A stretch of DNA of 61,272 bases, the filler included. It is 11 parts of 11 records of this genome, joined end to end, with 100 filler letters (N's around TTAATTAATTAA, not from the genome) between each part and the next. Parts side by side here need not be neighbours in the genome. Positions count along the whole stretch, not along the records: positions 1 to 7,832 come from SRR7504441_13404; 10 more parts are not named here. One strand, given 5' to 3'. Positions 1-61,272 of the stretch are shown piece by piece; within the stretch, counting starts at the first letter, position 1; every line of letters starts with the position of its first letter. The position numbers were made by a program, and so were the translations under genes. The notes below the pieces were generated by a model. It ran no database searches, was not told where the DNA came from, and was given only the letters and a program-made list of their open reading frames with translations.

Positions 1-173
1 GGCGGGCTCGGCGCGTGGCCTTTGTAGGTGAGCAGCACCTGTGCCCCCCGATGAATTCCTCGAACGCGGCCGAGCAGGATCAGCGGGCCTACCCAAGAAT
101 CCTCCCAGTCCTCCTGCTCGGCCGGCTCTCCCGGCTCCTGCGGTAGCATCCGCTCCTCGAGATCGGACACCAT
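1..173 (-). CDS. 5' end of a gene of unknown function, cut by the window edge
   Basis: ATG at 173 gives MVSDLEERMLPQEPGEPAEQEDWEDSW, then a GT..AG intron, then VLLTYKGHAPSP running off the edge. Confidence 0.5.
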   Translation of the reverse strand, partial: MVSDLEERMLPQEPGEPAEQEDWEDSWVGPLILLGRVRGIHRGAQVLLTYKGHAPSP

Positions 174-279
174 GGCTTGAGTTGAATTCGGTGAATTCGA
201 ACATTGTGCCGTTGAACTGCTGCTTGATAAGCTACGACCTGATCAGCGTGCGACAGGAATGCGAGCTCTAATCAACTCG

Positions 280-336
280 ATTCCCAACGGTCTTGGGATG
301 GCGGAGCTCGATCTGCGCGCTGGTTGACGCCGTCTC
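280..336. repeat. Upstream element, copy 1 (similar to 2641-2694)
   Basis: ATTCCCAACGGTCTT..GGGATGGCG.AGCTC..TGGTTGA.GCCGTCTC is shared with 2641-2694. It lies about 110 bp upstream of the ATG at 173. Confidence 0.7.
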
Positions 337-395
337 ACGATAGTCTCACGACAGCAACAATTAAATCATGTATTATACAAACATGATTCAATGTA

Positions 396-2572
396 TTACA
401 AACATAAGCTAGCTCGCGCAATGATGTTCTCTTTCTCCCTCGGTCTATCCACGGGCTTATCGCCATGTTCATCATTTGCTCGTACATCGTGTACTGATGG
501 CTGATTACATCGCCATTGTTGATCACAAACTTCTTGCTCCACAAGGCGGTCGATGGGAAACGGTATTGGCAGCCCCAGCTTCATGTTCAATGCGCGCGTC
601 ATTCCTACGACAGATGGGTAATAGGGAGCAACGGCCGCTCTGTACGTCTGTCGCTTCTGCATCCTGTCCAACCAGGCTCGCAATCCTGGTCGGCATCGAA
701 GTGCTGCCCTCGCGTTCAGCTTGTCCGAGCGATACGTTTCCAGGTCAATCAACTGAAACCACTTATTCAACGCCCCCGCCACCGTCCCATCCGCAGCGCA
801 CAGGCTCTCACCCAAGAACTCGGCCTGAGCCAGCCGCCTCTCAAAAACATCCAAAAGTTCCACCATCTTACTCTCTGCATCGCGCTTGGCTTGCACTGCC
901 TCTTTGCCCCCTGCGTTGGCCGAATCTGCCGCGATTGAGAAGGCGACAAGCAATTGACTGCAGCCGTACATATTGTCTGGGTGATCAAGCACGTGCTGTG
1001 GCAGCACTGGGCGCACTGCGGCTTGTTGTTGAAACTCCGGATACAACGTACCCAAGCGCTCCAACACGTTTGCCGAGCCCATCACCCACTCTTTGTTGCC
1101 AATGCTATGACAGATGCACAAGACGGGTACTGTAGCCGATTCCCCCAGCTGATCTTTGATTAGCCTTGTGTATTGATCGGCCTGATCAAATACATCGACT
1201 AGCCGGACTTCGACAGGCAGCGCCGCCTCGAGCACCAGCATCTCCACACCCGACGAGTAAGAGCACCCGCGCCAGAGGATCCCTCGAAACATGTCTCCGC
1301 CACAGTAGAGCACAGTCCGCTGACCCTCCGAGCTACTAATCAGTTCCATCGCGACCGATTGGGTAGGGTCTAGCCCCTTCCTTGGGCTAGACTTGCACGT
1401 TGGGTTGGAGAATCGGTCTACACGAAGCCCCGATCCTTCCTCGTGACCGGCCGCCTGCAAAACGCTCGACACCATCGGATGCTCCAGGTACGTGGGCCTT
1501 ACGTCCAATTGATTCCTGATCTGTTGATCAATCAGCCCAGAGACGCTTGGCATGCTCGCGCCCCGACGCCTCAGCGGAATCACATTGCTGAGCTTGTCGA
1601 AGTTACACTTCAACTTGTCGCCCCCGGGAACCAGCTCGAACGTGTCATCGAATAAACAATTGAAAAGAAAGTCCTCCGATTCATACCTCTTGACAGAGTG
1701 CCTGCGCCCCACGCGTCACAAAGCCAACAATCTAGCAGCTTACATATCGTCAAAGTAGACACTGTCATGTCCCTTTACACTGACAAAAACTGCAAGCTCC
1801 CCCGGGTGGATGTGCTGAAGGGAATCCTCGGACAGACTGTCGAGCACCGTGCCGGCGATGGGCACAGCCATCGTGTATACACAGCTCATGGCTACTATAG
1901 GCTGCGCATCCAGACAGGTTGATTCCATAAAGTCTTCGCCTTCTGCTGTCTGCCGCCGCTTAACCACAGATATCCTGCAGGCAGGACAGATAAATCAGCC
2001 CCGGCCAGACGGGCACCGGAACTCAGGATGGTACAGGAGGTTGCAGCGCAGATTCCCCACCCGTATCATCATCATTCTCACCCCATCGCGGCTAGTGAAC
2101 AGGACATTGCGGCTGGGCTGGGCTCAGTTCGGGTAGATGGCGGGCTGCACCTGAAGACCAGGTCCGTCCGGGGCTGCTGAAGCTTGTGGATCACGAGTGA
2201 GAAAGAAAGCACGTTCAAGAGCAGCCCAACGAATTGCTGCAAGTTGGCCATCATGTACCCGCAGGTCTCGGTAGTGTGCATCGGGCCCCAGCTCATAGTG
2301 ATCACGTTGGTCATAGTGAAGACCATAGTCCGCCCGAATCCGTCTCCTTCGCCCTGCATCACGATCGTCTCGTTGCCGCAGGTTGCCTCAAACAGCCCGG
2401 CGCAGGCCAGGCAGCCCATCGCGTAGCAGAGCAGCACCAGCAGCCCGAACTTGCACCAGCCCATCTTGAGAAGCGTGAAGTAAACGTTCTTGCCCCGCAG
2501 CACCGAGCACAAGTCCGGCCCCGCGCCCGTCCCCGCGTGGCTCTCCCGTGAGTTCGGCTCGCTCGCGGCCAT
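396..2572 (-). CDS. Inward-rectifier (Kir-like) channel fused to a C-terminal GST-fold (DHAR/CLIC/omega-like) domain, about 684 aa
   Basis: Removing GT-AG introns 2113-2150, 1975-2016 and 1702-1743 gives one frame. It has M1-pore-M2 (VYFTLLKMGW..VITMSWG..QQFVGLLL), the Kir cytoplasmic domain (FSRNVLFTSRDG..IRVGNLR..TAEGEDF..VSVKGHD..NFDKL), GST-N (CSYS..VRLVD..TVPVL..WVMGS) and GST-C (LDVFERRL..FLGESLCAAD..PGLRAWLDRM). Confidence 0.85.
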
Positions 2573-2640
2573 CTTCACCCCCGCCTCACTGACCCTTTGC
2601 TCACCGCCCGGCCGCCGCCGCCAGTCCGTCGCAGGTGCCC

Positions 2641-2694
2641 ATTCCCAACGGTCTTACGTTGGGGATGGCGAAGCTCAGTGGTTGAGGCCGTCTC
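2641..2694. repeat. Upstream element, copy 2, in the divergent promoter
   Basis: Similar to 280-336. Overlaps a 12-bp stem CCATTCCCAACG/CGTTGGGGATGG and contains CCCAACGGTC. Confidence 0.7.
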
Positions 2695-2716
2695 TCTCAT
2701 CTGGCAAAGAAGTTGG

Positions 2717-4572
2717 ATGGACGCGCGCTGGCGGCTCGCGGTGATGTGCCTCGCGGTGCTCGAATCGAACGCCCTCTTATCGACCCGCTGCGCACCGGGC
2801 TGCGCCCGCGACTCTCCGGGCTCACCCTGCGATGGCTTTTGCTGCGACCCGACTGCGCCCCACTGCCCCTACCCAGAGGACTTCAATCCACAGACCCAGA
2901 CGTATCCCATGTGCGAGCCGTCGGCGACCAGGTGCCCAGGCTCGGGCAAGCCGTGCCTCCGAAGCTGGTCCTACTCGGATCGCGAGAGCGTGATGTGCTC
3001 CGGTGCTGCCCGCCCCACAAACAACAGCTGCGCCCACGGGTCACACATCTGGTGCCGGAGCGACGCAGCCTGCTTGCAGTGCGTAGAGTGCGACGGAAGC
3101 TGCCCCGACGGCCGCTGCATCACCGGAGCCTGCCAGAGCTCGCCCAGCAGCAGCAGGCCCCGTCGCTCCCGGCCGCACGACCCAATTGCCAGCCCCGAGC
3201 CGCCGCGGCTAGCGCAGCTCGACGGGTTCATTCGGGATGAGATGGCCCGGGGCAAGATCCCTGGGCTCTCGGCGGCGGTGCTGCACCGTGACAAGCTGCT
3301 CTGGAGTGGCGAGTACGGCAGTGCAATGCCCAACGCCTCTGATCCATCGGATTACCCTGTGCTCGGTACAACCAAGTTTGAGCTGGCGAGCCTCTCTAAG
3401 ACGGTGGTGGCAATGGCGGTGGCCGTGCTGCACGACAGAGGCTTGATCGACATCCAGCAGGGGGTGAACGCGTACCTTCCCTTCAATGTGACCAACCCAC
3501 ACTTTGTGGGCGAGCAGATCACATTGCACGGACTGCTGACGCATACCTCCAGTATCTCAGACAGAGGCTACAACAGCCTGGACGGGAGGCTCCTATACTC
3601 CGAGGGCGACCCTAACATGGGCCTGGGACCGTTCCTCAAAGCGCTACTCGCGCGGCGCGGCAAATGGTACACCGCAGAGAGCTTCAGCCAGAAGCATCGG
3701 CCTCAGACCCACTTCGACTACTCCAATGTAGGCGCCTCGCTGGCCGCTTACGTAGCAGAGATTGTGGCGCAGAGGGCAGGCCTAGCAGCCTCGTTCAACC
3801 AGTTTGTGCGGGGGTACGTGTTCGCGCCGCTGGGCGTCACTGCCGCATCGTATCTGACTAGCGACTTCGGCGGTGAACACAAGCTGGCACCACCTGCAGG
3901 TGCCTTTCCATCCGAGTTCATTCAAACGAAGTTCCAGAGTTATTGCTTCTATAACTTCCCGGATTACCCGGACGGTGAGCCAACTTGCCCAGTTTATACC
4001 GTTGTGCCACCGACACATGGGGTTCAGGTGCGTTCAAGGTCTCTGCGCTGGACTATGCCAAGATGCTTGGAGCGTTTATGAACGATGGCGTCTTCAACGG
4101 GCGCAGGCTCATCAATGCGAGCACTGCAGCATACATGCGCCAGGTTGCTACTGGACTGTGTGAGCCGCAGCCTTGTGGTGGCGACCTGCCCCAAGCCCAG
4201 ATCTTCTTCTACTACAAACAGCTTGGTAATCGGCGGCTGCTTGGCCACAATGGGGGTGAGATGGGGATTGCAACTGAGGCCTTCTTCAATGTCCAGTCCA
4301 GGATCGGGTTTGTCGTCCTCACTAATGGTGATTGGGGTCCGGGTATCACCAACCCATTTACACGCAGTTTTCTGGCTATTGAGCAAAAGTTGCTGGACAT
4401 CTTTGACCGCGACGATTCGAGTGCACACCTTGGCGGTGGTGACTTGATGAGCACGGCGCCTATGATAGACCATCTACGTGCACGTAGCGCTACTACTGTT
4501 AGCACACGTAATGGTACCACTAGTAGGCACCGGCGATGCCCTTGCGGTCTACCTTGCAATCGCAAATCGTAG
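2717..4572 (+). CDS. Secreted beta-lactamase/PBP-family serine hydrolase with a Cys-rich N-terminal region
   Basis: Signal-like N-terminus, SxxK (ASLSK), LLTHTSSI, YSN and HNG motifs. A single GT-AG intron at 3975-4027 joins PDG to AFKVSALDY. Confidence 0.85.
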
Positions 4573-4635
4573 AGCGCTTCAAATGGTTCTCATTGATCAT
4601 CAATCTTTAATATATCTTAATCTTATCTTAATCTA

Positions 4636-7152
4636 CTAGCTATAGGGCCGATCTGTCGCCTGAAAGTACTTGAATACTGAGACAGGAGTCGCCACGTTTG
4701 GGGCCATACCAAACGCTTGCGCTGTGATTGTGGTTGTGTTTCCATGCAGGGGAATCACGGCAACGAATCGCGGCGATGAATCCAGCGGTGGTGACCCATC
4801 GAGAGTGTACCGAATAGTGGCTGAGACTCCAGGTGGCAAAGTCAGCCATGCTTGAGCCGCTGGACCAACGATGATACCACCCGATGGGGTACTTTTACAA
4901 GTACCCTGGCAGCCGCCACGCACGACGCCGTCAAAGTTGGAGTCTGCGTGTGCTGACCGATATAGGAGCGGATAGGCGCTGCTCTCGTAGAAAGGCGGCA
5001 GCTGGTTTCCGAAGAGATCTGGGCACTCTTGATACGCAACAGAGTTGCTGCAATTGTTCATGCCTCCCGTGCACGAACAGATAGGCCGGGTCGGCGGGAG
5101 CGCTGTCCGCTTGAGTGCTGAGGCGAGCTGCACAAGCAGGCGCCGTGAATGGTGGAAATCGTCTAATCGGTCATGTGCAAAATACCCCCGCCAGCGCCCC
5201 ATGCCCTCTGCGAGCAAGAGGGCATCAAGCGCGCTTTCCATGGCAGCTACCGCGCCCTCCACTTGACTCGCTGTCGCTGCTGCAGAGGGCGCCAGGACCG
5301 ACGCCGCTAGCCGCCGTAAAGCGAGCGAGCCGTTGCCAAGGAGGTACTGCTGCGCTAGCAAGTGCCCTAGAAACATGGGTCGAGATCGCTGCGGCAACGT
5401 TGCTAAGACCGCCTCGCTCTTTCTCGCCAGTGAGACCCATCGCGCAACATTTACACCTGCCGTCGCGTTTATCGCCTTTGCCTTTGCCTGCAGCGAGGAA
5501 AAGTTGAAGTCGCCGGCGTGCATGAGCATCGCGTCGGCCAAGTTCTGGATGTCGATAATCAAGGCGTAGTCCGACTGTGACTGCGGAGCGCTAGAGCCAG
5601 CCTGTGCGTAGTCCTCGTGCACCGCGGCGACAGCTTGAGCGCTGGGTTTGCCATAGTGTCTCTCGCTCCATCGCCTTATGAAAGCTGAAGCGTTCGTCCC
5701 AGTTGCGCCCGGAGAGAAGGCAAAGCTCATGGCAGCGGCGAGAGACAGGAGATACGGCTTCAAATCCGAGGCGTTCAGGATAAAGATCGAGGCACGGCCA
5801 TCCGAGCTGCGCTTGGCCTTTGCGAAAACAGAGCTGAGCTCCGACAAAATCGTGGTCACCGGCACCCATTCGCTGAGCTGGTTTGCTCGCGAGCAGACGT
5901 GGTAATAGATGCCATCGCCAGGTCGGATGTCAGCCAGGCCGATTACCTTGCCACTCCCGTTGTCGGCGAACACAACAACCGTAGAGTCGGGGAGTTTGAG
6001 AGACCCTGACTTCCAAAGCGGCAACATCTCGCTCCACATGTAGGCGATCGATTGGACACCATCGCCACCAGCACCGACGAGCCGCTTGTTGCCGCGCAGG
6101 AGTTCAAGCTGCCTGCGCATGGCTGCTCCGATCACCTCTCCTCGCAGAGTCACATTTGCGACCCGGGGATCCGCCGGACTGTCGAGCCACCAGCTGTAAT
6201 CGTTCAAGCCTCGGAGCCCAAGGGTCCAGAGCACCGCAGCGCTGGCATTGGATGCCTTTGGCAGCGCGTCGAGAATGCCATCGATCGATGTCGCCCAGCC
6301 ATGCTCCATCACCTGTGGGGAGTTGAGAAACGAGAACGGCGCACCGCCCGAGCTCCGCCCGATGTCCCCGCCCGTAGCGGCTGGCGCGTTGGGCCACCGC
6401 ATGACATTCAGGCCGACCGGCGTCACATGGTGCTGAAGGAGCCGCAGGCCTCGCTTGGCGGCCAGCGTCGTGCCGCCTCGCTGGTCGGGAAAATTGGCCG
6501 TGCCGCTAATGACGCCGTTTGCCTTGAGCCGCAGCAGGCATTCGTACACAGCGTTGTACGTGTCGCCGCTGATGCCATCCCCCAGCGGATCCTGGCCAAA
6601 GCCGGCAGTCAGATCTTCATCGTTGATGAACACGGCGCGAACCACCCAACCGTCCGGTACGAAGCGGATCGCGAGGCCCTCGTCGGGGAGCGAAATGCCT
6701 CGGCTCCGTGCCGGCGGAAGGTCCGCAAAATGGTGGAGCGGGACAACCCCCAAGATGTGCTCGCTGAAGGCGTAGAGCCCGTAGACCGCACCCAGCGACG
6801 AGTCCGCAGCGCCCGTCGCCACCAGCGCCGAGCCCGTCCAAATCACACAGTGCGACTCCGGACGACTGAGACATCCATCCGTCCGCGGCAGCAGCTCGCG
6901 ACCAGCAGTGCCAAACACTACGGCAGGGCGCTGCGGCGTAGCGTAGCGGGTCGGCGCACTGTCGACGACGACGGGCGGACTGCCGAAGACGCTGTAAAAG
7001 TCACGCTTGAGGTCAGCGAAGGCCAAGCTGAACGCCGCGTCCTCCCAGTCCTCCGGGTCCACCACCAGCACCGTGTCGCGAGTCAGCGTCGCGGCGGCGG
7101 CGGCGGCCGTGGTTGGGAGTAAGGCAAGGCAGATGAGAGCCCAGCATTTCAT
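4636..7152 (-). CDS. Secreted GH115-like glycoside hydrolase with a C-terminal CHB_HEX_C/Fn3-associated domain
   Basis: Intronless 838-aa ORF with a signal peptide, VRAVFINDED, ECLLRLKAN, WTLGLRG, GIYYHV and a C-terminal IRYTLDGS. Confidence 0.8.
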   Translation of the reverse strand: MKCWALICLALLPTTAAAAAATLTRDTVLVVDPEDWEDAAFSLAFADLKRDFYSVFGSPPVVVDSAPTRYATPQRPAVVFGTAGRELLPRTDGCLSRPESHCVIWTGSALVATGAADSSLGAVYGLYAFSEHILGVVPLHHFADLPPARSRGISLPDEGLAIRFVPDGWVVRAVFINDEDLTAGFGQDPLGDGISGDTYNAVYECLLRLKANGVISGTANFPDQRGGTTLAAKRGLRLLQHHVTPVGLNVMRWPNAPAATGGDIGRSSGGAPFSFLNSPQVMEHGWATSIDGILDALPKASNASAAVLWTLGLRGLNDYSWWLDSPADPRVANVTLRGEVIGAAMRRQLELLRGNKRLVGAGGDGVQSIAYMWSEMLPLWKSGSLKLPDSTVVVFADNGSGKVIGLADIRPGDGIYYHVCSRANQLSEWVPVTTILSELSSVFAKAKRSSDGRASIFILNASDLKPYLLSLAAAMSFAFSPGATGTNASAFIRRWSERHYGKPSAQAVAAVHEDYAQAGSSAPQSQSDYALIIDIQNLADAMLMHAGDFNFSSLQAKAKAINATAGVNVARWVSLARKSEAVLATLPQRSRPMFLGHLLAQQYLLGNGSLALRRLAASVLAPSAAATASQVEGAVAAMESALDALLLAEGMGRWRGYFAHDRLDDFHHSRRLLVQLASALKRTALPPTRPICSCTGGMNNCSNSVAYQECPDLFGNQLPPFYESSAYPLLYRSAHADSNFDGVVRGGCQGTCKSTPSGGIIVGPAAQAWLTLPPGVSATIRYTLDGSPPLDSSPRFVAVIPLHGNTTTITAQAFGMAPNVATPVSVFKYFQATDRPYS

Positions 7153-7242
7153 CCCAGACCCGGTCGGGTCGAGCTGCCGCGGCCGTTATTTCAGTTTGCC
7201 CAGCCGGCAGACACTGGCAGCACACTCCGCCCTGAAGGAGAC

Positions 7243-7791
7243 ATGAAGGAGCGCTCGAGCGCCCAGCCAGCCGATCCTTGCCGAGCGCAGCGATGCTCGA
7301 GCTGCGGCGGGAGCTATCCTCGCGAGTGCTTCGCCCAGGGTCGACTCACCTGCAACAAGTGCGCTCACCCCAACTCGACCCGCAAAAAGAAGCGTGCCGA
7401 GGCCAAAGCGAGGACTGCAGCTGAACGCGAGAAGGACCGCAAAGGCAAATCTTGGTGTGCTGCAAAGAGGGGCTGGTGCGACGAGCGTGGCTTCGAGGAG
7501 GGGGCGCGCTCTTGCCGTCACTGCCGGCTGCGGGGAAGAGCTCGCGCAGAAGAGAGCCGCACGAACAATCCGAAGACCAGCCGCACGCGGAGCGTAGGGG
7601 ACGGCATCAAGAGGGCCGCGGAGTTGGAGCCCAACGATCTGGAGTTTGCGGCGGCCAAAAAGTCCAAAAGTGCAGCACAACACCCAACAGATCTGTATTC
7701 ATGGGAGATCGATCTTGCCGACCTGCCTGGCGCAGCCGAACTGCTGGTATTCATGAGGCGCAACCCCATCGGAATGATAATATCGGAATAG
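7243..7791 (+). CDS. Hypothetical basic protein with CxxC pairs (possible zinc binding)
   Basis: 182-aa ATG ORF with CSSC, CNKC and CRHC. It is near the contig end and may be incomplete. Confidence 0.5.
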   Translation: MKERSSAQPADPCRAQRCSSCGGSYPRECFAQGRLTCNKCAHPNSTRKKKRAEAKARTAAEREKDRKGKSWCAAKRGWCDERGFEEGARSCRHCRLRGRARAEESRTNNPKTSRTRSVGDGIKRAAELEPNDLEFAAAKKSKSAAQHPTDLYSWEIDLADLPGAAELLVFMRRNPIGMIISE

Positions 7792-7832
7792 GGTAACGCG
7801 GAGTCGGGCAGGACTGGGGATTGAGCACCCCA

Positions 7833-7932
7833 NNNNNNNNNNNNNNNNNNNNNNNNNNNNNNNNNNNNNNNNNNNNTTAATTAATTAANNNNNNNNNNNN
7901 NNNNNNNNNNNNNNNNNNNNNNNNNNNNNNNN
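7833..7932. other. Artificial contig linker
   Basis: 44 N + TTAATTAATTAA (stops in all six frames) + 44 N. Confidence 0.98.
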
Positions 7933-8011
7933 ATTATTGTACCGTACCGAGCACTCGTACCAATACATGTACGATCTTGAAAGTCAGCAGTTGCTAAGCT
8001 TGAAATGTCAA

Positions 8012-8917
8012 TCAGCCGCATTTCCAGCCCTGGCCAGGCTCGTTAGCTTTGTGGAAACAAAGCGCGTGATCGCCGTCATTGCTGGAGCACCAGACACAAG
8101 TATCGCGAAAGGGCTTTGCAGCGAGACAGGCACTCCGATTGTACATGCGCTCACACTCCCAATTCAACGGGGGCGCTGGGGGCGGGGGCAGCGGGCCAGG
8201 ATACCAAAATTGGCCAACCTCTCTCCCACCTGAGCTAGGTGGCCACTGGATCTCTCCAGCGCAAGGACCGTTGCTCCGGATGATTCCCGGAAGGGCGACG
8301 CTCGAGCCGTTGAGCTGAAAGTTGGCCCGAGCCGGCCGCAGAGCACCGCCACACTTTGGGTTGGTGACCATCAGGACCGTGTCTTTGAAGGTTCCGTTGA
8401 GAGCCTGCACCGCGATGGCTGTGTCGTTGATAGAAGTGAGGCTGAAGACCAGTCGAGGAAGTAGGCTGTGCCAACTCTGCCGGTCCATCCAGCAAGGCGG
8501 GACCGGCGGGGGCAGCGATCCCCGCTCCCATTGGTAGTATACCAATTCGGTATCCGCCGGGTCCACCCAACGGAACTCAGCGCACTCTGAGGATGGACTG
8601 GCCGGGTCCGCCGGCAGTGCGATTCCAGTCAGGTTCTTCTGGAGGTTGGGGAAGTACGCCCAGAGCTGGCTCTCCCCGGCCCGGGCGGTGGCACGCGCCG
8701 TGAGCGTCGGAAAGCTGCCGTTCAAGCTGGCGATCCGGTACACTGTTGCGTTGCCGCTGGACTGGCTGAAGATGGAGTATGCCCCGCACGGCTGCCTGAC
8801 GGTTTGGTTGAACACGGACCCGCCGTCAAAGAAAACGCTGGGGGGTTGGACTCTGCAGGTCTGGAGCTGCCCCAAGGTTACGCATACGGCCGCGAGCAGC
8901 AGCAACTTGCTGACCAT
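8012..8917 (-). CDS. Secreted protein of unknown function with a Pro linker and small Cys-rich C-terminal module
   Basis: ATG 8917, MVSKLLLLAAVCVTLG signal peptide, intronless ORF, C-terminal CERM..CLA..CVWC..LCF..WKCG. Confidence 0.7.
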   Translation of the reverse strand: MVSKLLLLAAVCVTLGQLQTCRVQPPSVFFDGGSVFNQTVRQPCGAYSIFSQSSGNATVYRIASLNGSFPTLTARATARAGESQLWAYFPNLQKNLTGIALPADPASPSSECAEFRWVDPADTELVYYQWERGSLPPPVPPCWMDRQSWHSLLPRLVFSLTSINDTAIAVQALNGTFKDTVLMVTNPKCGGALRPARANFQLNGSSVALPGIIRSNGPCAGEIQWPPSSGGREVGQFWYPGPLPPPPAPPLNWECERMYNRSACLAAKPFRDTCVWCSSNDGDHALCFHKANEPGQGWKCG

Positions 8918-9405
8918 CTCGGAGGTCAAGTGAAGTCGTCCAACGGCAGCCTTGGATTCTTTGGAAGGAATGAAACGACTGGCTGGAATCCGTGGAATTG
9001 TACACAGAATCGCTATTTATAATGGTTATTATAATGGTACGTACGAGTACGAAACTCTACAGTGCTCAAGTACATGTAGAGCCAACGATAACGAAGTTTG
9101 TTTGGTCAACTGATTGATGGTTGATCGCTCTATACCGCCATAATCATGACAAACATTCTCCGACGTAGTACTCAACTCAACTCAAGCATTGTCATTTTTT
9201 ATACATGATTGTATGTACGTACGTACTCGTACAATGTTTCTTAAGGTAACTTACTCTTAGTTGTGCGTGAAAGCAAATGTCTAAACCTCTCATCATACGT
9301 GCCGTCGTGGTACCGTCGTGGCCACGGCACGTAATTATGTGAGTTATTCAGATTCGAAGAAGCAAATGACCAACCTGGTCGTTGTTAGTCGTCGTTGAAC
9401 TCTGT

Positions 9406-10908
9406 TCACTCGACTTGCATGATCTTACACTTGTCTTGTACTAACCGAAGCCCGCGCTGGAGCTCCTGCGCCTTCGCCAGCATTCCCTGAACCGCATCGG
9501 GGTGCTGGCCCTGCTGTGCGTTCCCACTTCTTTGATGAAGAGGGTGATTGACCTCGACCATGTCGGATATCTGCTCCTTGAGAGATTGAATTCGCCGCCT
9601 CGCATCCTGAGCTGCCTTCTTCCAGCTTCGCTCTTCTCCAAGTGGGTGTCCGTTCCTGGGCAGCAAATGCACAGTGAGACACAGGAAGAATGCGTACAGA
9701 TACCTCTGGGTCAGGATGTTCTTCTCGATAGCCTGCTCAAACTCGGACCTGTCAATCACCCCATCTCTGTTCTTATCCACCTACCACACAGTCATTTGCA
9801 CTAGGCTGCATCCGATGTTCACCGCATCAAATAGCGACCGCTCATCTTGTGGTTTTGTCTCCTTCTGATTTGCTTGCCGGTTGCTGACATGGAAGTCGGG
9901 CCGCGGGTTCCAGCCTGGGCCTGCTTGGTGTGGTGGATGACTCGAGTTGTCTGCAGAAGTCCGGAACAGTTCAGCAGTGCTGATGGGGTGCTTATCCAAC
10001 GGCGTCTGGAACAACTTCGCTGCGGCGACTGGGTCCATACCAAGTGTACGTGAAGGCAAGACTTTACCATGGTTCTCGATCATCAACGTGATGGCTGGTA
10101 TCAGTTCAATCATAGCTGCTGCTTGGCAGCCTCCCAGAGACATACAAACGCAGGTAGCCAGCTTGCGCGCAGGCATCCTGACGAGCAGGCGGTCAGTGAT
10201 TGCTCAAATAGAACGCTGACCGGTTAACTGCGGAGTTGATTGCCACTCGTGCAAGATGCTGGAGAATCATGACCAAGGTGGCTTTGGCAGCTGGACGCGC
10301 TCCAATCAGTCGCCCAAGCGCAGCTCTCAGCGCGCACCCGACGATAGATCAGACAATGCATCGCGGAGCAGCTCTATGGAGCCTTTAGCGTTTTTCATCA
10401 GACCTCGAGCTTGAGCATTGAGCAATCCTGCACCAGCGGTCAGTCCATCAAAACGGTGTTGGAACAACCGTCAGGGATCTCGTTCAGGAAACGGAGCACA
10501 AGTGAGGTCACATTCCCCATGGCCTCATTAGGGCCGATTGGGCTGGGTTCGCCGCGATCAAAAGCCCCCTTCAAGTTCATTATCGCAGCAGCATCTCCGG
10601 TCGCCCTCCAGACATTCACCTGGCCATTCCGATTACTTGAGCACAGAGCAGTGAAAGCACCGTATCGAGCGCATGCAAGTCAAGCCATCTGATTGATTCT
10701 TGAATCACAGATGGGACTAGACTAAACGCAGAATCCGATCTGCCTTCCAAGTCAACCCACAGGTTAGGCCAGTCGAGTACCGTCGCGCAGCCTCATCCAG
10801 ATGCACACCAAAGACCTGCTTATCGCCCTCGCTTTGCTGCGGGTCCATGTCGACTTGCTGCTCTGCAGGCGACTTTGTGGCTTGCTCTGTCTCTTCCTTG
10901 GAAGCCAT
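9406..10908 (-). CDS. RhoGAP-domain protein with a C-terminal EF-hand and coiled coil (multi-exon)
   Basis: Spliced product reads VFGVHL..VPSVIQESIRWL..VWRATG (Arg finger)..LKGAFD..VTSLVLRFLNEIP, and later DKNRDGVIDRSEF. Confidence 0.8.
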
Positions 10909-10989
10909 GTTGTCTGGGGTGTGGCTGTGCGATTCAATAGGCGCCTCGAGTATCTGTGCCTCCAGTTCGGCCTTGATCTCTTCCCGTGT

Positions 10990-11089
10990 NNNNNNNNNNN
11001 NNNNNNNNNNNNNNNNNNNNNNNNNNNNNNNNNTTAATTAATTAANNNNNNNNNNNNNNNNNNNNNNNNNNNNNNNNNNNNNNNNNNNN
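10990..11089. other. Artificial contig linker
   Basis: N44-TTAATTAATTAA-N44. Confidence 0.98.
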
Positions 11090-11359
11090 TCATCAGGTTG
11101 CTCCTCCTCGCCGGCCTCGTCGCCGCCGCCCGTACTCGACGTTAGCTTACAATCATGATGTCCAGCTAGATGATAAAAATCCACTTCTAGAATGATATCG
11201 AGAACAATGACGCGTACTCCCTCCCCTCCCCCCCCCCGGAGCTTGCCCTACCTCGCACGATTTGTTCGAAAAACCATTGAAATACAATCATGTAACCAGT
11301 TTGCTTATCACGACCAAAGCTCTAGATCTAATTAAGATCTAGTACATGTAAGCTTACAT

Positions 11360-13632
11360 CTACTTGTTTTTCTTTTTGTACTTGGCGGCAATGGCGTCAA
11401 AATATCGCTCTACTTGCTCCAGATATTCTTGCCTTGACGAGACACTCGAACGCACACATATGATCCGCGAGGCGCACTCCGGCTTGCGCATGAACGAGGC
11501 CCGGAATCCGTTCATAACGAGCCGCTTGAGCTGATCAAAATCTAGTTTGAATTCGCTGACTGCGAGATAAACCTGCCTCGGCTAGAGCCCCCCACCCCGC
11601 CGGGCTGGAACCTCCTGCATCATGTCAGTGTTGCAGATTGTGCGGTTGTCGGTGCAGAGCGCGAGTGACATGTTGGCTTGCAACATCCTCTTGAACGGGT
11701 GGTCTTTGATACTCTTCAATTCAAGTCCACATGGCTTAGCGAGCCGGGCAGTGTGCCAATTGCTCGACAGGCAAACCTGGCACCACCTGTGAGCACGCGC
11801 CATAACCACCGCACCTCAACAGTCACTTGCTTCGCCGCTAAGAACTCGGCAAACTGCTCGACCCAGTGCTCGCGGGCTTCGGCCATGGCCGCGTTCCGCC
11901 TCGATTGGGTCACAAGCAGCATTCCTTCAGCCTCACTCGTCTTCCTGCGGCTCGCTGTGTCGCTCCCTGGCTTGATCATCCTTACCTGCACCGCAGCTCG
12001 GCCCAGCCAGCTGGGGGCAGCGCCTGCTGCTCTAGCCGCTGGATGTCCTCTTCAGACGGCGGGGCCAACTCTCTGGCCAACTTGGCCTCGAGATCGGCCC
12101 TCGAACATCCACTGGGCACAGAGATCCCGCGGCCCTCGAGCGTAACCCGGATCTGTCCGTCTGTGTGTTTTGATAGGTCAGGCACCGCCAACGGCTGCAG
12201 GCCAGGCGTCAGCCGGGCAGGGCGCAGAGAGCTGCCTTGTTGACGTGCGTGGCATGGTGGGCCTGGAAGAGGGTCAGAGCGTGTGCCAGTCGGTCTGGAC
12301 TGAGCTGTCTGATCGCTTCGTGGATCGTGCTCGGACCAGCTATCTGCCCCGCCTGCACTGTGGTCTGGAGCATGCCCTCTCGCGCCATCCTGCCTGCCGT
12401 TGGCCAGCCCGAGCGCAGCGCGCCTGAACGCCGCGGCGTGCACCGACAGGTCTGCTGCTGTTGGGTCTGCTCCCACCAGGTCCAAACCCACCACAGGGAT
12501 CGCGTGCTCCTGCCCGACAGCTCGTCACGGCTGCCGCTAGCCAGGCACCTCGCGTGCGGCCAGCGCGGCGCAGGCGAGTGCGACTGAGGCTTGGCTGAGG
12601 ATCTGGTCAGTGGGCTGCTCCACGCTGTGCAGCTGGCAAAGCTGGCTAAAGTATGGCGAGAAATCGGCCTGAATCCCGGTGTGAGCCGGCCGGCGCGCGA
12701 GATGGGCTGCCTGCCAGCTGCGGAGCGCACAGAGCACCAGTCCAAAGTGGAAGTGCGGGACAGTAACTTGCCCGGGCAGCTCAACGTCTAGTCCTCCTGC
12801 AGCAAGCGTGAGATCCGAGCGGCGTGCGCCACACCTGAGTCGACTATCTCCTCGTTAAACCGCTCCTGGGCATCAGCCATTCCCCGGTACACCGCACGAA
12901 TGACCGCATCCACAGGCAGACGCTCGCTGCTGTGCAGCTGCGGGGCGAAATGGACCTGCGCCTGCACCTCACCCAGGCACTGCGCCAGCTCGCCTCAAAG
13001 TAACGGATGCCCTCGCTGAAGTTGTCCCAGGCCAGCTCGTAGGCGATCCGCTCCAGGTTTTCGGCGGTGTTCATCACCGAGGTTGATAGCTGGAACCCGT
13101 ACAGGTATCCCTCCAGCGTCTTGTACGAGTTGTTATTCTGCAATTTAAACACCTGCACCGCCCAGCTGAGCCGCCCCAGGCCGCCGGCGGGCCTTTTGCT
13201 TGAGCCCTTCCTCGTCCAAGTCGATCAGCCCAGCTTCGTTGGCCAGCTCGCACAGCGTATCCAGCCGCACCGACCTGCCCGCCCGGCTCGGCCCGACCTC
13301 CGCCCGCCCCGGCACCCGTCCAGGTGCACGCGCAGGTCGGCCTTGGGCATCCGCTCCAAGAAGGCCTGGTAGTCCTCCAGCTCGTCGAACGCATCGCCCT
13401 GCGGCTCTTTCGCTGGCCCTGGCCGTCACAGGCGCACCGCACACACGGGCGCACCGGCGCGGCTCGGCAACACGCTGCTCCGGCTCCGGCGCGGTGGCGG
13501 GCGGCGGAGCTCGTACTGGGTGCGCAGGTAGCACACGGCGACCCAGGCCCCGACCAGGAAGCTCCCGGTCGCGGCCACCACGCCAAAAACTGTATCCCGC
13601 ATCGCCCAAGTCAAATTTGTGGGTGGCATCAT
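11360..13632 (-). CDS. Adenosine deaminase-family protein with an N-terminal TM helix, probably catalytically inactive (multi-exon)
   Basis: MPKADLRVHLDGS, ERIAYELAWDNFSEGIRYFEVHFAPQLH, VVGLDLVG, TVQAGQ, DRLAHA, EVCLSSN, HPF and LCTDNRT. Several introns are GC-AG. Confidence 0.85.
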
Positions 13633-13789
13633 GATCAGAGTTCAGCACGATGGTGCTGTCGGCGTGTCGGGCGGCCTTGAGCAGTCCCACTCCTCGACAG
13701 ATGTGTTGGCGCTCTTCACTAGTACCTAGTACCTAAGAAACTGCTGCCGGTAGTTCGATTAATTTTATTTTTATATCCTTCGGAAAGTG

Positions 13790-14064
13790 AAATTAAAGTG
13801 TCGATTTGAGTTGCACGCTTGCTCCCTAGCTTATTCCTTATTCGAAACAGCCCCGTTGGTCCTCGAGCTCTTTACCGGCATAGAAGAGCCTCTGCTGTGC
13901 AGGCGGGACGCCCTCCTTATCCTGGATTTGTTTCATCAGCGCCAGCACGGTGGTGCTCAGATAGTCCAATCTGCATGACGCATCGCCTCCCTCCTTCAGC
14001 CCGAGTGCCTCAACCTCTGCTGTGATCACCTTCTTCCCAGTAGGTGAGTGAGACCTGGATCACC
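13790..14064 (-). pseudogene. Decayed ubiquitin-like domain downstream of the Ubl gene
   Basis: [37 protein letters not shown] is out of frame with the upstream ORF, and similarity continues through two stop codons. Confidence 0.6.
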
Positions 14065-14617
14065 GTGCGCTGGCCACCCGCTCGATGTCGCCCTGCAGCG
14101 CGGCCTCCATCTCGGCGGCCGAGATTACCTCCAGGTGTTCCTCACTCACCCGCAGCCGCTGGGCCGTGTTCCGCCGCCTGTCGGCGTAGTGCGTCGACCC
14201 CGAGGTCTGCACAATGTACTTGCCGCGCTCGCCGTCGTACGAGTGCACTGTGCCGATGGTCCGGTTCCATTTGTTGCTCAACCCGACCAGGCGGACTCGG
14301 GCCGGGCGCGGCCACGAAAAGCGCAGCTCAGGAGGGAGCACAACCTCGGCCGGCACCACGTGACCGAACGGCTCGCCCCCGCCCAACCGCCCGTTGATGA
14401 TGTGAATGGTGCTGCACTCTGCCGGGAACCCGTAGCTGCCCAGCGTCCGGCCCGGCTCGAGTCGCACATTCTCTTTGGACACCGGGAAGGCGGCCGGCGG
14501 AGTGCGCGGGTCCAGGCCCATCACCATGGCCATCAGCTCGTCGGTGAGCGCCTCAGGTCCGAGCTCGATCTTGAGTAGCAGGCCCATGTGAGTCTTCACC
14601 TGGAGCGGCTCCACCAT
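14060..14617 (-). CDS. Ubiquitin-like domain ending RLGGG, followed by an SH3/KOW-like domain
   Basis: LQVKTHMG..LEPGRTLGSYG..STIHI..RLGG, then RVRLVGL..GTVHSYDGERGKYIV. Confidence 0.65.
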   Translation of the reverse strand: MVEPLQVKTHMGLLLKIELGPEALTDELMAMVMGLDPRTPPAAFPVSKENVRLEPGRTLGSYGFPAECSTIHIINGRLGGGEPFGHVVPAEVVLPPELRFSWPRPARVRLVGLSNKWNRTIGTVHSYDGERGKYIVQTSGSTHYADRRRNTAQRLRVSEEHLEVISAAEMEAALQGDIERVASAR

Positions 14618-14959
14618 CTCGCCGTCACACGCCGAATCGTGGACGGGTCCACTCAACCGCCGCGTGTGCCGGTGCTAATGGTGCAGCTGAGCTTATCCGA
14701 CTGAAGCCACGTTGAATACTCCGCTGTATCCGTGGCTCCAAGAGGAGCTGGAAAGCAAGGTTCAAATAAAAACATAATAAAAACAGATGGAAATGACCAT
14801 AGTACAAGTAATTAGTATACGCAGCAGTACATCGAAGTGCATGGTTTTACCGTGAAGTATACAATCAAAGCGAATTCATATTGATAAGTGACAACCGTGT
14901 CATTTGGCTAGCTGTTTGCAACATGTTGTGAGTGCCGCGACGAGCGTTCTTGTGTCTCA

Positions 14960-16117
14960 CTACTCTGCCCACGGAGCAACAGTAGGCCTTTTCACGATAT
15001 ACTTGTTGATGAAAGCCTGCGCCGAAGCACGGAGAGACGCCACCTGCCTGTCCGACTCGGCCGGATCTGCTGCGCCTGAGCTGGTGGCCTTTGCGCCTGC
15101 GGCTTGCCTCTGTGCCAGCACGGCCTCCAGCAGCGGCTTGATCTCCTCAATCTGTGTCTTGGCCCGCTGGGCAGCCGTCTCCGCACCGTGTGCCCGTTCC
15201 CGCGCCTGCTTAGTGTCCTGCCGCTCCTTTGCGAGCAGCTTCTCCAGCTCGATCAAGCTGCCCTCCACCGCCTGCCGTTGCCGCTTGAGCTCAGCAATCG
15301 ACTCTCGTGCTGCAGACAATTCCAGCTCCATAGGACCCACTCGGGCCAGTTGGCTCTCGGCCTCTACTTGGCTCTGCGCACCCGCCCGCTTGCACGCCGC
15401 AAGATCGGCCTGGCTCTCCGCGAGCGCCGCCTCCAGCTGGGCAACAGACCGGCCTGCCGCCCTCGACCCGGTGAGCAGCTCAGTCAGCCTCGCTTGTTCA
15501 AGCTTGTGCGCCCCGTCGGAGCTCTTGAGCAGCTCGGTCGCCTCCCGGAGCATCTGCTTCAGCTCCCCGTTCTGCTCCTCGGCCGCCGCTAGCCGCGGCT
15601 CGAGTCTGGCCCGCAGTTGCTCGGCCTGCTCGCGTAGCTCGGTCACCCGCGCCTCCTCGGCCAGCTCGGTCCGCACCGCCGTCAGGTTGGCGCTGTTGAT
15701 CTGGGCCTGCTCCCGGAGCTGCCCGATCGCCGCGTCCGCCGTCTTCTGGGCCTGGGCGTGCTTGGCCTCCGCTAGCTCCAGCTCCGAGGCCAGCCTTCTG
15801 TTGTCCGCCTCCAGACGCTCGCGCTCGCGGCCGGCCGCCCTGACTACTTCCTGCTCGCGGGCCCGCTCGGCTCGCTCTTGGAGGAGCTCCATCCGCAGCC
15901 GGTTGAGCTCGTCCGTTGGGACCGGGGCGGTGAGCGCTGGGACCGCCACCGGGAGGTGAGTACTGACCGGGACCGCGCCGGTGACCAGCTCGTTCATCTC
16001 AGCGGGCACAGGGTGCTTGGCTGGAGGTGCAAGACCTCCAAGGAGGTCGGCTGCCTGCCAGCCCAAGACCTCGGGCCCGCCGGGATCAGCCCGCCAGTCG
16101 ACCAGCGCTGCGTCCAT
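14960..16117 (-). CDS. Coiled-coil protein of unknown function
   Basis: 385-aa ATG ORF rich in E/A/R/L/Q with a heptad pattern. Confidence 0.7.
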   Translation of the reverse strand: MDAALVDWRADPGGPEVLGWQAADLLGGLAPPAKHPVPAEMNELVTGAVPVSTHLPVAVPALTAPVPTDELNRLRMELLQERAERAREQEVVRAAGRERERLEADNRRLASELELAEAKHAQAQKTADAAIGQLREQAQINSANLTAVRTELAEEARVTELREQAEQLRARLEPRLAAAEEQNGELKQMLREATELLKSSDGAHKLEQARLTELLTGSRAAGRSVAQLEAALAESQADLAACKRAGAQSQVEAESQLARVGPMELELSAARESIAELKRQRQAVEGSLIELEKLLAKERQDTKQARERAHGAETAAQRAKTQIEEIKPLLEAVLAQRQAAGAKATSSGAADPAESDRQVASLRASAQAFINKYIVKRPTVAPWAE

Positions 16118-16199
16118 GCCGCCAACGCTTTCACCGTCAGCGCGCCAACGGAATTACGGTTAATAATTTGAACGAATGTCATTATTTGATGACGCTTTC

Positions 16200-16299
16200 N
16201 NNNNNNNNNNNNNNNNNNNNNNNNNNNNNNNNNNNNNNNNNNNTTAATTAATTAANNNNNNNNNNNNNNNNNNNNNNNNNNNNNNNNNNNNNNNNNNNN
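16200..16299. other. Artificial contig linker
   Basis: N44-TTAATTAATTAA-N44. Confidence 0.98.
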
Positions 16300-16326
16300 C
16301 CCCCCCCCCCCCCCCCCCCCCCCCCT

Positions 16327-17200
16327 CGGCCAGGCACCTGCACGCCTCCCACGAGCGCCGAGATGCTCCCATACAGCAGCGGGTTCAGCTTGTGCTGCAC
16401 CGCCCGCGAGCAGTGCCTAGCCCCCGCTCCCCCCCGCCCCCGCCGAGTAGGCGCACCGTTGGGTGTAAAAGAGCGTCATGGCCGCAATGAAGGTGAATCC
16501 GACCACCTGGCGGGGTGAGGGCGGGGCGGCGGCGGCCGGCACCACAGAGATGTAGATCGTGAACGACTGGCGGCCGAACATGTCGATCAGCTGCCAGAAG
16601 TCGCTGCCCCCCGGTTATCGCGGCAGCCGGGTTGGGCACCGGGTGGGCTGGGCGCGCGCCCCGAAGATGCAGGTGGTTGTGGCTCCGAGGAAGATCACTA
16701 TGGTGGACGCGATCTCAACCGGACCGACCTCCTCCTTCAAGAAGTATGACGAGAGCAGCGCGTTCAGCAGCACCTGCCCGCAGAGCTCGGCAGACTCGCC
16801 GGGGGGCGGCTGCCGTGACGGAGGTGAGTGGGGCGATGTCAATCAGCGGCGCGTGGAGCAAGGCGAGCGCGTCAAACACACCTGCCGTCCGTTAAATCAG
16901 AGCTAGACACCCCGCCGCACCGCCCATCGCCACGAACAGGAGTCCCGTCCACCTGGCGGCCGGTCGGGCCGGGGCCGGCCGGCCGGGCACCAGCGCCATC
17001 GGATGATGTAGTGCTCCCACTCGTTGACGTTGTGCGAATGCTTCTGGAGCACGAGCCCGGTCGAGGCGCAGAAACTCGCGATCAGAGAGAACAGCGTGCC
17101 CTCCGCACGGCCCATCCTTTCGCCGCTCCGCCCTCGCCCCTTGTCGCGGCCGGGCCAACCGACTTTTGAGAGGCAGCATCCCGTCAGCCAGCTGCAGCAT
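16327..17200 (-). CDS. NIPA-type Mg2+ transporter (DMT superfamily), 3' end truncated
   Basis: GLVLQKHSH, RWRWWTGLLF and VLLNALLSSYFLKEEV..STIVIFLG after removing short introns. Start is 17200 or 17179. Confidence 0.75.
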
Positions 17201-18097
17201 GGAGAATTGGTGCCGGAGTTGGGGGGGCGCCGCGAGCTTTGGGGGGCAGGATCGCGTACCACGCCTCGCCGGGGAAGATCACCTCGCGCCAGCCGGTGGA
17301 CGCGTTCGTTGTGCTCGACCTCGAGGAGACCTGCAACCAGTACAGCAGGGACAGCCCGCAGGAGGCATCCCCCCAGTACGCTGAGGCCCTCACCCGAGAC
17401 AGGTGATTGAGATTTCGGCCGCGGCGGTGGACGCGACCTCCGGGAACATCCTGTCCGAGTTCCACACCTTCGTCCGGCCCCAGGCGCCCGGCTGGTGGTG
17501 CCGGCCCAGAGCCCTGGACAGAACCAGATCACCAAACACTGCGAGCAAAGCACCGGCATCGCCGAGAGCCATCTGCAGCAAGCGAGCAGCTTCGCGCAGG
17601 CCCTCACAGACTTCGACGACTGGTGCCCGCCGGCTGCTGAGCTGCTTGAGGCAGTGGCAGGTTCCGGTACCTTAAAATCAAGTCGGGCGAGCGGTCGGCG
17701 GCGTTTGTCACCTGCGGGAATCGGGACTTGCTCTCGCTGCTCCCGGCGCAGGCGGAGGCGGCCGGGGTGCGTCTGGCCGGGTACTGGTCCAGCTGGGTGC
17801 TGGCTCGCCTGTGGATGGTCTAGCGGGTCGCAGGTGAATATTAAGTCGGCGTTTGGGCGAGGCTATGGCATGCAGCCGGCCGATCTGCTCGGGATGATGG
17901 GCGAGCTGGGGATCTACCACGTGGGCAAGCAGCACGGCGGGATCGACGCGGTCCGGAACGTGGCCCGGATAGTGTCGAGGATGGTGTGGGACGGCAAGCT
18001 GCTCGAGCTCGATTATGAGTTCGGCCAGCCGTACGTGCCGGCGCCAAAGGCCCGCAAGCCGCAGGTAGGCTCTGTTAGAGTGAATGAGCAGGGCTAG
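17199..18097 (+). CDS. ERI1/ERI3-family DEDDh 3'-5' exonuclease-like protein
   Basis: VVLDLEETC, QEVIEI, EFHTFVRP, STGI, FVTCGNRDL, WVNIK and HGGIDAVRNVARI. GC-AG introns at 17365-17402 and 17484-17521. Confidence 0.85.
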
Positions 18098-18374
18098 AGA
18101 GGTGTGCTGGTCTGACTCAGCGGTGCACTTTTGTAGGCGAAGATGACGATTCCGCAGCTCACGCACAACCCGAGAAGCTTGGTGTGACAAAATTAATGTC
18201 TCAGTTCGGATCTACTCGTAGTATCACACCCGATGAGAGATCTAGATACATTTGATTCATCTAAAGTGTTATAAAGAGTAAATTTAGCTATATGCATGAG
18301 CTCTTGGATCTGCAAGTCCTCCTATGTCCTAGGATGTCAATTGTAACAGTAACCGATTCCGTCTCACCGAAGCG

Positions 18375-19691
18375 CTACTCAAATGCGGGGTACATCGGTG
18401 TCTCCAATCCCTCATACCGTGCCTTGAGTTGCAGTGCCAAGAACAAAGAATGTTGCCGGCTTTGGTGCAGGTTGCCACCATGGCACCACAGATTCTTCTG
18501 CTTGGTGGGCTTCCACATGTTTCGGAGCTCGCCCTCCCACGGGCCAGGGTCCTTCTTCTCGCCAGAGCCCAGCCCCCAGACCCTTCCAACCTTGTCCTTA
18601 GTCTGCTCATCAACCAGCGCACCGATCCACTCGCTCATGTTGCCATACCCAGTGGCACAAACCACCAGATCAGCGTCGAGCACTTCGCCAGAGCTCAGCT
18701 CCACAGCCCGTGTCTGCATCTTTGCTATCTCTACCCCGGCTTTGAGTCGCCGGATCGTGACCGGTGCGCCGTCCCTGATGGCTTCCACGGTCCACTTGCC
18801 AGCGACCTCGTCAAAGCTGGCCTTCTTGCATTCTGTCTTGCTCCAGTAGTTGACTTGCATCACCTTGGTGTACATTTCCATCCAATCACCCAGCATATCC
18901 TTGGGCGTGAACACCGGCCAATTCTCCGGGAAAGGGATGTACGGGAAGTGGTCATACCAAACTGGGTCGTGCAGCACCAACGATTTGTACCGATTCCGCC
19001 AGGCATCGCCTGGCCTGCCCTGCTTGTCCATGACAACGTGAGGGATCCCCAGTTGGCGCAGTCGGGCCCCGAGCATGATCCCGCACTGTCCACCCCCGAT
19101 CACCAGCACGTACGGGTCGACTGCGATCCCAATCTCGGCCGCTTCCTTGAGCTGGCGCTGTTGCCAGTTCTCTGCCGGCCGGCCGGAGACTGGCGCCGAC
19201 CATTCGCCGGGCTTGCCGGAGCAGCCAGGTTGATAGCCATGCGCCCGGCTGTTGGTGGCGTCGGTATGTTCCTCGAACCCCTTGAGTTCCTGCGCTGCGG
19301 TCATCAGCGTTGTGGCACGGCCCTCCTGGTTGATTCGGACGTACCCGCGCCCCCTGAACAGCTTGTTCTCAAACTTGAAATGGCCCTCCTGCTTATCGCC
19401 GGACCCCAGGCAGGGCACCCAACTATCCTCCACCGGCTCGTTTCCGGGGACGGTCCGCTCCAGGGCTTGCTGGATGGCCTGCTGGCCCTCGAAGGTGTGG
19501 ATGTTCCATGTGAAGCTCACCAGGTCCCGCCAGAACACATTCTGCTCGCCTGCCGCAAGCAGCCCAGCCGCCCCCTCGAAGTCGGCCGCCCGCAGCCGGG
19601 ATGAGAACGTCCGCAGCCAGCCGGACACGCAGGGCAGCGCCTCGGGCACTTCCTCCGGCTTAGCAACTTGAGTCGATGCACCGCAGCCCAT
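18375..19691 (-). CDS. Bacterial-type flavin-containing monooxygenase-like protein lacking its NAD(P)H-binding segment
   Basis: FWRDLVSFTWNI, VIGGGQCG, GDAWRNRYKSLVLHDPVWYDH, CATGY, DPGPWEGELRNMWKPT and HGGNLHQSR. N-terminus is MGCGAS. Intronless. Confidence 0.85.
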   Translation of the reverse strand: MGCGASTQVAKPEEVPEALPCVSGWLRTFSSRLRAADFEGAAGLLAAGEQNVFWRDLVSFTWNIHTFEGQQAIQQALERTVPGNEPVEDSWVPCLGSGDKQEGHFKFENKLFRGRGYVRINQEGRATTLMTAAQELKGFEEHTDATNSRAHGYQPGCSGKPGEWSAPVSGRPAENWQQRQLKEAAEIGIAVDPYVLVIGGGQCGIMLGARLRQLGIPHVVMDKQGRPGDAWRNRYKSLVLHDPVWYDHFPYIPFPENWPVFTPKDMLGDWMEMYTKVMQVNYWSKTECKKASFDEVAGKWTVEAIRDGAPVTIRRLKAGVEIAKMQTRAVELSSGEVLDADLVVCATGYGNMSEWIGALVDEQTKDKVGRVWGLGSGEKKDPGPWEGELRNMWKPTKQKNLWCHGGNLHQSRQHSLFLALQLKARYEGLETPMYPAFE

Positions 19692-21260
19692 GCTGGTTGT
19701 GGTGGACCTGTGGTCAGATCGCCGACAGCAACTACCGGTGAGAGATGGGCTAAGAATAAAATAGACTAAGAATAGACGAATAGACGGGGTGCAACGCTTG
19801 TACTAGGCGAGCGGGCGAGTTCCGCGAGTTCTCATTGTCACACTCATGCCCAAGATGCTGCCTGACAGACGCCACCGTATACCAACTGAGGTCGCTAGGA
19901 TACGACTTGCAGTTGACACACCAGTCGGCAATGGTCCACGCTGACTGAGATTACGCAACCATGACAGAATTTTCAGTGTGATTTGTATCATGATTTCTAT
20001 TAAAAACCAACAATTGAACCAAAAATATTTGACATCGAATCACACGTCATTGCACACAATTTACATGAAGCTCAATTTTCTAATTTGAATTCCACACAAA
20101 CCTCTTAGGCATCCAATTGTGTTACAGGTTCCTCAAGCGCTAGCAGCCTGAGGAGTGTCCTCACTCCTAGATTCACGGACGGATGCACTCATGGAGCCCC
20201 CGGACTTTGTCATTTCAAGCAGTTGTGGGGTATCTTGACCCATAACACACTCATGTACATCGACAGCATGTTGTTGATACTTTTGACACTCCCCACCGCG
20301 GCGAGCTCGAGCCGTCGTCGGCGGCACGCCTCATTCTGCAGGCGCTCCAATCTTCGGGCGGGCTGCTCCAGACTCCTTCCTAGCCACAAAATTTGCGACC
20401 ACACGCACGAAGCCGGCGCCGTGATGCTTACAAGCTGAGTTGACCTTGCCTGTCGTCGAAAACCTTGTCAAAGCACGAAATCATAAATGCACGGTGGGGA
20501 AAGCGCGGAATAGAAGCGAACTAGAATCAGAATCGTCTTGAGATTTCTCATAGGCAGCGTGTACGTAGCGTAGCGATTGAGGTACAATTGAGGGTTCTGC
20601 TTATCTGTAAAACTGACACTAAAAAGTTCTACTACTGTAACTTTTCACTCACGCTAGTTTATTGTGTCAAAAATTGAAGCAATGAGGTGCCATACAATGT
20701 CATGTGTACAGAAATGCAGCCTATTTTCCCTCCTGCTACCCTCACTATACCCTCACTATGTGCAACACTTCGTTCAGCTAATGTTCCACTAGAACTTTGT
20801 TTCAATTCAGTCGGTTTTGTGTCTTCTAGATTGAGCAGCGCTCACTCGCAGCTAGTAGACAGTCTAGATCTTCCTCAAGACAGTGAACTTGAGCGCAGAC
20901 TCACAGCCTGCAGCTCGGGGGCGTCCTCTGCGACTTGATCGAGTTATGGGACCGTCAGGCGATGAGCCTATCACAGCCTGGTGCACTGACCCTGATGGGA
21001 TCGAGCGGCATGTACGTTATGATACTTTGCGTCCTCTTGCCTCTAACGTTGAGGAAAAGTTGATGCCAAAATTTTTGAATGGCACCTCGGCGTGCGCGTA
21101 TAATAAAATAGTTACTTCATTCACCACTCACAAGGTCCGTTGGCTGGCCAGCTGAGCTGTAACTGAAGTTCCTAGCGCGGTACAGGTGGAACCACTCAAA
21201 CCGGTAAAAGTATACCGGATGACATAGTCGTGTGTGTGGGTGATTTCTCACATGACTTCT

Positions 21261-21360
21261 NNNNNNNNNNNNNNNNNNNNNNNNNNNNNNNNNNNNNNNN
21301 NNNNTTAATTAATTAANNNNNNNNNNNNNNNNNNNNNNNNNNNNNNNNNNNNNNNNNNNN
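21261..21360. other. Artificial contig linker
   Basis: N44-TTAATTAATTAA-N44. Confidence 0.98.
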
Positions 21361-21365
21361 CGGCG

Positions 21366-22751
21366 TTATTGTTCTTCTATACTTACTTGCCATCGGAAAG
21401 TCGGCTTATGCGCGACACTCGATCGGGTCTCCTCCATTCGGTCGTTACCATGATTCAAGTGATTCCATGCGGGCATCAGGAGTCCTGCGGACTTACCGTT
21501 CTCTCGGGCTTTCACGTAGCTGTCTCTCGCCACTCTGCCACATTTTGTCCAATTGATTCCTTTCACTGACGACAAGACAGATACGCCGCCCCAACCCAAA
21601 CAATTGGGCTCAAAAACCGTCGGTGCAAGTGCAAACATTGGTCTAGAACAGGCATTGCTCGTTTGCAGCAGCATCGAAAATCGGCTATCGCTTTGCACGA
21701 TCATTTCAAGCTCTTCGCATAGGCGGGCATTGAACCCTGGAAGCATGCTGCCACCCCCGCACACCACAATGTGTGCCGCCAGTTCAATCCTCAGCTCTCG
21801 CGGGGCTGCGAGCAAAGCTTTTAGCACCAGCTCTGGAATTGAGTCACAGTCCGAGTTGCATGACGAGAAAAGCAACTCTGACGCTTGATCTACCAGGCCA
21901 GCTACCTCCACTGGCTCCCCAAAAAGCATCGTCTGGTTCTCGGATTCTCCATCCTCCTCAGCTGCCCTGGAGCGTACTCGCAACAGCATCGCCTTCACGT
22001 CCTGGACGCGGTCGCTTGACAGCTCAGGGTTGGCTTCCTGGGACACACATATCTCAATTCAGGGTGCAGTCATTTGCGTGGACTACCTGTATCAGGCGAT
22101 CAACCGCCCCCGCCGCAGTTTGAGTGCAGCACATCGTGTGGTAGAGCGCCGCTCCGTCAACTACTGCCACACAACTCGAGTCGCGCTGTCCTACATCGAG
22201 CACCAGGCCAAGCTCCAGCCCGGTGGCGTGCACCTGTGTGCTGATTAGACACAGTGACACCCATCACGCATTATTTGAATCTTTGCTAGGTGTGGCGCCT
22301 ACCGCGGCCACAGGATGAGGCACTGGGGTCACTGACGGCACTGACAGCCGCAACAGGAGCCCATCCAGCAGCACCTCTCGACTGGTGTCCGTGGTGAGCA
22401 ACCCCTCCAGCACGAACACCGGCGTGTCCGCCGGATTCACCTGCAGCAGGCTGCGGCGGCTCAGCTCATCGGCCCAGCCGAAGCGCACTTGAAGAACACG
22501 CGGCGGAGGAACTTTTCGCAAACAACGTCGTCGCCGGTGGCTGCAGCTGCCGCGAACCTGCCCGGCGTCACCCGGAGGCAGCACTGGCCGGCGGCGGACT
22601 CGGACTCCGCCGGGGTGCGGATGATGTGGCGCGGGCCCGACTCGCCCGCAAACCCGACTTTGGTGTGGAACCCGCCGAATTCTATCACGCACGAGCGCTC
22701 CAGTTGGAGCCCCCCGAATCCTGAGGCTGACGCGGAGGAGGTCGGTTCCAT
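21366..22751 (-). CDS. ACTR10: Actin-related protein, Arp10/Arp11 (dynactin) type
   Basis: VIEFGGFHTKVGFAGESGPRHII, LQVNP..VFVLEGLL, VPSV, LVLDVG and LAAHIVVCGGGSMLPGF. Multi-exon. Confidence 0.75.
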
Positions 22752-22783
22752 AAGCTGCCCCGGGCCGAAGCCGGGAGGTCGTT

Positions 22784-22819
22784 GGTTTGAGAGCACCACG
22801 CCCGGGTTTGAGAGCACCA
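22784..22819. promoter_or_regulatory. 15-bp direct repeat in the 74-bp ACTR10/ALG2 divergent promoter
   Basis: GGTTTGAGAGCACCA at 22784-22798 and 22805-22819. Confidence 0.55.
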
Positions 22820-22825
22820 GCCGAG

Positions 22826-24812
22826 ATGCTTGGCTGGTTGTTCTGGACCAGCCTGGGCTGCTCGGCCGGGGTGGTTCTGCTGCTGCGGATGCAGCGGCGA
22901 CCGCCCCAGCGCACCGGCTCCTCTCAGGGCCTTCGCGTGGGCTTTGTGCACCCGGACCTGGGGATCGGCGGTAGCGCCAGACGCACCGGCGGGCTGCCCT
23001 GATGGTGCGCGGTGCTCTTCAGGTGCAGAGCGGCTTGTTCTGGACGCCGCTTTGGCACTGGTGTCGAAGGGCCATCAGATCACCATCTACACAGCGCATC
23101 ACGACCGAAAGCATTGCTTCGAGGACTCGCTCGCCCTGGACATCCGGTGCTGCCTGCGCCCGGCCCGGCTGTCGCTGACATCGTGCACAGTGTGTACGGC
23201 GACTGGCTGCCCCGGCACCTGTTCGGACGTTTTGTTGCCGTGTTTGCCTACATGCGTATGGTACTCTGAGTCGTGGCCGGCCGTACCCGATTGCGTATGC
23301 AGGTTTACGCCTCACTGGCGCTGTGCCTGATTGGGGAGCCATGCCACCTCATTCTGTGCGACCAGATCTCAGCCTGTATCCCAGTAAGCGGTCAGGGCGG
23401 GGCGGCCCGCTCAGCAGGCTGCAGGTGCTCCGGCTGACCCGGGCCAAGGTGCTCTTCTACTGCCACTTCCCTGACAAGCTGCTATCAATGTACGCCAACT
23501 GTGCTGAGCTGTCCTGATCCCAAGATGCGGCAGCGGACGTGCCTCCCTGGTCAAACGGATCTATCGCTGGCCGATTGACACGCTGGAGGAAGTCACCACA
23601 GGCGCCACACCACTGCAATCGCAGCTGGCTTTCTCACCCGGCTTTGTGCGTGGCAGGAATGGCCCACAGGGTGCTAGTGAACAGTCAATTCACACGGGAC
23701 ACAGTCGGAGGGGCATTCTTGTCACTCAGGCAGCATGGGATTGCAGTGCTGTATCCTGCTGTCAATGTTAGTTCACTTCAACAGGAACAAGGTGATCGAA
23801 CTAGACTTAATATCAGTTTCTATTGGGATGGCAACACGATCAAATAATTAATGCTCGTGCAGGTGTTTGCCCTGAAGTTAACACACTTGGTAGCGGCGCT
23901 ATCCTCTCTGTCAACCGTTTTGAGCGCAAGAAAAACATCAATCTTGTGGTGAGTTGTCGAGACACCGGTCAGAACTCTGTGAGCACTTGTGTGCAGATGC
24001 GGGCCTTTAGTCAACTCCGGACCAAAATGGGTCAGGATCGGTTTGCAGCTCAACGGCTGGTCATTGCTGGTGGATACGATCCCCTGAATTCTGAGAACCG
24101 CAGTGTGTTCAATGAGTTGGTGGCTCTAGCTGAGGTGGTTGATTTATTGTCTGCAATGGATTGAGCTGGGATGGTTACAGGCGGGTGGCTTTACATGGTG
24201 TGTGCTTCTCGCGGATGATTCCAAGATTCCTCGTGAAGGCCCACTCGAAAATGCCAAGGCCAGTGGTGATCCTGAAGCTCAGGTCTGTACCATCTGGCAC
24301 CAGCACTCCAACTGTGTTGCAGGTCTGGTTCATGCCTTCCTTCAGCAACGCACAAAAGGCAGCACTGCTCCACAAGTATGGAGACTGCCAAATTTTGGCT
24401 TTACAAAGTTGGTCTAGGTGTGTGTGTGTGGTGTACTCTCCAGAGAATGAACATTTTGGGATTGTTCCCATTGAAGCCATGGCTGTGTCACGGTACATAG
24501 CCATATTCTTTGAGTTTGACCTTGATGCAGGCCAGTGGTGGCATGCAACAGTGGAGGACCAAGGGAGACAGTGATTGATGGCACAACAGGGTAACACTTA
24601 CAAGGGTTGCGTTGAATGAGGCATGCATGCGCAGATACTTATGCCCTCCAGACGAGAATGACTTTGCAGATGCATTGTTTAAGATTGTTTCATGCTCAAC
24701 AACTGAGCAACAAAGGATGCGGGACGCATGTCGAGAACATGTAGTTAAGCGGTTCGGCTTTGATGTGTTTGCTGAGCATTTGAACGCAATTGCGCTTGAA
24801 ATGTGCGCATGA
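22826..24812 (+). CDS. ALG2: Alpha-1,3/1,6-mannosyltransferase ALG2 (GT4), 13 introns traced
   Basis: HPDLGIGGAERLV, VYGDWLPR, LFYCHFPDKLL, EEVTTGMA, VNSQFT, LSVNRFERKKN, IAGGYD, EHFGIVPIEAM and NSGGPRETV. Confidence 0.95.
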
Positions 24813-25003
24813 TTAATGATATGGGCATGCAGTGCCTGCAAAGAAGTGTACCGGCTTGAGGACCGGTAATATTCCGGTACCGGTAGAGATACGCCCTTAA
24901 TACGCCCTCCAAACTTTATACCGGTACAAGTGCTAAAACATTGGTCTAATTTATCAGTAAGTTCATTATTGATCTAAGAATAGTGCAAATGTTGTATGCA
25001 AAC

Positions 25004-25640
25004 TTAAGAAGCGCCCAGCTCTTTTTTAGCATTGCTACTAGCCTTTGAATTCCAGTTTGAATCGTACTCAGGCATGAGTTCTAGCAATTGATCAAGTTCT
25101 TGCTGATTGTCATCAGGTTTGTGCATGCCTGTGCGTTTAACTCAGCCCACACCCAAATGCTGACACGTTATACCCGGAGAGGGTTGTTCACATTGCTCAC
25201 TGTCGCTTGCATCATCATCATCATCATCAAAGACAAATTCGTCCGCTTCAAGCAGTGCAAGGGAATTACACTGATGATGCCGTCTCGTCTCAAATTGCGA
25301 GGGCCTATCAAATTGTAAGATGCACTATGCAGGGAGGGAGTCGCGACCGATTATCATTCGTGCTTGATGCTAATAACCTGTTATCTCCGCAGGTGTCTTC
25401 CTCCTCTATATAGCGGCCCTGAAGAACAGTTAGCAATTAATTTGCTGCACAAAGCCCTAAGTCACCAAGCTCTCTATTGCGTCCGTGTAAGAGGCTCTCA
25501 TTGCAACTGATGTTGGATGCTCCTCACCAAAACATTCGTTGCATACTTTTGAAGCCTACGGCCTGCAGTGGGCGCAGAGCATAGGCACAGTCGCTCACCC
25601 GCTCATCGCCTCGGCGTTCACCCTTTCACAGCCATGTGAT
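25004..25640 (-). CDS. Probable 3' exons of a truncated gene (FGEEHP motif, poly-Asp tract)
   Basis: Plausible GT-AG introns join CFGEEHPTS.. and FDDDDDDASDSE..LGAS*. The (CAT)n microsatellite near 25210 would be this poly-Asp. Confidence 0.35.
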
Positions 25641-25684
25641 GCTTATTTAGTTTTATTTTTTTTTTTGAAGCAATAGGCGTTTAA

Positions 25685-25784
25685 NNNNNNNNNNNNNNNN
25701 NNNNNNNNNNNNNNNNNNNNNNNNNNNNTTAATTAATTAANNNNNNNNNNNNNNNNNNNNNNNNNNNNNNNNNNNNNNNNNNNN
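25685..25784. other. Artificial contig linker
   Basis: N44-TTAATTAATTAA-N44. Confidence 0.98.
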
Positions 25785-26186
25785 AGCTCGAACAGATAAT
25801 TATAGAAACGGAGGAAGAAGATGTATTGCGGCCATGTGGTGCTACGCGTTGCTTCAATAAATAAGCACAAAATTGACATAGCCTACAGGTGCTGCGGGTC
25901 ACTCAGATAAGTTGCTCTCTTACTCCGCGCTCTTGTGCAATTGCAAGGGCCGCTATACAATGACTTATGTCATACTTAGCCGCTATTGCTCGTCCAGCGC
26001 TAGCAGTGAGTGACTGTGTGAGTAGAGTGTGAGCTTATTCAATTTCGTTCATTCACGGTTGGCAGGCAGAGAGTGCGACCCCCTGGTTTACCGGTAAGAC
26101 CGCCCATGATTGCAACATGTGTACACGTGTAATAAGTAACATTAATTATGTACGTACAAGTTCGAATTCTACAATAACCACTGAAT

Positions 26187-28470
26187 CTACATTGAATCAA
26201 GTCCTGCAGTAGACGCCTTTCGGACAGAAGTGTCTCCCTTGACAGTCTGCGCTGCTGTTTTTGCTGTTTCTGCTTTGCTTTCGGCAACGACTGGCTTGTT
26301 TGCAGTGGCTCGCCGCAGTAACGAGACTGTATTCACCACTTTTGCAACTGCATGCGCCTTTAACCAGTTAGAGCTCTTGGATCCAGCTTTACTCTTCGAG
26401 TAGTCCACCTTCAATGCACCAGTAAGGGTTGGCTAACAGGCCAGGGCGAAAGTGCATACCAGCAAGTCGCGGAACTGTGGCCAGACTTCCATAACTTCAT
26501 CAAAGGCATCCTTTGAGAGCACAAGCATATCGCAGAATGTGGTTGCCCGGACTGTGGCATTTCGTCTCGTGCCACGAAGTGTGGCTTGTTCACCAAAGAC
26601 ATCGCCGGCTTTCAGTGTGGCAACATAACGTTCATGGAACTGCTGTTCTCCGGTGCTCACTCGGTTGTAGAAGTCTTCGCTAGTTTCATCATACTTTGTT
26701 ACTGTGGCACTTCCGATAGCATACATAATGATTCCAAGCAAAATCATAAGTAATGAAAAGATATGCTCCAAAAACGTCACCTGGACACTCAAGCAAATGA
26801 GTAGGCTCCGCCGAGCCAGGGAAAATTCACCGGCTCAATATCACGTCCGATTCCAGTGGTGACCATGACAGCCCAGAAGAATGCAGCAACGTACTGGGTG
26901 CCCATCGAGGTATCGCCGCCATATGCAGGGTCCCAGAGCAGCCGAATGGGCATCCAAGTATTCTTTTCAGCATTCCATTCCTCTCCCTCTTCTCCTCTCC
27001 CTCGCCCAAAGTCCTCGTAAACGCAAATTGTCCAGTAGGCGCACGCAATCCAGTGCCATACTACCAGCAACGCGCCAAACAGCTGGACAAGCCGTAGCAC
27101 CGAGGGATTGATGTCAAAGCCGACGGTGATCCGCTTCATGATGCGAACAATTCGAAATACGCGGAGCAGCTTAAAAATTCGGAGCAGCTTCAGCAGCTTA
27201 TTGACTGAGCCGCTCCCCTGCAGGAACAGATCGATTGGAACGCTAGCGATGACATCCACACAGAACCATGTCTTGAGATACTCCTTTGCCACTTCGGAGT
27301 TCGATGTGACCATGGTGCCTTCGCGTTCAAATGCAGTAAAAAAGTTGAGCACAATGTCAGCAATGAATACGGCATTGCAAATCTGATCAAAGACAAATAG
27401 TCCAAGCGATTCGGTTTCTGTATCCCAAGCCACACGCATCGGGACTGACATGCCGTAGTACACCACTAACAGCATGATCATCAGATCCCATCTGAGTCTG
27501 AAGGTGGAGTCGGGCCTAATTACGCATCCATCAGCGTGATCACTAGGAGTTGGCGCCATTGCATCATCCCACTCCATGAACTCGTCTAACATGTCGTCGC
27601 CCCACTCGATGCTCTTCCGTTTGTCATCTTGACCTTTCTCGTCCTGCTTAGTCTTAGGAACTTCCTTACTCCCCAGCCTCTTTGTGACTTGTGGCTTGTC
27701 CTTGGGCAGATCAATCTTTGGGCGGGATTGAGTCGAATCATTCTTGGGAGTCCCTGGATTGAATGTCACTTGGAGTGCCTTTCGGCGGTGCTCTCCCCCG
27801 GCAGCAGTGCCCTCCTCCCGCAATGGTTTCTCTGCGCGTGGTCGGAGGTCTTCGAGCTGAGTGGGTGAGAGTGGGTGACGTGGCTCTGGTGCAACCTGTG
27901 CTGGCTCTGCTTTTGGTGGTGCACTGAACCAATTCTGCTCTGCCAGTCTGTTCCGCTCGATTCGAGGCACCTGCACCAGTTGGGTCGGCCAGAGGCCCAC
28001 CGCTGCACACCTCGGCGGTCGGCAGGCTTGCCGCCCCGAACCATCCAGCCCTCGGGCTTTCTGGTGCTGGTGCGATCTTTGCAGAGATGCCCTGTTGTGA
28101 GGTAGGCATCACGGCGGTGGGCAGGGCTATCAATGGCCGAGGGCTCATCGGGCTCATCGGCCCCTGAGCGAGCGAGGCCGGCGGCTGAGCCATCTGGCGC
28201 AGGAACCGGCCCGCGAATCGGGACTCCCATATGGCCTGCTTGCTGCCCGGGAAGTGAGCGGCCAGCGGACCGGCCGGGCACCGTTGATTCTTGTTCAGCA
28301 CCTGTTGGAACGCCATCTGGTTGAGCGTATCCCGCCGGGCATCGGGTGTGTTGCCGTCGGACCGTATGCTCCTGCCTCCGACTGCCGGGGGCCCAGCCAG
28401 GGGGGGGCGACCGTCGTATCTCGCGAGTGCGCTGGTTCTGCATGAGCAGGTGCGTGTGCACGAACGGCAT
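26187..28470 (-). CDS. 6-TM cyclic-nucleotide-binding-domain cation channel (EAG/HCN/CNG-like), C-linker missing
   Basis: VIRPDSTFRLRWD, DIVLNFFTAF, YLKTWFCVDVIASVP, S4 LLKLLRIFKLLRVFRIVR, HWIAC, pore FFWAVMVTTGIGRD, and CNBD GDVFGE..RRNATVRATTFCD. Start inferred. Confidence 0.85.
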
Positions 28471-28921
28471 CGCGGCAGCCCGTGCCGCCGCCTCGCGCCT
28501 TGGGCTGACCGGTCCCGGTTCATCTGTCACGTGCCCGCTGTGCAGTCGGATGAAGCTGTAAACGGAAGCGATGCAAGGACACTGGGGAGACTCGATCGGC
28601 AAGCACGCCGGCGGGTAGCCCCCGCGGGCTGCGGCTGCCGGCTCAGCTGGACCCGGCAGGTTCAACCTGCCCGGGCTGACTCCCACCGAATCCCGCCGCA
28701 AGCCGCACGACGCCAGCATCGGGAGCCCCGTCAAGGCACCGCCCACCCGTCCCGCCTGAGCCCGCCGGCAGCGCGACCGCGGCCCGTCCAAGAGCCGGCT
28801 GTCGGGGTGCCCCCTCGGACCGGCCCTCCGGCCCAGCGGGCGGGGCAGTCGGGAGGGCTCGAGTGGCTCGCGAGGCAACTCGTCGGCGAGCTCGCCGCTG
28901 TGGGGCTCGCAGGGAGGGCTA

Positions 28922-30444
28922 ATGCTGCAGGCGCCCGACTGGCCAGGCGCCCAACGGCTCATCGTCCCGGCGCAGATCGGCGGCGAGCCGGCAGCGGGGG
29001 GCGCACGCCGTGGGTGTGTGCAGGAGCTGCGGAATGCTGTGGACTGGGGAATTGCGGTGCGCAGCGAGGCGGGCAGGCGGGGGGATGGCGAGCTGGGGGG
29101 TGCACAGAATAGGGTCCATGGCGGTGTCGACGCTGGCAGCGTTGCAGGGCCAATCAATGCCGGTGTGGTGGCTGGGCCATCGCTGCACCAGCAGGGGGTG
29201 TCAGGGGCTCCTGTCGAGATTGGGATAATGAGCACCAACGAGGAGCCATCGCCGCAACCGTCGCCCACAGAGCCGATCCAGACCGACATAGCGGAGGAGA
29301 TCGATCAAGTGGGGACGGTGACAGCCAGGTGTTGCAGTCTGGCTGAGTCGACAGGGCAGGTTTCGAGTTCGACAGTGCAGTGGCGCTGGAAGCGGGGAGC
29401 AATGATAGGATCAGGATCCTACGGTGCAAACAATTGGGGAGCAGCAAGCTGACTGGGGATAGGCCGGGTGTATCTCGGGATGAATTTAGACACTGGTGAG
29501 CTGCTAGCTGTTAAGCAGCTCGAGTACATGGAGTCTGTCGACACGGTCTGGCCAGCATGCGGCAGGCTCTCAACCTGAGGACAGGACCGCGAGAAGATTG
29601 AGTCATTGGAGCAGGAGGTTGCAATTATGAAAACCCTCAGGCACGAGCTCATCGGCCCTGGTTGAGTCTTTCTGCCAGGCACCCTAACGTTTGTGGGTAC
29701 CTTGGAACTGAGCGCATTCCGGTGCGAGGCGTGCTGGTGGCTGTGGGCACTCACTGACTCGACAGGGCGACTCGCCGGGGACTAAGATACTTAATATTCT
29801 GTTGGAGTACGTCCCTGGCGGTGCCCAGCCACACCCTCTGGGTCGGCAAGCCTGGACTAGGTTCAATTAGCCAGCTGCTGCGGTCTTTTGGGGCATTTGG
29901 GGAGAAGGTGCAGAAGCGTCAGATCCGGCTGCTGTAGGGCTGGGCCAGGTGATCCAGCATTACACGCATCAGATCATCGAGGGTCTGGAGTACCTGCACG
30001 GCAACAAAGTAGCACATAGAGATGTCAAAGGGGCCAACATCCTGGTGAACAGCACATAGACTGGCATTGAGTCTGATGGCTGCAGGTCACGTCCGACGGC
30101 CGGGTAAAGTTGTCGGACTTTGGGCACTCTAAGCGGCTGGAGAGCACAGTGGCCACGCATAATTTCCACTCCCTCAAGGGAACAGCGTTTTGGATGGCGC
30201 CAGAGGTACCACCGCCCGTCTCTAGGGCAAGTATGATAGGCTTTGGATAGGTGATTAAGCAGGAGGGGCATGGACGGAGGGCGGACATTTGGAGCGTCGG
30301 TTGTACAGTGGTGGAAATGGCCTCCGGTGCGGACTTGCTTGTACTAGGAGCTCCTGGACTTACCCATGTGTTAGGCAAACCACCATGGTCCGAGTTATCT
30401 AACCAGTTGACGGCAATGTTTACTATTGCCACTAGTGAGGAACC
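28922..30444 (+). CDS. STE11/NPK1-type MAP kinase kinase kinase, 3' end truncated
   Basis: [63 protein letters not shown] and GKPPW. Many short introns. Start uncertain. Confidence 0.92.
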
Positions 30445-30544
30445 NNNNNNNNNNNNNNNNNNNNNNNNNNNNNNNNNNNNNNNNNNNNTTAATTAATTAA
30501 NNNNNNNNNNNNNNNNNNNNNNNNNNNNNNNNNNNNNNNNNNNN
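30445..30544. other. Artificial contig linker
   Basis: N44-TTAATTAATTAA-N44. Confidence 0.98.
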
Positions 30545-31442
30545 ACAACCGGCTCCGGGCGCTGCACGGGGCGGCCCCGCTCTCTTGGAGCGAACAGTGC
30601 GCCGCGGACGCCACCACTGCCTCCGAGAACTGCGCGACGGCCGGCTCGATGCACCACAACACGCACGACGGACAGGGCCAGAACGTACGCCGCCTGTGCA
30701 GGCCGTGCCTGAGCGGGGGCAGATATGGGCCGGGAGCTACGCCGGTGGGGGCGCCGAGTGCGTGCAGGCCTGGTACAGCGAGCTCGAAGACCCGGGGTAT
30801 GACTTTGAGCAGCACGAGAGTCCAGGCACCGGGCACTTTACTCAAGTCGTCTGGCTCGGCACAACCCACGTCGGAGCCGGCCGGAGCGCCGACGGCAAGT
30901 ACGTCACGTGCAACTACACCCCGCCCGGCAACTTTGTGGGCCAATTCCCGGCCAACGTCCTCCCCGCCGAGCCGGCTGCTCTGCCGGCAGAGGAGCCGGC
31001 CGAGGAGCCGGCCGAGGAGCCGGCAGAGGAGCCAGCGGAGGAGCCGGCGGCCGAGCCAGAGCCGGCAGAGCAGCCTGTGTCGGAGGAGCAGGCGGAGGAA
31101 GCGCCAGTGGTAAAGGAGCCGGAGCCGGAGCCGGTGGGGGAGCGTGCAATCGAGGGGGTGGCTCTGCTGCAGGCAATCAACATTGCGCTGATGGTGCACC
31201 AGCCAGCCGACCCGAAGGGGTTCATGGTGGATCGCCTGGCCGGGGACTGGCGGGAGGAGCGGCAGACCGACTTGCACAAGCTGTACGAGATGTTTGACCC
31301 CGTGGGACTCGGCCGGATCACAAGGGCGCAGTTCAGCACCGTGCTAACTGCGCTGGGGGTGGCCGCAGCTGACGAGCCGGACGAGGTGGCCCCGGTGTCG
31401 CAGGAGCAGTTCCTCTCTAAGCTGGACGCGGCGCTAATGTAA
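30545..31442 (+). CDS. CAP/SCP (GAPR-1-like) domain + acidic linker + RIIa/Dpy-30-like helix pair + EF-hand, 5' end truncated
   Basis: HNRLRALHG, GQN, AWYSE, TGHFTQVVW, CNYTPPGN, then ALMVHQPADPKGFM and EMFDPVGLGRITRAQF. Confidence 0.85.
30983..31050 (+). repeat. 12-bp coding tandem repeat encoding (PAEE)n
   Basis: About five copies of GAGGAGCCGGCN. Confidence 0.8.
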
Positions 31443-31573
31443 TGACTCTTGCTGTTCGCAACCTATCTGATTTGGACAAAAACTCTTTGAAACGGAGGAT
31501 CAGTCTACTTAAAATGCGGTAAAGCTTACGTATCTCATTTTGTACGATTTATTTTGCGATCACAGGACTAACA

Positions 31574-32500
31574 TTAATCCTTGAACCATCGCCAGTCCTC
31601 GTCATAATCGTCATACTCGGTCTGAAAGTCCCAATTGGCAGCGAACGACACCCGCGGCCCGCTCCCCTCGCAGGTCGGTGAGACTGCATGGCTCAGCCAG
31701 CCCGGGAACACAACCAATTCACCGGCCACAGGCACCAACTCGGCGTACACCACCCAATCGCCCGGCTCGTCCGTTGGCTCGGACGGGGCCATCCAGGGCA
31801 CGTGCCTCTCCTCGTCTGGCTCGCTCTGCGAGATGCCTCGCCCCGGAGTGAGCCGGAACAGCAGGCTCCCACACAGGTGCCCGCTGCCCTCGGGAACCTG
31901 CGCGTACAGCACCGAGGCGAGCGTGGCCTGCGCGTGGCAGTGCAACTGGTTCAGGTCGCCCGGCCCCGACACGTTCACCCACCCGTTCGGCTCTGTCCCC
32001 TCCCGTGGCTCCGGCGCCCCCGCGGCCTCACACTCGGCCGCCGCCACCGCCCGGACGCAATCAGCGGTCAGGCGGCAGAGCTGGCGAGCAGCCGGGCGGT
32101 CGAACATGTCTTGCCGCGAATGGAACCCGCCCAGGTTGGAGAGGTCGAGCCCCGGCTCCCGCTGGCTGCACCCGACCGCCAGCTCGACTAACGAGTCTAG
32201 CGAGCAGCCCAGCTCGAACCTGTGGATCCGGAAGCTGCGGTGGCGGCCTCCGAGCAGCGGGCGCACCAGCGGCTGGGACTGCAGGTGCTGGGCCACCTGA
32301 GGCAGGCTGCACTCCCGCCGGTGCCATACCAGTTCCAGCGGCCTGTACTCGCGCGCGGCCGCGGGCGGCTCGTATGCCTGGGCCACCGCCTGGGCCACCG
32401 CGCGGGCCGGATCCTCAAGCAGCGCGGCCAGCAGCTCGGCCGGCCCCGCCAGGCCCTCAAAGTGCGCGGCCGCCTGCTCGGCCGAGAGCATTTCGTCCAT
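31574..32500 (-). CDS. 2OG-Fe(II) oxygenase (TIGR02466-like, HxH type)
   Basis: SNLGGFHS, WVNV, LHCH, LASVLY, GELVVFPGWLSHAV and RVSFAAN. Intronless, ATG 32500. Confidence 0.85.
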   Translation of the reverse strand: MDEMLSAEQAAAHFEGLAGPAELLAALLEDPARAVAQAVAQAYEPPAAAREYRPLELVWHRRECSLPQVAQHLQSQPLVRPLLGGRHRSFRIHRFELGCSLDSLVELAVGCSQREPGLDLSNLGGFHSRQDMFDRPAARQLCRLTADCVRAVAAAECEAAGAPEPREGTEPNGWVNVSGPGDLNQLHCHAQATLASVLYAQVPEGSGHLCGSLLFRLTPGRGISQSEPDEERHVPWMAPSEPTDEPGDWVVYAELVPVAGELVVFPGWLSHAVSPTCEGSGPRVSFAANWDFQTEYDDYDEDWRWFKD

Positions 32501-32526
32501 GCCGCGGGCTCGGTCCACAGAGAGTG

Positions 32527-32545
32527 TTGCCGTTACTAACGGCAA
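32527..32545. promoter_or_regulatory. Perfect inverted repeat of a Myb-type site
   Basis: TTGCCGTTA-C-TAACGGCAA, 27 bp upstream of the ATG at 32500. Confidence 0.55.
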
Positions 32546-33315
32546 TCCACTGCCAAGTTTGGGCGGCCGTGCTGCTGGGGACAGGCCGCATCTGATATCT
32601 CCGGCGCATCAAGTCACCTCGCCCAGTCCGCAGCCACGAGCTCCGTGCCGCCAGCCGAGCAGGCCGGAGCGCACCGAACCGGGCCGGTCGGTCCGAGCCG
32701 AAGTAGCTTTCCGGCGCCGTGACAAGCCTGATGATGGTACCAGAGCAACTCCCAAGCATGTGCACGCCGCCGCGCTCGCCTCCGTCGACGGGTGCCTTTC
32801 TCAGCCACTTGCCGCAATACTTCAGGAGCCACTACTTCAACAACCGGGCACGAGCCGGCCAACGAGGAGTGAGGCCAGTGGCGCCCAGGGCGCCCGAGGC
32901 CGCCGCCGGGCCAAAGCGTAGCAATGTGATGGTGAAGCGGCGGCGCTGGCTAGTAGGGGCAGAGGACGCCCAGTACAGGCGACACGGCCAAAAGGACACC
33001 ATTTTCCGGAAGCGAGTGAAGAACATCAGCCCGCAGCGGATTCAACGCGACCAGAACTATGTTGTAGCCGGAGTGTCAGCGGGTCTTCTTCAGCAAGTAT
33101 GTGGCTATGATTTCTGCTTGCCCGGGCTTCGGCACCATGAGCCGAGTAACGCGTCGCTGCTTCATAGCCTAAGTTCCGAGCCTGGGGTCAAATTCCATGA
33201 AGTCTCAAAGTCCCTCAGGCTGTCCAAGCTTCGACATCATATGCCTGGTCATCCACTGCCTAGCACACATCCGCCTGTGAAGCGCACTCCTCGGGAGCGG
33301 TTCGGTTTCTTGTCA

Positions 33316-34879
33316 ATGGTGAAAACCCACGAGCAGCTCTCAGGCAGCTTCCCTTCCCTCCCCTGGGCTCACCCGCCGCGCAGCCTCGCTCACCGGGCTG
33401 TGGGAGTCGCCGCCGGTCAAGTCGGTCGGTGCGGCGCTCGGCCGGTCGGTGCAGCCGGACTGGCTGCGCGCGGCGCTGTTTGCCCCGGGCGAGGAGCACT
33501 GGCCGGCCTACTGCGCGCTGCTCCCCGGGGCCGCAGAGCTCTCCGCAGAGGTCCGCCAGCCGGCGTGATTGGCGTCGATCCGCCGTGTGCAGGGCCCGGA
33601 GCAGCCTTCGGCTGGCAAGGCGGCGACCCCGTTCTTGTCTGTGTTTTACCTGCATCACTCGCACCACCCGGTGTATGTCAAGCAGTTTGTGCTAGCCGGC
33701 GGGCTGCTCGGGCTCACAAAGCTGGTGGCCGCACCCAACCTGTACATCCGCGGCCAGGCGCTCGAGGCCTTCCAGCACGTCACCAACGCGATCGACTGGT
33801 TTGCGGCCCCGGGCGACGCCGGATGGGAGGAGTTGCCAACCCTCTCACTGCACCGGCAGCTGCTCGGGCTGATCCGGACCCCAGTGCTCCGGCAGCTGCT
33901 GGCCGACCACCAGCTCCAGCCTGGGCCGGCGGCCGACACGCTGGGGTTTGCAGGGCTGCGGCTCGCTGCGTTTTGGATCTCGTGGGTGAGTACACCCAGG
34001 TGTGTCGGGCGGGATTGGGGGCAGGTTCGGTTCACGTTCTGCCGAGGGGCTGGGACGCTGCATCTGAGCCAATCGCTGATCGATTTGATCGGGAAATTCC
34101 GGGATAAGTCCGGGGGAGAGGAGGAGACCAAGCTGGCAGCCCAGGTTTATGAGGACTTTGCGAGTGTTGAGGTTGCCCCATCGGAGGGGCCGTGGGGCTG
34201 TGGACTGATGGTGGCCGGTGCGCGTTGTACTCTGTCGGTGTAACTGAGCCCGACGCAGAGTCGGTGTGTGTCGCGGTGCGCGAGCGGGGGAACGAATGCT
34301 TCAAGTCCGGTCGGTCGATGTGCGCTACCGCGCACTACTCGATGCTGATCGACCTCAATCCGGCCGATCCGGCGGGATTCACCAACCGAGCGGCTGCCCT
34401 GCTCAAGTTCAGCAGCTGCTGTTCCGGGTGGGCCGCCAGCCGGTGCCATAGAACGTCTGGATCAGGGCTGAGCGGAGCTCAATGCTGGAGCGAGTGGTTG
34501 AGGATTCAGACAGGGCCCTGAACATACAGCCCGAGTGCGCCCGGACGGATAGCGGCCGGCTGAGATGGTGGGTAGGCTGCTCAAGGGGCACTACAGGAAG
34601 GCAAAGGCGCTGGTCTTGCTGGAGCGGTGGCCGGAGGCCGCGGCACAGCTTGAGGCCGGCCTGGCTGCCCACCCTGGTGATGGCGAGCTCGGGGGTCTGA
34701 TGGCCACTGTGCGCGAGAAGAAGACCATGCTCGAGGTACAGGAGCACTGTGATGCCACCCAGGCCGCCGCCGAGCGGGAGGCGGCCGAGGCTGGGCAAGA
34801 AGCGGTGGAAAAGGCAGCCCCGGTGACTGAGGGGGACGGCGCCGACATTGACAAGGCGGGGCTTTTGGAGCTGGATTGA
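33316..34879 (+). CDS. TPR-containing protein with an N-terminal helical domain (multi-exon)
   Basis: NLYIRGQALEAF..AFWISW, then RERGNECFK..FTNRAAALLK..EDSDRAL..KGHYRKAKAL. Start uncertain. Confidence 0.7.
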
Positions 34880-34998
34880 CCCCCTCAAGTACCCCTCTTC
34901 AAGGATATGAGTACGTATAGGTTACGTATAGGTACCTACACCAAAATACTAACAACTTCGTCCGTATAATTAATTCAGGGGCCACGATTAAAAACTGG

Positions 34999-37197
34999 CT
35001 AGTTGTTTTCAGAAGGGTTGAACCAGTACACGAAGTTCCCCTTGGCAAATGTACCATCGGGTCTGGGTGCGCATCGCCGGACCTGCAGTTCTGAGGCGTG
35101 CTCAAAGTACCCCTGATCATGCCACTCAAGCATCTCCTCGGAGCTGTGCGGCCCGTGCACCTTGCCTGTCGAGCTCCATCGGAACTGCCACTTGGCGCTG
35201 TCACGGCCTGAAGCGCTCGCCTCGAGGCTGTTCTTCAGCACACTGTCTCGCCCCCACATCCTCGGTGCGTCGGCTGGTGGCTCCAGCCGCCACGCCACCA
35301 CCGTAGCTAACATGGTCCCGACTGCCGTCTGGCACGAATCGCCGCAGTCAATGCTTGGCAGTCCCAAATCTGCGAGTTTCTCCCGATCACCCATCGCCTC
35401 AGCAACGCTTTCCCAGCTCACCTGCAAAGCCTCGCCCAGCACCTTGGCCATTTCTTGCTGCTCCAATTGCCGCTGAGCCTTGAGACTGGCCAGCTCGCTG
35501 AGCCTTGCATCCAATTCGCCGGTAAGCCGTTGGATCTCTTGCGACTGCTCCTCCATCTCGCTTTGAACGCACGCCAGCTGCTCTTGTTGGCAATCAGCAG
35601 CGGCAGCACTTGCAGCGGTCTTTTCCTTGGCTCTCGCCGCCTCATCCTCAGCGTCTTCGCGCAGTTGCTGCTCTGTCTGTAGCTTGGCCTCCAGCAGGCG
35701 CACATGATTGGCCACCACGAGCGTGGGCACGTCGCCACTGGCCGTGGCCTGAGCAAGCACTTGCGAGGTGAGCTGCTCCTCCAGCTCCGGTTGCCTATTC
35801 TGGCCCGCTGTCTTAAGTACAGGCACAGTGATTGCCTCGATGTGCCCATCTGCCCAACCCGAATAGACCAGTCCCTCCTGAGGGTCCACTGCCATTGCTG
35901 TCCTGCACTCTCCTGTCATCAAGTCAGCCAATTTCACGTCCCAGTTGTCCAGCTCTGGGTCGATTGAGCCAAACCAAAGCAAGCCCCCCGGCCAGTGGTG
36001 CATGAAATTAATCGCTGCATCGCCGCAGTGCAGGTTGAGCAGCTCTTCTCCCTTCTTGTAATCCCACATGCACACCGTCCCATCCGCTGCAGCACTCACT
36101 AGCAGAGCCGTTCCCACTGCATCTCCGATGATTGCCAGACAGCGAACAGCGTCAGAGTGTGACTTGAGTGTGTGCAACAAGGCCCAGTCCTCCCGCTGCC
36201 AAACGCATACAGCGTGATCTGCAGACCCGGTGCATACTTGCTTGCCGCCGTCTGGGCACTCACAGATGCACAGCACTGCCTTCTGGTGCGCCTGCACGCT
36301 AGACTCCTTGTAGCGGTCTCCGCTGCCCAGTTCTATCACCTGCATTGCTCCCGACTGGGTCCCAGCAGCCAATGTCAGTCCGCCGACACCGTCTGACGAG
36401 CGGAGCAGCTGGAGGCACATCACCGGCTCAGCACTGGCCTCGCTGCAGAACAGCGACTCGAGATCATCCGACCACACTCTCACCCGCCCATCGTTCCCGC
36501 ACGATGCCAGCTGCCTCCCAGGCAGGGCCAGCAGACCACGCACACCGGCCCTGTGCGCCTTACGGACCAGGCTGGTTGGTTGCGACTGCCCAGCTGCCCA
36601 GAGCGCCAGCGATCCGTCGTTGCTCCCAGTGGCCAGCTGGCCCGAACAAGCAGCAGCCATGCAGCTCACCGCCTTGGTGTGCCCGCCAGTCCACCGGCCA
36701 GCGCCGCGGGTGGCAGCGGTCAGCTCTGGGCAGTGCGGCGGGATGGCCAGCTCCATCGGGGCTGGCAGCGTCACCTCCGGGGTGGCCAGCCAGCGGAAGA
36801 CCACCGCCTCCACGCAGCTGTCGGCGGTGGGCTGGCCCTCCAGGAGCAGCTCCTGTATGGCCTGCTGGGCTTCCTGCTTGAGCGGTCCGGGCACCAGCTC
36901 CGGCAGCCGGCCGAGCACCTGGGCCACGAGGTCCTGCCCGGGCTCAATCTCGGGCTCGAGCAAGCCCCACAAGTGCAGGTAAAGCCGGAGCTCCTCCTGC
37001 TTCCCGCCCCCGAACAGGGCGTGCGCGGTGCCCACCGAGGGCAGCCGCAGCCCGGTCACCCGGTCGCGGCCCACTGTCACCCCAACCGCGATCTCCTCGA
37101 GGAAGTTTGCAGCGAGCTCGTTGCCCCGGGCGGCCTGCACACCGTGCGAACTGCGCACCGGGAGCTCTTCACCCACTGAGGGGGCTCCCGAAACCAT
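34999..37197 (-). CDS. WD40-repeat + coiled-coil + C-terminal GYF-domain protein
   Basis: Several GH..WD-type repeats (LATGSNDG, LASCGNDG, TGSADH, VSAAADG) and VHGPHSSEEMLEWHDQGYF. One uninterrupted ORF. Confidence 0.85.
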   Translation of the reverse strand: MVSGAPSVGEELPVRSSHGVQAARGNELAANFLEEIAVGVTVGRDRVTGLRLPSVGTAHALFGGGKQEELRLYLHLWGLLEPEIEPGQDLVAQVLGRLPELVPGPLKQEAQQAIQELLLEGQPTADSCVEAVVFRWLATPEVTLPAPMELAIPPHCPELTAATRGAGRWTGGHTKAVSCMAAACSGQLATGSNDGSLALWAAGQSQPTSLVRKAHRAGVRGLLALPGRQLASCGNDGRVRVWSDDLESLFCSEASAEPVMCLQLLRSSDGVGGLTLAAGTQSGAMQVIELGSGDRYKESSVQAHQKAVLCICECPDGGKQVCTGSADHAVCVWQREDWALLHTLKSHSDAVRCLAIIGDAVGTALLVSAAADGTVCMWDYKKGEELLNLHCGDAAINFMHHWPGGLLWFGSIDPELDNWDVKLADLMTGECRTAMAVDPQEGLVYSGWADGHIEAITVPVLKTAGQNRQPELEEQLTSQVLAQATASGDVPTLVVANHVRLLEAKLQTEQQLREDAEDEAARAKEKTAASAAAADCQQEQLACVQSEMEEQSQEIQRLTGELDARLSELASLKAQRQLEQQEMAKVLGEALQVSWESVAEAMGDREKLADLGLPSIDCGDSCQTAVGTMLATVVAWRLEPPADAPRMWGRDSVLKNSLEASASGRDSAKWQFRWSSTGKVHGPHSSEEMLEWHDQGYFEHASELQVRRCAPRPDGTFAKGNFVYWFNPSENN

Positions 37198-37248
37198 TTG
37201 TGCTGCAGATTGTTCAAATTTGATTGGTGGCACACTTGCTCAGAAGCA

Positions 37249-38979
37249 ATGGTCCAGTTCACCTTGGCGCTGTCGACTGGGTCTCCGTACGCCGACACGC
37301 TGCTCATCGTGCTCGGGCTGGCCGCCTACTACACCATCTACCACGCCCCGCCCGCCCCGTCCCGGGCCGAGCAGGCCTCCGCCCCCGTCCGGCCCGGCTC
37401 TCACCAGGCGGGCAGGCGGCGGCTCAAGGGGAGCTAGGACTCCGGCAAGCCGAAATAGACCGGCTGCGCTCCCGGTGCACACATACCCTGGCCCCAGCTG
37501 ACGCCCGGCAGGCTGGGCCAGCTCAAGCGCGAGCCCCGCCGGACGCCCGAGCTGGACTCTCGGATCGCCGCGCTCGACGCCCAGGCCTGGCTGCGCATGT
37601 ACTGTCGACCGCTCACCCTCGGGGGCAGGCCGAACGGCTCGAGCAGCTGAACTTGAGCTGCGCTGCCCGGCTCGACAGGGCCAAGCGGGTAGAGCAGCAG
37701 GCAGATGCCGCGCTCGAGTCTGTGGAGGCGGCCCGGCCGGAGCTGGCTGCCCGGTGCGATGAGCTCTCGGCCAACTTCTTCGTGGTCAAGCAGGCGGCTG
37801 GGCAGTGGCGGGGGGGGCGAGCGGTGAGCAGGTGAATGTGGAGCTGTCGGCCCAGTTGGTGTGGCGCACGCTGGTGTGGAGGGCGCTCGTCCAGCACCAC
37901 CGGAGTGAGTGCGACCAGCGCGGTGCGGCCAGCAGGCCACGCCAGCGCGAGCTGGGGGCAGCCGGGCGGGCGGAGGCTGAGCTGGAGCAGTTTGAGGCCA
38001 GGCTGGCCGGCGAGACGGCGGCGCGGGCGCAGTGTATGCTGCAGCTGGAGAGGGGACAAGTGCAGGTGCCGGCTGGGCGGCCGGCGGGCGAGCATGGGGG
38101 CAGCTGGGCGAGATCATCGCAGAGCACACCGCGCTGCTCGCGGCGTGGGACACGCACCAGCACGAGCAAGAGGCCCGGGTGGCCGCTGGTCCCAGCCCTG
38201 GAGCCGACTGTGGCCCGCAGGAGGTGCAGTTGGCACACAGAGTGCGACACGCGGCAGCCATGATGGAAATGCTCGAGCGCAGCGCCCGCCAGGCCGATCG
38301 GCGGGCGAGCGAGGCCGAGGCCGCAGCCCAAGCGATCGCGGCCGGCGGCCGGGCCCGGGTGGATAAAGCTAGGCAGGCAGCCGAGGCCGCGGTGCAGCTG
38401 GCCGGGCAGCAGGGCTGAGTCTGGGGCAGCGGGCGGCGGATAGCGCGTCCCACGCCGCGCACCGCGAAGCGCTGGAGGACCAGGTAAAGAGCATGGACGG
38501 ACAGCTCGGGGCGGCGCGCGAGGCGGAGCGGCAGACGCAAGGAGAGCTGGAGTGCAGCCAGCAGCGGGTGGTGAAGGTCAGTGAGGGTGAGGGGTTGGGC
38601 CGAGCGTTGGGACAGCTTCAGGCGGACCTTGAGGCGATGCAGCAGTTTGTGGTCCAGCAGAAGGCTAAGATGGAGCTGCTGGCGCTCAAGGAGAGCGGAT
38701 TGAATGAGGTGATCGAGAGCCTCAAGAACAAAGCGATCCCAAGCACCCCCAAACCGAGCCACACACCCAAAAAGAATGCTGAGAGCGAAAAGTGCCCGGC
38801 ACGGCGCGGGCTGGTGGCTGACCGGTGTGTTGCAGAGCCAAGAAGCGCAAGCCACTAAACAACATCGGAGCAAATTCGCCGTGCACGCCTGTTGGTCGAC
38901 CAGTCCCTTCGCCGATGCAGCTGCCTTGAGAGCTCTACGTAGTGTTCACCTCGCACGCTTGTATGTACGTACGCAGTAA
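37249..38979 (+). CDS. Membrane-anchored coiled-coil protein (multi-exon)
   Basis: MVQFTLAL..LLIVLGLAAYYTIY hydrophobic start, then coiled-coil exons separated by short introns. 3' end approximate. Confidence 0.55.
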
Positions 38980-39430
38980 GAACAATTCGCAGCACCTCGG
39001 TGTCTTTATCTATCAGAAACTCAATACGTAATGGAATCAAAAGTTTTTTCGAGCTTACTGAGTAAGTCTTATACTGCAAAACTTTTATTAAAGTACTGAA
39101 CAATGTACAAACAATCCAACAAGCACGATTTGACACAATCATGTTACGAGTATGATCGTTACAGGATACATCGAAAGTCCATCATTGAAGGTGCCAGTCG
39201 TGCCACAGCCACACCGCTCGAGGATAGCTCGAGGAATCGTCCACAATCGTCCATTGCCGTACCTTGCGTACCAACCTAGCACTAACTACGTACCTAGCGC
39301 CCATGGATATTAACCTAGCGCTCCTTGAAGCTGTGCGCTCGTACATTAGTAGACGCTGTAGTGAAGGACACGAGGACAGATGGATGCCAGTGAAGGACAG
39401 CCGCTAGACAGAGGCTGCCGTTAGGCAATC

Positions 39431-39494
39431 ATGGCCAAGACGCGCCCAGAGGCGGAGCCGGACTGCTTCGAGGTGGAGCGGATCGTGGCCCGGC
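39431..39494 (+). CDS. Start of a chromodomain protein, cut by the linker
   Basis: MAKTRPEAEPDCFEVERIVAR resembles the chromodomain start (Y/F)EVE(K/R)I. Confidence 0.55.
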
Positions 39495-39594
39495 NNNNNN
39501 NNNNNNNNNNNNNNNNNNNNNNNNNNNNNNNNNNNNNNTTAATTAATTAANNNNNNNNNNNNNNNNNNNNNNNNNNNNNNNNNNNNNNNNNNNN
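39495..39594. other. Artificial contig linker
   Basis: N44-TTAATTAATTAA-N44. Confidence 0.98.
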
Positions 39595-39629
39595 CATTTG
39601 TCTCAACTGCCTTCAGTTGCCGGCCCGCA

Positions 39630-40577
39630 ATGACACTGCAGCTGCACCCCGGGGCGCTGCCGCCGCGGTTGTTCTCACAGGTGCTCGCGGAGGCTCGGCT
39701 GTTCGCCCAGCTGCAGCATGCCGCCCCGAGCCGCCCAGTCGGCGGGCAGCAGACCCAGTTCTACAGGCCGGGCCAGGCCGCCCCTCGGTGCGCCATCGAG
39801 CACGCGGTGCCGCCCACCCCGGCTGTGGCCGGCTCCAACTCGGGGGCAGCTTGAGGCGCTGCAGCGGCTGGCCGGCAGCCAGCTCGGGTGCGAGTGGTGG
39901 GTCCAATCCCGCGGGGGCACTCAGGGAATGAGCCTGCACTTTGATACGGACATGGTGCCCCCCACGCCGGCTGTGGCCGCAACCCGGGGCAGTGCCGACA
40001 GCACCAGACCGGCCAGTCCCGCTTCCCGGAGCGCTCGTCCGTGCTCTACCTGAGCCGGAGCGACAGCCCAACCTGCGTGCTGGAGCAGCGGTTGGGTTTA
40101 TCGTGGACAGGCCGGCCGCGGCTGGTGCCGAGTGAGCCTGACCGGGCCTGGCTGGTCCATCCGTGGACCAACCAGTACGCCACCTTCCCGGGCCACATGC
40201 TGCACGGGGTGCTGCCCTCGAGCTACCCGGTCGGCGGGCCCCGACTCACGCTGCTGGTGAATTTCTGGAATGAGCCGCCGCCGGCAGAGCCCTGCTGTGT
40301 CCCGACAACGGCTGAGCTGGCGGCCGAGCTAGCTAAGGCTGGCACAGCAGCCGAGGATCAGGCCCTACCTGCAGTAGAGCCGATCAGGCGAGAGGTGAAC
40401 GCGGCAGACCCCCGTTCCGAGGTCAGTCTGGTGGATGCGGAGGTGGCACTCACTACGGAGCGGGCGGCCGGGTCGCAATTTTGGGTGCCGAGCGACCAGC
40501 CGCCGGGAAGAGGAGGGATCACGTTAGTCAGCGGGATGGGCCGGCGCAGGCTTCTCGAAAATTGCTACGACCGGTAA
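39630..40577 (+). CDS. 2OG-Fe(II) oxygenase-superfamily protein (HxD..H)
   Basis: After removing introns 39807-39849 and 39955-39992: GCEWWVQ, LHFDTD, SSVLYL, FPGHMLHGV and RLTLLVNFW. Confidence 0.8.
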
Positions 40578-40696
40578 TGCTGTGGCCTGTGCACAATGTC
40601 ATATCCTTCCGTGCGTACATGTACCGTGATGTAATCTACTTAGTGTCTACTCGTACGTATACGTACACGTAGTCTACGTACGAGTACTCGTACATA

Positions 40697-41545
40697 TTAG
40701 TTGTCTAGCTTTGTTGCGGCCACCATGCTTGCGACCTTGGCTTTGTCAGCACACTTCCATTCGAACTCCGATTCTGCCGTATTCAGCTTCTCGCCCCCCA
40801 TGTGCACCGGCTGGCTCGGCCGGTAGCTCATGCGGCTGCGGACCAGCTCCCGCGCCGACCCGTGCACCTGCCGCACCCCTGTTGTCCTGATCAGCTCACC
40901 AATGTTGTCCTGATTCAGCCCGCCGCCCGCCGCGACCTCCACTCCAACGGAATCGCCCAGAGCCGCCATCCGCTGAAGCGCCCCCACCCCCTCCGGCGCA
41001 GAGCCGGCCCCGCCCGACGATAGCACCCGCGCCACCCCGCACCGCGCACACGCCCGCAGGGCTGCAACCGGGTCAGGAGTCACATCGATCGCCCGGTGAA
41101 ACGTGACCGGAAGTGGCGACGCGGCCGCCACCAATCGGGTGAGCAGCGGCTCGTCTACCAGCCCGTCCGGTCCGAGCACGCCCACCACAAACCCGTCGGC
41201 TCCTGCTGCCTTGAGGGCATCGAGGTCAGCGAAGATGATTTGCTGCTCGTTTAGGTCGTACAAGAAGTCGCCAGCCCGTGGCCGGAGCATGCAGTGTATG
41301 GGGATGCCACACCGGCGCCGGCAGCAGAGCATGGTGCCCACACTGGGGGTCAGCCCGCCCTCCACCAGACCGGCGCACAGCTCCACCCGCCCGGCCCCGC
41401 CAGCCTCTGCGGCGAGCGTGCCGGCAAGCGAGTCGGTGCAAACCTCCAGCAGACAGCCGCCGCTAGATCTAGAGGCCACGGCGGTCCGGCGCCGCACGAC
41501 CAGCAGCAGCGCACCCGCCGCTGCCCCGATCACAACCCGAAACAT
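40697..41545 (-). CDS. CUTC: CutC-family protein with an N-terminal hydrophobic/targeting extension
   Basis: LEVCTDS, GAGRVELC, EGGLTPS, MLRPRAGDFLY, VTFHRAID, RVLSSGG and QVHGS. Intronless. Confidence 0.93.
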   Translation of the reverse strand: MFRVVIGAAAGALLLVVRRRTAVASRSSGGCLLEVCTDSLAGTLAAEAGGAGRVELCAGLVEGGLTPSVGTMLCCRRRCGIPIHCMLRPRAGDFLYDLNEQQIIFADLDALKAAGADGFVVGVLGPDGLVDEPLLTRLVAAASPLPVTFHRAIDVTPDPVAALRACARCGVARVLSSGGAGSAPEGVGALQRMAALGDSVGVEVAAGGGLNQDNIGELIRTTGVRQVHGSARELVRSRMSYRPSQPVHMGGEKLNTAESEFEWKCADKAKVASMVAATKLDN

Positions 41546-41615
41546 GGCCGGAGGTCGAAGTCCGTTAAACTAGAACGGCCCGGCATAGGCAAGGCCCCTT
41601 CTATCTCGGCGAGGC

Positions 41616-42787
41616 ATGGGACCGAGAGGGAGCAAAGCAGTGGACGACTACGCGTACGTGGTTGGCCTGCATTCGTGGCCAATGCTCGGTCCATACTACT
41701 ATGGTGGTGCGCCCCTGCTGGCGTGCATCCCTCCAGCCGCTGCGGCAGACCCCCGAGGCCTCTCCCAGGCGGTTAAGGTGCGCCGGCACTCTGATCTTCA
41801 ACTCATCCAGCCGGGCGCTGGACGATCTGGGCGCTGGACGCTCCGGGATTGGGCGTTGTGGCAGCAGTTTGCTGCTGGTCCTCGTGTCAACCCCGTGGCC
41901 AAGGCACTCCTGCTCGGGACGCAATGCCGGGACTCGCCGCTGTGGCAGCTTCCCAACCCTGTGGCCGAGCAGGCTCAAACCCTGTGGCGGGGGCGGGGAG
42001 CTCACTGTTGGCCAGGTGTTCCTGGAGCTAAAGCGCCAGTGGAGCCGAGAATTGGTCACGGACAAAGCGGCCATCTCCATATGCGGCGAGGTGCGGTTCC
42101 CAGCGGGCACGGGCACCGTGGTCAACATGCTGCCGTTCGTGCTTGGCGACAAGGCATCTCTCCCGCCTGAGCTCCACCAGTACTGGCCTCTGATCGTGGC
42201 CTGCCCCACTCAGCCCTCGGAGCAGGGGAAGGTGCCTAACTTCGTTCGCCTGAGCATGGCCCTAACTAAACTGTTATTAACTAGCTGTGCAGGTCTGCTA
42301 CCTGACCGTCCAGGAATCCACCTCGGAAGGTGGGGCACCTCAGCGCCGTCGTGGCATCCACACCGAAGGCTTTCACTACAACAGAGGCCAGTGCCTCGAG
42401 CAGCCATGGTGGCATCCATGGGGAGGAGGGCAGGCCGGCCAATTCGCAGGAGGAATCTTCACATCCTCGAGCGTTTCGGAGTCCACTCGGCTCTGGGACG
42501 TGCAATTGCCCACTTATCGAGCTGGGTACAGCGCGGGTGGCGGGGACTGCGAGCACCTGCGTGGAGTCCTGCAAGATCACCCCTCAGTGAAGCCAGTGGC
42601 CGGGGAACTGTATTGGTTGACCGACGCTACGCCCCACGAGTCCCTGCCGCTGCCTCCTGGGTCTTTCAGGCAGTACTTTCGGCTTGTTACGTCTGATGTG
42701 GCAGTGTGGTGGGAGCAACATTCTACCCCAAACAGACTGGGAACGCAACCCGATGCAGAGATCCTAATGTCAAACAAATTTGAATGA
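41616..42787 (+). CDS. Uncharacterised protein with a probable double-stranded beta-helix dioxygenase fold (HxE..H)
   Basis: VNMLPF, VCYLTVQES, QRRRGIHTEG, GGIF, GDCEHLR, LYWLTDATPHES and RQYFRLV. GC-AG intron at 41973-42015 plus a second intron near 42232-42292. Confidence 0.7.
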
Positions 42788-42942
42788 ACCGATTCTCGAT
42801 TACTTTTAATTGTAAAAGCAGAGTCGGGCTCGTTGAAAATCTATTAAATTGTACACTGTAGAACTCTGTGCATGACTGTACATTGCGCAATCATGTCATC
42901 AATTGAATGATTTCACGTGCACGACAACAATCATCATCAATG

Positions 42943-44372
42943 TCACATAATTTCATACTTGTGCAACACACTCGCAAGACTGCCCACCACGCATGTGCTA
43001 AGTGAAATAATGCAATCGAGGAGGTGCTCGATGAGGAGTATGTGGGTTGCACCGCCGTTCTGTTGTCTGAGCGTTCCCTTGCCAAGAGGCTCGTTGACAC
43101 CAAGACCAGGCCTTTGCGGGCCTGAATCCGGGACCACAGTGGGCTCCTCATATCTTCCTTCAGGCGCAAGGAATATTGGGACTAACAGCATAAGTAAAAG
43201 GAGCCCTAATAGCGTCAACGTGGGCCAAAGCGCCATAGCGCGTCGGCAGGTAATCCCTGAGTAGCTTGTGCCAAAGGGCTCCTGCATTTGATCATGTAGT
43301 CGACTGATCATAAGTTTAGGCTTGGGACTCGGACCCGCGGAAGATGAGGCAAAGAGTCTGGCTACGATGAAGGCTGCCATGGCTTCAGTGGTAGGATGGT
43401 CCACCGCCAGTGTGTGGGGAAGCTTGAACCCGAGCTCAAGTTGCAGCATACCGTGCAGCGCTGCAGTAGAGCCTGCTGCATAGAGCCCACTGCTGGCGAC
43501 CACGCCGGCCGCCGCATCAACCTTGCTCTGCACCATCTGATGCACCACCACATGCAGCGCTTCGGCGTCGAGTCCCACCACGCTCGCCACGAATGCCGAT
43601 GCCGGTGACAGAGACGGTGCGCCATGCAGCTCGAGCCAGACCTGTGAGTGGCGCAACCTCTCGTCCAGATCCCAGGCTGGGACTAACGGCTCTATGATGC
43701 ACAGGCTGTCGCTTGTCTCTGCAGGATTGCTGGCCCATCTGTGCAGCCTGCAGACTAGACGTGCCAAAGCTTCGGCATTCAACTCATTGACAGCTGCAAC
43801 GCCAGCAGCCGCTCTGCTGAGCCACTCCGCCTGCTCTTTCATGGACGGGAGCTGCTTGAGCTGCTCGAGCGCCCGATGCGCCTGGCAGAACTGCTCCAGC
43901 ACCAGCGCATCCGATTGGATCTGCCCGGCGAGTCTGTTGGGGGCCATCCAGCGCATCCTACGGGTGAACCCCTCAAACTCTGGCCGCCCCACAGCTGCGC
44001 CGGGCTGCACTGGATTGGCCGCAGTCAGCGCCCGGCTGCACGTGGCCACCTAACCCACCCGTCTCGGCTGGCAGTTGTGCGGCCACCTGCCCAACGAACA
44101 GTGCAAACTCCAGATCGAGCGGGCGCGACTCCGCCTTGATCATCTCCAGGAAGCGCCGCCACTGGCCCCAGCCTAGGAAGGCCACCATGTCCATCGCCTG
44201 CAGCCCGTTGACGCCCGGCCGGCGGCGGGCCGACCTCCTGCAGCCCTGTGCGGCCGGCCAGCCTCTCGAGCTGGCTCGCATCCAGTCGGTGGAAGGCCTC
44301 GAAGACCTGACGCGCCGCCTGGAGCTCCGACTGGCTCAGCACCGTTGGCCTCGCCGAAGCTGCGTCAGCCAT
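42943..44372 (-). CDS. Hypothetical protein containing a degenerate acyl-carrier (PP-binding) domain and a TM segment
   Basis: LQLELGFKLPHTLAVDHPTTEAMAAFI matches the C-terminal half of PKS ACPs. 5' exons are joined by short introns. Confidence 0.55.
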
Positions 44373-44540
44373 CTCTGACAACCCACGGGCGCACACTCAA
44401 CCCCGCGTCCCCTCCGCACCCGTGTACCCGTCAACAAGCTGCGTGCAACCGTCAGCGGTCAGGGCCAACTGCAGCTGCAGGCAGTACCTCCTTAGCACCC
44501 GGAGGGGTGCCCCACATCCGACTAAAAAAAATGTCCTCAT

Positions 44541-44640
44541 NNNNNNNNNNNNNNNNNNNNNNNNNNNNNNNNNNNNNNNNNNNNTTAATTAATTAANNNN
44601 NNNNNNNNNNNNNNNNNNNNNNNNNNNNNNNNNNNNNNNN
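44541..44640. other. Artificial contig linker
   Basis: N44-TTAATTAATTAA-N44. Confidence 0.98.
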
Positions 44641-44805
44641 CTAAATAAAGCTGAGATGAACGCCCCTATGAGGCCAAGCATTTAATTTCATCTGAAGAAC
44701 ATTGCCTTCAACTGCACGATACGTCTGAACCCGTCTTGATCAATCTATTGAGGTGTAGCTGCAGCACCTGCCACGCAATCAGACCCCGGCGCCGACCGGG
44801 AGCAC

Positions 44806-45571
44806 TCACTCCATACAAGTGCCCTTCACGGCGTTCTTTATACAGGCTCGTGCGAACGGTATGTACGATATGCAGTACCTGCCGCCACTGTCCAGCCGAG
44901 CAGGCACAGCTATAGCTGGCGCAGGCACCACGTGTAGGCTAGCAGCTGGGCAATGCAGGACAGGATCACCAGGGCCGCCCTCGTGCCGCCAGCCTGGCCC
45001 TAGCTCGCCCGCAGCCAGAATGGTCGGCACGATTCCGTCCACTGAGGCCAGGATCAGCGTGAGGATCATGAAGAACAGGAAGGTGCCGGTGGCACACAGC
45101 CGGTCAGGATCGAAACACTGTTTGAGCTGCTTGCAGGGGCCAGTGAGGAAAAAGGTCGCGCAAACTGCAGTGATATTCCCTAGCGTATACCTATGCACCA
45201 GCTCACAGCAGCCACACCCCAACAGGCACGCACATTACAGCGAAGGCAGCGCAGTTGCCGCCTATGCACTGAGCGAACCGTGCAAAGGATCCGAAAGTGA
45301 GGACAATGCCGATGGCGCAGCAGACCACAAAGCCGACCAGGCGCTGCCAGCACGGTGGCTGGCCAGGGCTGGGGCGGCGGACCTGCGTCCAGGTGAGCGT
45401 CGGGCAGCAGTCGTCCAGGCCTTCCTCCAGCTTGTCCATCGCTGTCTTCTCCTCCTCAGGCTTGCCGAACACTTTGTCCTGCATCTTCTCGAAGGTGCCC
45501 TTCTCCTCCGACTTGTTCCCGAAGATGTCCATCGGGGCCGACTCCTCCTCCGTCCCTGAAAACCAGCCCAT
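44806..45571 (-). CDS. SFT2: SFT2/Got1-family vesicle transport protein
   Basis: LTWTQRLVGF, FAVMYTLGNI, FLTGPCKQLK and WYCISYIPFAR after splicing. Confidence 0.9.
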
Positions 45572-45678
45572 CTGGCTCCCGCGTCTCGCGACGCCGATTT
45601 TAAACGGACTCGGCGGCCTTCTCCAACACACGGATCCGTGCCCGCAGCCCGCAGCACTGGCGGCCGCGACCGAGCCGG

Positions 45679-46493
45679 ATGAGCCCTTCAGCTCGCAGCA
45701 CCGAGTGCCCCGCCCTCCCGGCCGGCCCGACACCGGCGGTGCAGCTCTGCGGCCCGCTGCGGGCACTGGAGGCCCAGCAGCCCGACGCGAGCGTGGCCCT
45801 GATGCGCGAGCAAGCCGGATGCACAGGGCCTAGCTTCAACTACGGGGAAGTCGGTGACTGGGCCGAGCTGCTGGGGGGGCAGCCGGGGGCAGGGCTCAAC
45901 TACTTTGGCCTGGTGATGGACCGATGCCTGGGGCTGTGCCCGCGGCTGGGCCAGGCCGGAGGAGCCTTCTACGACATCGGTGGGCGGCAGGCGGCTGTGG
46001 GCGAGGCTGGGCAGGCTCCGGGTGTGGCAAGTTGGTGATCGCGGCAGCCTGGCTCCGGGTGTGGCGCAAGTGCGTGGGGGTGGAGGTGGCCGCGGTGTGC
46101 GGGCGGCCGGCAGCTGCGGGGCAGATGGTGGATGGGCTGCATCAGCAGGCAGGCCAGACGCTGGAGGCCGTGCAGGCCGGGAGAATCGGGACAGAGGCGC
46201 CACGGATGGCGCCCGTGGAGCTGATCTGTGGCGATTTGGGTGCTGTAGATTGGAGCGATGCCGATGTGGTGCTCTGCAACTCTCTGGTATTTGAGCAGGG
46301 CACGATGGCGGCCTTCACTGGCAAGGCGGAGCTGCTGCAGCCTGGCGCATTGGTGCTGACTAGCCAGAGGATGGATTCGGGGCTGTTTGAAGACCTGGGG
46401 ATGACTTACGATCAGTTTGATGTCTGGGACTTGTGTGCCTGCGCCGAGTTTGATTTCTATATACAACGCCGGCTTCAGAGAGACGCGCCTTGA
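45679..46493 (+). CDS. DOT1-like class I SAM-dependent methyltransferase
   Basis: FNYGEV, FYDIGSGCGKLV, KCVGVEV, GDL..DWSDADVVLCNS and LQPGALV after splicing. Confidence 0.8.
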
Positions 46494-46765
46494 TTGTATA
46501 TTTCTACTAAATCAGACATTTGCATTCATGGGTTTTGATATTGATCACCAACAGCCGCGCGCCGGCTGCGTTTGAGCACAACGGGCCGGCTGTGTTTAAT
46601 TAGTGTTCCGAGGGGATACCCAACAAGGCCTATAATTATTACGGAGGAAGCGGCTAATCTGGGTGCTGCTGCTCACGAGGTGGACGTACGCAGTCGTGAA
46701 GGCCTTGCAATCGCGCGTGGTGGTCTGATTCTGAGACCCCAAAGGAGCAAGGTGCCTTCCCCTCA

Positions 46766-48500
46766 TCATTGCATTATGCACTGGCAGTCGCATTTGCCGC
46801 CTTCGGGCTCTTCCACCTCCGGTGGAGCCAAAGCGGCTTCCCTCTTAACATCGGCCCGTCTCGCCATCCCCTCCCTTGTCTCACCTGCTGCACACAATCA
46901 GCACTCCGATCGGCAAGACCGGCCACCGGCAGACCCCGTGAGGCTATCCTCCTCCCCAAACAGATCGACCGCCTTAGCATTCATGGGCGAATTCTGGGGC
47001 GAGTTAGGGTTGGACTGGCTCCTGCCCCGCGTCCAGCCCGCGCCTGGCTAAGCGGCGGGCACCGTATCACTACGCACTGGTCCTTAAGCGGCGTGTCGAA
47101 TTCCAGATTCTCATGCGGCATGCTCCCGTCGGTGGGGCAGTAGAGCACCTGGATGGCCTCCTGCCGCCCGCGCTCAGCCGGACCACGCCTGGGCGGCGCC
47201 TGAAGAACTACATCGATTACGGGCCGCGCCATGGGCTCGTGACTGAGCATCTTACAGAGCAATTCAGCCACCGGATCGCCCGCAGCCGCCGATTCCTCGG
47301 CCTCCTCCCTAGACAGACGCTCAAGCGGCCCTCTGGGGCTCGGGCTGACCCGAATTCGCCGTCGTCGGCCACCTCGCCCGCAACCAGCTCCCTGAGCAGC
47401 AATCCGAGGCTCCATACATCGGCCGAAAAGTCGCATCTCGCGGGCGTTTCCTGCTCCAAGCTCTTCTTATGCTGCAAAAAACTCAGGAGCACGGCCAGGC
47501 TGAGAGAGTACCTCTGGACAGACCGGGCTTGCGCGCATTGTCCGCTGATGCAGCGGCTCCCCATGCCGCTGAGCACACTGTCTGAGCGACACAAGCAATG
47601 CGTGCGAGACCTGGAGGGTGGCGTAATTGCCAAGTTTGTACCCAGACTGGCACTTGAGCACATTGGCAGCACTTATGCTGTTGTGCACCATCCCCGCGCT
47701 GTGCAGCGTCTGAACCTGTACCAGCCAGCCTCGTCAGATGACAGCGTGCTGCCACACCGCTCGCGCCACGCGAAGGAAGAGCGTCCGCTTCTGCACCGGA
47801 CTCATCGGAAGCTCGGCTACCTCGAGCTCGTCGGCCAGGGCCACAGTGCATTCCTCTGCCGGATCTGGGTTACCAAGGGCGAGCAGCAGCCTCGGTGCGC
47901 ACCCATCACAGCCAGCCAGCCGTTGCTGTCGGCACTGCCGTGGATTTCGAGGACGTCGACGAGCATCGGCTCGCCCTTGGGACTAGACATCGGAGAGGTG
48001 AGGCTAGAGGTGGGCGAGATGGGGGCGTCGTTGGCCCGGAGGCAGCAACGACGCTGTACCTCGCGCATCTGCCTCCAGCTCGCCCAGACCGACAGGGTTG
48101 TCGCACCCGGGCGTGATCCGTCCGATGCAAGTACTGCTGCAGCGAGACAGCGGTGCCGTTGGTGCTGTCGAGCGCCAATAGCATCGGTGTCGGGCAAGTG
48201 CACGGCTGCCGCCGGTTCAGCCGGTGGCTGGGGCTGGGGCTGGGGCACCTCGGCCGAGATCGGTCGAATGTCGACGAAACGGCCGTGGAGCAGTTTCTCC
48301 ACGGCGCGGTAGGTGGTGTTGGGGCTCGGCATCTCGGTGTTGACCTTGTACCCGACTCGCCGGGGCCCGGCAGGCGGCACACCATGCCCGGGAGCTGGTT
48401 CTGCGGCGCTGGCTCTCGCGACTCCTGCGGGGCGGGCTCGGGCCAGCGGCCAGGTGGGGCGGGCCGCCTGTTTGATGATGGCGGGGTCGGCTACACCCAT
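46766..48500 (-). CDS. Protein-kinase-fold pseudokinase with a C-terminal CaaX-like motif (multi-exon)
   Basis: LHSAGMVHNSISAANVL, YKLGNYA, CPE, ADVWSLG and KMLSHEPMARP, ending ..KCDCQCIMQ*. Start approximate. Confidence 0.7.
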
Positions 48501-49092
48501 CAACGGCCCGCCAGTGTCGCGTCTGTCTCTGGCCGCGCTGGGGGTGCGCTGAGGAGTGACTCTGGGCCAATGAAAGATTTCCGTTGAACTTCTCCTGATG
48601 GATCCACTCCGCCACTCATTCGTTAGGGTAGGGGCCGCGCTAGGACCACGCAAAAGTTGCGCATGGATCAGAGCACTGCCCGTACCAAACGCGATATTTA
48701 AAAGACCGGGTTCATTCAAAAATAATTCAAAAACTAATCAGTTCACGTTGTTCACGGAATTGTGCATGCCTAAAGCGCACAAACACACCGGTCACTCTAA
48801 CTTATGATTGGGAAGACTCCGATACATATCATACCGGGAGTCCTGAATTGTGAATAGCCCGCACTCGAGCTGATTGCTGACTATGACTAAGCTGTGATAG
48901 ATGTACAAGAGACCCTCTCCTGGGAGAGCCATTTCAGACTGGGCAACATTTAGGAAGGACAGCTCTTCGCCAGAACTGTCGCATAGCAATCTCTGTAGTT
49001 ATAGTTGGACGCGCGCCTTAATCCGGACCTGTCGACACAAGCCCCGTCGGCAGCGCTCCCCCCCCCCCTCTGGGAGCGCCGCTCAGCGACAC

Positions 49093-49878
49093 TCAGCCTT
49101 GTGTCGCTGTCTCGTCGCGCAGTGCGGCCATCTGCTTCTCCTTGGCCTTCATCCGTCGACACATCGAGGAGTTCCAATGGTTCTTGACAGAGTTGTCGGT
49201 GCGGCCTGGCAGCATCTTGGCGATCTGAGCCCAATGGTTGCCGTGTCGGCTGTGCGCCTCAAGCAGTATAGCCTCCTCCGCCGCACTCCAGGGCTCCTTC
49301 TTGATGTCCGGCGCTAGGTGGTTGTGGTACCGCTCCCGGCACTGCTTGCCCTTTCGACCGGGCAGTGTCTGGGCCAGCCCGGCCCACCCGCGCGGCCCGT
49401 ATTTGAGCACATGTTGCCGGACAATGCCGTCTTCCTGAGGGGTCCACGGCCGTTTGGTCATGGTCGCCGGAAGGCCTGGCTTGGGCGTCGGCACGCTCTT
49501 GGGCGGTGCCGGTACCGACCAGCTGGTTAGGGGGTGCATCGGAGTGGCGTTACCCATGGCGGGGGCCGTCGGGATAGGCGAGGCATCCTCGGGCCGACGC
49601 ACCGTGCCGACGGCCGGCTGGGGGACAGCGGCCAGGGACCGGTCCCTCATCGGGGCCAGCGCATGCATGGCCCACTCGCCGCGGGGTGTCAAAGGAGCCA
49701 TGAAATCGTTGCTGAGCTGGCGCTTTAGCCCGATCCGGGGGAGCGAGGGCGGGCGGGCCTCGTCGGGTTGCTTGTTGAGGGCGATCAACGCCTCCACGCA
49801 CGGGCCCTTGCGCGGCGACAGGAGCGAATCCAGCCGCGGAGGGGCTGGCCCTCCAGGGCCGGGGCCTGGTTCCTCCAT
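49093..49878 (-). CDS. Two-repeat (R2R3, c-Myb-like) Myb transcription factor
   Basis: [54 protein letters not shown]. The 3' end may extend through an intron. Confidence 0.93.
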
Positions 49879-49918
49879 GTGAGCTGGTGCGTCGTCCAAT
49901 TATGTACGTTGCTCAGGA

Positions 49919-49960
49919 AACGGCAAAAACGGCAAGACCGGTACGTGGTTCCTAAAACGG
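49919..49960. promoter_or_regulatory. Three AACGG Myb-type sites upstream of the Myb gene
   Basis: AACGG at 49919, 49928 and 49956, 41-82 bp upstream of the ATG at 49878. Confidence 0.5.
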
Positions 49961-50046
49961 GAGAGCTCTTAGATTGATGCTGGACCTTTTGGAGCTAAAT
50001 TCTAGATCAGTTTTGTGCAATCAGCTACTCGATTGCGAGCGGCTGG

Positions 50047-51474
50047 TCATTCTAGCAATTGGTGCAGACTCGGCACCGAACCCGCGTGCTGCATCCTCTC
50101 CCAACAGAGCACGAGCAGCGCATCGGATGCGGCTGCTTCGGCCCTGGCAGTCTCCACCTCTGCCTTAGCCGCCACCACCTCCGCCCTTGCCTTAGCCACC
50201 ACATCCTCCAGGTGCCCTACCGGCGCGCCGCCTTTGCTCTGACCGGCTGGCGGCCGCGGTATTATCGCCCCGGACTCTCTGTTCATCATGGTTCGGCCGG
50301 TCCTCATTGGATCTCGTTGCGGCACCGACACTCCAGATTGCCTCATCTGGCGGAGCTTGCGCACCTGCGCGTCGAGCGCCCGATCCCGCTCGTCCGCCTC
50401 TGCACTGGGGTCCGCGGGCGCATCTGCCTCACCTGCTTGCTCTAGGTGTGCTGGCCTGTCCCCTTGCTCGCCCGTAGCACTCGCCTCAGTGGGCTCCTTG
50501 CTGGCCCTCTCAGGCTCCTCGTCAGCTGTAAAATCGAGCTCATCCAGCCCGGCCGTCGAGTCATCTATCCAAGGCTCGTGGCCGGCCAGCTCCAGCTCCA
50601 GTTTCTCCTTCTGCGCCAGCACCTGCTGCCTAGCCTCATTGGCGACAGACAGCCTGCTCTTCAGGGCTTCTTTCTCCAGCGTGGTTTGCCTGATCTCTTT
50701 CTCCGCGTCAGCCAGTCTCGCTTCCAGGGCCTCTACATCTGCTCTAGTCGTACTTGATGTCTGGTCTGCACTCGCTAAGCTCGACTCCAGGGCTTGCTTT
50801 TCCTCAATCGCGCGGGCCTTGTCCTCCTCTGCAGCACCGAGCTTGGCCTCGAGTGTCTTCCTGGCCTGCTGCGCTTCAACCAGCCTAGACTCTAGCACGC
50901 TATTCTCCTCAGCCGCTTTGCTGGCACTCTCTTCGGCTACGATCAGCCTGGCTTCGAGCTCCTTCGCCGCGTTCGCTCCATCCAGCAGCCTTGACTCCAG
51001 CAGCTGGTTCTCTTCTAGTTGGCTCTCTGCATTGGTCAGTCTGCTCTGCATCAAGTCACAGGCCTGGTTGGCTTGATCCAGCTCATCCTGCGTGCTGGCC
51101 AGCTCGACCTGCGCCTTATCCGCACGAGCGACGGGAGACCTAACTTGCTGCACATGCCTCTCCTCTTGTGCAGCAAGCTCGGTCTCCAGTCGCTCGTGCG
51201 CATCTTGCGCAACCGCCAACCTAGATATCAACGACTCATTCTGCTGTTCTGCGCTCTCTGCTCGAGTTCTGAGCGCTTGAAACTCGACTTCCCGTTTGCG
51301 ACTCGCCTCCTCCGCCTCTGAAAGTCGCCTCCCGGCCGCCTCTGCCTGTTCTTTTGCCTCTTTGAGCATAGCCTCTAGCATCTCGTTCCTCTCTTCTGCA
51401 CAGGTCAGCCTGGCCTCCATCTGCGTGCTCACTTCTTCCCTCTTCTGCTCGGCCACCAACCAATTAGCTTGCAC
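50047..51474 (-). CDS. Long coiled-coil protein, 5' end truncated
   Basis: Open frame of about 475 codons with recurring LE(S/A)RL..A units. Confidence 0.75.
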   Translation of the reverse strand: MQANWLVAEQKREEVSTQMEARLTCAEERNEMLEAMLKEAKEQAEAAGRRLSEAEEASRKREVEFQALRTRAESAEQQNESLISRLAVAQDAHERLETELAAQEERHVQQVRSPVARADKAQVELASTQDELDQANQACDLMQSRLTNAESQLEENQLLESRLLDGANAAKELEARLIVAEESASKAAEENSVLESRLVEAQQARKTLEAKLGAAEEDKARAIEEKQALESSLASADQTSSTTRADVEALEARLADAEKEIRQTTLEKEALKSRLSVANEARQQVLAQKEKLELELAGHEPWIDDSTAGLDELDFTADEEPERASKEPTEASATGEQGDRPAHLEQAGEADAPADPSAEADERDRALDAQVRKLRQMRQSGVSVPQRDPMRTGRTMMNRESGAIIPRPPAGQSKGGAPVGHLEDVVAKARAEVVAAKAEVETARAEAAASDALLVLCWERMQHAGSVPSLHQLLE

Positions 51475-51574
51475 NNNNNNNNNNNNNNNNNNNNNNNNNN
51501 NNNNNNNNNNNNNNNNNNTTAATTAATTAANNNNNNNNNNNNNNNNNNNNNNNNNNNNNNNNNNNNNNNNNNNN
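51475..51574. other. Artificial contig linker
   Basis: N44-TTAATTAATTAA-N44. Confidence 0.98.
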
Positions 51575-52113
51575 TGCCAAACAAAAGAAGGACAATGGAC
51601 CTTGTGACCAAGCAGATGTGATGCAACCCGACTTTTGGCTTCTTAAACATCTTCTTTGAAACCAGCTCCTATTCTTGGGGTTTCATCGTATAATTCGATG
51701 TGAAGCCGACTCGTTTGCTTTGATTTCATCAAACTTCAATCAATTCGCCAAGTACGTAGTTAATGTTCGAGAGCTGTCACATCTTCCAACTCGCCTAGCT
51801 ACGGTACATCATGCAAATTCTGATCACGAAACTTGTCATGATGTCACGATCTAAAAATGTGTTAGAAATGTGTACGGTTAACCGTACATGTTTACGTGTA
51901 TTATATTTTAACATGTAAAGGAATAATGAAAATTCATGAAGATTGAGAGAATAATGTAAGTGTTAGTGGCTTAATTAAGTATTCACGACTTGCGATTGCC
52001 GCTATGCAAGCACAATGGCATGCGAATGTATTAATCAACAGTGCTCTTGCTTAATCAACATCACACCAAGCCTTAAATCAAGCCTTATTTAGCCTTATTG
52101 ATCAAGGCCGGGA

Positions 52114-53960
52114 TCAAGGAGCCGGCGTAGGTCCGAACAGCGGGCTGCCGTCGGGCGTGGCCAGGCATTCGCTAAGTCTATTACACACAGCCACGATCTC
52201 GAGCACTTGTTCCACCGCACCCACTTGGTGTAGCACGCCTTCCTCTCCGCCAGCCGGTCCCCAGCGGCACTCGCCAGCAAGCCAGCCACACTCACCGGAG
52301 CTGCCCACAAGGCAAGAGGCACAGCCCGTCTCCTCGCCAATCACGCCCACACAATCTGCCACCTGCGCCCGCCTCGGCTTCGGTGCAAAGATGACGCACC
52401 AGTAGCAAGTGCTCTGGACCACCCCCCGCGCTGCTCAGTTCTGCTAGCCCCTGCCATGGTTTGTAGCACGCAACGGCGCGCACACACCTCTCTGGTGCTG
52501 CTGACCAGCTTCAGCCAGTCAGCGACGGACTGGCCAGCCTCAGCTAGCTGCCAGTAGCTCAGTACCGAAAAGGCGCAGAGGCAGCTACCAGCAGGTCCGC
52601 GGCCTGCTTTGTGGCTACCAGCGCCACTGGCATTCGGAGCTCGCGCAAGCCTTCGAGCAGCTGGCTGGTAGCGACTCGCACGGAGTCTAGAACCACTCCG
52701 CTGACCTGGCGCACGCCACACAGTTGGCTGGCCGGACTGCTGCGCGGCGCACCCTGAGAGGTGTCACTTGCTGAGCCTCACAGCAGACAGTCGGACACTC
52801 TATGTCTCGTTTGCTTGCCACCTGCGGCCTGTCGGGGTCTGTCATCAGTCAAGCTAGGCACCAGCTGGAGCTCATTGGTCACGGTCTGGGCGGCGGCGGT
52901 CCGTTGAATCACTGCTTGCATCGAAGACGCCGCCAGCTCCACAACAGCCGCCTACACGTTGTGAGCCACAGCAGAGTGAAAAAGCACCAAGTTTGCAGGA
53001 TTCCGATGCGAGTGTGCCAACAGCAGAGCGGCCATTAGATCGCCACAACCGGTGTAGTCCGTCGGGTGTTTGGGCAGCAGCAGCCGGTACTGCGCGGCTG
53101 CGGTGGCTCCCGGATTCTGCCGCGCCCTGATTCTGCGAGCACAGGCTACTGGGTGAGCTCACCATCTGACTAGCAAACAGCTTGAGGGAGTCGCCGAACT
53201 CGAGGCTGGTTATCACCACCACCCGCACCCCCTGCTGATGCAGCACCATGCACGCCCGCGCCGCCGACCTCTCGTCTGTCACCCGAATCCCTGCAACGCC
53301 AGCTGAGTTTACCCAACGTGTCACTGCCTGTGAGGAGCTGGATCTCGAACTGGTTAGGTGTCATCATCGAGGCGTGCCGCACCATCTCCTCCCGGTACAC
53401 CGCCACTAGCTCCTGCGGCACGTACAGCTTGCCGTTGTCGCCCATGACTGGGTCGCACACGTACACCAGGCCAGGGTTGGTCTGCCCCAGGCTCGCCGCT
53501 ATACCTCGGGCGGCAGCACGCACCTGCCGCAGCTTGAGCAGCGTGCTAATCACTGAGCGCAGGAACGAGACCGACCCGATGTACCTGCCCCCAGCTGACG
53601 GGGCTGTGCCGACCGCCGGCCGCCACCCTGTGAGCAGGTGTGAGTACCGCAGCAGCTTGTTGACCTCAAGTCCCTCCACCAGCGCCCCCAGCTGGTCCCC
53701 GTTGAGCACCTGGCGCCGGCTGGCTGCCCGCCCCTGACCCGGGGCGGTCGCCTCGCCCCGCCAGCCGCCGGGGTAGCCGGTGTGGTTGGAGAATTGCACC
53801 GAGTTGATCGGATCGACCTGCGGCGGCTGGCGGCGGCCCGGGGAGGCGGGGGCACGTCGAAGCCGAGCAGCTGGAGCGGGAAGGTGGCCGACTTATTGCC
53901 CACGTACCCGTGCACCACGTGCGATTGCACGCTCAGCACTCGCGCTTCGTCACCCATCAT
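52114..53960 (-). CDS. PDXK: Pyridoxal kinase, apparently fused to a degenerate C-terminal HAD-like domain
   Basis: [54 protein letters not shown] and [12 protein letters not shown]. The extension from about 52705 to 52114 is less certain than the kinase. Confidence 0.9.
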
Positions 53961-54027
53961 GGCCGCCAGCACGATCTGCAGACGAGCCGGCGAAAAAGTC
54001 GCCCGGATCGGCTTGCGTCACCACAAC

Positions 54028-56116
54028 ATGTTTCCTCGAGCAGTGATCGTGTTCCTCGGGCTGGCTTGCGGCTACGCGGCGGTCTACGACATCAACTTCG
54101 CGCTGGGGTGCCCCCTCCCCCGGGCCAGCTCACCGGCGGCCCAGCAAGTGCACCAAGGTTGGCTGCGAATCGCTCGTGGCGTACACCGAGGGTAGCCCGC
54201 CGGGCCTGGTTCGCCCCAACGGCCGGGCGCAGGCCAAATGTTCGCCAAGGGCGAGGCGCCGCCGACACTGATCCTGTCCGACGATAACGCCGGCTACATC
54301 TCTCTCAACGCTGACCTCACGCTCTCGGGCGGAAGTCAGCCGTACCAGTTCTCGGCGTTCGCTTGCACCCGGTGGCTGGCCGGCCGGGCACGGCGCGAGC
54401 GTCCGGGCAGCGACTTCTACAACAACGTGGTGATGAACCTCGGACAGTGCGTCAGGCCCCGGGCGCGCTGACCGGCTGGGGTAAGGTATTGCGCGAACGG
54501 GGAGGTGGTACCGGTGCCCAACACCCCCGGCAACATCACCGTCTCGGTGCCGGACGGGAGCCGGTACAAGTTCTCGGGCGAGTTCGAGTTCGACCAGACC
54601 GCGGTCCAGCTGCTCGTGATGCGGGTGCGCCAATGCCACCGCGCGTGTGGAGCTACCGCAGGTCTGCTTCCCTGCGGGACATCACCTGGACGGGCTTCAG
54701 CTGCAAGTCGACTCGGACATGGGCTTTCACAACAGCTACGGGTGGGCCAGCCGTTGGGCCGCACTCACGCGCTCAGGTGGATCCCGGGCAAGTTGGTAGG
54801 GTACGTCCCGGTCTACTTCCTGCTCGTGCTCGGGACTGGCGTGCTGTTCTTGGTGTTCGCAGGCCTGGCCCTTGCGCACATGCGGGAGCTTCTGGTGCTG
54901 CAGGGTGCCGCGGCCACTCGAGCCCGGCCGAGCCTCCCCCCCGGGCAGGCCTTATCATCGCAGTGCAGCTGCTTTCGATCCTGGAGGCAGCGGTCTGGCT
55001 AGGTTACCTGCTCCAAATCAACGAAACTGGTGAACTGCGGTCGACCTCCTGGCCGAATCCGGCCGGGCAGGCAAGCCAATCTGCTGCCCACTCTCTGGGA
55101 GCGCTATGTTCGCGATTGCTTGCACGGCGCTCAAGCATCTTATCTCGCGAGTGCTCATGACCCTGGTGTGCATTGGGTTTGGCGTCGTCAGGGTGAGCTC
55201 GCCCGGCCGATCCAGGGCTCAGCCTGGCCGGTGCAGCAAGTTATCACCAAGAAGGAGCTCGGCATGATGCTGCTGCTCTCTGCGCTGTACTTCACCTTTG
55301 CTTTCCTTGATGAGGTCTGTCCCGGTTGAGGCCTGTGTCGCTGAGCGCTCGGGTAGATCGCTGAAGGGAACGCGCTCGGTGGACCTGTGCTGCTCTGGCA
55401 GCTCGGGCTGCTCGTGTGCGACCTGGGTTTCGTCTATTGGATTGTCACCGGGCTGCGCACGACGATGGTGCGAGCTGGGCTACGGTCGCTGAGTCGCTGG
55501 GCAGGAGGAGCTAGGTACTAACCGACAGTCTGCCAAGTACCGGATGTACACCAACATGTACACCGCACTCGGCGTGTTTGTCGTGCTCTGGTCCATTTAC
55601 GGTGCCATCTCCCCGGGAGCGCAGGAGTTGCTCAGTCGGGCACAGGTGTGCTGCTGCTCATGCTCAGTGCATTTGGTGTGCTCGATTCTGGGAGTGTCCA
55701 GGCATCGCTCTGGCAGTGGCTGGGGCTTACTGGGCTCGGGCAGTCAAGCCTGCTCGGCAGCCTGTACCCGGTGATTTACTTTGCGTTCCTAGTCACTGTC
55801 TCGGTGATCTGGCGGCCATCGCACCAGAGCCACATGGTTGGTACCCCTAGCAGTGCGGGTGCTGACGGCCTGCAGCTGGCCATGTCTTACGAGCTCAGCA
55901 CTGATGAGATTGCACCTGACGTAGAGATGGACAACATGGGCGTGGAGCACATGGACAGCATGACCATTGTGAGCGGGGCTCGGCTTGCTGGCGGCTGAGT
56001 AGTGGCAGGACGAAGGTGGCGGGGCGGAGCAGCGGCTGCAGGTGACAGAGGTGACGCCCGTGACTCCCAAGGGCGACGGCGATGGTGGCATCACTCAGGA
56101 CCACTCCAAGCTTTAG
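54028..56116 (+). CDS. GOST-family seven-TM protein (TMEM87/GPR107-like), multi-exon
   Basis: Signal peptide and lumenal domain, then LVCIGFGVVR, FVYWIV..L, RQSAKYRMY and VIWRPS. Confidence 0.8.
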
Positions 56117-56504
56117 CTCGCGGGTAGCAGCTTTTGTATCGACTACTCGACAACTTTATCTGTAGATTCTGCGCCGGATACATGAACAATTGTATACACA
56201 GACATTACATTATAATAGGTTCATGTTTAGAACTGCACCACACCCCTCGTTGCACTTGTCATCGCGGTAGACCTCCTCCGCATTCGCACACATGGGCACA
56301 CGTTGGCACTGCTCTCGAGAGCCGTGTCGGTAACAACTCCGACGGCAAAGGGGAAATGTGGTAACACGCCTTCCTTTTCGAGCACTTTTGAATTATCACG
56401 CTCGCTGTAAAAGCAAGTAGCACTGTCATTGGGGCAAGATCTACGTACCTCTGGTAGCTCTACTCTAGCTCTACTCGAGAATATCTGGTCGGCATAGTCT
56501 CACA

Positions 56505-56604
56505 NNNNNNNNNNNNNNNNNNNNNNNNNNNNNNNNNNNNNNNNNNNNTTAATTAATTAANNNNNNNNNNNNNNNNNNNNNNNNNNNNNNNNNNNNNNNN
56601 NNNN
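56505..56604. other. Artificial contig linker
   Basis: N44-TTAATTAATTAA-N44. Confidence 0.98.
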
Positions 56605-57057
56605 GAGGGAGGGAGGGAGGGAGGGAGGGAGGGAAGAAAGGGAGGAAGGGCGGAGTGCGGTAGGCCTCAATTCGAGAGCATGCAACCAGGCAGTCTTGTC
56701 AGTCACTTGCCTTGGTCGAAATCCTCCGGCGCCGCCTCGATTCCATTAATCCACGGCGTTGACTGCTCAACCGCTGCGTCCTTTGTCTCTCCTGCATCGT
56801 GCTGGTCTTCTTTCGCTGGTCGCCCGGCCGCTCCTGCGGCAGCACCATCCTTCGCGCTGCCCTTGGCAATGACGAGGGCGGCCACTGCCGTGACCGTCGC
56901 TGCTGGGGACGGCGAATCTCGCAAGACCTGAGCCGCACGGTCGCGTGCGAATAAAACAGATTCATACAGTGTACTCTTCAAAATGTCGACATGATCTGTA
57001 CATATTTAAACAAGACTTCGTATAGTTTTGACATCAATAATATCCATTGGTGATAAC

Positions 57058-59197
57058 CTAAAGCTCCTCCTCCCCAGTGCCGCTCCAGAACGAGTGCGTA
57101 TACTGCCGTTGGGCGCCGCTCATGTGCAAGTCGTGCAGGCTTGGGGCTCGCTCCCTAGGCTGGTCCTCGCCGCCTGGCCGGGTGTTGAAATAAACAGCGT
57201 ACGACTCCTCCATCACTTGGTAGAGAGGGATCAGCTCCAGAGCCCGGTCCTGACCATTAGCCACGAATGAGAGCTCCGTGGTGGAGTTGCGCCGGATGAA
57301 ACTTTCCGGCTCGAACGCGTCGCCCAGAGGCACAAACACTGTTGAATTGGCCGAAGACCCCACCGCAGCAAGCACCAGCGGTCCGTACATCCAGGCCATG
57401 GTGGCGTTGTAGCTGGAACGGTTGTCCTGCACCAGCGACGACCAGAGCAGCATCGGGAAGTGGGCCACGACAGTATCGCCATCGGCCCACTCGCGTGTGA
57501 GCCCAACGTACTGGCCAGGGACGAGCTTTTGAGTGACTGGCGCTCCATTCACTAGCAGCGTGTTGCGGCCACCGGTGGCCCACCCAGGCACACGGACGTT
57601 GATGGTGAAGTTTGCGGGCTTGCTGACAGCAACAGCGATCGATGTAGTGGTTGTGCTCGAAGCAGGGAAGCCTGCGTTCTGAGTGATGGTTGCCCCACGC
57701 TCCGGCCAGCTGATTGTGGATGATATGAACTGGTTTACAAAGATGCTCGAGTGGTCCGGCGACGCAAAGTAGATCGAATCGGACAGCTTCGAGAACTGCT
57801 CGGTGAGCGAGCCCCAGCAGCATGGGAAAGACTGGTTCGACCGGCCCCACGGCTTGTGCATCGACGCCGCCCCGAGCGGCAGCATGTAGATGTATTGGGT
57901 CATGGCATCGCTCAGCTTGTTCTGGTTGCCGATGATTCCGTTCATGATGGCGCGCTCGTAGAAGTCTGCCATGCCCGACGAGGCCGACCATTCAAACAGG
58001 TGCCGGGCCACTTTGAGGATCTGCCAGCCAGCCATCATCACAAATATAGCAGCGGGCGCTCACATTGTACTGAGTGCAAGATTCCTCCGTATCAGCATTG
58101 AGCTGGGAGCCCATCTGGTTGGGGGCAGTCCAGTGCTCGCCGTCGTTGCTGCCGCCGGTGGCCCAGCCGTGCGCGGCGTTCACGATCTTGAAGAAGTTAG
58201 TCACGATGCTCCTCTGGGTCTCGTTCCCTGTGAGTTCGTACCCTCGAGCGGACCCAATTATCTCCGGGATATGTGTGTTAGCGTGATTCCCGCCCCCGTT
58301 CCCGTGGGACGCATCCAGGTCGTCGTCGCCGATCGCCAAGGGCGCTGTCCACTGCCAGTGGTTGAAGAGCTCGCCGGTCTGCAGGTACCGCTGCTCATTG
58401 GTGAGTGCATAAAGGTTGTAGAGGACCTCATTCATACCGCCCCACTCAGTCCCAAGCACGCACTGCCACAGCTTCTGCCCGCCCCGCTCGAGCGTTGCCG
58501 CCACTCGTAGCACCACCCAGTCGGCCAGCTTAGTAAGCATAGTGAGCGCCTGGTCATTCGCTGCCATCTGGTGCTGGTCTAGCAGCCCAGCCATGAGCTT
58601 GTGCAGCGTGTAGTACGGAACAGAGTAGTCGATTTTAGGCCCGGGCATCCCACACCGGCCCTCCATAATTCCGAACGTGTCGGCGTAGTTTGGAAACAGA
58701 AACCCGTCGGACGGCACACCGTAGAAGTCCGTCTTCCCGCTCCACTCGGCTTGAACCTTGGCCATCTCACCCACCAGATAGTCCGCCTTGGCCTTGATCC
58801 GGGCGTCCCCGGTGTTGTTGTACATCATGGCGCACGCGCTCAGGAAATGCCCTTGGTAGTGCCCGTAGTACCCGCCGGGCCCCATCTCACCCGGCAGCTG
58901 CTCGCACACCGGCATCCCGGGCCCGCCCGGCACGGCGCATTTGCCGACGCAGGCGCTCAAGTTGGCGGCCGAGCGCATCTGGCAGAGCCACTGGGTGTCG
59001 TTCAGCGAGAGCATGTATTCGAGGTTGCGCCGCTGCGTCTCTCCGTAGAGCGAGTCGGCGGCCAGCTTGACAGAGGAAATAGGGAACGGACTGGCCCTGG
59101 GCTGGACCGGCGCCGGGACCTGCCGGAGCGGGATGGCTGCCGCGGGGCTGGCCACGAGCATGATGGCGGCGCACAGGCTGGCGAGCTGCATGGGCAT
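57058..59197 (-). CDS. Secreted GH127/GH146-type beta-L-arabinofuranosidase-like protein
   Basis: GHYQGHFLSA, PYYTLHKLMAGL, EWGGMNE, HANTHIP, ESCTQYN, YERA and FPCCWG. One intron at 58021-58063. Confidence 0.9.
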
Positions 59198-59261
59198 GGC
59201 GTTTGTGGCCTCTCGTGCACGATCTCAGCATTTTTTATAACGGCAATTCGACCTGGGGAAC

Positions 59262-60615
59262 ATGGACTGGCAGCTTCTCCTCGGGCTGGCGGCCGTCTGG
59301 GGACACTGGGCCAGCGGCCAGATGGTGCACGGGGGGGCGCTCCCGAGCTGGCCGCCGAGCTACGAGATGCAGGACAGCACCTTTCTAATGGCGTGCAACA
59401 ACACCGGCCCGTTCAGCCCGAGCTTCTCAGCCCACTGGGGGATCGCCGACTTCGACTGGAGCAACTGGAAGTACGGCCCGCAGGGCTGGAGTAGCGCCGC
59501 CCCGATGGACTGCGAGGAGCGACTGCTCGAGCAGGCCCGGATGACCAAGCTCGAGAGCAACAACCGCACCCGGGTCTTCGTGAGCCCGCCCGCCGCCCGC
59601 CTGTGCTTAGAAGGGGTCGCAGGTCTACCGCAACATGGTCAAGGCGCTCCCCTGGTACAGCTCGGTCAGGAAGAAGCTGGTCGACCCAGCCTACGCCGGC
59701 TTCTTCCTCAAATTCAACTGTAACCGAACCACCGGTTGCCACGTGCCAACAGACGGCAGCCAGCTCTACCACGACCACGAACAAACCCCGAGCGGCGACT
59801 GCGGCGTGCCATGCGGCGAGTATCTGTTCGACCACCGCAACGGCAGCATGCTCCAGCGCTGGTTTATTGAAGAGTTTGTGGGTGGCGATCACGGGATCGA
59901 TTCGCCGTACATCGACGGTTTCTTCTTTGACGACAATTTCTCAGAGCGCACTGGAGCGAGCGAGGAGGACACCAACAACCTCCAGGACTGCGGGCTCGGC
60001 CCAGAGCAGGCAGCGGCCGTGGCAGCCGGCTGGCGGGCCAACACCGCCGCTGTAGGCCGGGCGGTGCTGGCAAAGCGAGGGTTCGCAGTGCCTTACTTTG
60101 CGAGCTCCGGCCGGAATGAGACCGACCCAAAGACGCACTGCCGGGCCGACCTGCTCCGGCTGTGCGCCGTGAATGAGACGCTCGGCAAACCGTTGATTCA
60201 CACGCAGGCTCTGATGCTTGAGTTCAGCAGGGTGGACCACCGGGCTGACGTCGGGCTGTGGCACCCAAACGGGAGTCTGCCCTGGTTTGATCAGGACTTG
60301 GCCACCTTCCTGCTGGTGCGCGGGCCGTACGCCTGGATAGGCTACCTCTGGAGCGGCTGCACTGACTCCGGATACCCTTCAGGCTGCGACCCCCACTGCC
60401 AGGAGCCCGGCTGCAAGCCTTGCAGGTTCCCCAAAGCTCGAGATGCGGCGCCGTTCCCGCGGCCGGCCGGGCTGACCCACGACTACGGCGAGCCTTTGCC
60501 TGGGAGCTACTGCCAAGAGACGAGCGAGGGGAGCGGCGTGTTCCGGAGAGAGTGGACAAAGGCTTCAATCGAGCTCGACTGCAATAGCTTTGAGGCCAAA
60601 ATCAGCCCCAAGTGA
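59262..60615 (+). CDS. Secreted putative glycoside hydrolase (TIM-barrel-like, family uncertain)
   Basis: Signal peptide, DFDWSN, VFVYRN (across intron 59580-59622), DGFFFDD, LATFLLVRGPYAW, DYGEP and VFRREW. Confidence 0.7.
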
Positions 60616-60724
60616 GTATGCTTTGGTAACACCTTGTTATGTGTACACATTGCATGATTCACTAGTGATTCACGATGAGTGATAAATAACCGTTTGGGCA
60701 AGAACATTATTGCACTAGTAAATG

Positions 60725-61272
60725 CTACTTGGGTTTTACCTTCGGCTTGCGTTTGCGAGCGCCTTTCCCGTCCTCGCACAGCTCCAGCAACGCCCCGCCC
60801 AGATCCTTCTTGCGCCGCTGTGGCTTGCTGATCGCCCGGGCCAGCCGGCTGCTCTGGCGGGGCCGGCTCTTTGCCCTCTCTAGCGTTCCCATCAGCCTCC
60901 AATTGAACATCACCGTGCCCCAGTCCAGTGTCCGAAGCCCGAGCTCCGCCACAAGCCGCTCCAGCTCGGCCGCGTCCCTGTAACTAGCCGCGGCGTAGCT
61001 CACCGGCCGCTGCAGCTTGTGCCCCTCTGGCAACGGCTCCACATACCACCACAGCCGGGCCAGGGTGAGCACAGGGCAGCCGTCGGCCAGAACGTCTGCC
61101 CCGTCCACGCAGGCCTGCACCCCGCCCCCCACCCCCCCGAGCAGCACCACCGCATCCCGCCCGCCGGCCTCCTCCCTCCGGAACAGCCGCACTCCGACCC
61201 CCAGATCGGCGCTCCACTGCCGTAGGGTGCTCTCCATCCCGGCCGCGCCGACCGACATCGCCAGCACCGCCA
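60725..61272 (-). CDS. 3' part of an unknown protein with a Lys-rich tail, cut by the window edge
   Basis: Open GC-rich frame ending RKRKPKVKPK* before an AT-rich spacer. Confidence 0.55.
   Translation of the reverse strand, partial: AVLAMSVGAAGMESTLRQWSADLGVGVRLFRREEAGGRDAVVLLGGVGGGVQACVDGADVLADGCPVLTLARLWWYVEPLPEGHKLQRPVSYAAASYRDAAELERLVAELGLRTLDWGTVMFNWRLMGTLERAKSRPRQSSRLARAISKPQRRKKDLGGALLELCEDGKGARKRKPKVKPK

Follow-up and report, generated by a model that had tools for sequence, protein, structure and literature searches.

The locus examined here raises the question of whether a single gene joins a Kir-type channel to a GST fold and, if it does, what such a protein could do in the cell. 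In the window, by which we mean the whole 61,272-nucleotide stretch of DNA that was analysed, the gene, which belongs to a marine eukaryote, lies on the minus strand, as do all the features below. Its four exons total 2055 nt and, once spliced, are translated into 684 codons plus a stop, with zero internal stops. Exon 1 (2151-2572, start codon at 2572-2570) encodes a short N-terminus, the outer helix M1 (2458-2390), the pore helix and filter (2338-2276) and the inner helix M2 (2260-2180). Exon 2 (2017-2112) opens the Kir cytoplasmic domain (RNVLFTSRDG...HPEF), exon 3 (1744-1974) supplies its middle part and exon 4 (396-1701, stop codon at 398-396) its end; exon 4 continues with a linker, the N- and C-subdomains of a GST-like region and a basic tail. 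The three introns, of 38 nt (2113-2150, splitting codon 141), 42 nt (1975-2016) and 42 nt (1702-1743), all start with GT and end with AG, and none of the three junctions is marked by a gap when the spliced protein is aligned with P0001, a protein of Cymbomonas tetramitiformis (34% identity over 485 aligned columns). The proposal of an earlier note on this DNA, that three canonical introns join one 684-codon frame, is borne out by these GT..AG joins and by the colinear Cymbomonas protein. The same note had placed the fusion inside a single exon (1701-396), and this holds as well: the stop-to-stop frame 396-1715 is unbroken over 439 codons and contains the end of the Kir cytoplasmic domain, the linker and the entire GST-like region. 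Because the Kir end and the GST-like region share one exon, the fusion is independent of every splice call. GC content by codon position is 0.59/0.42/0.68 (GC3 > GC1 > GC2), and tblastn found no second copy of the gene in the window. In alignment A3, with the Cymbomonas protein, the basic C-terminal tail (399-446) ends in -LCL and its counterpart, also basic, in -MCI. We considered the terminal SLCL (HMCI in Cymbomonas) as a CaaX prenylation box and rejected it, as a penultimate Cys does not fit the definition of that box.

The first half of the protein accounts for the Kir part of the question. In a phmmer comparison of exon 1 with the PDB, KirBac1.1 (1p7b) was the best match (E 2.8e-5, query residues 28-140 on chain residues 49-158), and 9/9 sequences at E<=10 were Kir or KirBac; by the KirBac1.1 match, the two-TM pore module (slide helix, pore helix and M2) is homologous to that of Kir channels. 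The A3 profile matched KirBac1.1 with an E-value of about 1e-11 over chain residues 97-307 of 333, which run from the pore helix through the entire cytoplasmic domain, and its 44 best rows in the PDB (E<=1e-4) were all Kir or KirBac. A beta-rich cytoplasmic Kir domain comes right after M2, with exons 2 and 3 of the window linked to it by transitivity through the Cymbomonas protein, and the A3 profile places its last strands at 1572-1700 (spliced residues 251-293, ...KRYESEDF...NFDKLSNVIPL). The Atlas model of P0002, the cluster-mate of P0001, matched bacterial IRK/IRK_C clusters over residues 4-299, with hit-normalised TM-scores of 0.76-0.87. In Pfam, IRK matched exon 1 with an E-value of 0.0086 (16.4 bits, under the 22.7 cut-off), while IRK_C matched none of the exon translations of the window, scanned exon by exon, and reached 19.2 and 19.9 bits on the Cymbomonas proteins, under its cut-off of 22.5; the Kir scores are lowered because the scan was made exon by exon. 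Residues 1-293 are a bacterial-type, KirBac-like inward-rectifier module (family TC 1.A.2) with two TM helices, a P-loop and a beta-rich cytoplasmic gating domain; judged by homology, such a module would form a tetramer.

The selectivity filter departs from this family. At 2285-2299 (spliced residues 92-96), the HMMER alignment to KirBac1.1 and the BLASTP alignment to P0002 place T-M-S-W-G in the column occupied by T-V-G-Y-G in KirBac1.1 and by T-M-G-W-G in Cymbomonas. When aligned to KirBac1.1, neither the window protein nor the Cymbomonas protein contains the K+ filter T-x-G-[YF]-G, and in both the pore-helix Glu of KirBac1.1 is replaced by Thr. Since the filter reads TMSWG or TMGWG instead of TxGYG, potassium selectivity is doubtful. 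The name "Kir channel" given to this protein in the earlier note is therefore apt for the homology of the pore and of the cytoplasmic domain, but not for the K+ selectivity that it implies. NirBac channels, which have a Kir architecture with altered filters, proved to conduct cations without selectivity, and in NirBac2.1 the overall P-loop is kept while the filter reads TTGTD (PMC4607889, Zubcevic et al., 2015). By analogy, a cation path of weak or no selectivity is more likely here than a K+-selective one, and the Ser at the position of the first Gly of the filter may also make the pore non-conducting.

Between the two modules runs a linker of about 84 residues (1320-1571), which is flexible, poorly conserved (few identities with Cymbomonas in alignment A3) and of low pLDDT. 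Downstream of it, the N-terminal, thioredoxin-like subdomain of the GST-like region (1038-1319) was delimited by Pfam matches below cut-off, hhalign, an alignment to DHAR and the strand-helix order of an AF2 model, and the all-helical C-terminal subdomain (615-1037) by Pfam matches below cut-off and hhalign of the whole region. The Pfam matches were GST_N_2 (E 1.2e-3, 19.9 bits vs a cut-off of 25), GST_N_3 (E 1.4e-3, 19.4 bits vs 22), GST_C_2 (E 4.1e-5, 24.0 bits vs 24.9) and GST_C (E 0.09, 13.5 bits vs 20.7), with the N- and C-subdomain matches in the right order along the window protein. Curated cut-offs were reached by 0/5 matches on the exon translations of the window and by 0/4 matches on P0001 and P0002. 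Of the models that a profile search was expected to return (IRK, IRK_C, GST_N and GST_C), the exon translations matched IRK, GST_N_2/GST_N_3 and GST_C/GST_C_2, all below cut-off, and IRK_C was absent from them. The fold is better seen by profile-profile comparison. With hhalign, the A4 profile matched a profile of eight E. coli K-12 GST-family proteins with a probability of 94.4% (E 8.8e-8, 177 columns) across both subdomains (query 24-237 on template 17-200 of 212), whereas among 31 controls the reversed query gave 0.3% and the 30 column shuffles at most 0.9%. This contrast upholds the earlier reading of the C-terminal half as a GST fold. The N part taken by itself gave 85.9% (E 5.2e-6), and single sequences gave 44.0% for the window and 11.3% for the Cymbomonas part. 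Against the PDB at E<=10, the A4 profile returned 16 rows, made up of GST (10), DHAR (4) and glutaredoxin (2), none of them individually significant (best E 0.052); phmmer of exon 4 against the PDB gave no meaningful match and NCBIfam nothing relevant. In the Atlas, the best 10 of 30 matches were GST clusters, with scores of 0.92-0.93. Confidence in the two AF2 models, built on a two-row alignment, is low (mean pLDDT 34.7 and 41.7, and 22-36 in the linker block, exon-4 residues 41-130). In the second of these low-confidence models the order strand-helix-strand-helix-strand-strand-helix, then helices, fits that of a GST, and in Foldseek 34 of the 35 rows listed for this second model were GST or DHAR, with TM-scores of 0.17-0.35 and none at E<=0.001. 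Taken from the profile-profile comparison, residues ~378-612 are a predicted, diverged GST fold of two subdomains.

What this fold might do depends on its thiol site. The N subdomain contains RGILW (1286-1272), CSYS (1265-1254, spliced residues 396-399), the cis-Pro motif TVPVL (1133-1119) and, where helix 3 begins, a G-S (1082-1065). In DHAR, CLIC and omega-class GSTs and in Grx2, the catalytic residue is a Cys at the N-terminal end of helix 1. The candidate redox-active residue of the window protein, Cys396 (codon TGC, 1263-1265), is invariant column C146 of A3 (CTFS in Cymbomonas); it lines up with the first Cys in the CPYC motif of E. coli Grx2, and the CPFS of DHAR aligns to CSYS. Compared with C-P-[FY]-[SAC], both proteins retain the Cys, the aromatic residue and the Ser, with Ser or Thr in place of the Pro. 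The cis-Pro column is conserved too, as VP in the window protein and as SP in Cymbomonas; of the E/D-S pair that binds the gamma-glutamyl group, both proteins retain the Ser/Thr but carry Gly at the acidic position. With the Pro of CPFS missing and Gly in place of the acidic residue, glutathione may be bound weakly or no longer at all. As the family has two known members, the conservation of the Cys is a matter of 2/2 sequences. Similarity to the Cys-type GSTs (DHAR, CLIC, omega, lambda and Grx2) was below significance (best DHAR E 0.083, best glutaredoxin E 0.76, no NCBIfam model). Of the suggestion that this is a DHAR/CLIC-like GST with CSYS for CPFS, the Cys in the catalytic column stands; the class assignment, with a best DHAR E-value of 0.083, is not supported by sequence.

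The same architecture exists elsewhere. Among 1,835,955,588 representative proteins, the sole match at E<=0.001 was P0001 (E 9.3e-11). Its cluster-mate P0002 (KAK3288457.1, UniRef100_A0AAE0H1W1) is a protein of 714 aa from the green alga C. tetramitiformis, annotated as "hypothetical protein" or "GST C-terminal domain-containing protein". By BLASTP, all four exons are colinear on P0002 at 25-52% identity per exon: exon 1 on residues 9-144 (E 3e-17), exon 2 on 146-176 (52% identity, E 6e-10), exon 3 on 178-256 (E 3e-11) and exon 4 on 259-645 (E 7e-30). Overall, the window protein and the Cymbomonas protein are only 25-34% identical, and the two public gene models, P0001 and P0002, disagree just past the filter and at the C-terminus. 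Beyond the Cymbomonas cluster, word-based protein searches (exon 4 in the "near" length class, P0002 over residues 1-714) returned zero homologues. Scans of metagenome contigs and of viral contigs confirmed no relative; their patterns were narrow, which makes them weak evidence of rarity. In the literature we found neither a description of a natural Kir-GST fusion nor a study of the Cymbomonas protein. The statement that no described Kir-GST fusion is known agrees with what we found in the literature, but the architecture was already in the databases, as an unstudied Cymbomonas entry. This is a real and conserved fusion of a Kir-type module and a GST-like domain, present in two organisms and previously undescribed.

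Based on these results, we tentatively propose, at a little short of an even chance, that, in the 684-residue membrane protein encoded by this single gene, a weakly selective or non-selective Kir-type pore is combined with a Cys-GST domain that acts as a thiol or glutathione sensor and biases gating. Tetrameric assembly, conduction, the selectivity for ions, the binding of glutathione and redox coupling are all inferred. Four Cys-GST domains would hang below the cytoplasmic gating ring, where they could act as thiol or glutathione sensors. The binding of glutathione, or a mixed disulfide at Cys396, might alter the pairing of the GST domains or their docking on the ring; the changed pairing or docking would bias gating, and the gating bias would tie cation flux to the glutathione redox state of the cell. 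A bolder version, which we regard as improbable though worth stating, is that the window gene and its Cymbomonas relative represent a new class of redox-gated cation channels, tetramers of Kir architecture with a non-K+ filter (TM[GS]WG), whose gate would be under the control of a built-in Cys-GST, which would sense glutathione or its redox potential by forming a mixed disulfide with Cys396.

Several other explanations have to be weighed against the sensor-and-pore reading. The GST-like domain could be a non-catalytic assembly or docking module, which would pair the C-termini of the subunits or recruit partners with no glutathione chemistry; GST-like domains of this kind have precedents in eEF1B-gamma, some aminoacyl-tRNA synthetases and GDAP1. 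Such a role would agree with the high divergence of the domain, every Pfam GST match being sub-cut-off, with the Gly found in both proteins for the acidic residue of the gamma-glutamyl pair, with the missing Pro of CPFS, and with a linker long and flexible enough to permit GST-GST pairing beneath a four-fold ring. Nevertheless, the Cys, the aromatic-Ser, the cis-Pro and the helix-3 Ser/Thr have been kept despite 25-34% overall identity, the pattern expected if the thiol site matters, and we consider a purely structural role unlikely. It is also conceivable, with a lower probability still, that the pore is dead and the channel body serves as a tetrameric membrane anchor, and that the active part is a membrane-held Cys-GST enzyme, a thiol transferase of DHAR-, Grx- or omega-like type. 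In its favour, Ser and Trp in the filter take the places of the required first Gly and of the Tyr of GYG, both members have Thr for the pore-helix Glu of KirBac1.1, and CLICs in their soluble GST-fold form are described as having glutaredoxin-like activity (PMC4291220). However, the pore helix, M2 and the full cytoplasmic gating domain are still Kir-like in both proteins, which would be unexpected for a mere anchor, and NirBac channels are reported to conduct with odder filters (PMC4607889).

The remaining explanation is an artefact: the contig could be mis-assembled, the gene model wrongly joined or the gene a decaying pseudogene, and the fused protein would then never be made. RNA-library runs from three studies contain pieces at least 99% identical to exon 1 with its upstream sequence and to the part coding for GST_C; such pieces document presence in RNA libraries and are not proof of transcription. 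In the four runs compared, no contig or read was seen to cross any intron or the whole of 1300-1700, and most of the gene was uncovered. As the pieces are 151-221 nt long, the missing intron joins are neutral with regard to the splice model. The check set out in the earlier note, reads across 1300-1700, was answered in part: both halves are matched at >=99%, but nothing was seen to bridge that stretch in the four runs. The want of a contig or read over an intron or the whole linker, together with an assembly of unknown quality, is what an artefact has in its favour. Opposed to it are the single open frame of 439 codons holding the Kir end, the linker and the GST, the identical order of parts in the independent genome of another organism and in its two gene models, the order GC3 > GC1 > GC2, and the matches to both halves in RNA-library contigs from three studies, and we judge it highly improbable.

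Few sequence-level clues to functional coupling are better than a natural fusion of domains. Should the GST domain regulate the pore, marine algae would possess, in one compact and genetically encoded protein, a connection between the glutathione redox state and the flux of cations across the membrane. The window protein and its Cymbomonas counterpart offer a concrete pair for testing the redox-cation idea. Were the redox-gated reading true, this would be the first channel with a GST fold as covalent sensor of a separate P-loop pore. With it, the observation made on NirBac channels, that a Kir scaffold can carry non-K+ filters, would also extend to a eukaryote. If the GST is only a scaffold, or the pore is dead, the fusion would be a curiosity of domain shuffling.

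Comparison with known systems shows how these parts are shared and recombined. NirBac channels have in common with the window protein a Kir/KirBac architecture with a non-canonical filter; compared by description only, they differ in being prokaryotic and in their filter sequences, and the portions of the source used here mention no GST domain (PMC4607889). CLICs tie the GST fold to ion conduction (PMC4291220). The closest relative, Cymbomonas KAK3288457.1, has the same order of parts over its full length (Kir-like pore and cytoplasmic domain, linker, Cys-GST, basic tail) and the motifs TM[GS]WG, RGILW and C-[ST]-[YF]-S in common with the window protein, and differs in its filter (TMGWG against TMSWG) and in its acidic linker. 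CLICs are thought to build a pore from the GST-fold protein itself, unlike the window protein, whose pore is a separate Kir-type module. KirBac1.1 and KirBac3.1, the best matches of solved structure, share the 2-TM pore module and the beta-rich cytoplasmic domain; their filter is TVGYG and the protein stops after the cytoplasmic domain, whereas the window protein, from a eukaryotic gene with introns, has TMSWG and about 390 more residues (linker, GST fold and tail). With DHAR, CLIC, omega GST and Grx2, whose nucleophilic Cys stands at the start of helix 1, it shares a Cys in that column and, by prediction, the thioredoxin-like plus helical GST fold, and differs from them in having neither the Pro of the motif nor the acidic residue of the E/D-S pair. 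Redox or glutathione modules at the cytoplasmic face are known from the Kv-beta (aldo-keto-reductase) subunits of Kv1 and from the glutathione-gated K+ efflux system KefC/KefF. In these systems, among which we know of no Kir-GST fusion, the folds are unrelated (AKR; KTN/RCK with a flavodoxin-like partner) and sit on separate subunits or other transporters. They are nevertheless the nearest functional analogy, an enzyme-like redox or glutathione sensor on a cation channel or transporter, and the fusion described here, if the proposed coupling is true, would be a parallel to Kv-beta/Kv1 or KefC/KefF built from different parts.

In the window, the minus strand at 2572-396 encodes a protein, conserved in a second organism, that fuses a Kir-type pore and gating ring, with a non-canonical filter, to a cysteine-bearing GST fold. 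The exons at 2572-2151, 2112-2017, 1974-1744 and 1701-396 add up to 2055 nt and read as one open frame of 684 codons plus the stop codon, and the three minus-strand introns (38, 42 and 42 nt) all start with GT and end with AG, which bears out the single frame with three short introns proposed in the earlier note. One stop-to-stop frame of 439 open codons (396-1715) takes in the last part of the Kir-like cytoplasmic domain as well as the entire GST-like region; the fusion therefore holds whatever the splice calls, as had also been claimed. GC by codon position in the spliced gene is 0.59/0.42/0.68, and no second copy of the gene was found within the window.

A HMMER search of 1,835,955,588 representative proteins with the exon-4 translation returned a single match at E ≤ 0.001, the 523-aa gene model P0001 (E 9.3e-11), whose 90% cluster includes the 714-aa P0002 (KAK3288457.1) from the prasinophyte green alga Cymbomonas tetramitiformis, named 'hypothetical protein' at NCBI and 'GST C-terminal domain-containing protein' in UniRef. 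All four exons are colinear on P0002 (exon 1 on residues 9-144, E 3e-17; exon 2 on 146-176, E 6e-10; exon 3 on 178-256, E 3e-11; exon 4 on 259-645, E 7e-30), the residues missing between these ranges being split codons, and a MAFFT alignment of the spliced protein with P0001 has a gap at none of the three junctions and identical residues in 167 of 485 aligned columns (34%). Because a second organism keeps the identical order of parts, a mis-assembly or wrong join appears very unlikely from these comparisons. P0002 carries seven extra residues directly after the filter that are absent from P0001, and the two models diverge in their C-terminal continuations; the algal gene model is therefore provisional near the pore and within the GST_C part. 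The top-ranked full-text matches in the openly available literature, main articles only, included no description of a naturally occurring Kir-GST fusion, which does not prove its absence. To that extent the idea of an undescribed fusion holds, but public databases already contain the same architecture in the Cymbomonas entry, which is unnamed and, as far as these searches show, unstudied.

Against sequences of solved structures, exon 1 gave nine rows at E ≤ 10, all nine of them Kir or KirBac, with KirBac1.1 (1p7b) at the top (E 2.8e-5; query 28-140 on chain 49-158). A profile of exon 4 aligned with P0002 gave 44 PDB rows at E ≤ 1e-4, every one Kir or KirBac; its alignment to KirBac1.1 (E ~1e-11) runs from the pore helix through chain residue 307 of 333 and covers the block encoded at the 5' end of exon 4. 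Animal Kir matches scored worse than bacterial KirBac in both searches. In the ESM Atlas model of P0002 (mean pLDDT 0.62), residues 4-299 match bacterial Ion_trans_2 + IRK_C + IRK clusters at TM 0.76-0.87, normalised by the hit. Pfam scores stay below cut-off for IRK on exon 1 (16.4 bits vs 22.7, E 0.0086) and for IRK_C on two Cymbomonas models (19.2 and 19.9 bits vs 22.5). Judged from sequence, the N-terminal half has the Kir/KirBac architecture, and in this respect the earlier designation as a Kir channel stands; what it overlooked is the filter. HMMER aligns T-V-G-Y-G-D of KirBac1.1 to T-M-S-W-G-P in the window protein, the Cymbomonas filter is T-M-G-W-G, and both proteins have Thr in place of the KirBac1.1 pore-helix Glu. 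Since the filters read TMSWG and TMGWG, neither protein carries the K+ signature. The window protein is also unusually rich in cysteine over its N-terminus and M1 (window 2390-2510, minus strand, spliced residues ~22-61), with seven in spliced residues 22-65 against one in the Cymbomonas M1, which may be relevant to thiol chemistry or may be chance.

The C-terminal half had been described as a DHAR/CLIC-like GST with CSYS (spliced residues 396-399, window 1265-1254, minus strand) in the place of the active-site CPFS. Pfam places four GST models on exon 4 in the expected order, none of which reaches its cut-off (GST_N_2 at exon-4 residues 146-218, E 1.2e-3; GST_N_3 at 143-222, E 1.4e-3; GST_C_2 at 272-346, E 4.1e-5, 24.0 bits vs 24.9; GST_C, E 0.09); on the Cymbomonas models the E-values are 0.022 for GST_C_2 and 0.11 for GST_N_2. 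The domains predicted for HMMER thus appear as IRK, GST_N and GST_C matches, with IRK_C on Cymbomonas, but all are below cut-off. A profile built from the GST-like regions of the two proteins gave 16 PDB rows at E ≤ 10 (10 GST, four dehydroascorbate reductase and two glutaredoxin), none individually significant (lowest E 0.052); the DHAR alignment pairs the CPFS Cys with the CSYS Cys and, in the cis-Pro loop, VP with VP. A language-model feature search placed the region among GST clusters (0.92-0.93, with 142-158 features in common, in the best 10 of 30), scores in the range of a distant relative. For hhalign, the template was an alignment of eight GST-family open frames from E. coli K-12 (NC_000913.3) found by Pfam GST_N_3. 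The same two-protein profile matched it with 94.4% probability (E 8.8e-8, 177 columns), query 24-237 falling on template 17-200 of 212 and covering both subdomains, against 0.3% for the reversed query and at most 0.9% for 30 column shuffles (score at most 19.2 vs 56.1 for the real query). Single sequences reached 44.0% (window) and 11.3% (Cymbomonas part), and partial queries 85.9% (N block) and 37.4% (C block). In one E. coli frame, which we take to be Grx2, the column facing the window Cys holds the first Cys of CPYC. Structure predictions had low mean pLDDT (34.7 and 41.7), and the strand and helix order in the second of these low-confidence models is that of a thioredoxin-like unit and then a helical bundle; with this poor model, Foldseek listed a GST or DHAR in 34 of 35 rows (TM-scores 0.17-0.35), none of the 35 at E ≤ 0.001.

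Profile-level evidence supports a GST fold: profile-profile comparison places the region in the GST superfamily, and its Pfam scores stay below cut-off. The Cys site is kept in both members (CSYS in the window, CTFS in Cymbomonas), and neither has the motif Pro or an acidic residue to pair with the Ser of helix 3. The fold and the placement of the Cys on that of DHAR therefore survive from the earlier description, but with these absences and no significant DHAR row the narrower DHAR/CLIC-like label is not supported, and omega or another class may apply as well. Between the halves lies a linker of ~84 residues that is not conserved and is acidic in Cymbomonas (AF2 block pLDDT 22-36). A basic tail (399-446, minus strand; P0002 ~690-714) follows the GST fold, and in both proteins its last residue but one is Cys; its ends, -LCL and -MCI, are presumably not a CaaX box, and lipidation or membrane contact is conceivable.

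In the four runs examined, out of 18 with small word shares, contigs at ≥99% identity fall on the gene and its edges: a poly-A metatranscriptome (X7; 2192-2342 and 2455-2605), a metatranscriptome (X15; 2441-2615), a second poly-A metatranscriptome (X10; 706-925) and a marine metagenome (X1; 300-435, 1339-1494 and 1745-1898). RNA libraries of three studies hold pieces from both halves, a hint and not proof of transcription; no contig among the four runs crosses an intron. The gene lies between the two copies of an imperfect ~55-nt direct repeat, at 2641-2668 and 280-301, minus strand (wider extents ~2640-2690 and 280-340), which reads GAGACGGC[C/G]TCAACCA ... GAGCT[T/C]CGCCATCCC ... AAGACCGTTGGGAAT, with a short palindrome in each copy (CCCAACG..CGTTGGG and TCCCAA..TTGGGA). 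Exactly two copies occur in the 61-kb window, where shuffles expect none. The first precedes the ATG at 2572 by 69-96 nt; the second falls 95-116 nt past the stop, and the ATG of the next minus-strand frame, at 173, follows it by 107-128 nt. The repeat may be an upstream control element common to two tandem genes. The RNA-library contigs end at 2605 and 2615, before the upstream copy. The divergent neighbour at 2552-4081, plus strand, encodes a Beta-lactamase domain (PF00144, E 3.8e-30) and, towards the N-terminus, a stretch rich in Cys; only ~145 nt separate its first ATG (~2717) from the Kir-GST start codon, which puts the two genes head to head across a compact intergenic region. Elsewhere the window holds another channel-type gene (Ion_trans, E 1.5e-21, 26789-28108, minus strand) and frames for GH115, GH127, a 2OG-Fe(II) oxygenase and WD40+GYF domains. 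Long frames overlap on one strand (e.g. 26789-28108 and 27766-29304), which suggests more short introns.

Kir and KirBac channels are tetramers gated through a cytoplasmic ring. If the fusion protein does likewise, four GST domains would lie beneath the ring; the state of Cys396 or of a glutathione site could alter their pairing or docking, and this would bias the gating of a cation pore with weak selectivity. That the GST domain is such a thiol or glutathione sensor is the reading we prefer, tentatively and at slightly short of an even chance. The GST-like domain might instead be an assembly or docking module without catalysis; the loss of the motif Pro in both members speaks for it and the retained Cys against it, and we consider this unlikely but a serious contender. 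An artefact throughout has only the slightest chance, given the colinear alga.

The filter bears on a further alternative, in which a dead pore anchors a thiol-transferase. Ser at the first Gly position of the filter could equally give a non-conducting pore; overall we find this alternative rather improbable. For the weakly selective pore of our preferred sensor reading, the best precedent for an altered filter in a Kir architecture is, by analogy, NirBac: KirBac-architecture proteins with non-canonical filters were shown to work as non-selective cation channels, one of which keeps its P-loop with the filter TTGTD (PMC4607889).

Follow-up and report, generated by a model that had tools for sequence, protein, structure and literature searches.

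How does a gene come to carry near-identical tiny introns at two different positions? The origin of new spliceosomal introns is debated, and clean natural footprints of precise copying are few. The pair considered here, introns A and B of a prolyl-hydroxylase-like gene, lies in a 61-kb window (the whole stretch of DNA that was analysed) in which N linkers connect 11 short contigs. The assembly is a fragmentary metagenome assembly, and the introns of its source, an uncultured marine eukaryote, are unusually short. Coordinates of the gene and of the features discussed below are collected in Table 1.

Table 1. Features of the host gene, its two introns and their surroundings, in window coordinates.
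Feature	Position	Strand	Description
Exon 1	39630..39806	+	177 nt counted from the first ATG; matches the N-terminal part of P0001
Shared core, copy 1	39806..39831	+	26-nt direct repeat D1, reference copy
Intron A	39807..39849	+	43 nt, GT..AG, phase 0, length 3n+1
Hairpin in intron A	39819..39832	+	CCGGC-TGTG-GCCGG, 5 bp (MFE fold)
Exon 2	39850..39954	+	105 nt, 35 codons; bears GCEWWVQ and the HFDTD (HxD) motif
Shared core, copy 2	39954..39979	+	Direct repeat D1, 92% identical, 148 nt 3' of copy 1
Intron B	39955..39992	+	38 nt, GT..AG, phase 0, length 3n+2
Equivalent of the hairpin in intron B	39967-39980	+	4 bp (MFE fold)
GTGCC over the 3' junction of intron B	39992..39996	+	Same 5 nt as at the start of B (39955-39959), 37 nt apart
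Exon 3	39993..40577	+	Stop TAA at 40575-40577; second His (LHGVLP) and R-x-T motif

Introns A and B are very probably both real, predicted spliceosomal introns of the U2-type GT-AG class. Each starts with GTGCC and ends with GGGGCAG, the 3' end being the sole AG, and an ab initio gene finder predicts both exactly. Both are in phase 0, since exon 1 measures 177 nt and exon 2 105 nt, and removal of both is needed for an open frame: retention of A brings in a TGA at 39852–39854, and retention of B shifts the frame into a stop at 40051–40053. When the spliced product is aligned with its best homologue, P0001 (43% identity, 99% coverage), neither junction is gapped, and all six aligned homologues are colinear. 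The acceptor of B as placed gives 14 residues from DTDM to SSV, equal to P0001; an alternative acceptor at 40001 would keep the frame but leave 3 residues fewer. Donor scores (A 5.9, B 6.5) and acceptor scores (A 7.9, B 4.0) are in the range of the other predictions, and both introns conform to what is typical of the organism in donor, acceptor and length. The borders, the phase and the need for both excisions had been given in the original prediction, and coordinates, stops and homologue colinearity all agree with them.

The protein encoded has six homologues at E ≤ 0.001 out of 1,560 candidates. A histidine, an aspartate and a second histidine, found in exons 2 and 3, are invariant across the alignment of these six. 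Searches with Pfam and with PDB sequence profiles found no named family for the host protein; a structure model of P0001 (mean pLDDT 54.3, with a better core) matches the P4H of P. putida (4iw3_A; E 7e-8, TM-score normalised to target 0.64) and also PHD2 chains. These model-based matches point to a 2OG-Fe(II) oxygenase of the prolyl-4-hydroxylase/PHD-like kind, with a double-stranded beta-helix and an HxD...H metal triad, and by analogy with the known motif of that family the three invariant residues probably form the catalytic triad. The frame of exon 1 stays open upstream as far as the contig start (39595), so the true 5' end of the gene perhaps lies on another contig.

Splicing of introns this small is documented on the contig that carries A and B. 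In a neighbouring gene, a 42-nt intron (41707–41748) is spliced in a marine metatranscriptome contig of run X1 and a 61-nt intron (42232–42292) in contigs of X1 and X6, which shows the removal of tiny GTGC..GCAG introns here. The RNA contigs of X1 and X6 span 41682–42502 only, outside the junctions of A and B. Six RNA and DNA sequencing runs contain 5–7% of the contig's sampled words; in the four examined (X1, X6, X2 and X3), depth is zero over 39595–39924 and cover begins at 40011.

Direct comparison of the two introns confirms the match at 23 of the first 25 nt that had been reported, and gives 23 of 26 over the first 26, the two core differences falling at intron positions 6 and 12. Aligned globally, A and B differ by 3 substitutions, one 4-nt gap and one 1-nt gap. 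As background we used the 95 introns of 30–55 nt predicted ab initio in the window (4,465 pairs), a set that recovers one of two RNA-confirmed introns and surely includes false calls. An all-versus-all comparison within the window finds such likeness to be uncommon: A–B ranks first of the 4,465 pairs by identity over the first 26 nt (23 versus 18 for the next pair; mean 9.87, s.d. 2.40), by global score (25 versus 18), by interior-only local score (19 versus 15) and against composition-preserving shuffles (z 6.06, next 4.97), and is tied first for the longest common substring. Restricting the set to the 65 introns with a length other than a multiple of 3 (2,080 pairs) leaves it first, at 23 versus 18. 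With position-specific base frequencies from the other 93 predicted tiny introns, the probability of at least 23 identities in 26 is 4.2e-8 per pair, so that 1.9e-4 pairs as alike as A–B are expected among 4,465; for the 70 pairs of neighbouring introns within one gene the expectation is 3e-6.

Not all of the resemblance carries information. GTGCC, CAAC and the ends formed by a G-run plus CAG are an organism-wide splice consensus, and tiny introns here are rich in G (40%) and C (31%), with a length mode of 38 nt. The common CAAC..GGGGCAG to which the original prediction had pointed is present in both introns, but as evidence it is the general splice consensus. The real signal resides in the 20 nt after GTGCC; the shared ends carry no weight. 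Two introns of a NIPA gene (16507–16542 and 16953–16990, minus strand), put forward as a weaker parallel, reach a raw global score of 18, tied second; with composition controlled they fall to z 1.44 (rank 933 of 4,465), and we rejected them as a low-complexity case whose likeness is one of composition.

These figures leave it very improbable that the likeness arose by chance from the composition of GC-rich tiny introns, or that the pair is a product of assembly or frameshift errors. The window is indeed a chain of 11 contigs with N linkers, its introns are G+C-rich with a strong common end consensus, and RNA cover is absent at the A and B junctions. Against this, A–B tops all 4,465 pairs on four measures with 1.9e-4 such pairs expected, and two errors would hardly both come with GT..AG borders, the local consensus and a CAAC resembling a branch site, or restore exact colinearity with the homologues. 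We hold common descent of A and B to be highly likely.

What kind of copying could have produced the pair is constrained by where the likeness stops. It begins at the donor and finishes at the acceptor; the 10-nt flanks of A and B are identical at 4 of 10 positions upstream and 2 of 10 downstream, and exon 2 is unrelated to the start of exon 3. Segmental or tandem duplication of an exon is ruled out by these unrelated exons on each side and by the colinearity of the protein with its homologues, as had been proposed. The absence of a target-site duplication, likewise proposed, holds: no direct repeat lies 43 nt (A) or 38 nt (B) apart across the borders. Nor does the GTGCC that straddles the 3' junction of B qualify as a length-neutral target-site duplication, because its repeat distance is 37 nt and the intron is 38 nt long; it may be microhomology or chance.

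That GTGCC repeat bears on a route at the level of DNA, in which a double-strand break was mended with the neighbouring intron as template, through template switching or filler synthesis, and selection kept the copy that could be spliced. Templated insertions usually copy DNA close by, and the copies here, in like orientation, are separated by 148 nt. GTGCC runs across the 3' junction of B, and the spliced B junction, G|TGCCG, restores the 6 nt with which intron A opens; this may be microhomology. The first exonic base 3' of B is a T, as after 2 of the 95 predicted introns, an odd site for a target chosen by the spliceosome. However, the copy begins precisely at GT and stops precisely at AG, borders that a repair polymerase need not respect, so that selection must be invoked; the other junctions are without microhomology; removal of one repeat plus the insert would leave a frameshift, given 37 versus 38 nt; and chance alone can produce 5 nt of agreement with a consensus donor motif. 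We regard templated repair as improbable.

A second alternative is that A and B belong to a dispersed family of mobile introns of about 40 nt, DNA-transposon-like or mobilised by the spliceosome, two members of which landed in one gene. Introner families are known in Micromonas, Aureococcus, fungi and others (Gozashti et al. 2022, PMC9860276; Simmons et al. 2015, PMC4540971); according to PMC9860276 their median lengths go down to 30 nt and their GC content up to 83%, aquatic organisms are enriched for them, in a survey that took in TARA metagenome genomes, and a family comprises at least four similar introns in non-paralogous genes. As in introners, the likeness of A and B takes in the whole intron to both borders, which PMC9860276 demands, in sense orientation. 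Introns are also dense here, with 110 predicted in all, so that predicted coding sequence is interrupted about once every 371 nt.

The ends of the introns are short inverted repeats, TGCC../..GGCA, with four contiguous terminal pairs in A and six in B. The original prediction had seen no terminal inverted repeat; one exists, and it most likely follows from the organism-wide consensus. Across the 95 introns, ends pair no better with their own partners than with permuted 5'/3' partners (2.32 versus 2.30, P 0.43), and we rejected the repeat as the mark of an element, taking it for a consensus effect. In this respect the pair probably departs from transposon-type introners, its terminal inverted repeat being most likely the splice consensus.

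Further copies were sought with a 24-nt pattern (22 fixed bases in the metagenome scan). With up to 3 mismatches it hits the A and B sites only in the window, where shuffled sequences are expected to give 0.01 sites and none of 100 shuffles gave two or more. None of the 93 other predicted tiny introns of the 61 kb is closer to A or B than the background allows: interior local scores against the two peak at 12 and 11, and the top non-twin background pairs reach 15. The metagenome collection holds one matching locus, L001, in an outer-membrane beta-barrel gene adjoining an IS110-family transposase; its bacterial setting marks it as a chance match. The one match among 185,579 prokaryote genomes (genome_contigs) lies in a bacterial MAG and is likewise chance, and the viral collection (viral_contigs) gave 0 matches to the pattern; none of these three collections yielded an intron copy or a eukaryotic match.

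An introner family would thus have to be represented by two copies in one gene, with no third site in the window and no length-neutral target-site duplication, and two random insertions 105 nt apart are very unlikely unless hopping is local. The search did reach only 61 kb of this organism. On balance we consider such a family an unlikely source of the pair.

Because the likeness is far above background, ends at the intron borders and cannot come from exon duplication, common descent by precise intron copying is the best reading. We interpret A and B as a non-segmental same-gene intron duplication, likeliest by spliceosome-mediated transposition, and give this a probability of roughly 0.5. A may have been copied to B, B to A, or both from one source intron; in each case the gene would have gained, 105 nt away and in the same orientation, a copy that runs from GT to AG with zero exon sequence. 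An excised intron would stay in the post-splicing spliceosome at the transcription site, be reverse-spliced into its own transcript and reach the gene by reverse transcription and recombination; alternatively, displaced single-stranded DNA of the gene could take up the intron directly. Both paths would yield a new intron that is spliceable at once, after which A and B would diverge by 3 substitutions and two small indels. Copying had originally been described as precise and recent: precision stands as part of the best reading and recency is unproven, for with about 8% substitutions and 2 indels the copying does not look very recent.

The spliceosome-mediated route is itself a tentative assignment, which we hold at somewhat less than even odds. 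Both known copies (2 of 2) lie in one gene and in one orientation, as would be expected of a spliceosome acting at its own transcription site. The footprint, a precise GT-to-AG copy on the same strand and within the same transcript, agrees with reverse splicing, and no sequence feature parts an RNA from a DNA route. An R-loop model has been proposed (PMC4540971), and GC skew about the two introns is flat (-0.13 to +0.11), with no R-loop signature.

Resemblance between introns of a single gene has precedents. Similar intron pairs inside single genes reportedly feature in a study of Oikopleura. For fungi, the account of van der Burgt et al. 2012 in Collemare et al. 2013 (PMC3609843) gives 82 members of same-gene intron duplicates in 11 species, about half of them without exon duplication; that source reads the latter as transposition within the same transcript and cites three such gained introns in C. 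elegans. The pair described here is like these fungal duplicates in that near-identical introns occupy different positions in one gene (PMC3609843), and unlike them in that it comes from an uncultured marine eukaryote, measures 38–43 nt and is G+C-rich, with one pair known. Some introner families are described as lacking the hallmarks of transposons, and their movement has been attributed to the spliceosome (PMC9860276, PMC4540971).

In yeast, two spliceosomal intron transposition events have been captured (Lee & Stevens 2016, cited in PMC10996645), and for Oikopleura reverse splicing has been proposed (Denoeud et al. 2010, described in PMC4122922). With both, as these sources present them, A and B share a precise GT-to-AG copy at a new site to which exon sequence is not carried; those cases are reporter-selected events or genome-wide inferences, whereas A–B is a natural sequence footprint. 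The route by reverse splicing plus cDNA has met theoretical objections, among them a 'rate paradox', in the account of PMC3443670. The same source describes intron gain by tandem duplication of an exon segment containing AGGT, or by segmental duplication of intron plus exon; there too a new intron arises near existing sequence in the same gene, but the A and B flanks, identical at 4/10 and 2/10 positions, hold no exon copy.

On present evidence A–B is one more example of a known, rare class and reveals no new mechanism. Its value is as a clean footprint: the likeness stops at GT and at AG, marks of exon duplication and of transposons are absent, and a copy of about 40 nt holds everything that splicing needs. 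That the pair is spliceosome-mediated transposition caught in the act, a tiny intron copying itself into its own gene, seems to us a long shot. If it were true, 'micro-introners', each hardly larger than its splice signals, could have built the dense landscape of ~40-nt introns in the genes of this marine protist, and G|TGCC...GGCA|G, the palindromic consensus, would be what decay has left of them.

There remains the case in which A and B arose independently, possibly long ago, and are held alike by selection on a shared cis element, such as a hairpin or protein-binding site that couples their splicing, perhaps with gene conversion. Both introns can form a small hairpin (Table 1), and in the MFE folds of both the C-rich 5' end can pair with the G-rich 3' end; because retention of either intron gives a premature stop, coordinated regulation is conceivable. 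However, the hairpin is weaker in B, and the folding energies (A -17.3 kcal/mol, rank 24 of 95; B -17.5 kcal/mol, rank 21) are of ordinary stability, which led us to reject unusual RNA structure as a property of the pair.

A hint of constraint comes from the differences themselves. Within the shared 24 nt both fall at third codon positions of an in-frame VPPTPAVA and are thus 'synonymous' (chance about 1 in 9), a pattern that neutral intron decay does not predict and that counts against copying followed by free drift, our best explanation. We also considered a coding source for VPPTPAVA and rejected it, the rest of the window holding two loose matches only, with 2 substitutions each. Independent origin would still have to account for an identity whose per-pair probability is given above, and gene conversion of 40-nt tracts between unrelated exons requires an earlier likeness; we think a shared cis element quite improbable.

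Nor are same-gene introns in general held alike. By raw score, the top 20 pairs include 6 from the same gene versus 1.1 expected; once composition is controlled, the top 20 hold 2 versus 1.1 and the top 200 hold 19 versus 11.0, and same-gene pairs are no more alike than the others (Mann–Whitney P 0.42). Any general tendency of introns of one gene to resemble one another is at most a faint effect.

Introns A and B of the prolyl-hydroxylase-like gene, whose coordinates, lengths and sequences agree with the original prediction, most likely reflect precise copying of one intron to another position within that gene. Identity at 23 of the first 25 nucleotides is upheld and, with the preceding G, forms a 26-nt direct repeat (92%, spacing 148 nt); global alignment gives three substitutions and gaps of 4 nt and 1 nt, with the likeness spanning donor to acceptor. 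Exon 1 (177 nt) and exon 2 (105 nt) place both introns in phase 0, and retention of either (A, 3n+1; B, 3n+2) leads to a stop, in agreement with the proposed phase and frame need. The flanking exons are indeed unrelated (over 10 exon bases per side, identity 4/10 upstream and 2/10 downstream). The near-identical 5′ core translates in the upstream exon frame to VPPTPAVA in both copies, and the rest of the window yielded no coding source for it.

Positions of the features discussed
Feature	Position	Strand	Remark
Host gene	39630-40577	+	ATG at 39630
Intron A	39807-39849	+	43 nt
Intron B	39955-39992	+	38 nt
Core, VPPTPAVA	39807-39830, 39955-39978	+	in A and B
Stop if A kept	39852-39854	+	TGA
Stop if B kept	40051-40053	+	
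GTGCC recurrence	39955-39959, 39992-39996	+	second copy across B acceptor
RNA contig cover	41682-42502		
Zero cover, four runs	39595-39924		
42-nt RNA skip	41707-41748		run X1
61-nt RNA skip	42232-42292		runs X1 and X6
X1 differences	42320, 42330		base missing; A for G
CutC homologue	40700-41569	minus	neighbouring gene
A+T-richer spacers	40640-40700, 39230-39310		
ORF start before linker	39425-39494		
NIPA pair	16507-16542, 16953-16990	minus	predicted introns
36-nt predicted intron	16604-16639	minus	NIPA-like gene
Second 2OG-Fe(II) oxygenase	31577-32608	minus	other contig
Linkers, N44-TTAATTAATTAA-N44	7833-7932, 10990-11089, 16200-16299, 21261-21360, 25685-25784, 30445-30544, 39495-39594, 44541-44640, 51475-51574, 56505-56604		

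Introns were predicted with a purpose-written gene finder (codon log-odds, splice-site matrices and a length prior; two passes), which outputs 110 introns in the window, 95 of them 30–55 nt long, at a density of about one per 371 nt of predicted coding sequence. The positions of A and B come out exactly, and one of two RNA-confirmed introns is recovered; the missed 61-nt intron marks the predicted set as imperfect. The first-pass training set (54 small introns) has a modal length of 38 nt and is 40% G, 31% C, 16% T and 13% A. The 95 tiny introns have an unusual consensus, G/GTGC(C or G) at the donor and a G-run with GCAG/GT at the acceptor (slash, splice site), and a reading of the predicted list finds a CAAC- or CTGAG-like motif frequent some 11–14 nt upstream of the 3′ end. 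Because this consensus is organism-wide, the shared GTGCC, CAAC and GGGGCAG prove nothing on A–B kinship: the CAAC..GGGGCAG likeness originally reported is present, but represents general splice signals. The informative likeness is the 20 nt following GTGCC.

That such similarity might be a common feature of GC-rich tiny introns had been set beforehand as a refutation; A–B proves exceptional among all 4465 pairs. The pair shows 23 identities over the first 26 nt (next best 18, five pairs; mean 9.87, s.d. 2.40), a global alignment score of 25 (next best 18; mean 1.87, s.d. 4.58), an interior local score of 19 with splice ends removed (next best 15; mean 6.28, s.d. 1.69) and a z of 6.06 against composition-preserving shuffles (next best 4.97). 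Restricting the comparison to the 65 introns whose length is no multiple of 3 (2080 pairs) again gives an identity of 23 against a next best of 18. With base frequencies taken position by position from the other 93 introns, P(≥23/26) is 4.2e-8 per pair, with 1.9e-4 such pairs expected in the window and 3e-6 among 70 adjacent same-gene pairs. These pair rankings, the shuffle z and P rule out chance or composition as the cause and leave either common descent of A and B or a strong constraint acting on both. That a shared element under selection or conversion keeps the two alike is very unlikely. Both core substitutions are third-position and synonymous in the VPPTPAVA frame, an outcome expected by chance about 1 time in 9.

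The NIPA introns, offered as a weaker parallel, do not stand: their raw score is 18, but z after shuffling is 1.44 (rank 933/4465), which leaves low complexity only. Same-gene introns are overall no more alike than different-gene introns (Mann–Whitney P 0.42), and the top 200 z-scores hold 19 same-gene pairs versus 11.0 expected, a faint excess after composition control. One further predicted intron of the NIPA-like gene, 36 nt long, bears a loose resemblance to B (GTGCCC..CCGGCTG..AACC..GGGGCAG); it lies outside the best-scoring partners of A and B, so the resemblance is probably consensus.

Membership of A and B in a very small introner family is unlikely: families with a median length down to 30 nt are described in PMC9860276, but a family is defined by at least four members spread over unrelated genes, and the other 93 introns of the window include none that qualifies. 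A third site of the core pattern (up to 3 mismatches) is absent from the window, and 0/100 shuffles gave two matches. Of three public collections searched with the pattern, those of metagenomes and of prokaryote genomes each gave one match, in a bacterial gene, and the viral one gave none; no match lay in an intron.

None of the four runs examined (of six) covers 39595-39924, and cover by RNA contigs is confined to 41682-42502 of the host-gene contig; these RNA contigs reveal two skips with GT..AG ends in a neighbouring gene, the shorter with a short side of 24 nt and the longer with sides of 120 and 72 nt, so tiny GTGC...GCAG introns are truly spliced on this contig. The RNA contig from run X1 differs from the window at two bases at which X6 agrees with it, which could be strain variation or contig error. 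Of 1560 candidates, six proteins matched exon 3 at E ≤ 0.001, the best being P0001 (334 aa; 43% identity, 99% coverage). Joined exons 1–3 align to these proteins, gap-free at both junctions against P0001, and the DTDM-to-SSV segment is 14 residues in each protein; a gap a few residues past junction A, where the window protein is shorter, falls in a loop variable among all homologues. Homology thereby supports both predicted junctions.

No Pfam family was found for the exons or for four of the six homologues, and a profile of all six gave no PDB sequence match. The family has invariant H-x-D, later H and R-x-T residues, intron B lying directly 3′ of the HxD motif. The P0001 model (mean pLDDT 54.3, hence usable in the core only) resembles prolyl-4-hydroxylases (best match 4iw3_A, E 7e-8, TM-score normalised to target 0.64; many PHD2 chains), and in the Atlas P0001 sits among unnamed eukaryotic clusters. 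Together, the invariant residues, fold matches and Atlas position mark the host gene as a P4H/PHD-like 2OG-Fe(II) oxygenase, in a eukaryotic family that has no name. On another contig of the window lies one more 2OG-Fe(II) oxygenase, unrelated to the host gene (Pfam 2OG-FeII_Oxy_5, E 4.8e-14).

A and B lie in one transcript in the same orientation, separated by 105 nt of unrelated exon. Neither is bordered by a direct repeat spaced by intron length; a length-neutral target-site duplication is thus absent, as originally stated. GTGCC at the start of B recurs at 37 nt (intron length minus 1), and the spliced B junction, G/TGCCG, is identical to the six bases at the start of A, which may be microhomology or chance; copying of a nearby intron by templated DNA repair is improbable, more so than an introner family. 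Short terminal inverted repeats, originally said to be absent, do exist (TGCC../..GGCA; 4 terminal pairs in A, 6 in B). Donor and acceptor consensus are themselves reverse-complementary (TGCC/GGCA), so many introns can close a 3–6-bp terminal helix joining the splice sites; over the 95 introns, own ends form 2.32 pairs versus 2.30 for permuted ends, with no covariation beyond consensus, and the inverted ends of A and B are therefore consensus. The predicted fold of each intron is a small CCGGC-TGTG-GCCGG hairpin with the C-rich 5′ end paired to the G-rich 3′ end, at ordinary energies (ranks 24 and 21 of 95), and GC skew at introns is flat. Both are outside the preferred 3′ exon context, the first exon base being T past B (2/95 introns) and C past A (19/95) where G is usual (64/95).

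Spliceosome-mediated transposition, one route to such copying, would leave the footprint seen at A–B. Yeast provides an experimental precedent for it (Lee & Stevens 2016, as cited in PMC10996645), and an R-loop variant would favour insertion close to the parent intron (PMC4540971; PMC10996645); theoretical objections are raised in PMC3443670. A–B fits the fungal 'same-gene duplication' class of PMC3609843, which gives 82 members in 11 species, half without exon duplication and interpreted as transposition within the same transcript, and cites three such cases in C. elegans. The pair is confirmed as statistically exceptional and probably adds to this known, rare class; copying is borne out, and the original interpretation as a whole is partly supported.

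Ten linkers connect 11 contigs of about 3–9 kb, making the window of 61,272 bases several molecules; A and B lie on the contig at 39595-44540. Apparent features across a linker (for example, the ORF start before the host gene) have no physical linkage. Coding sequence is rich in G+C and follows the usual codon-position pattern, and spacers are A+T-richer; neighbours include a CutC homologue and Myb, WD40+GYF, GH115, GH127 and GST-like proteins. Contig words occur at shares of 0.05–0.07 in six marine or aquatic runs (six studies, two of them metatranscriptomes), and we read the source as an uncultured marine eukaryote. Two spacers around the gene carry many short TACGTA-type palindromes and 13–15-nt direct or inverted repeats, possibly acting as promoters or terminators or representing repeat elements.
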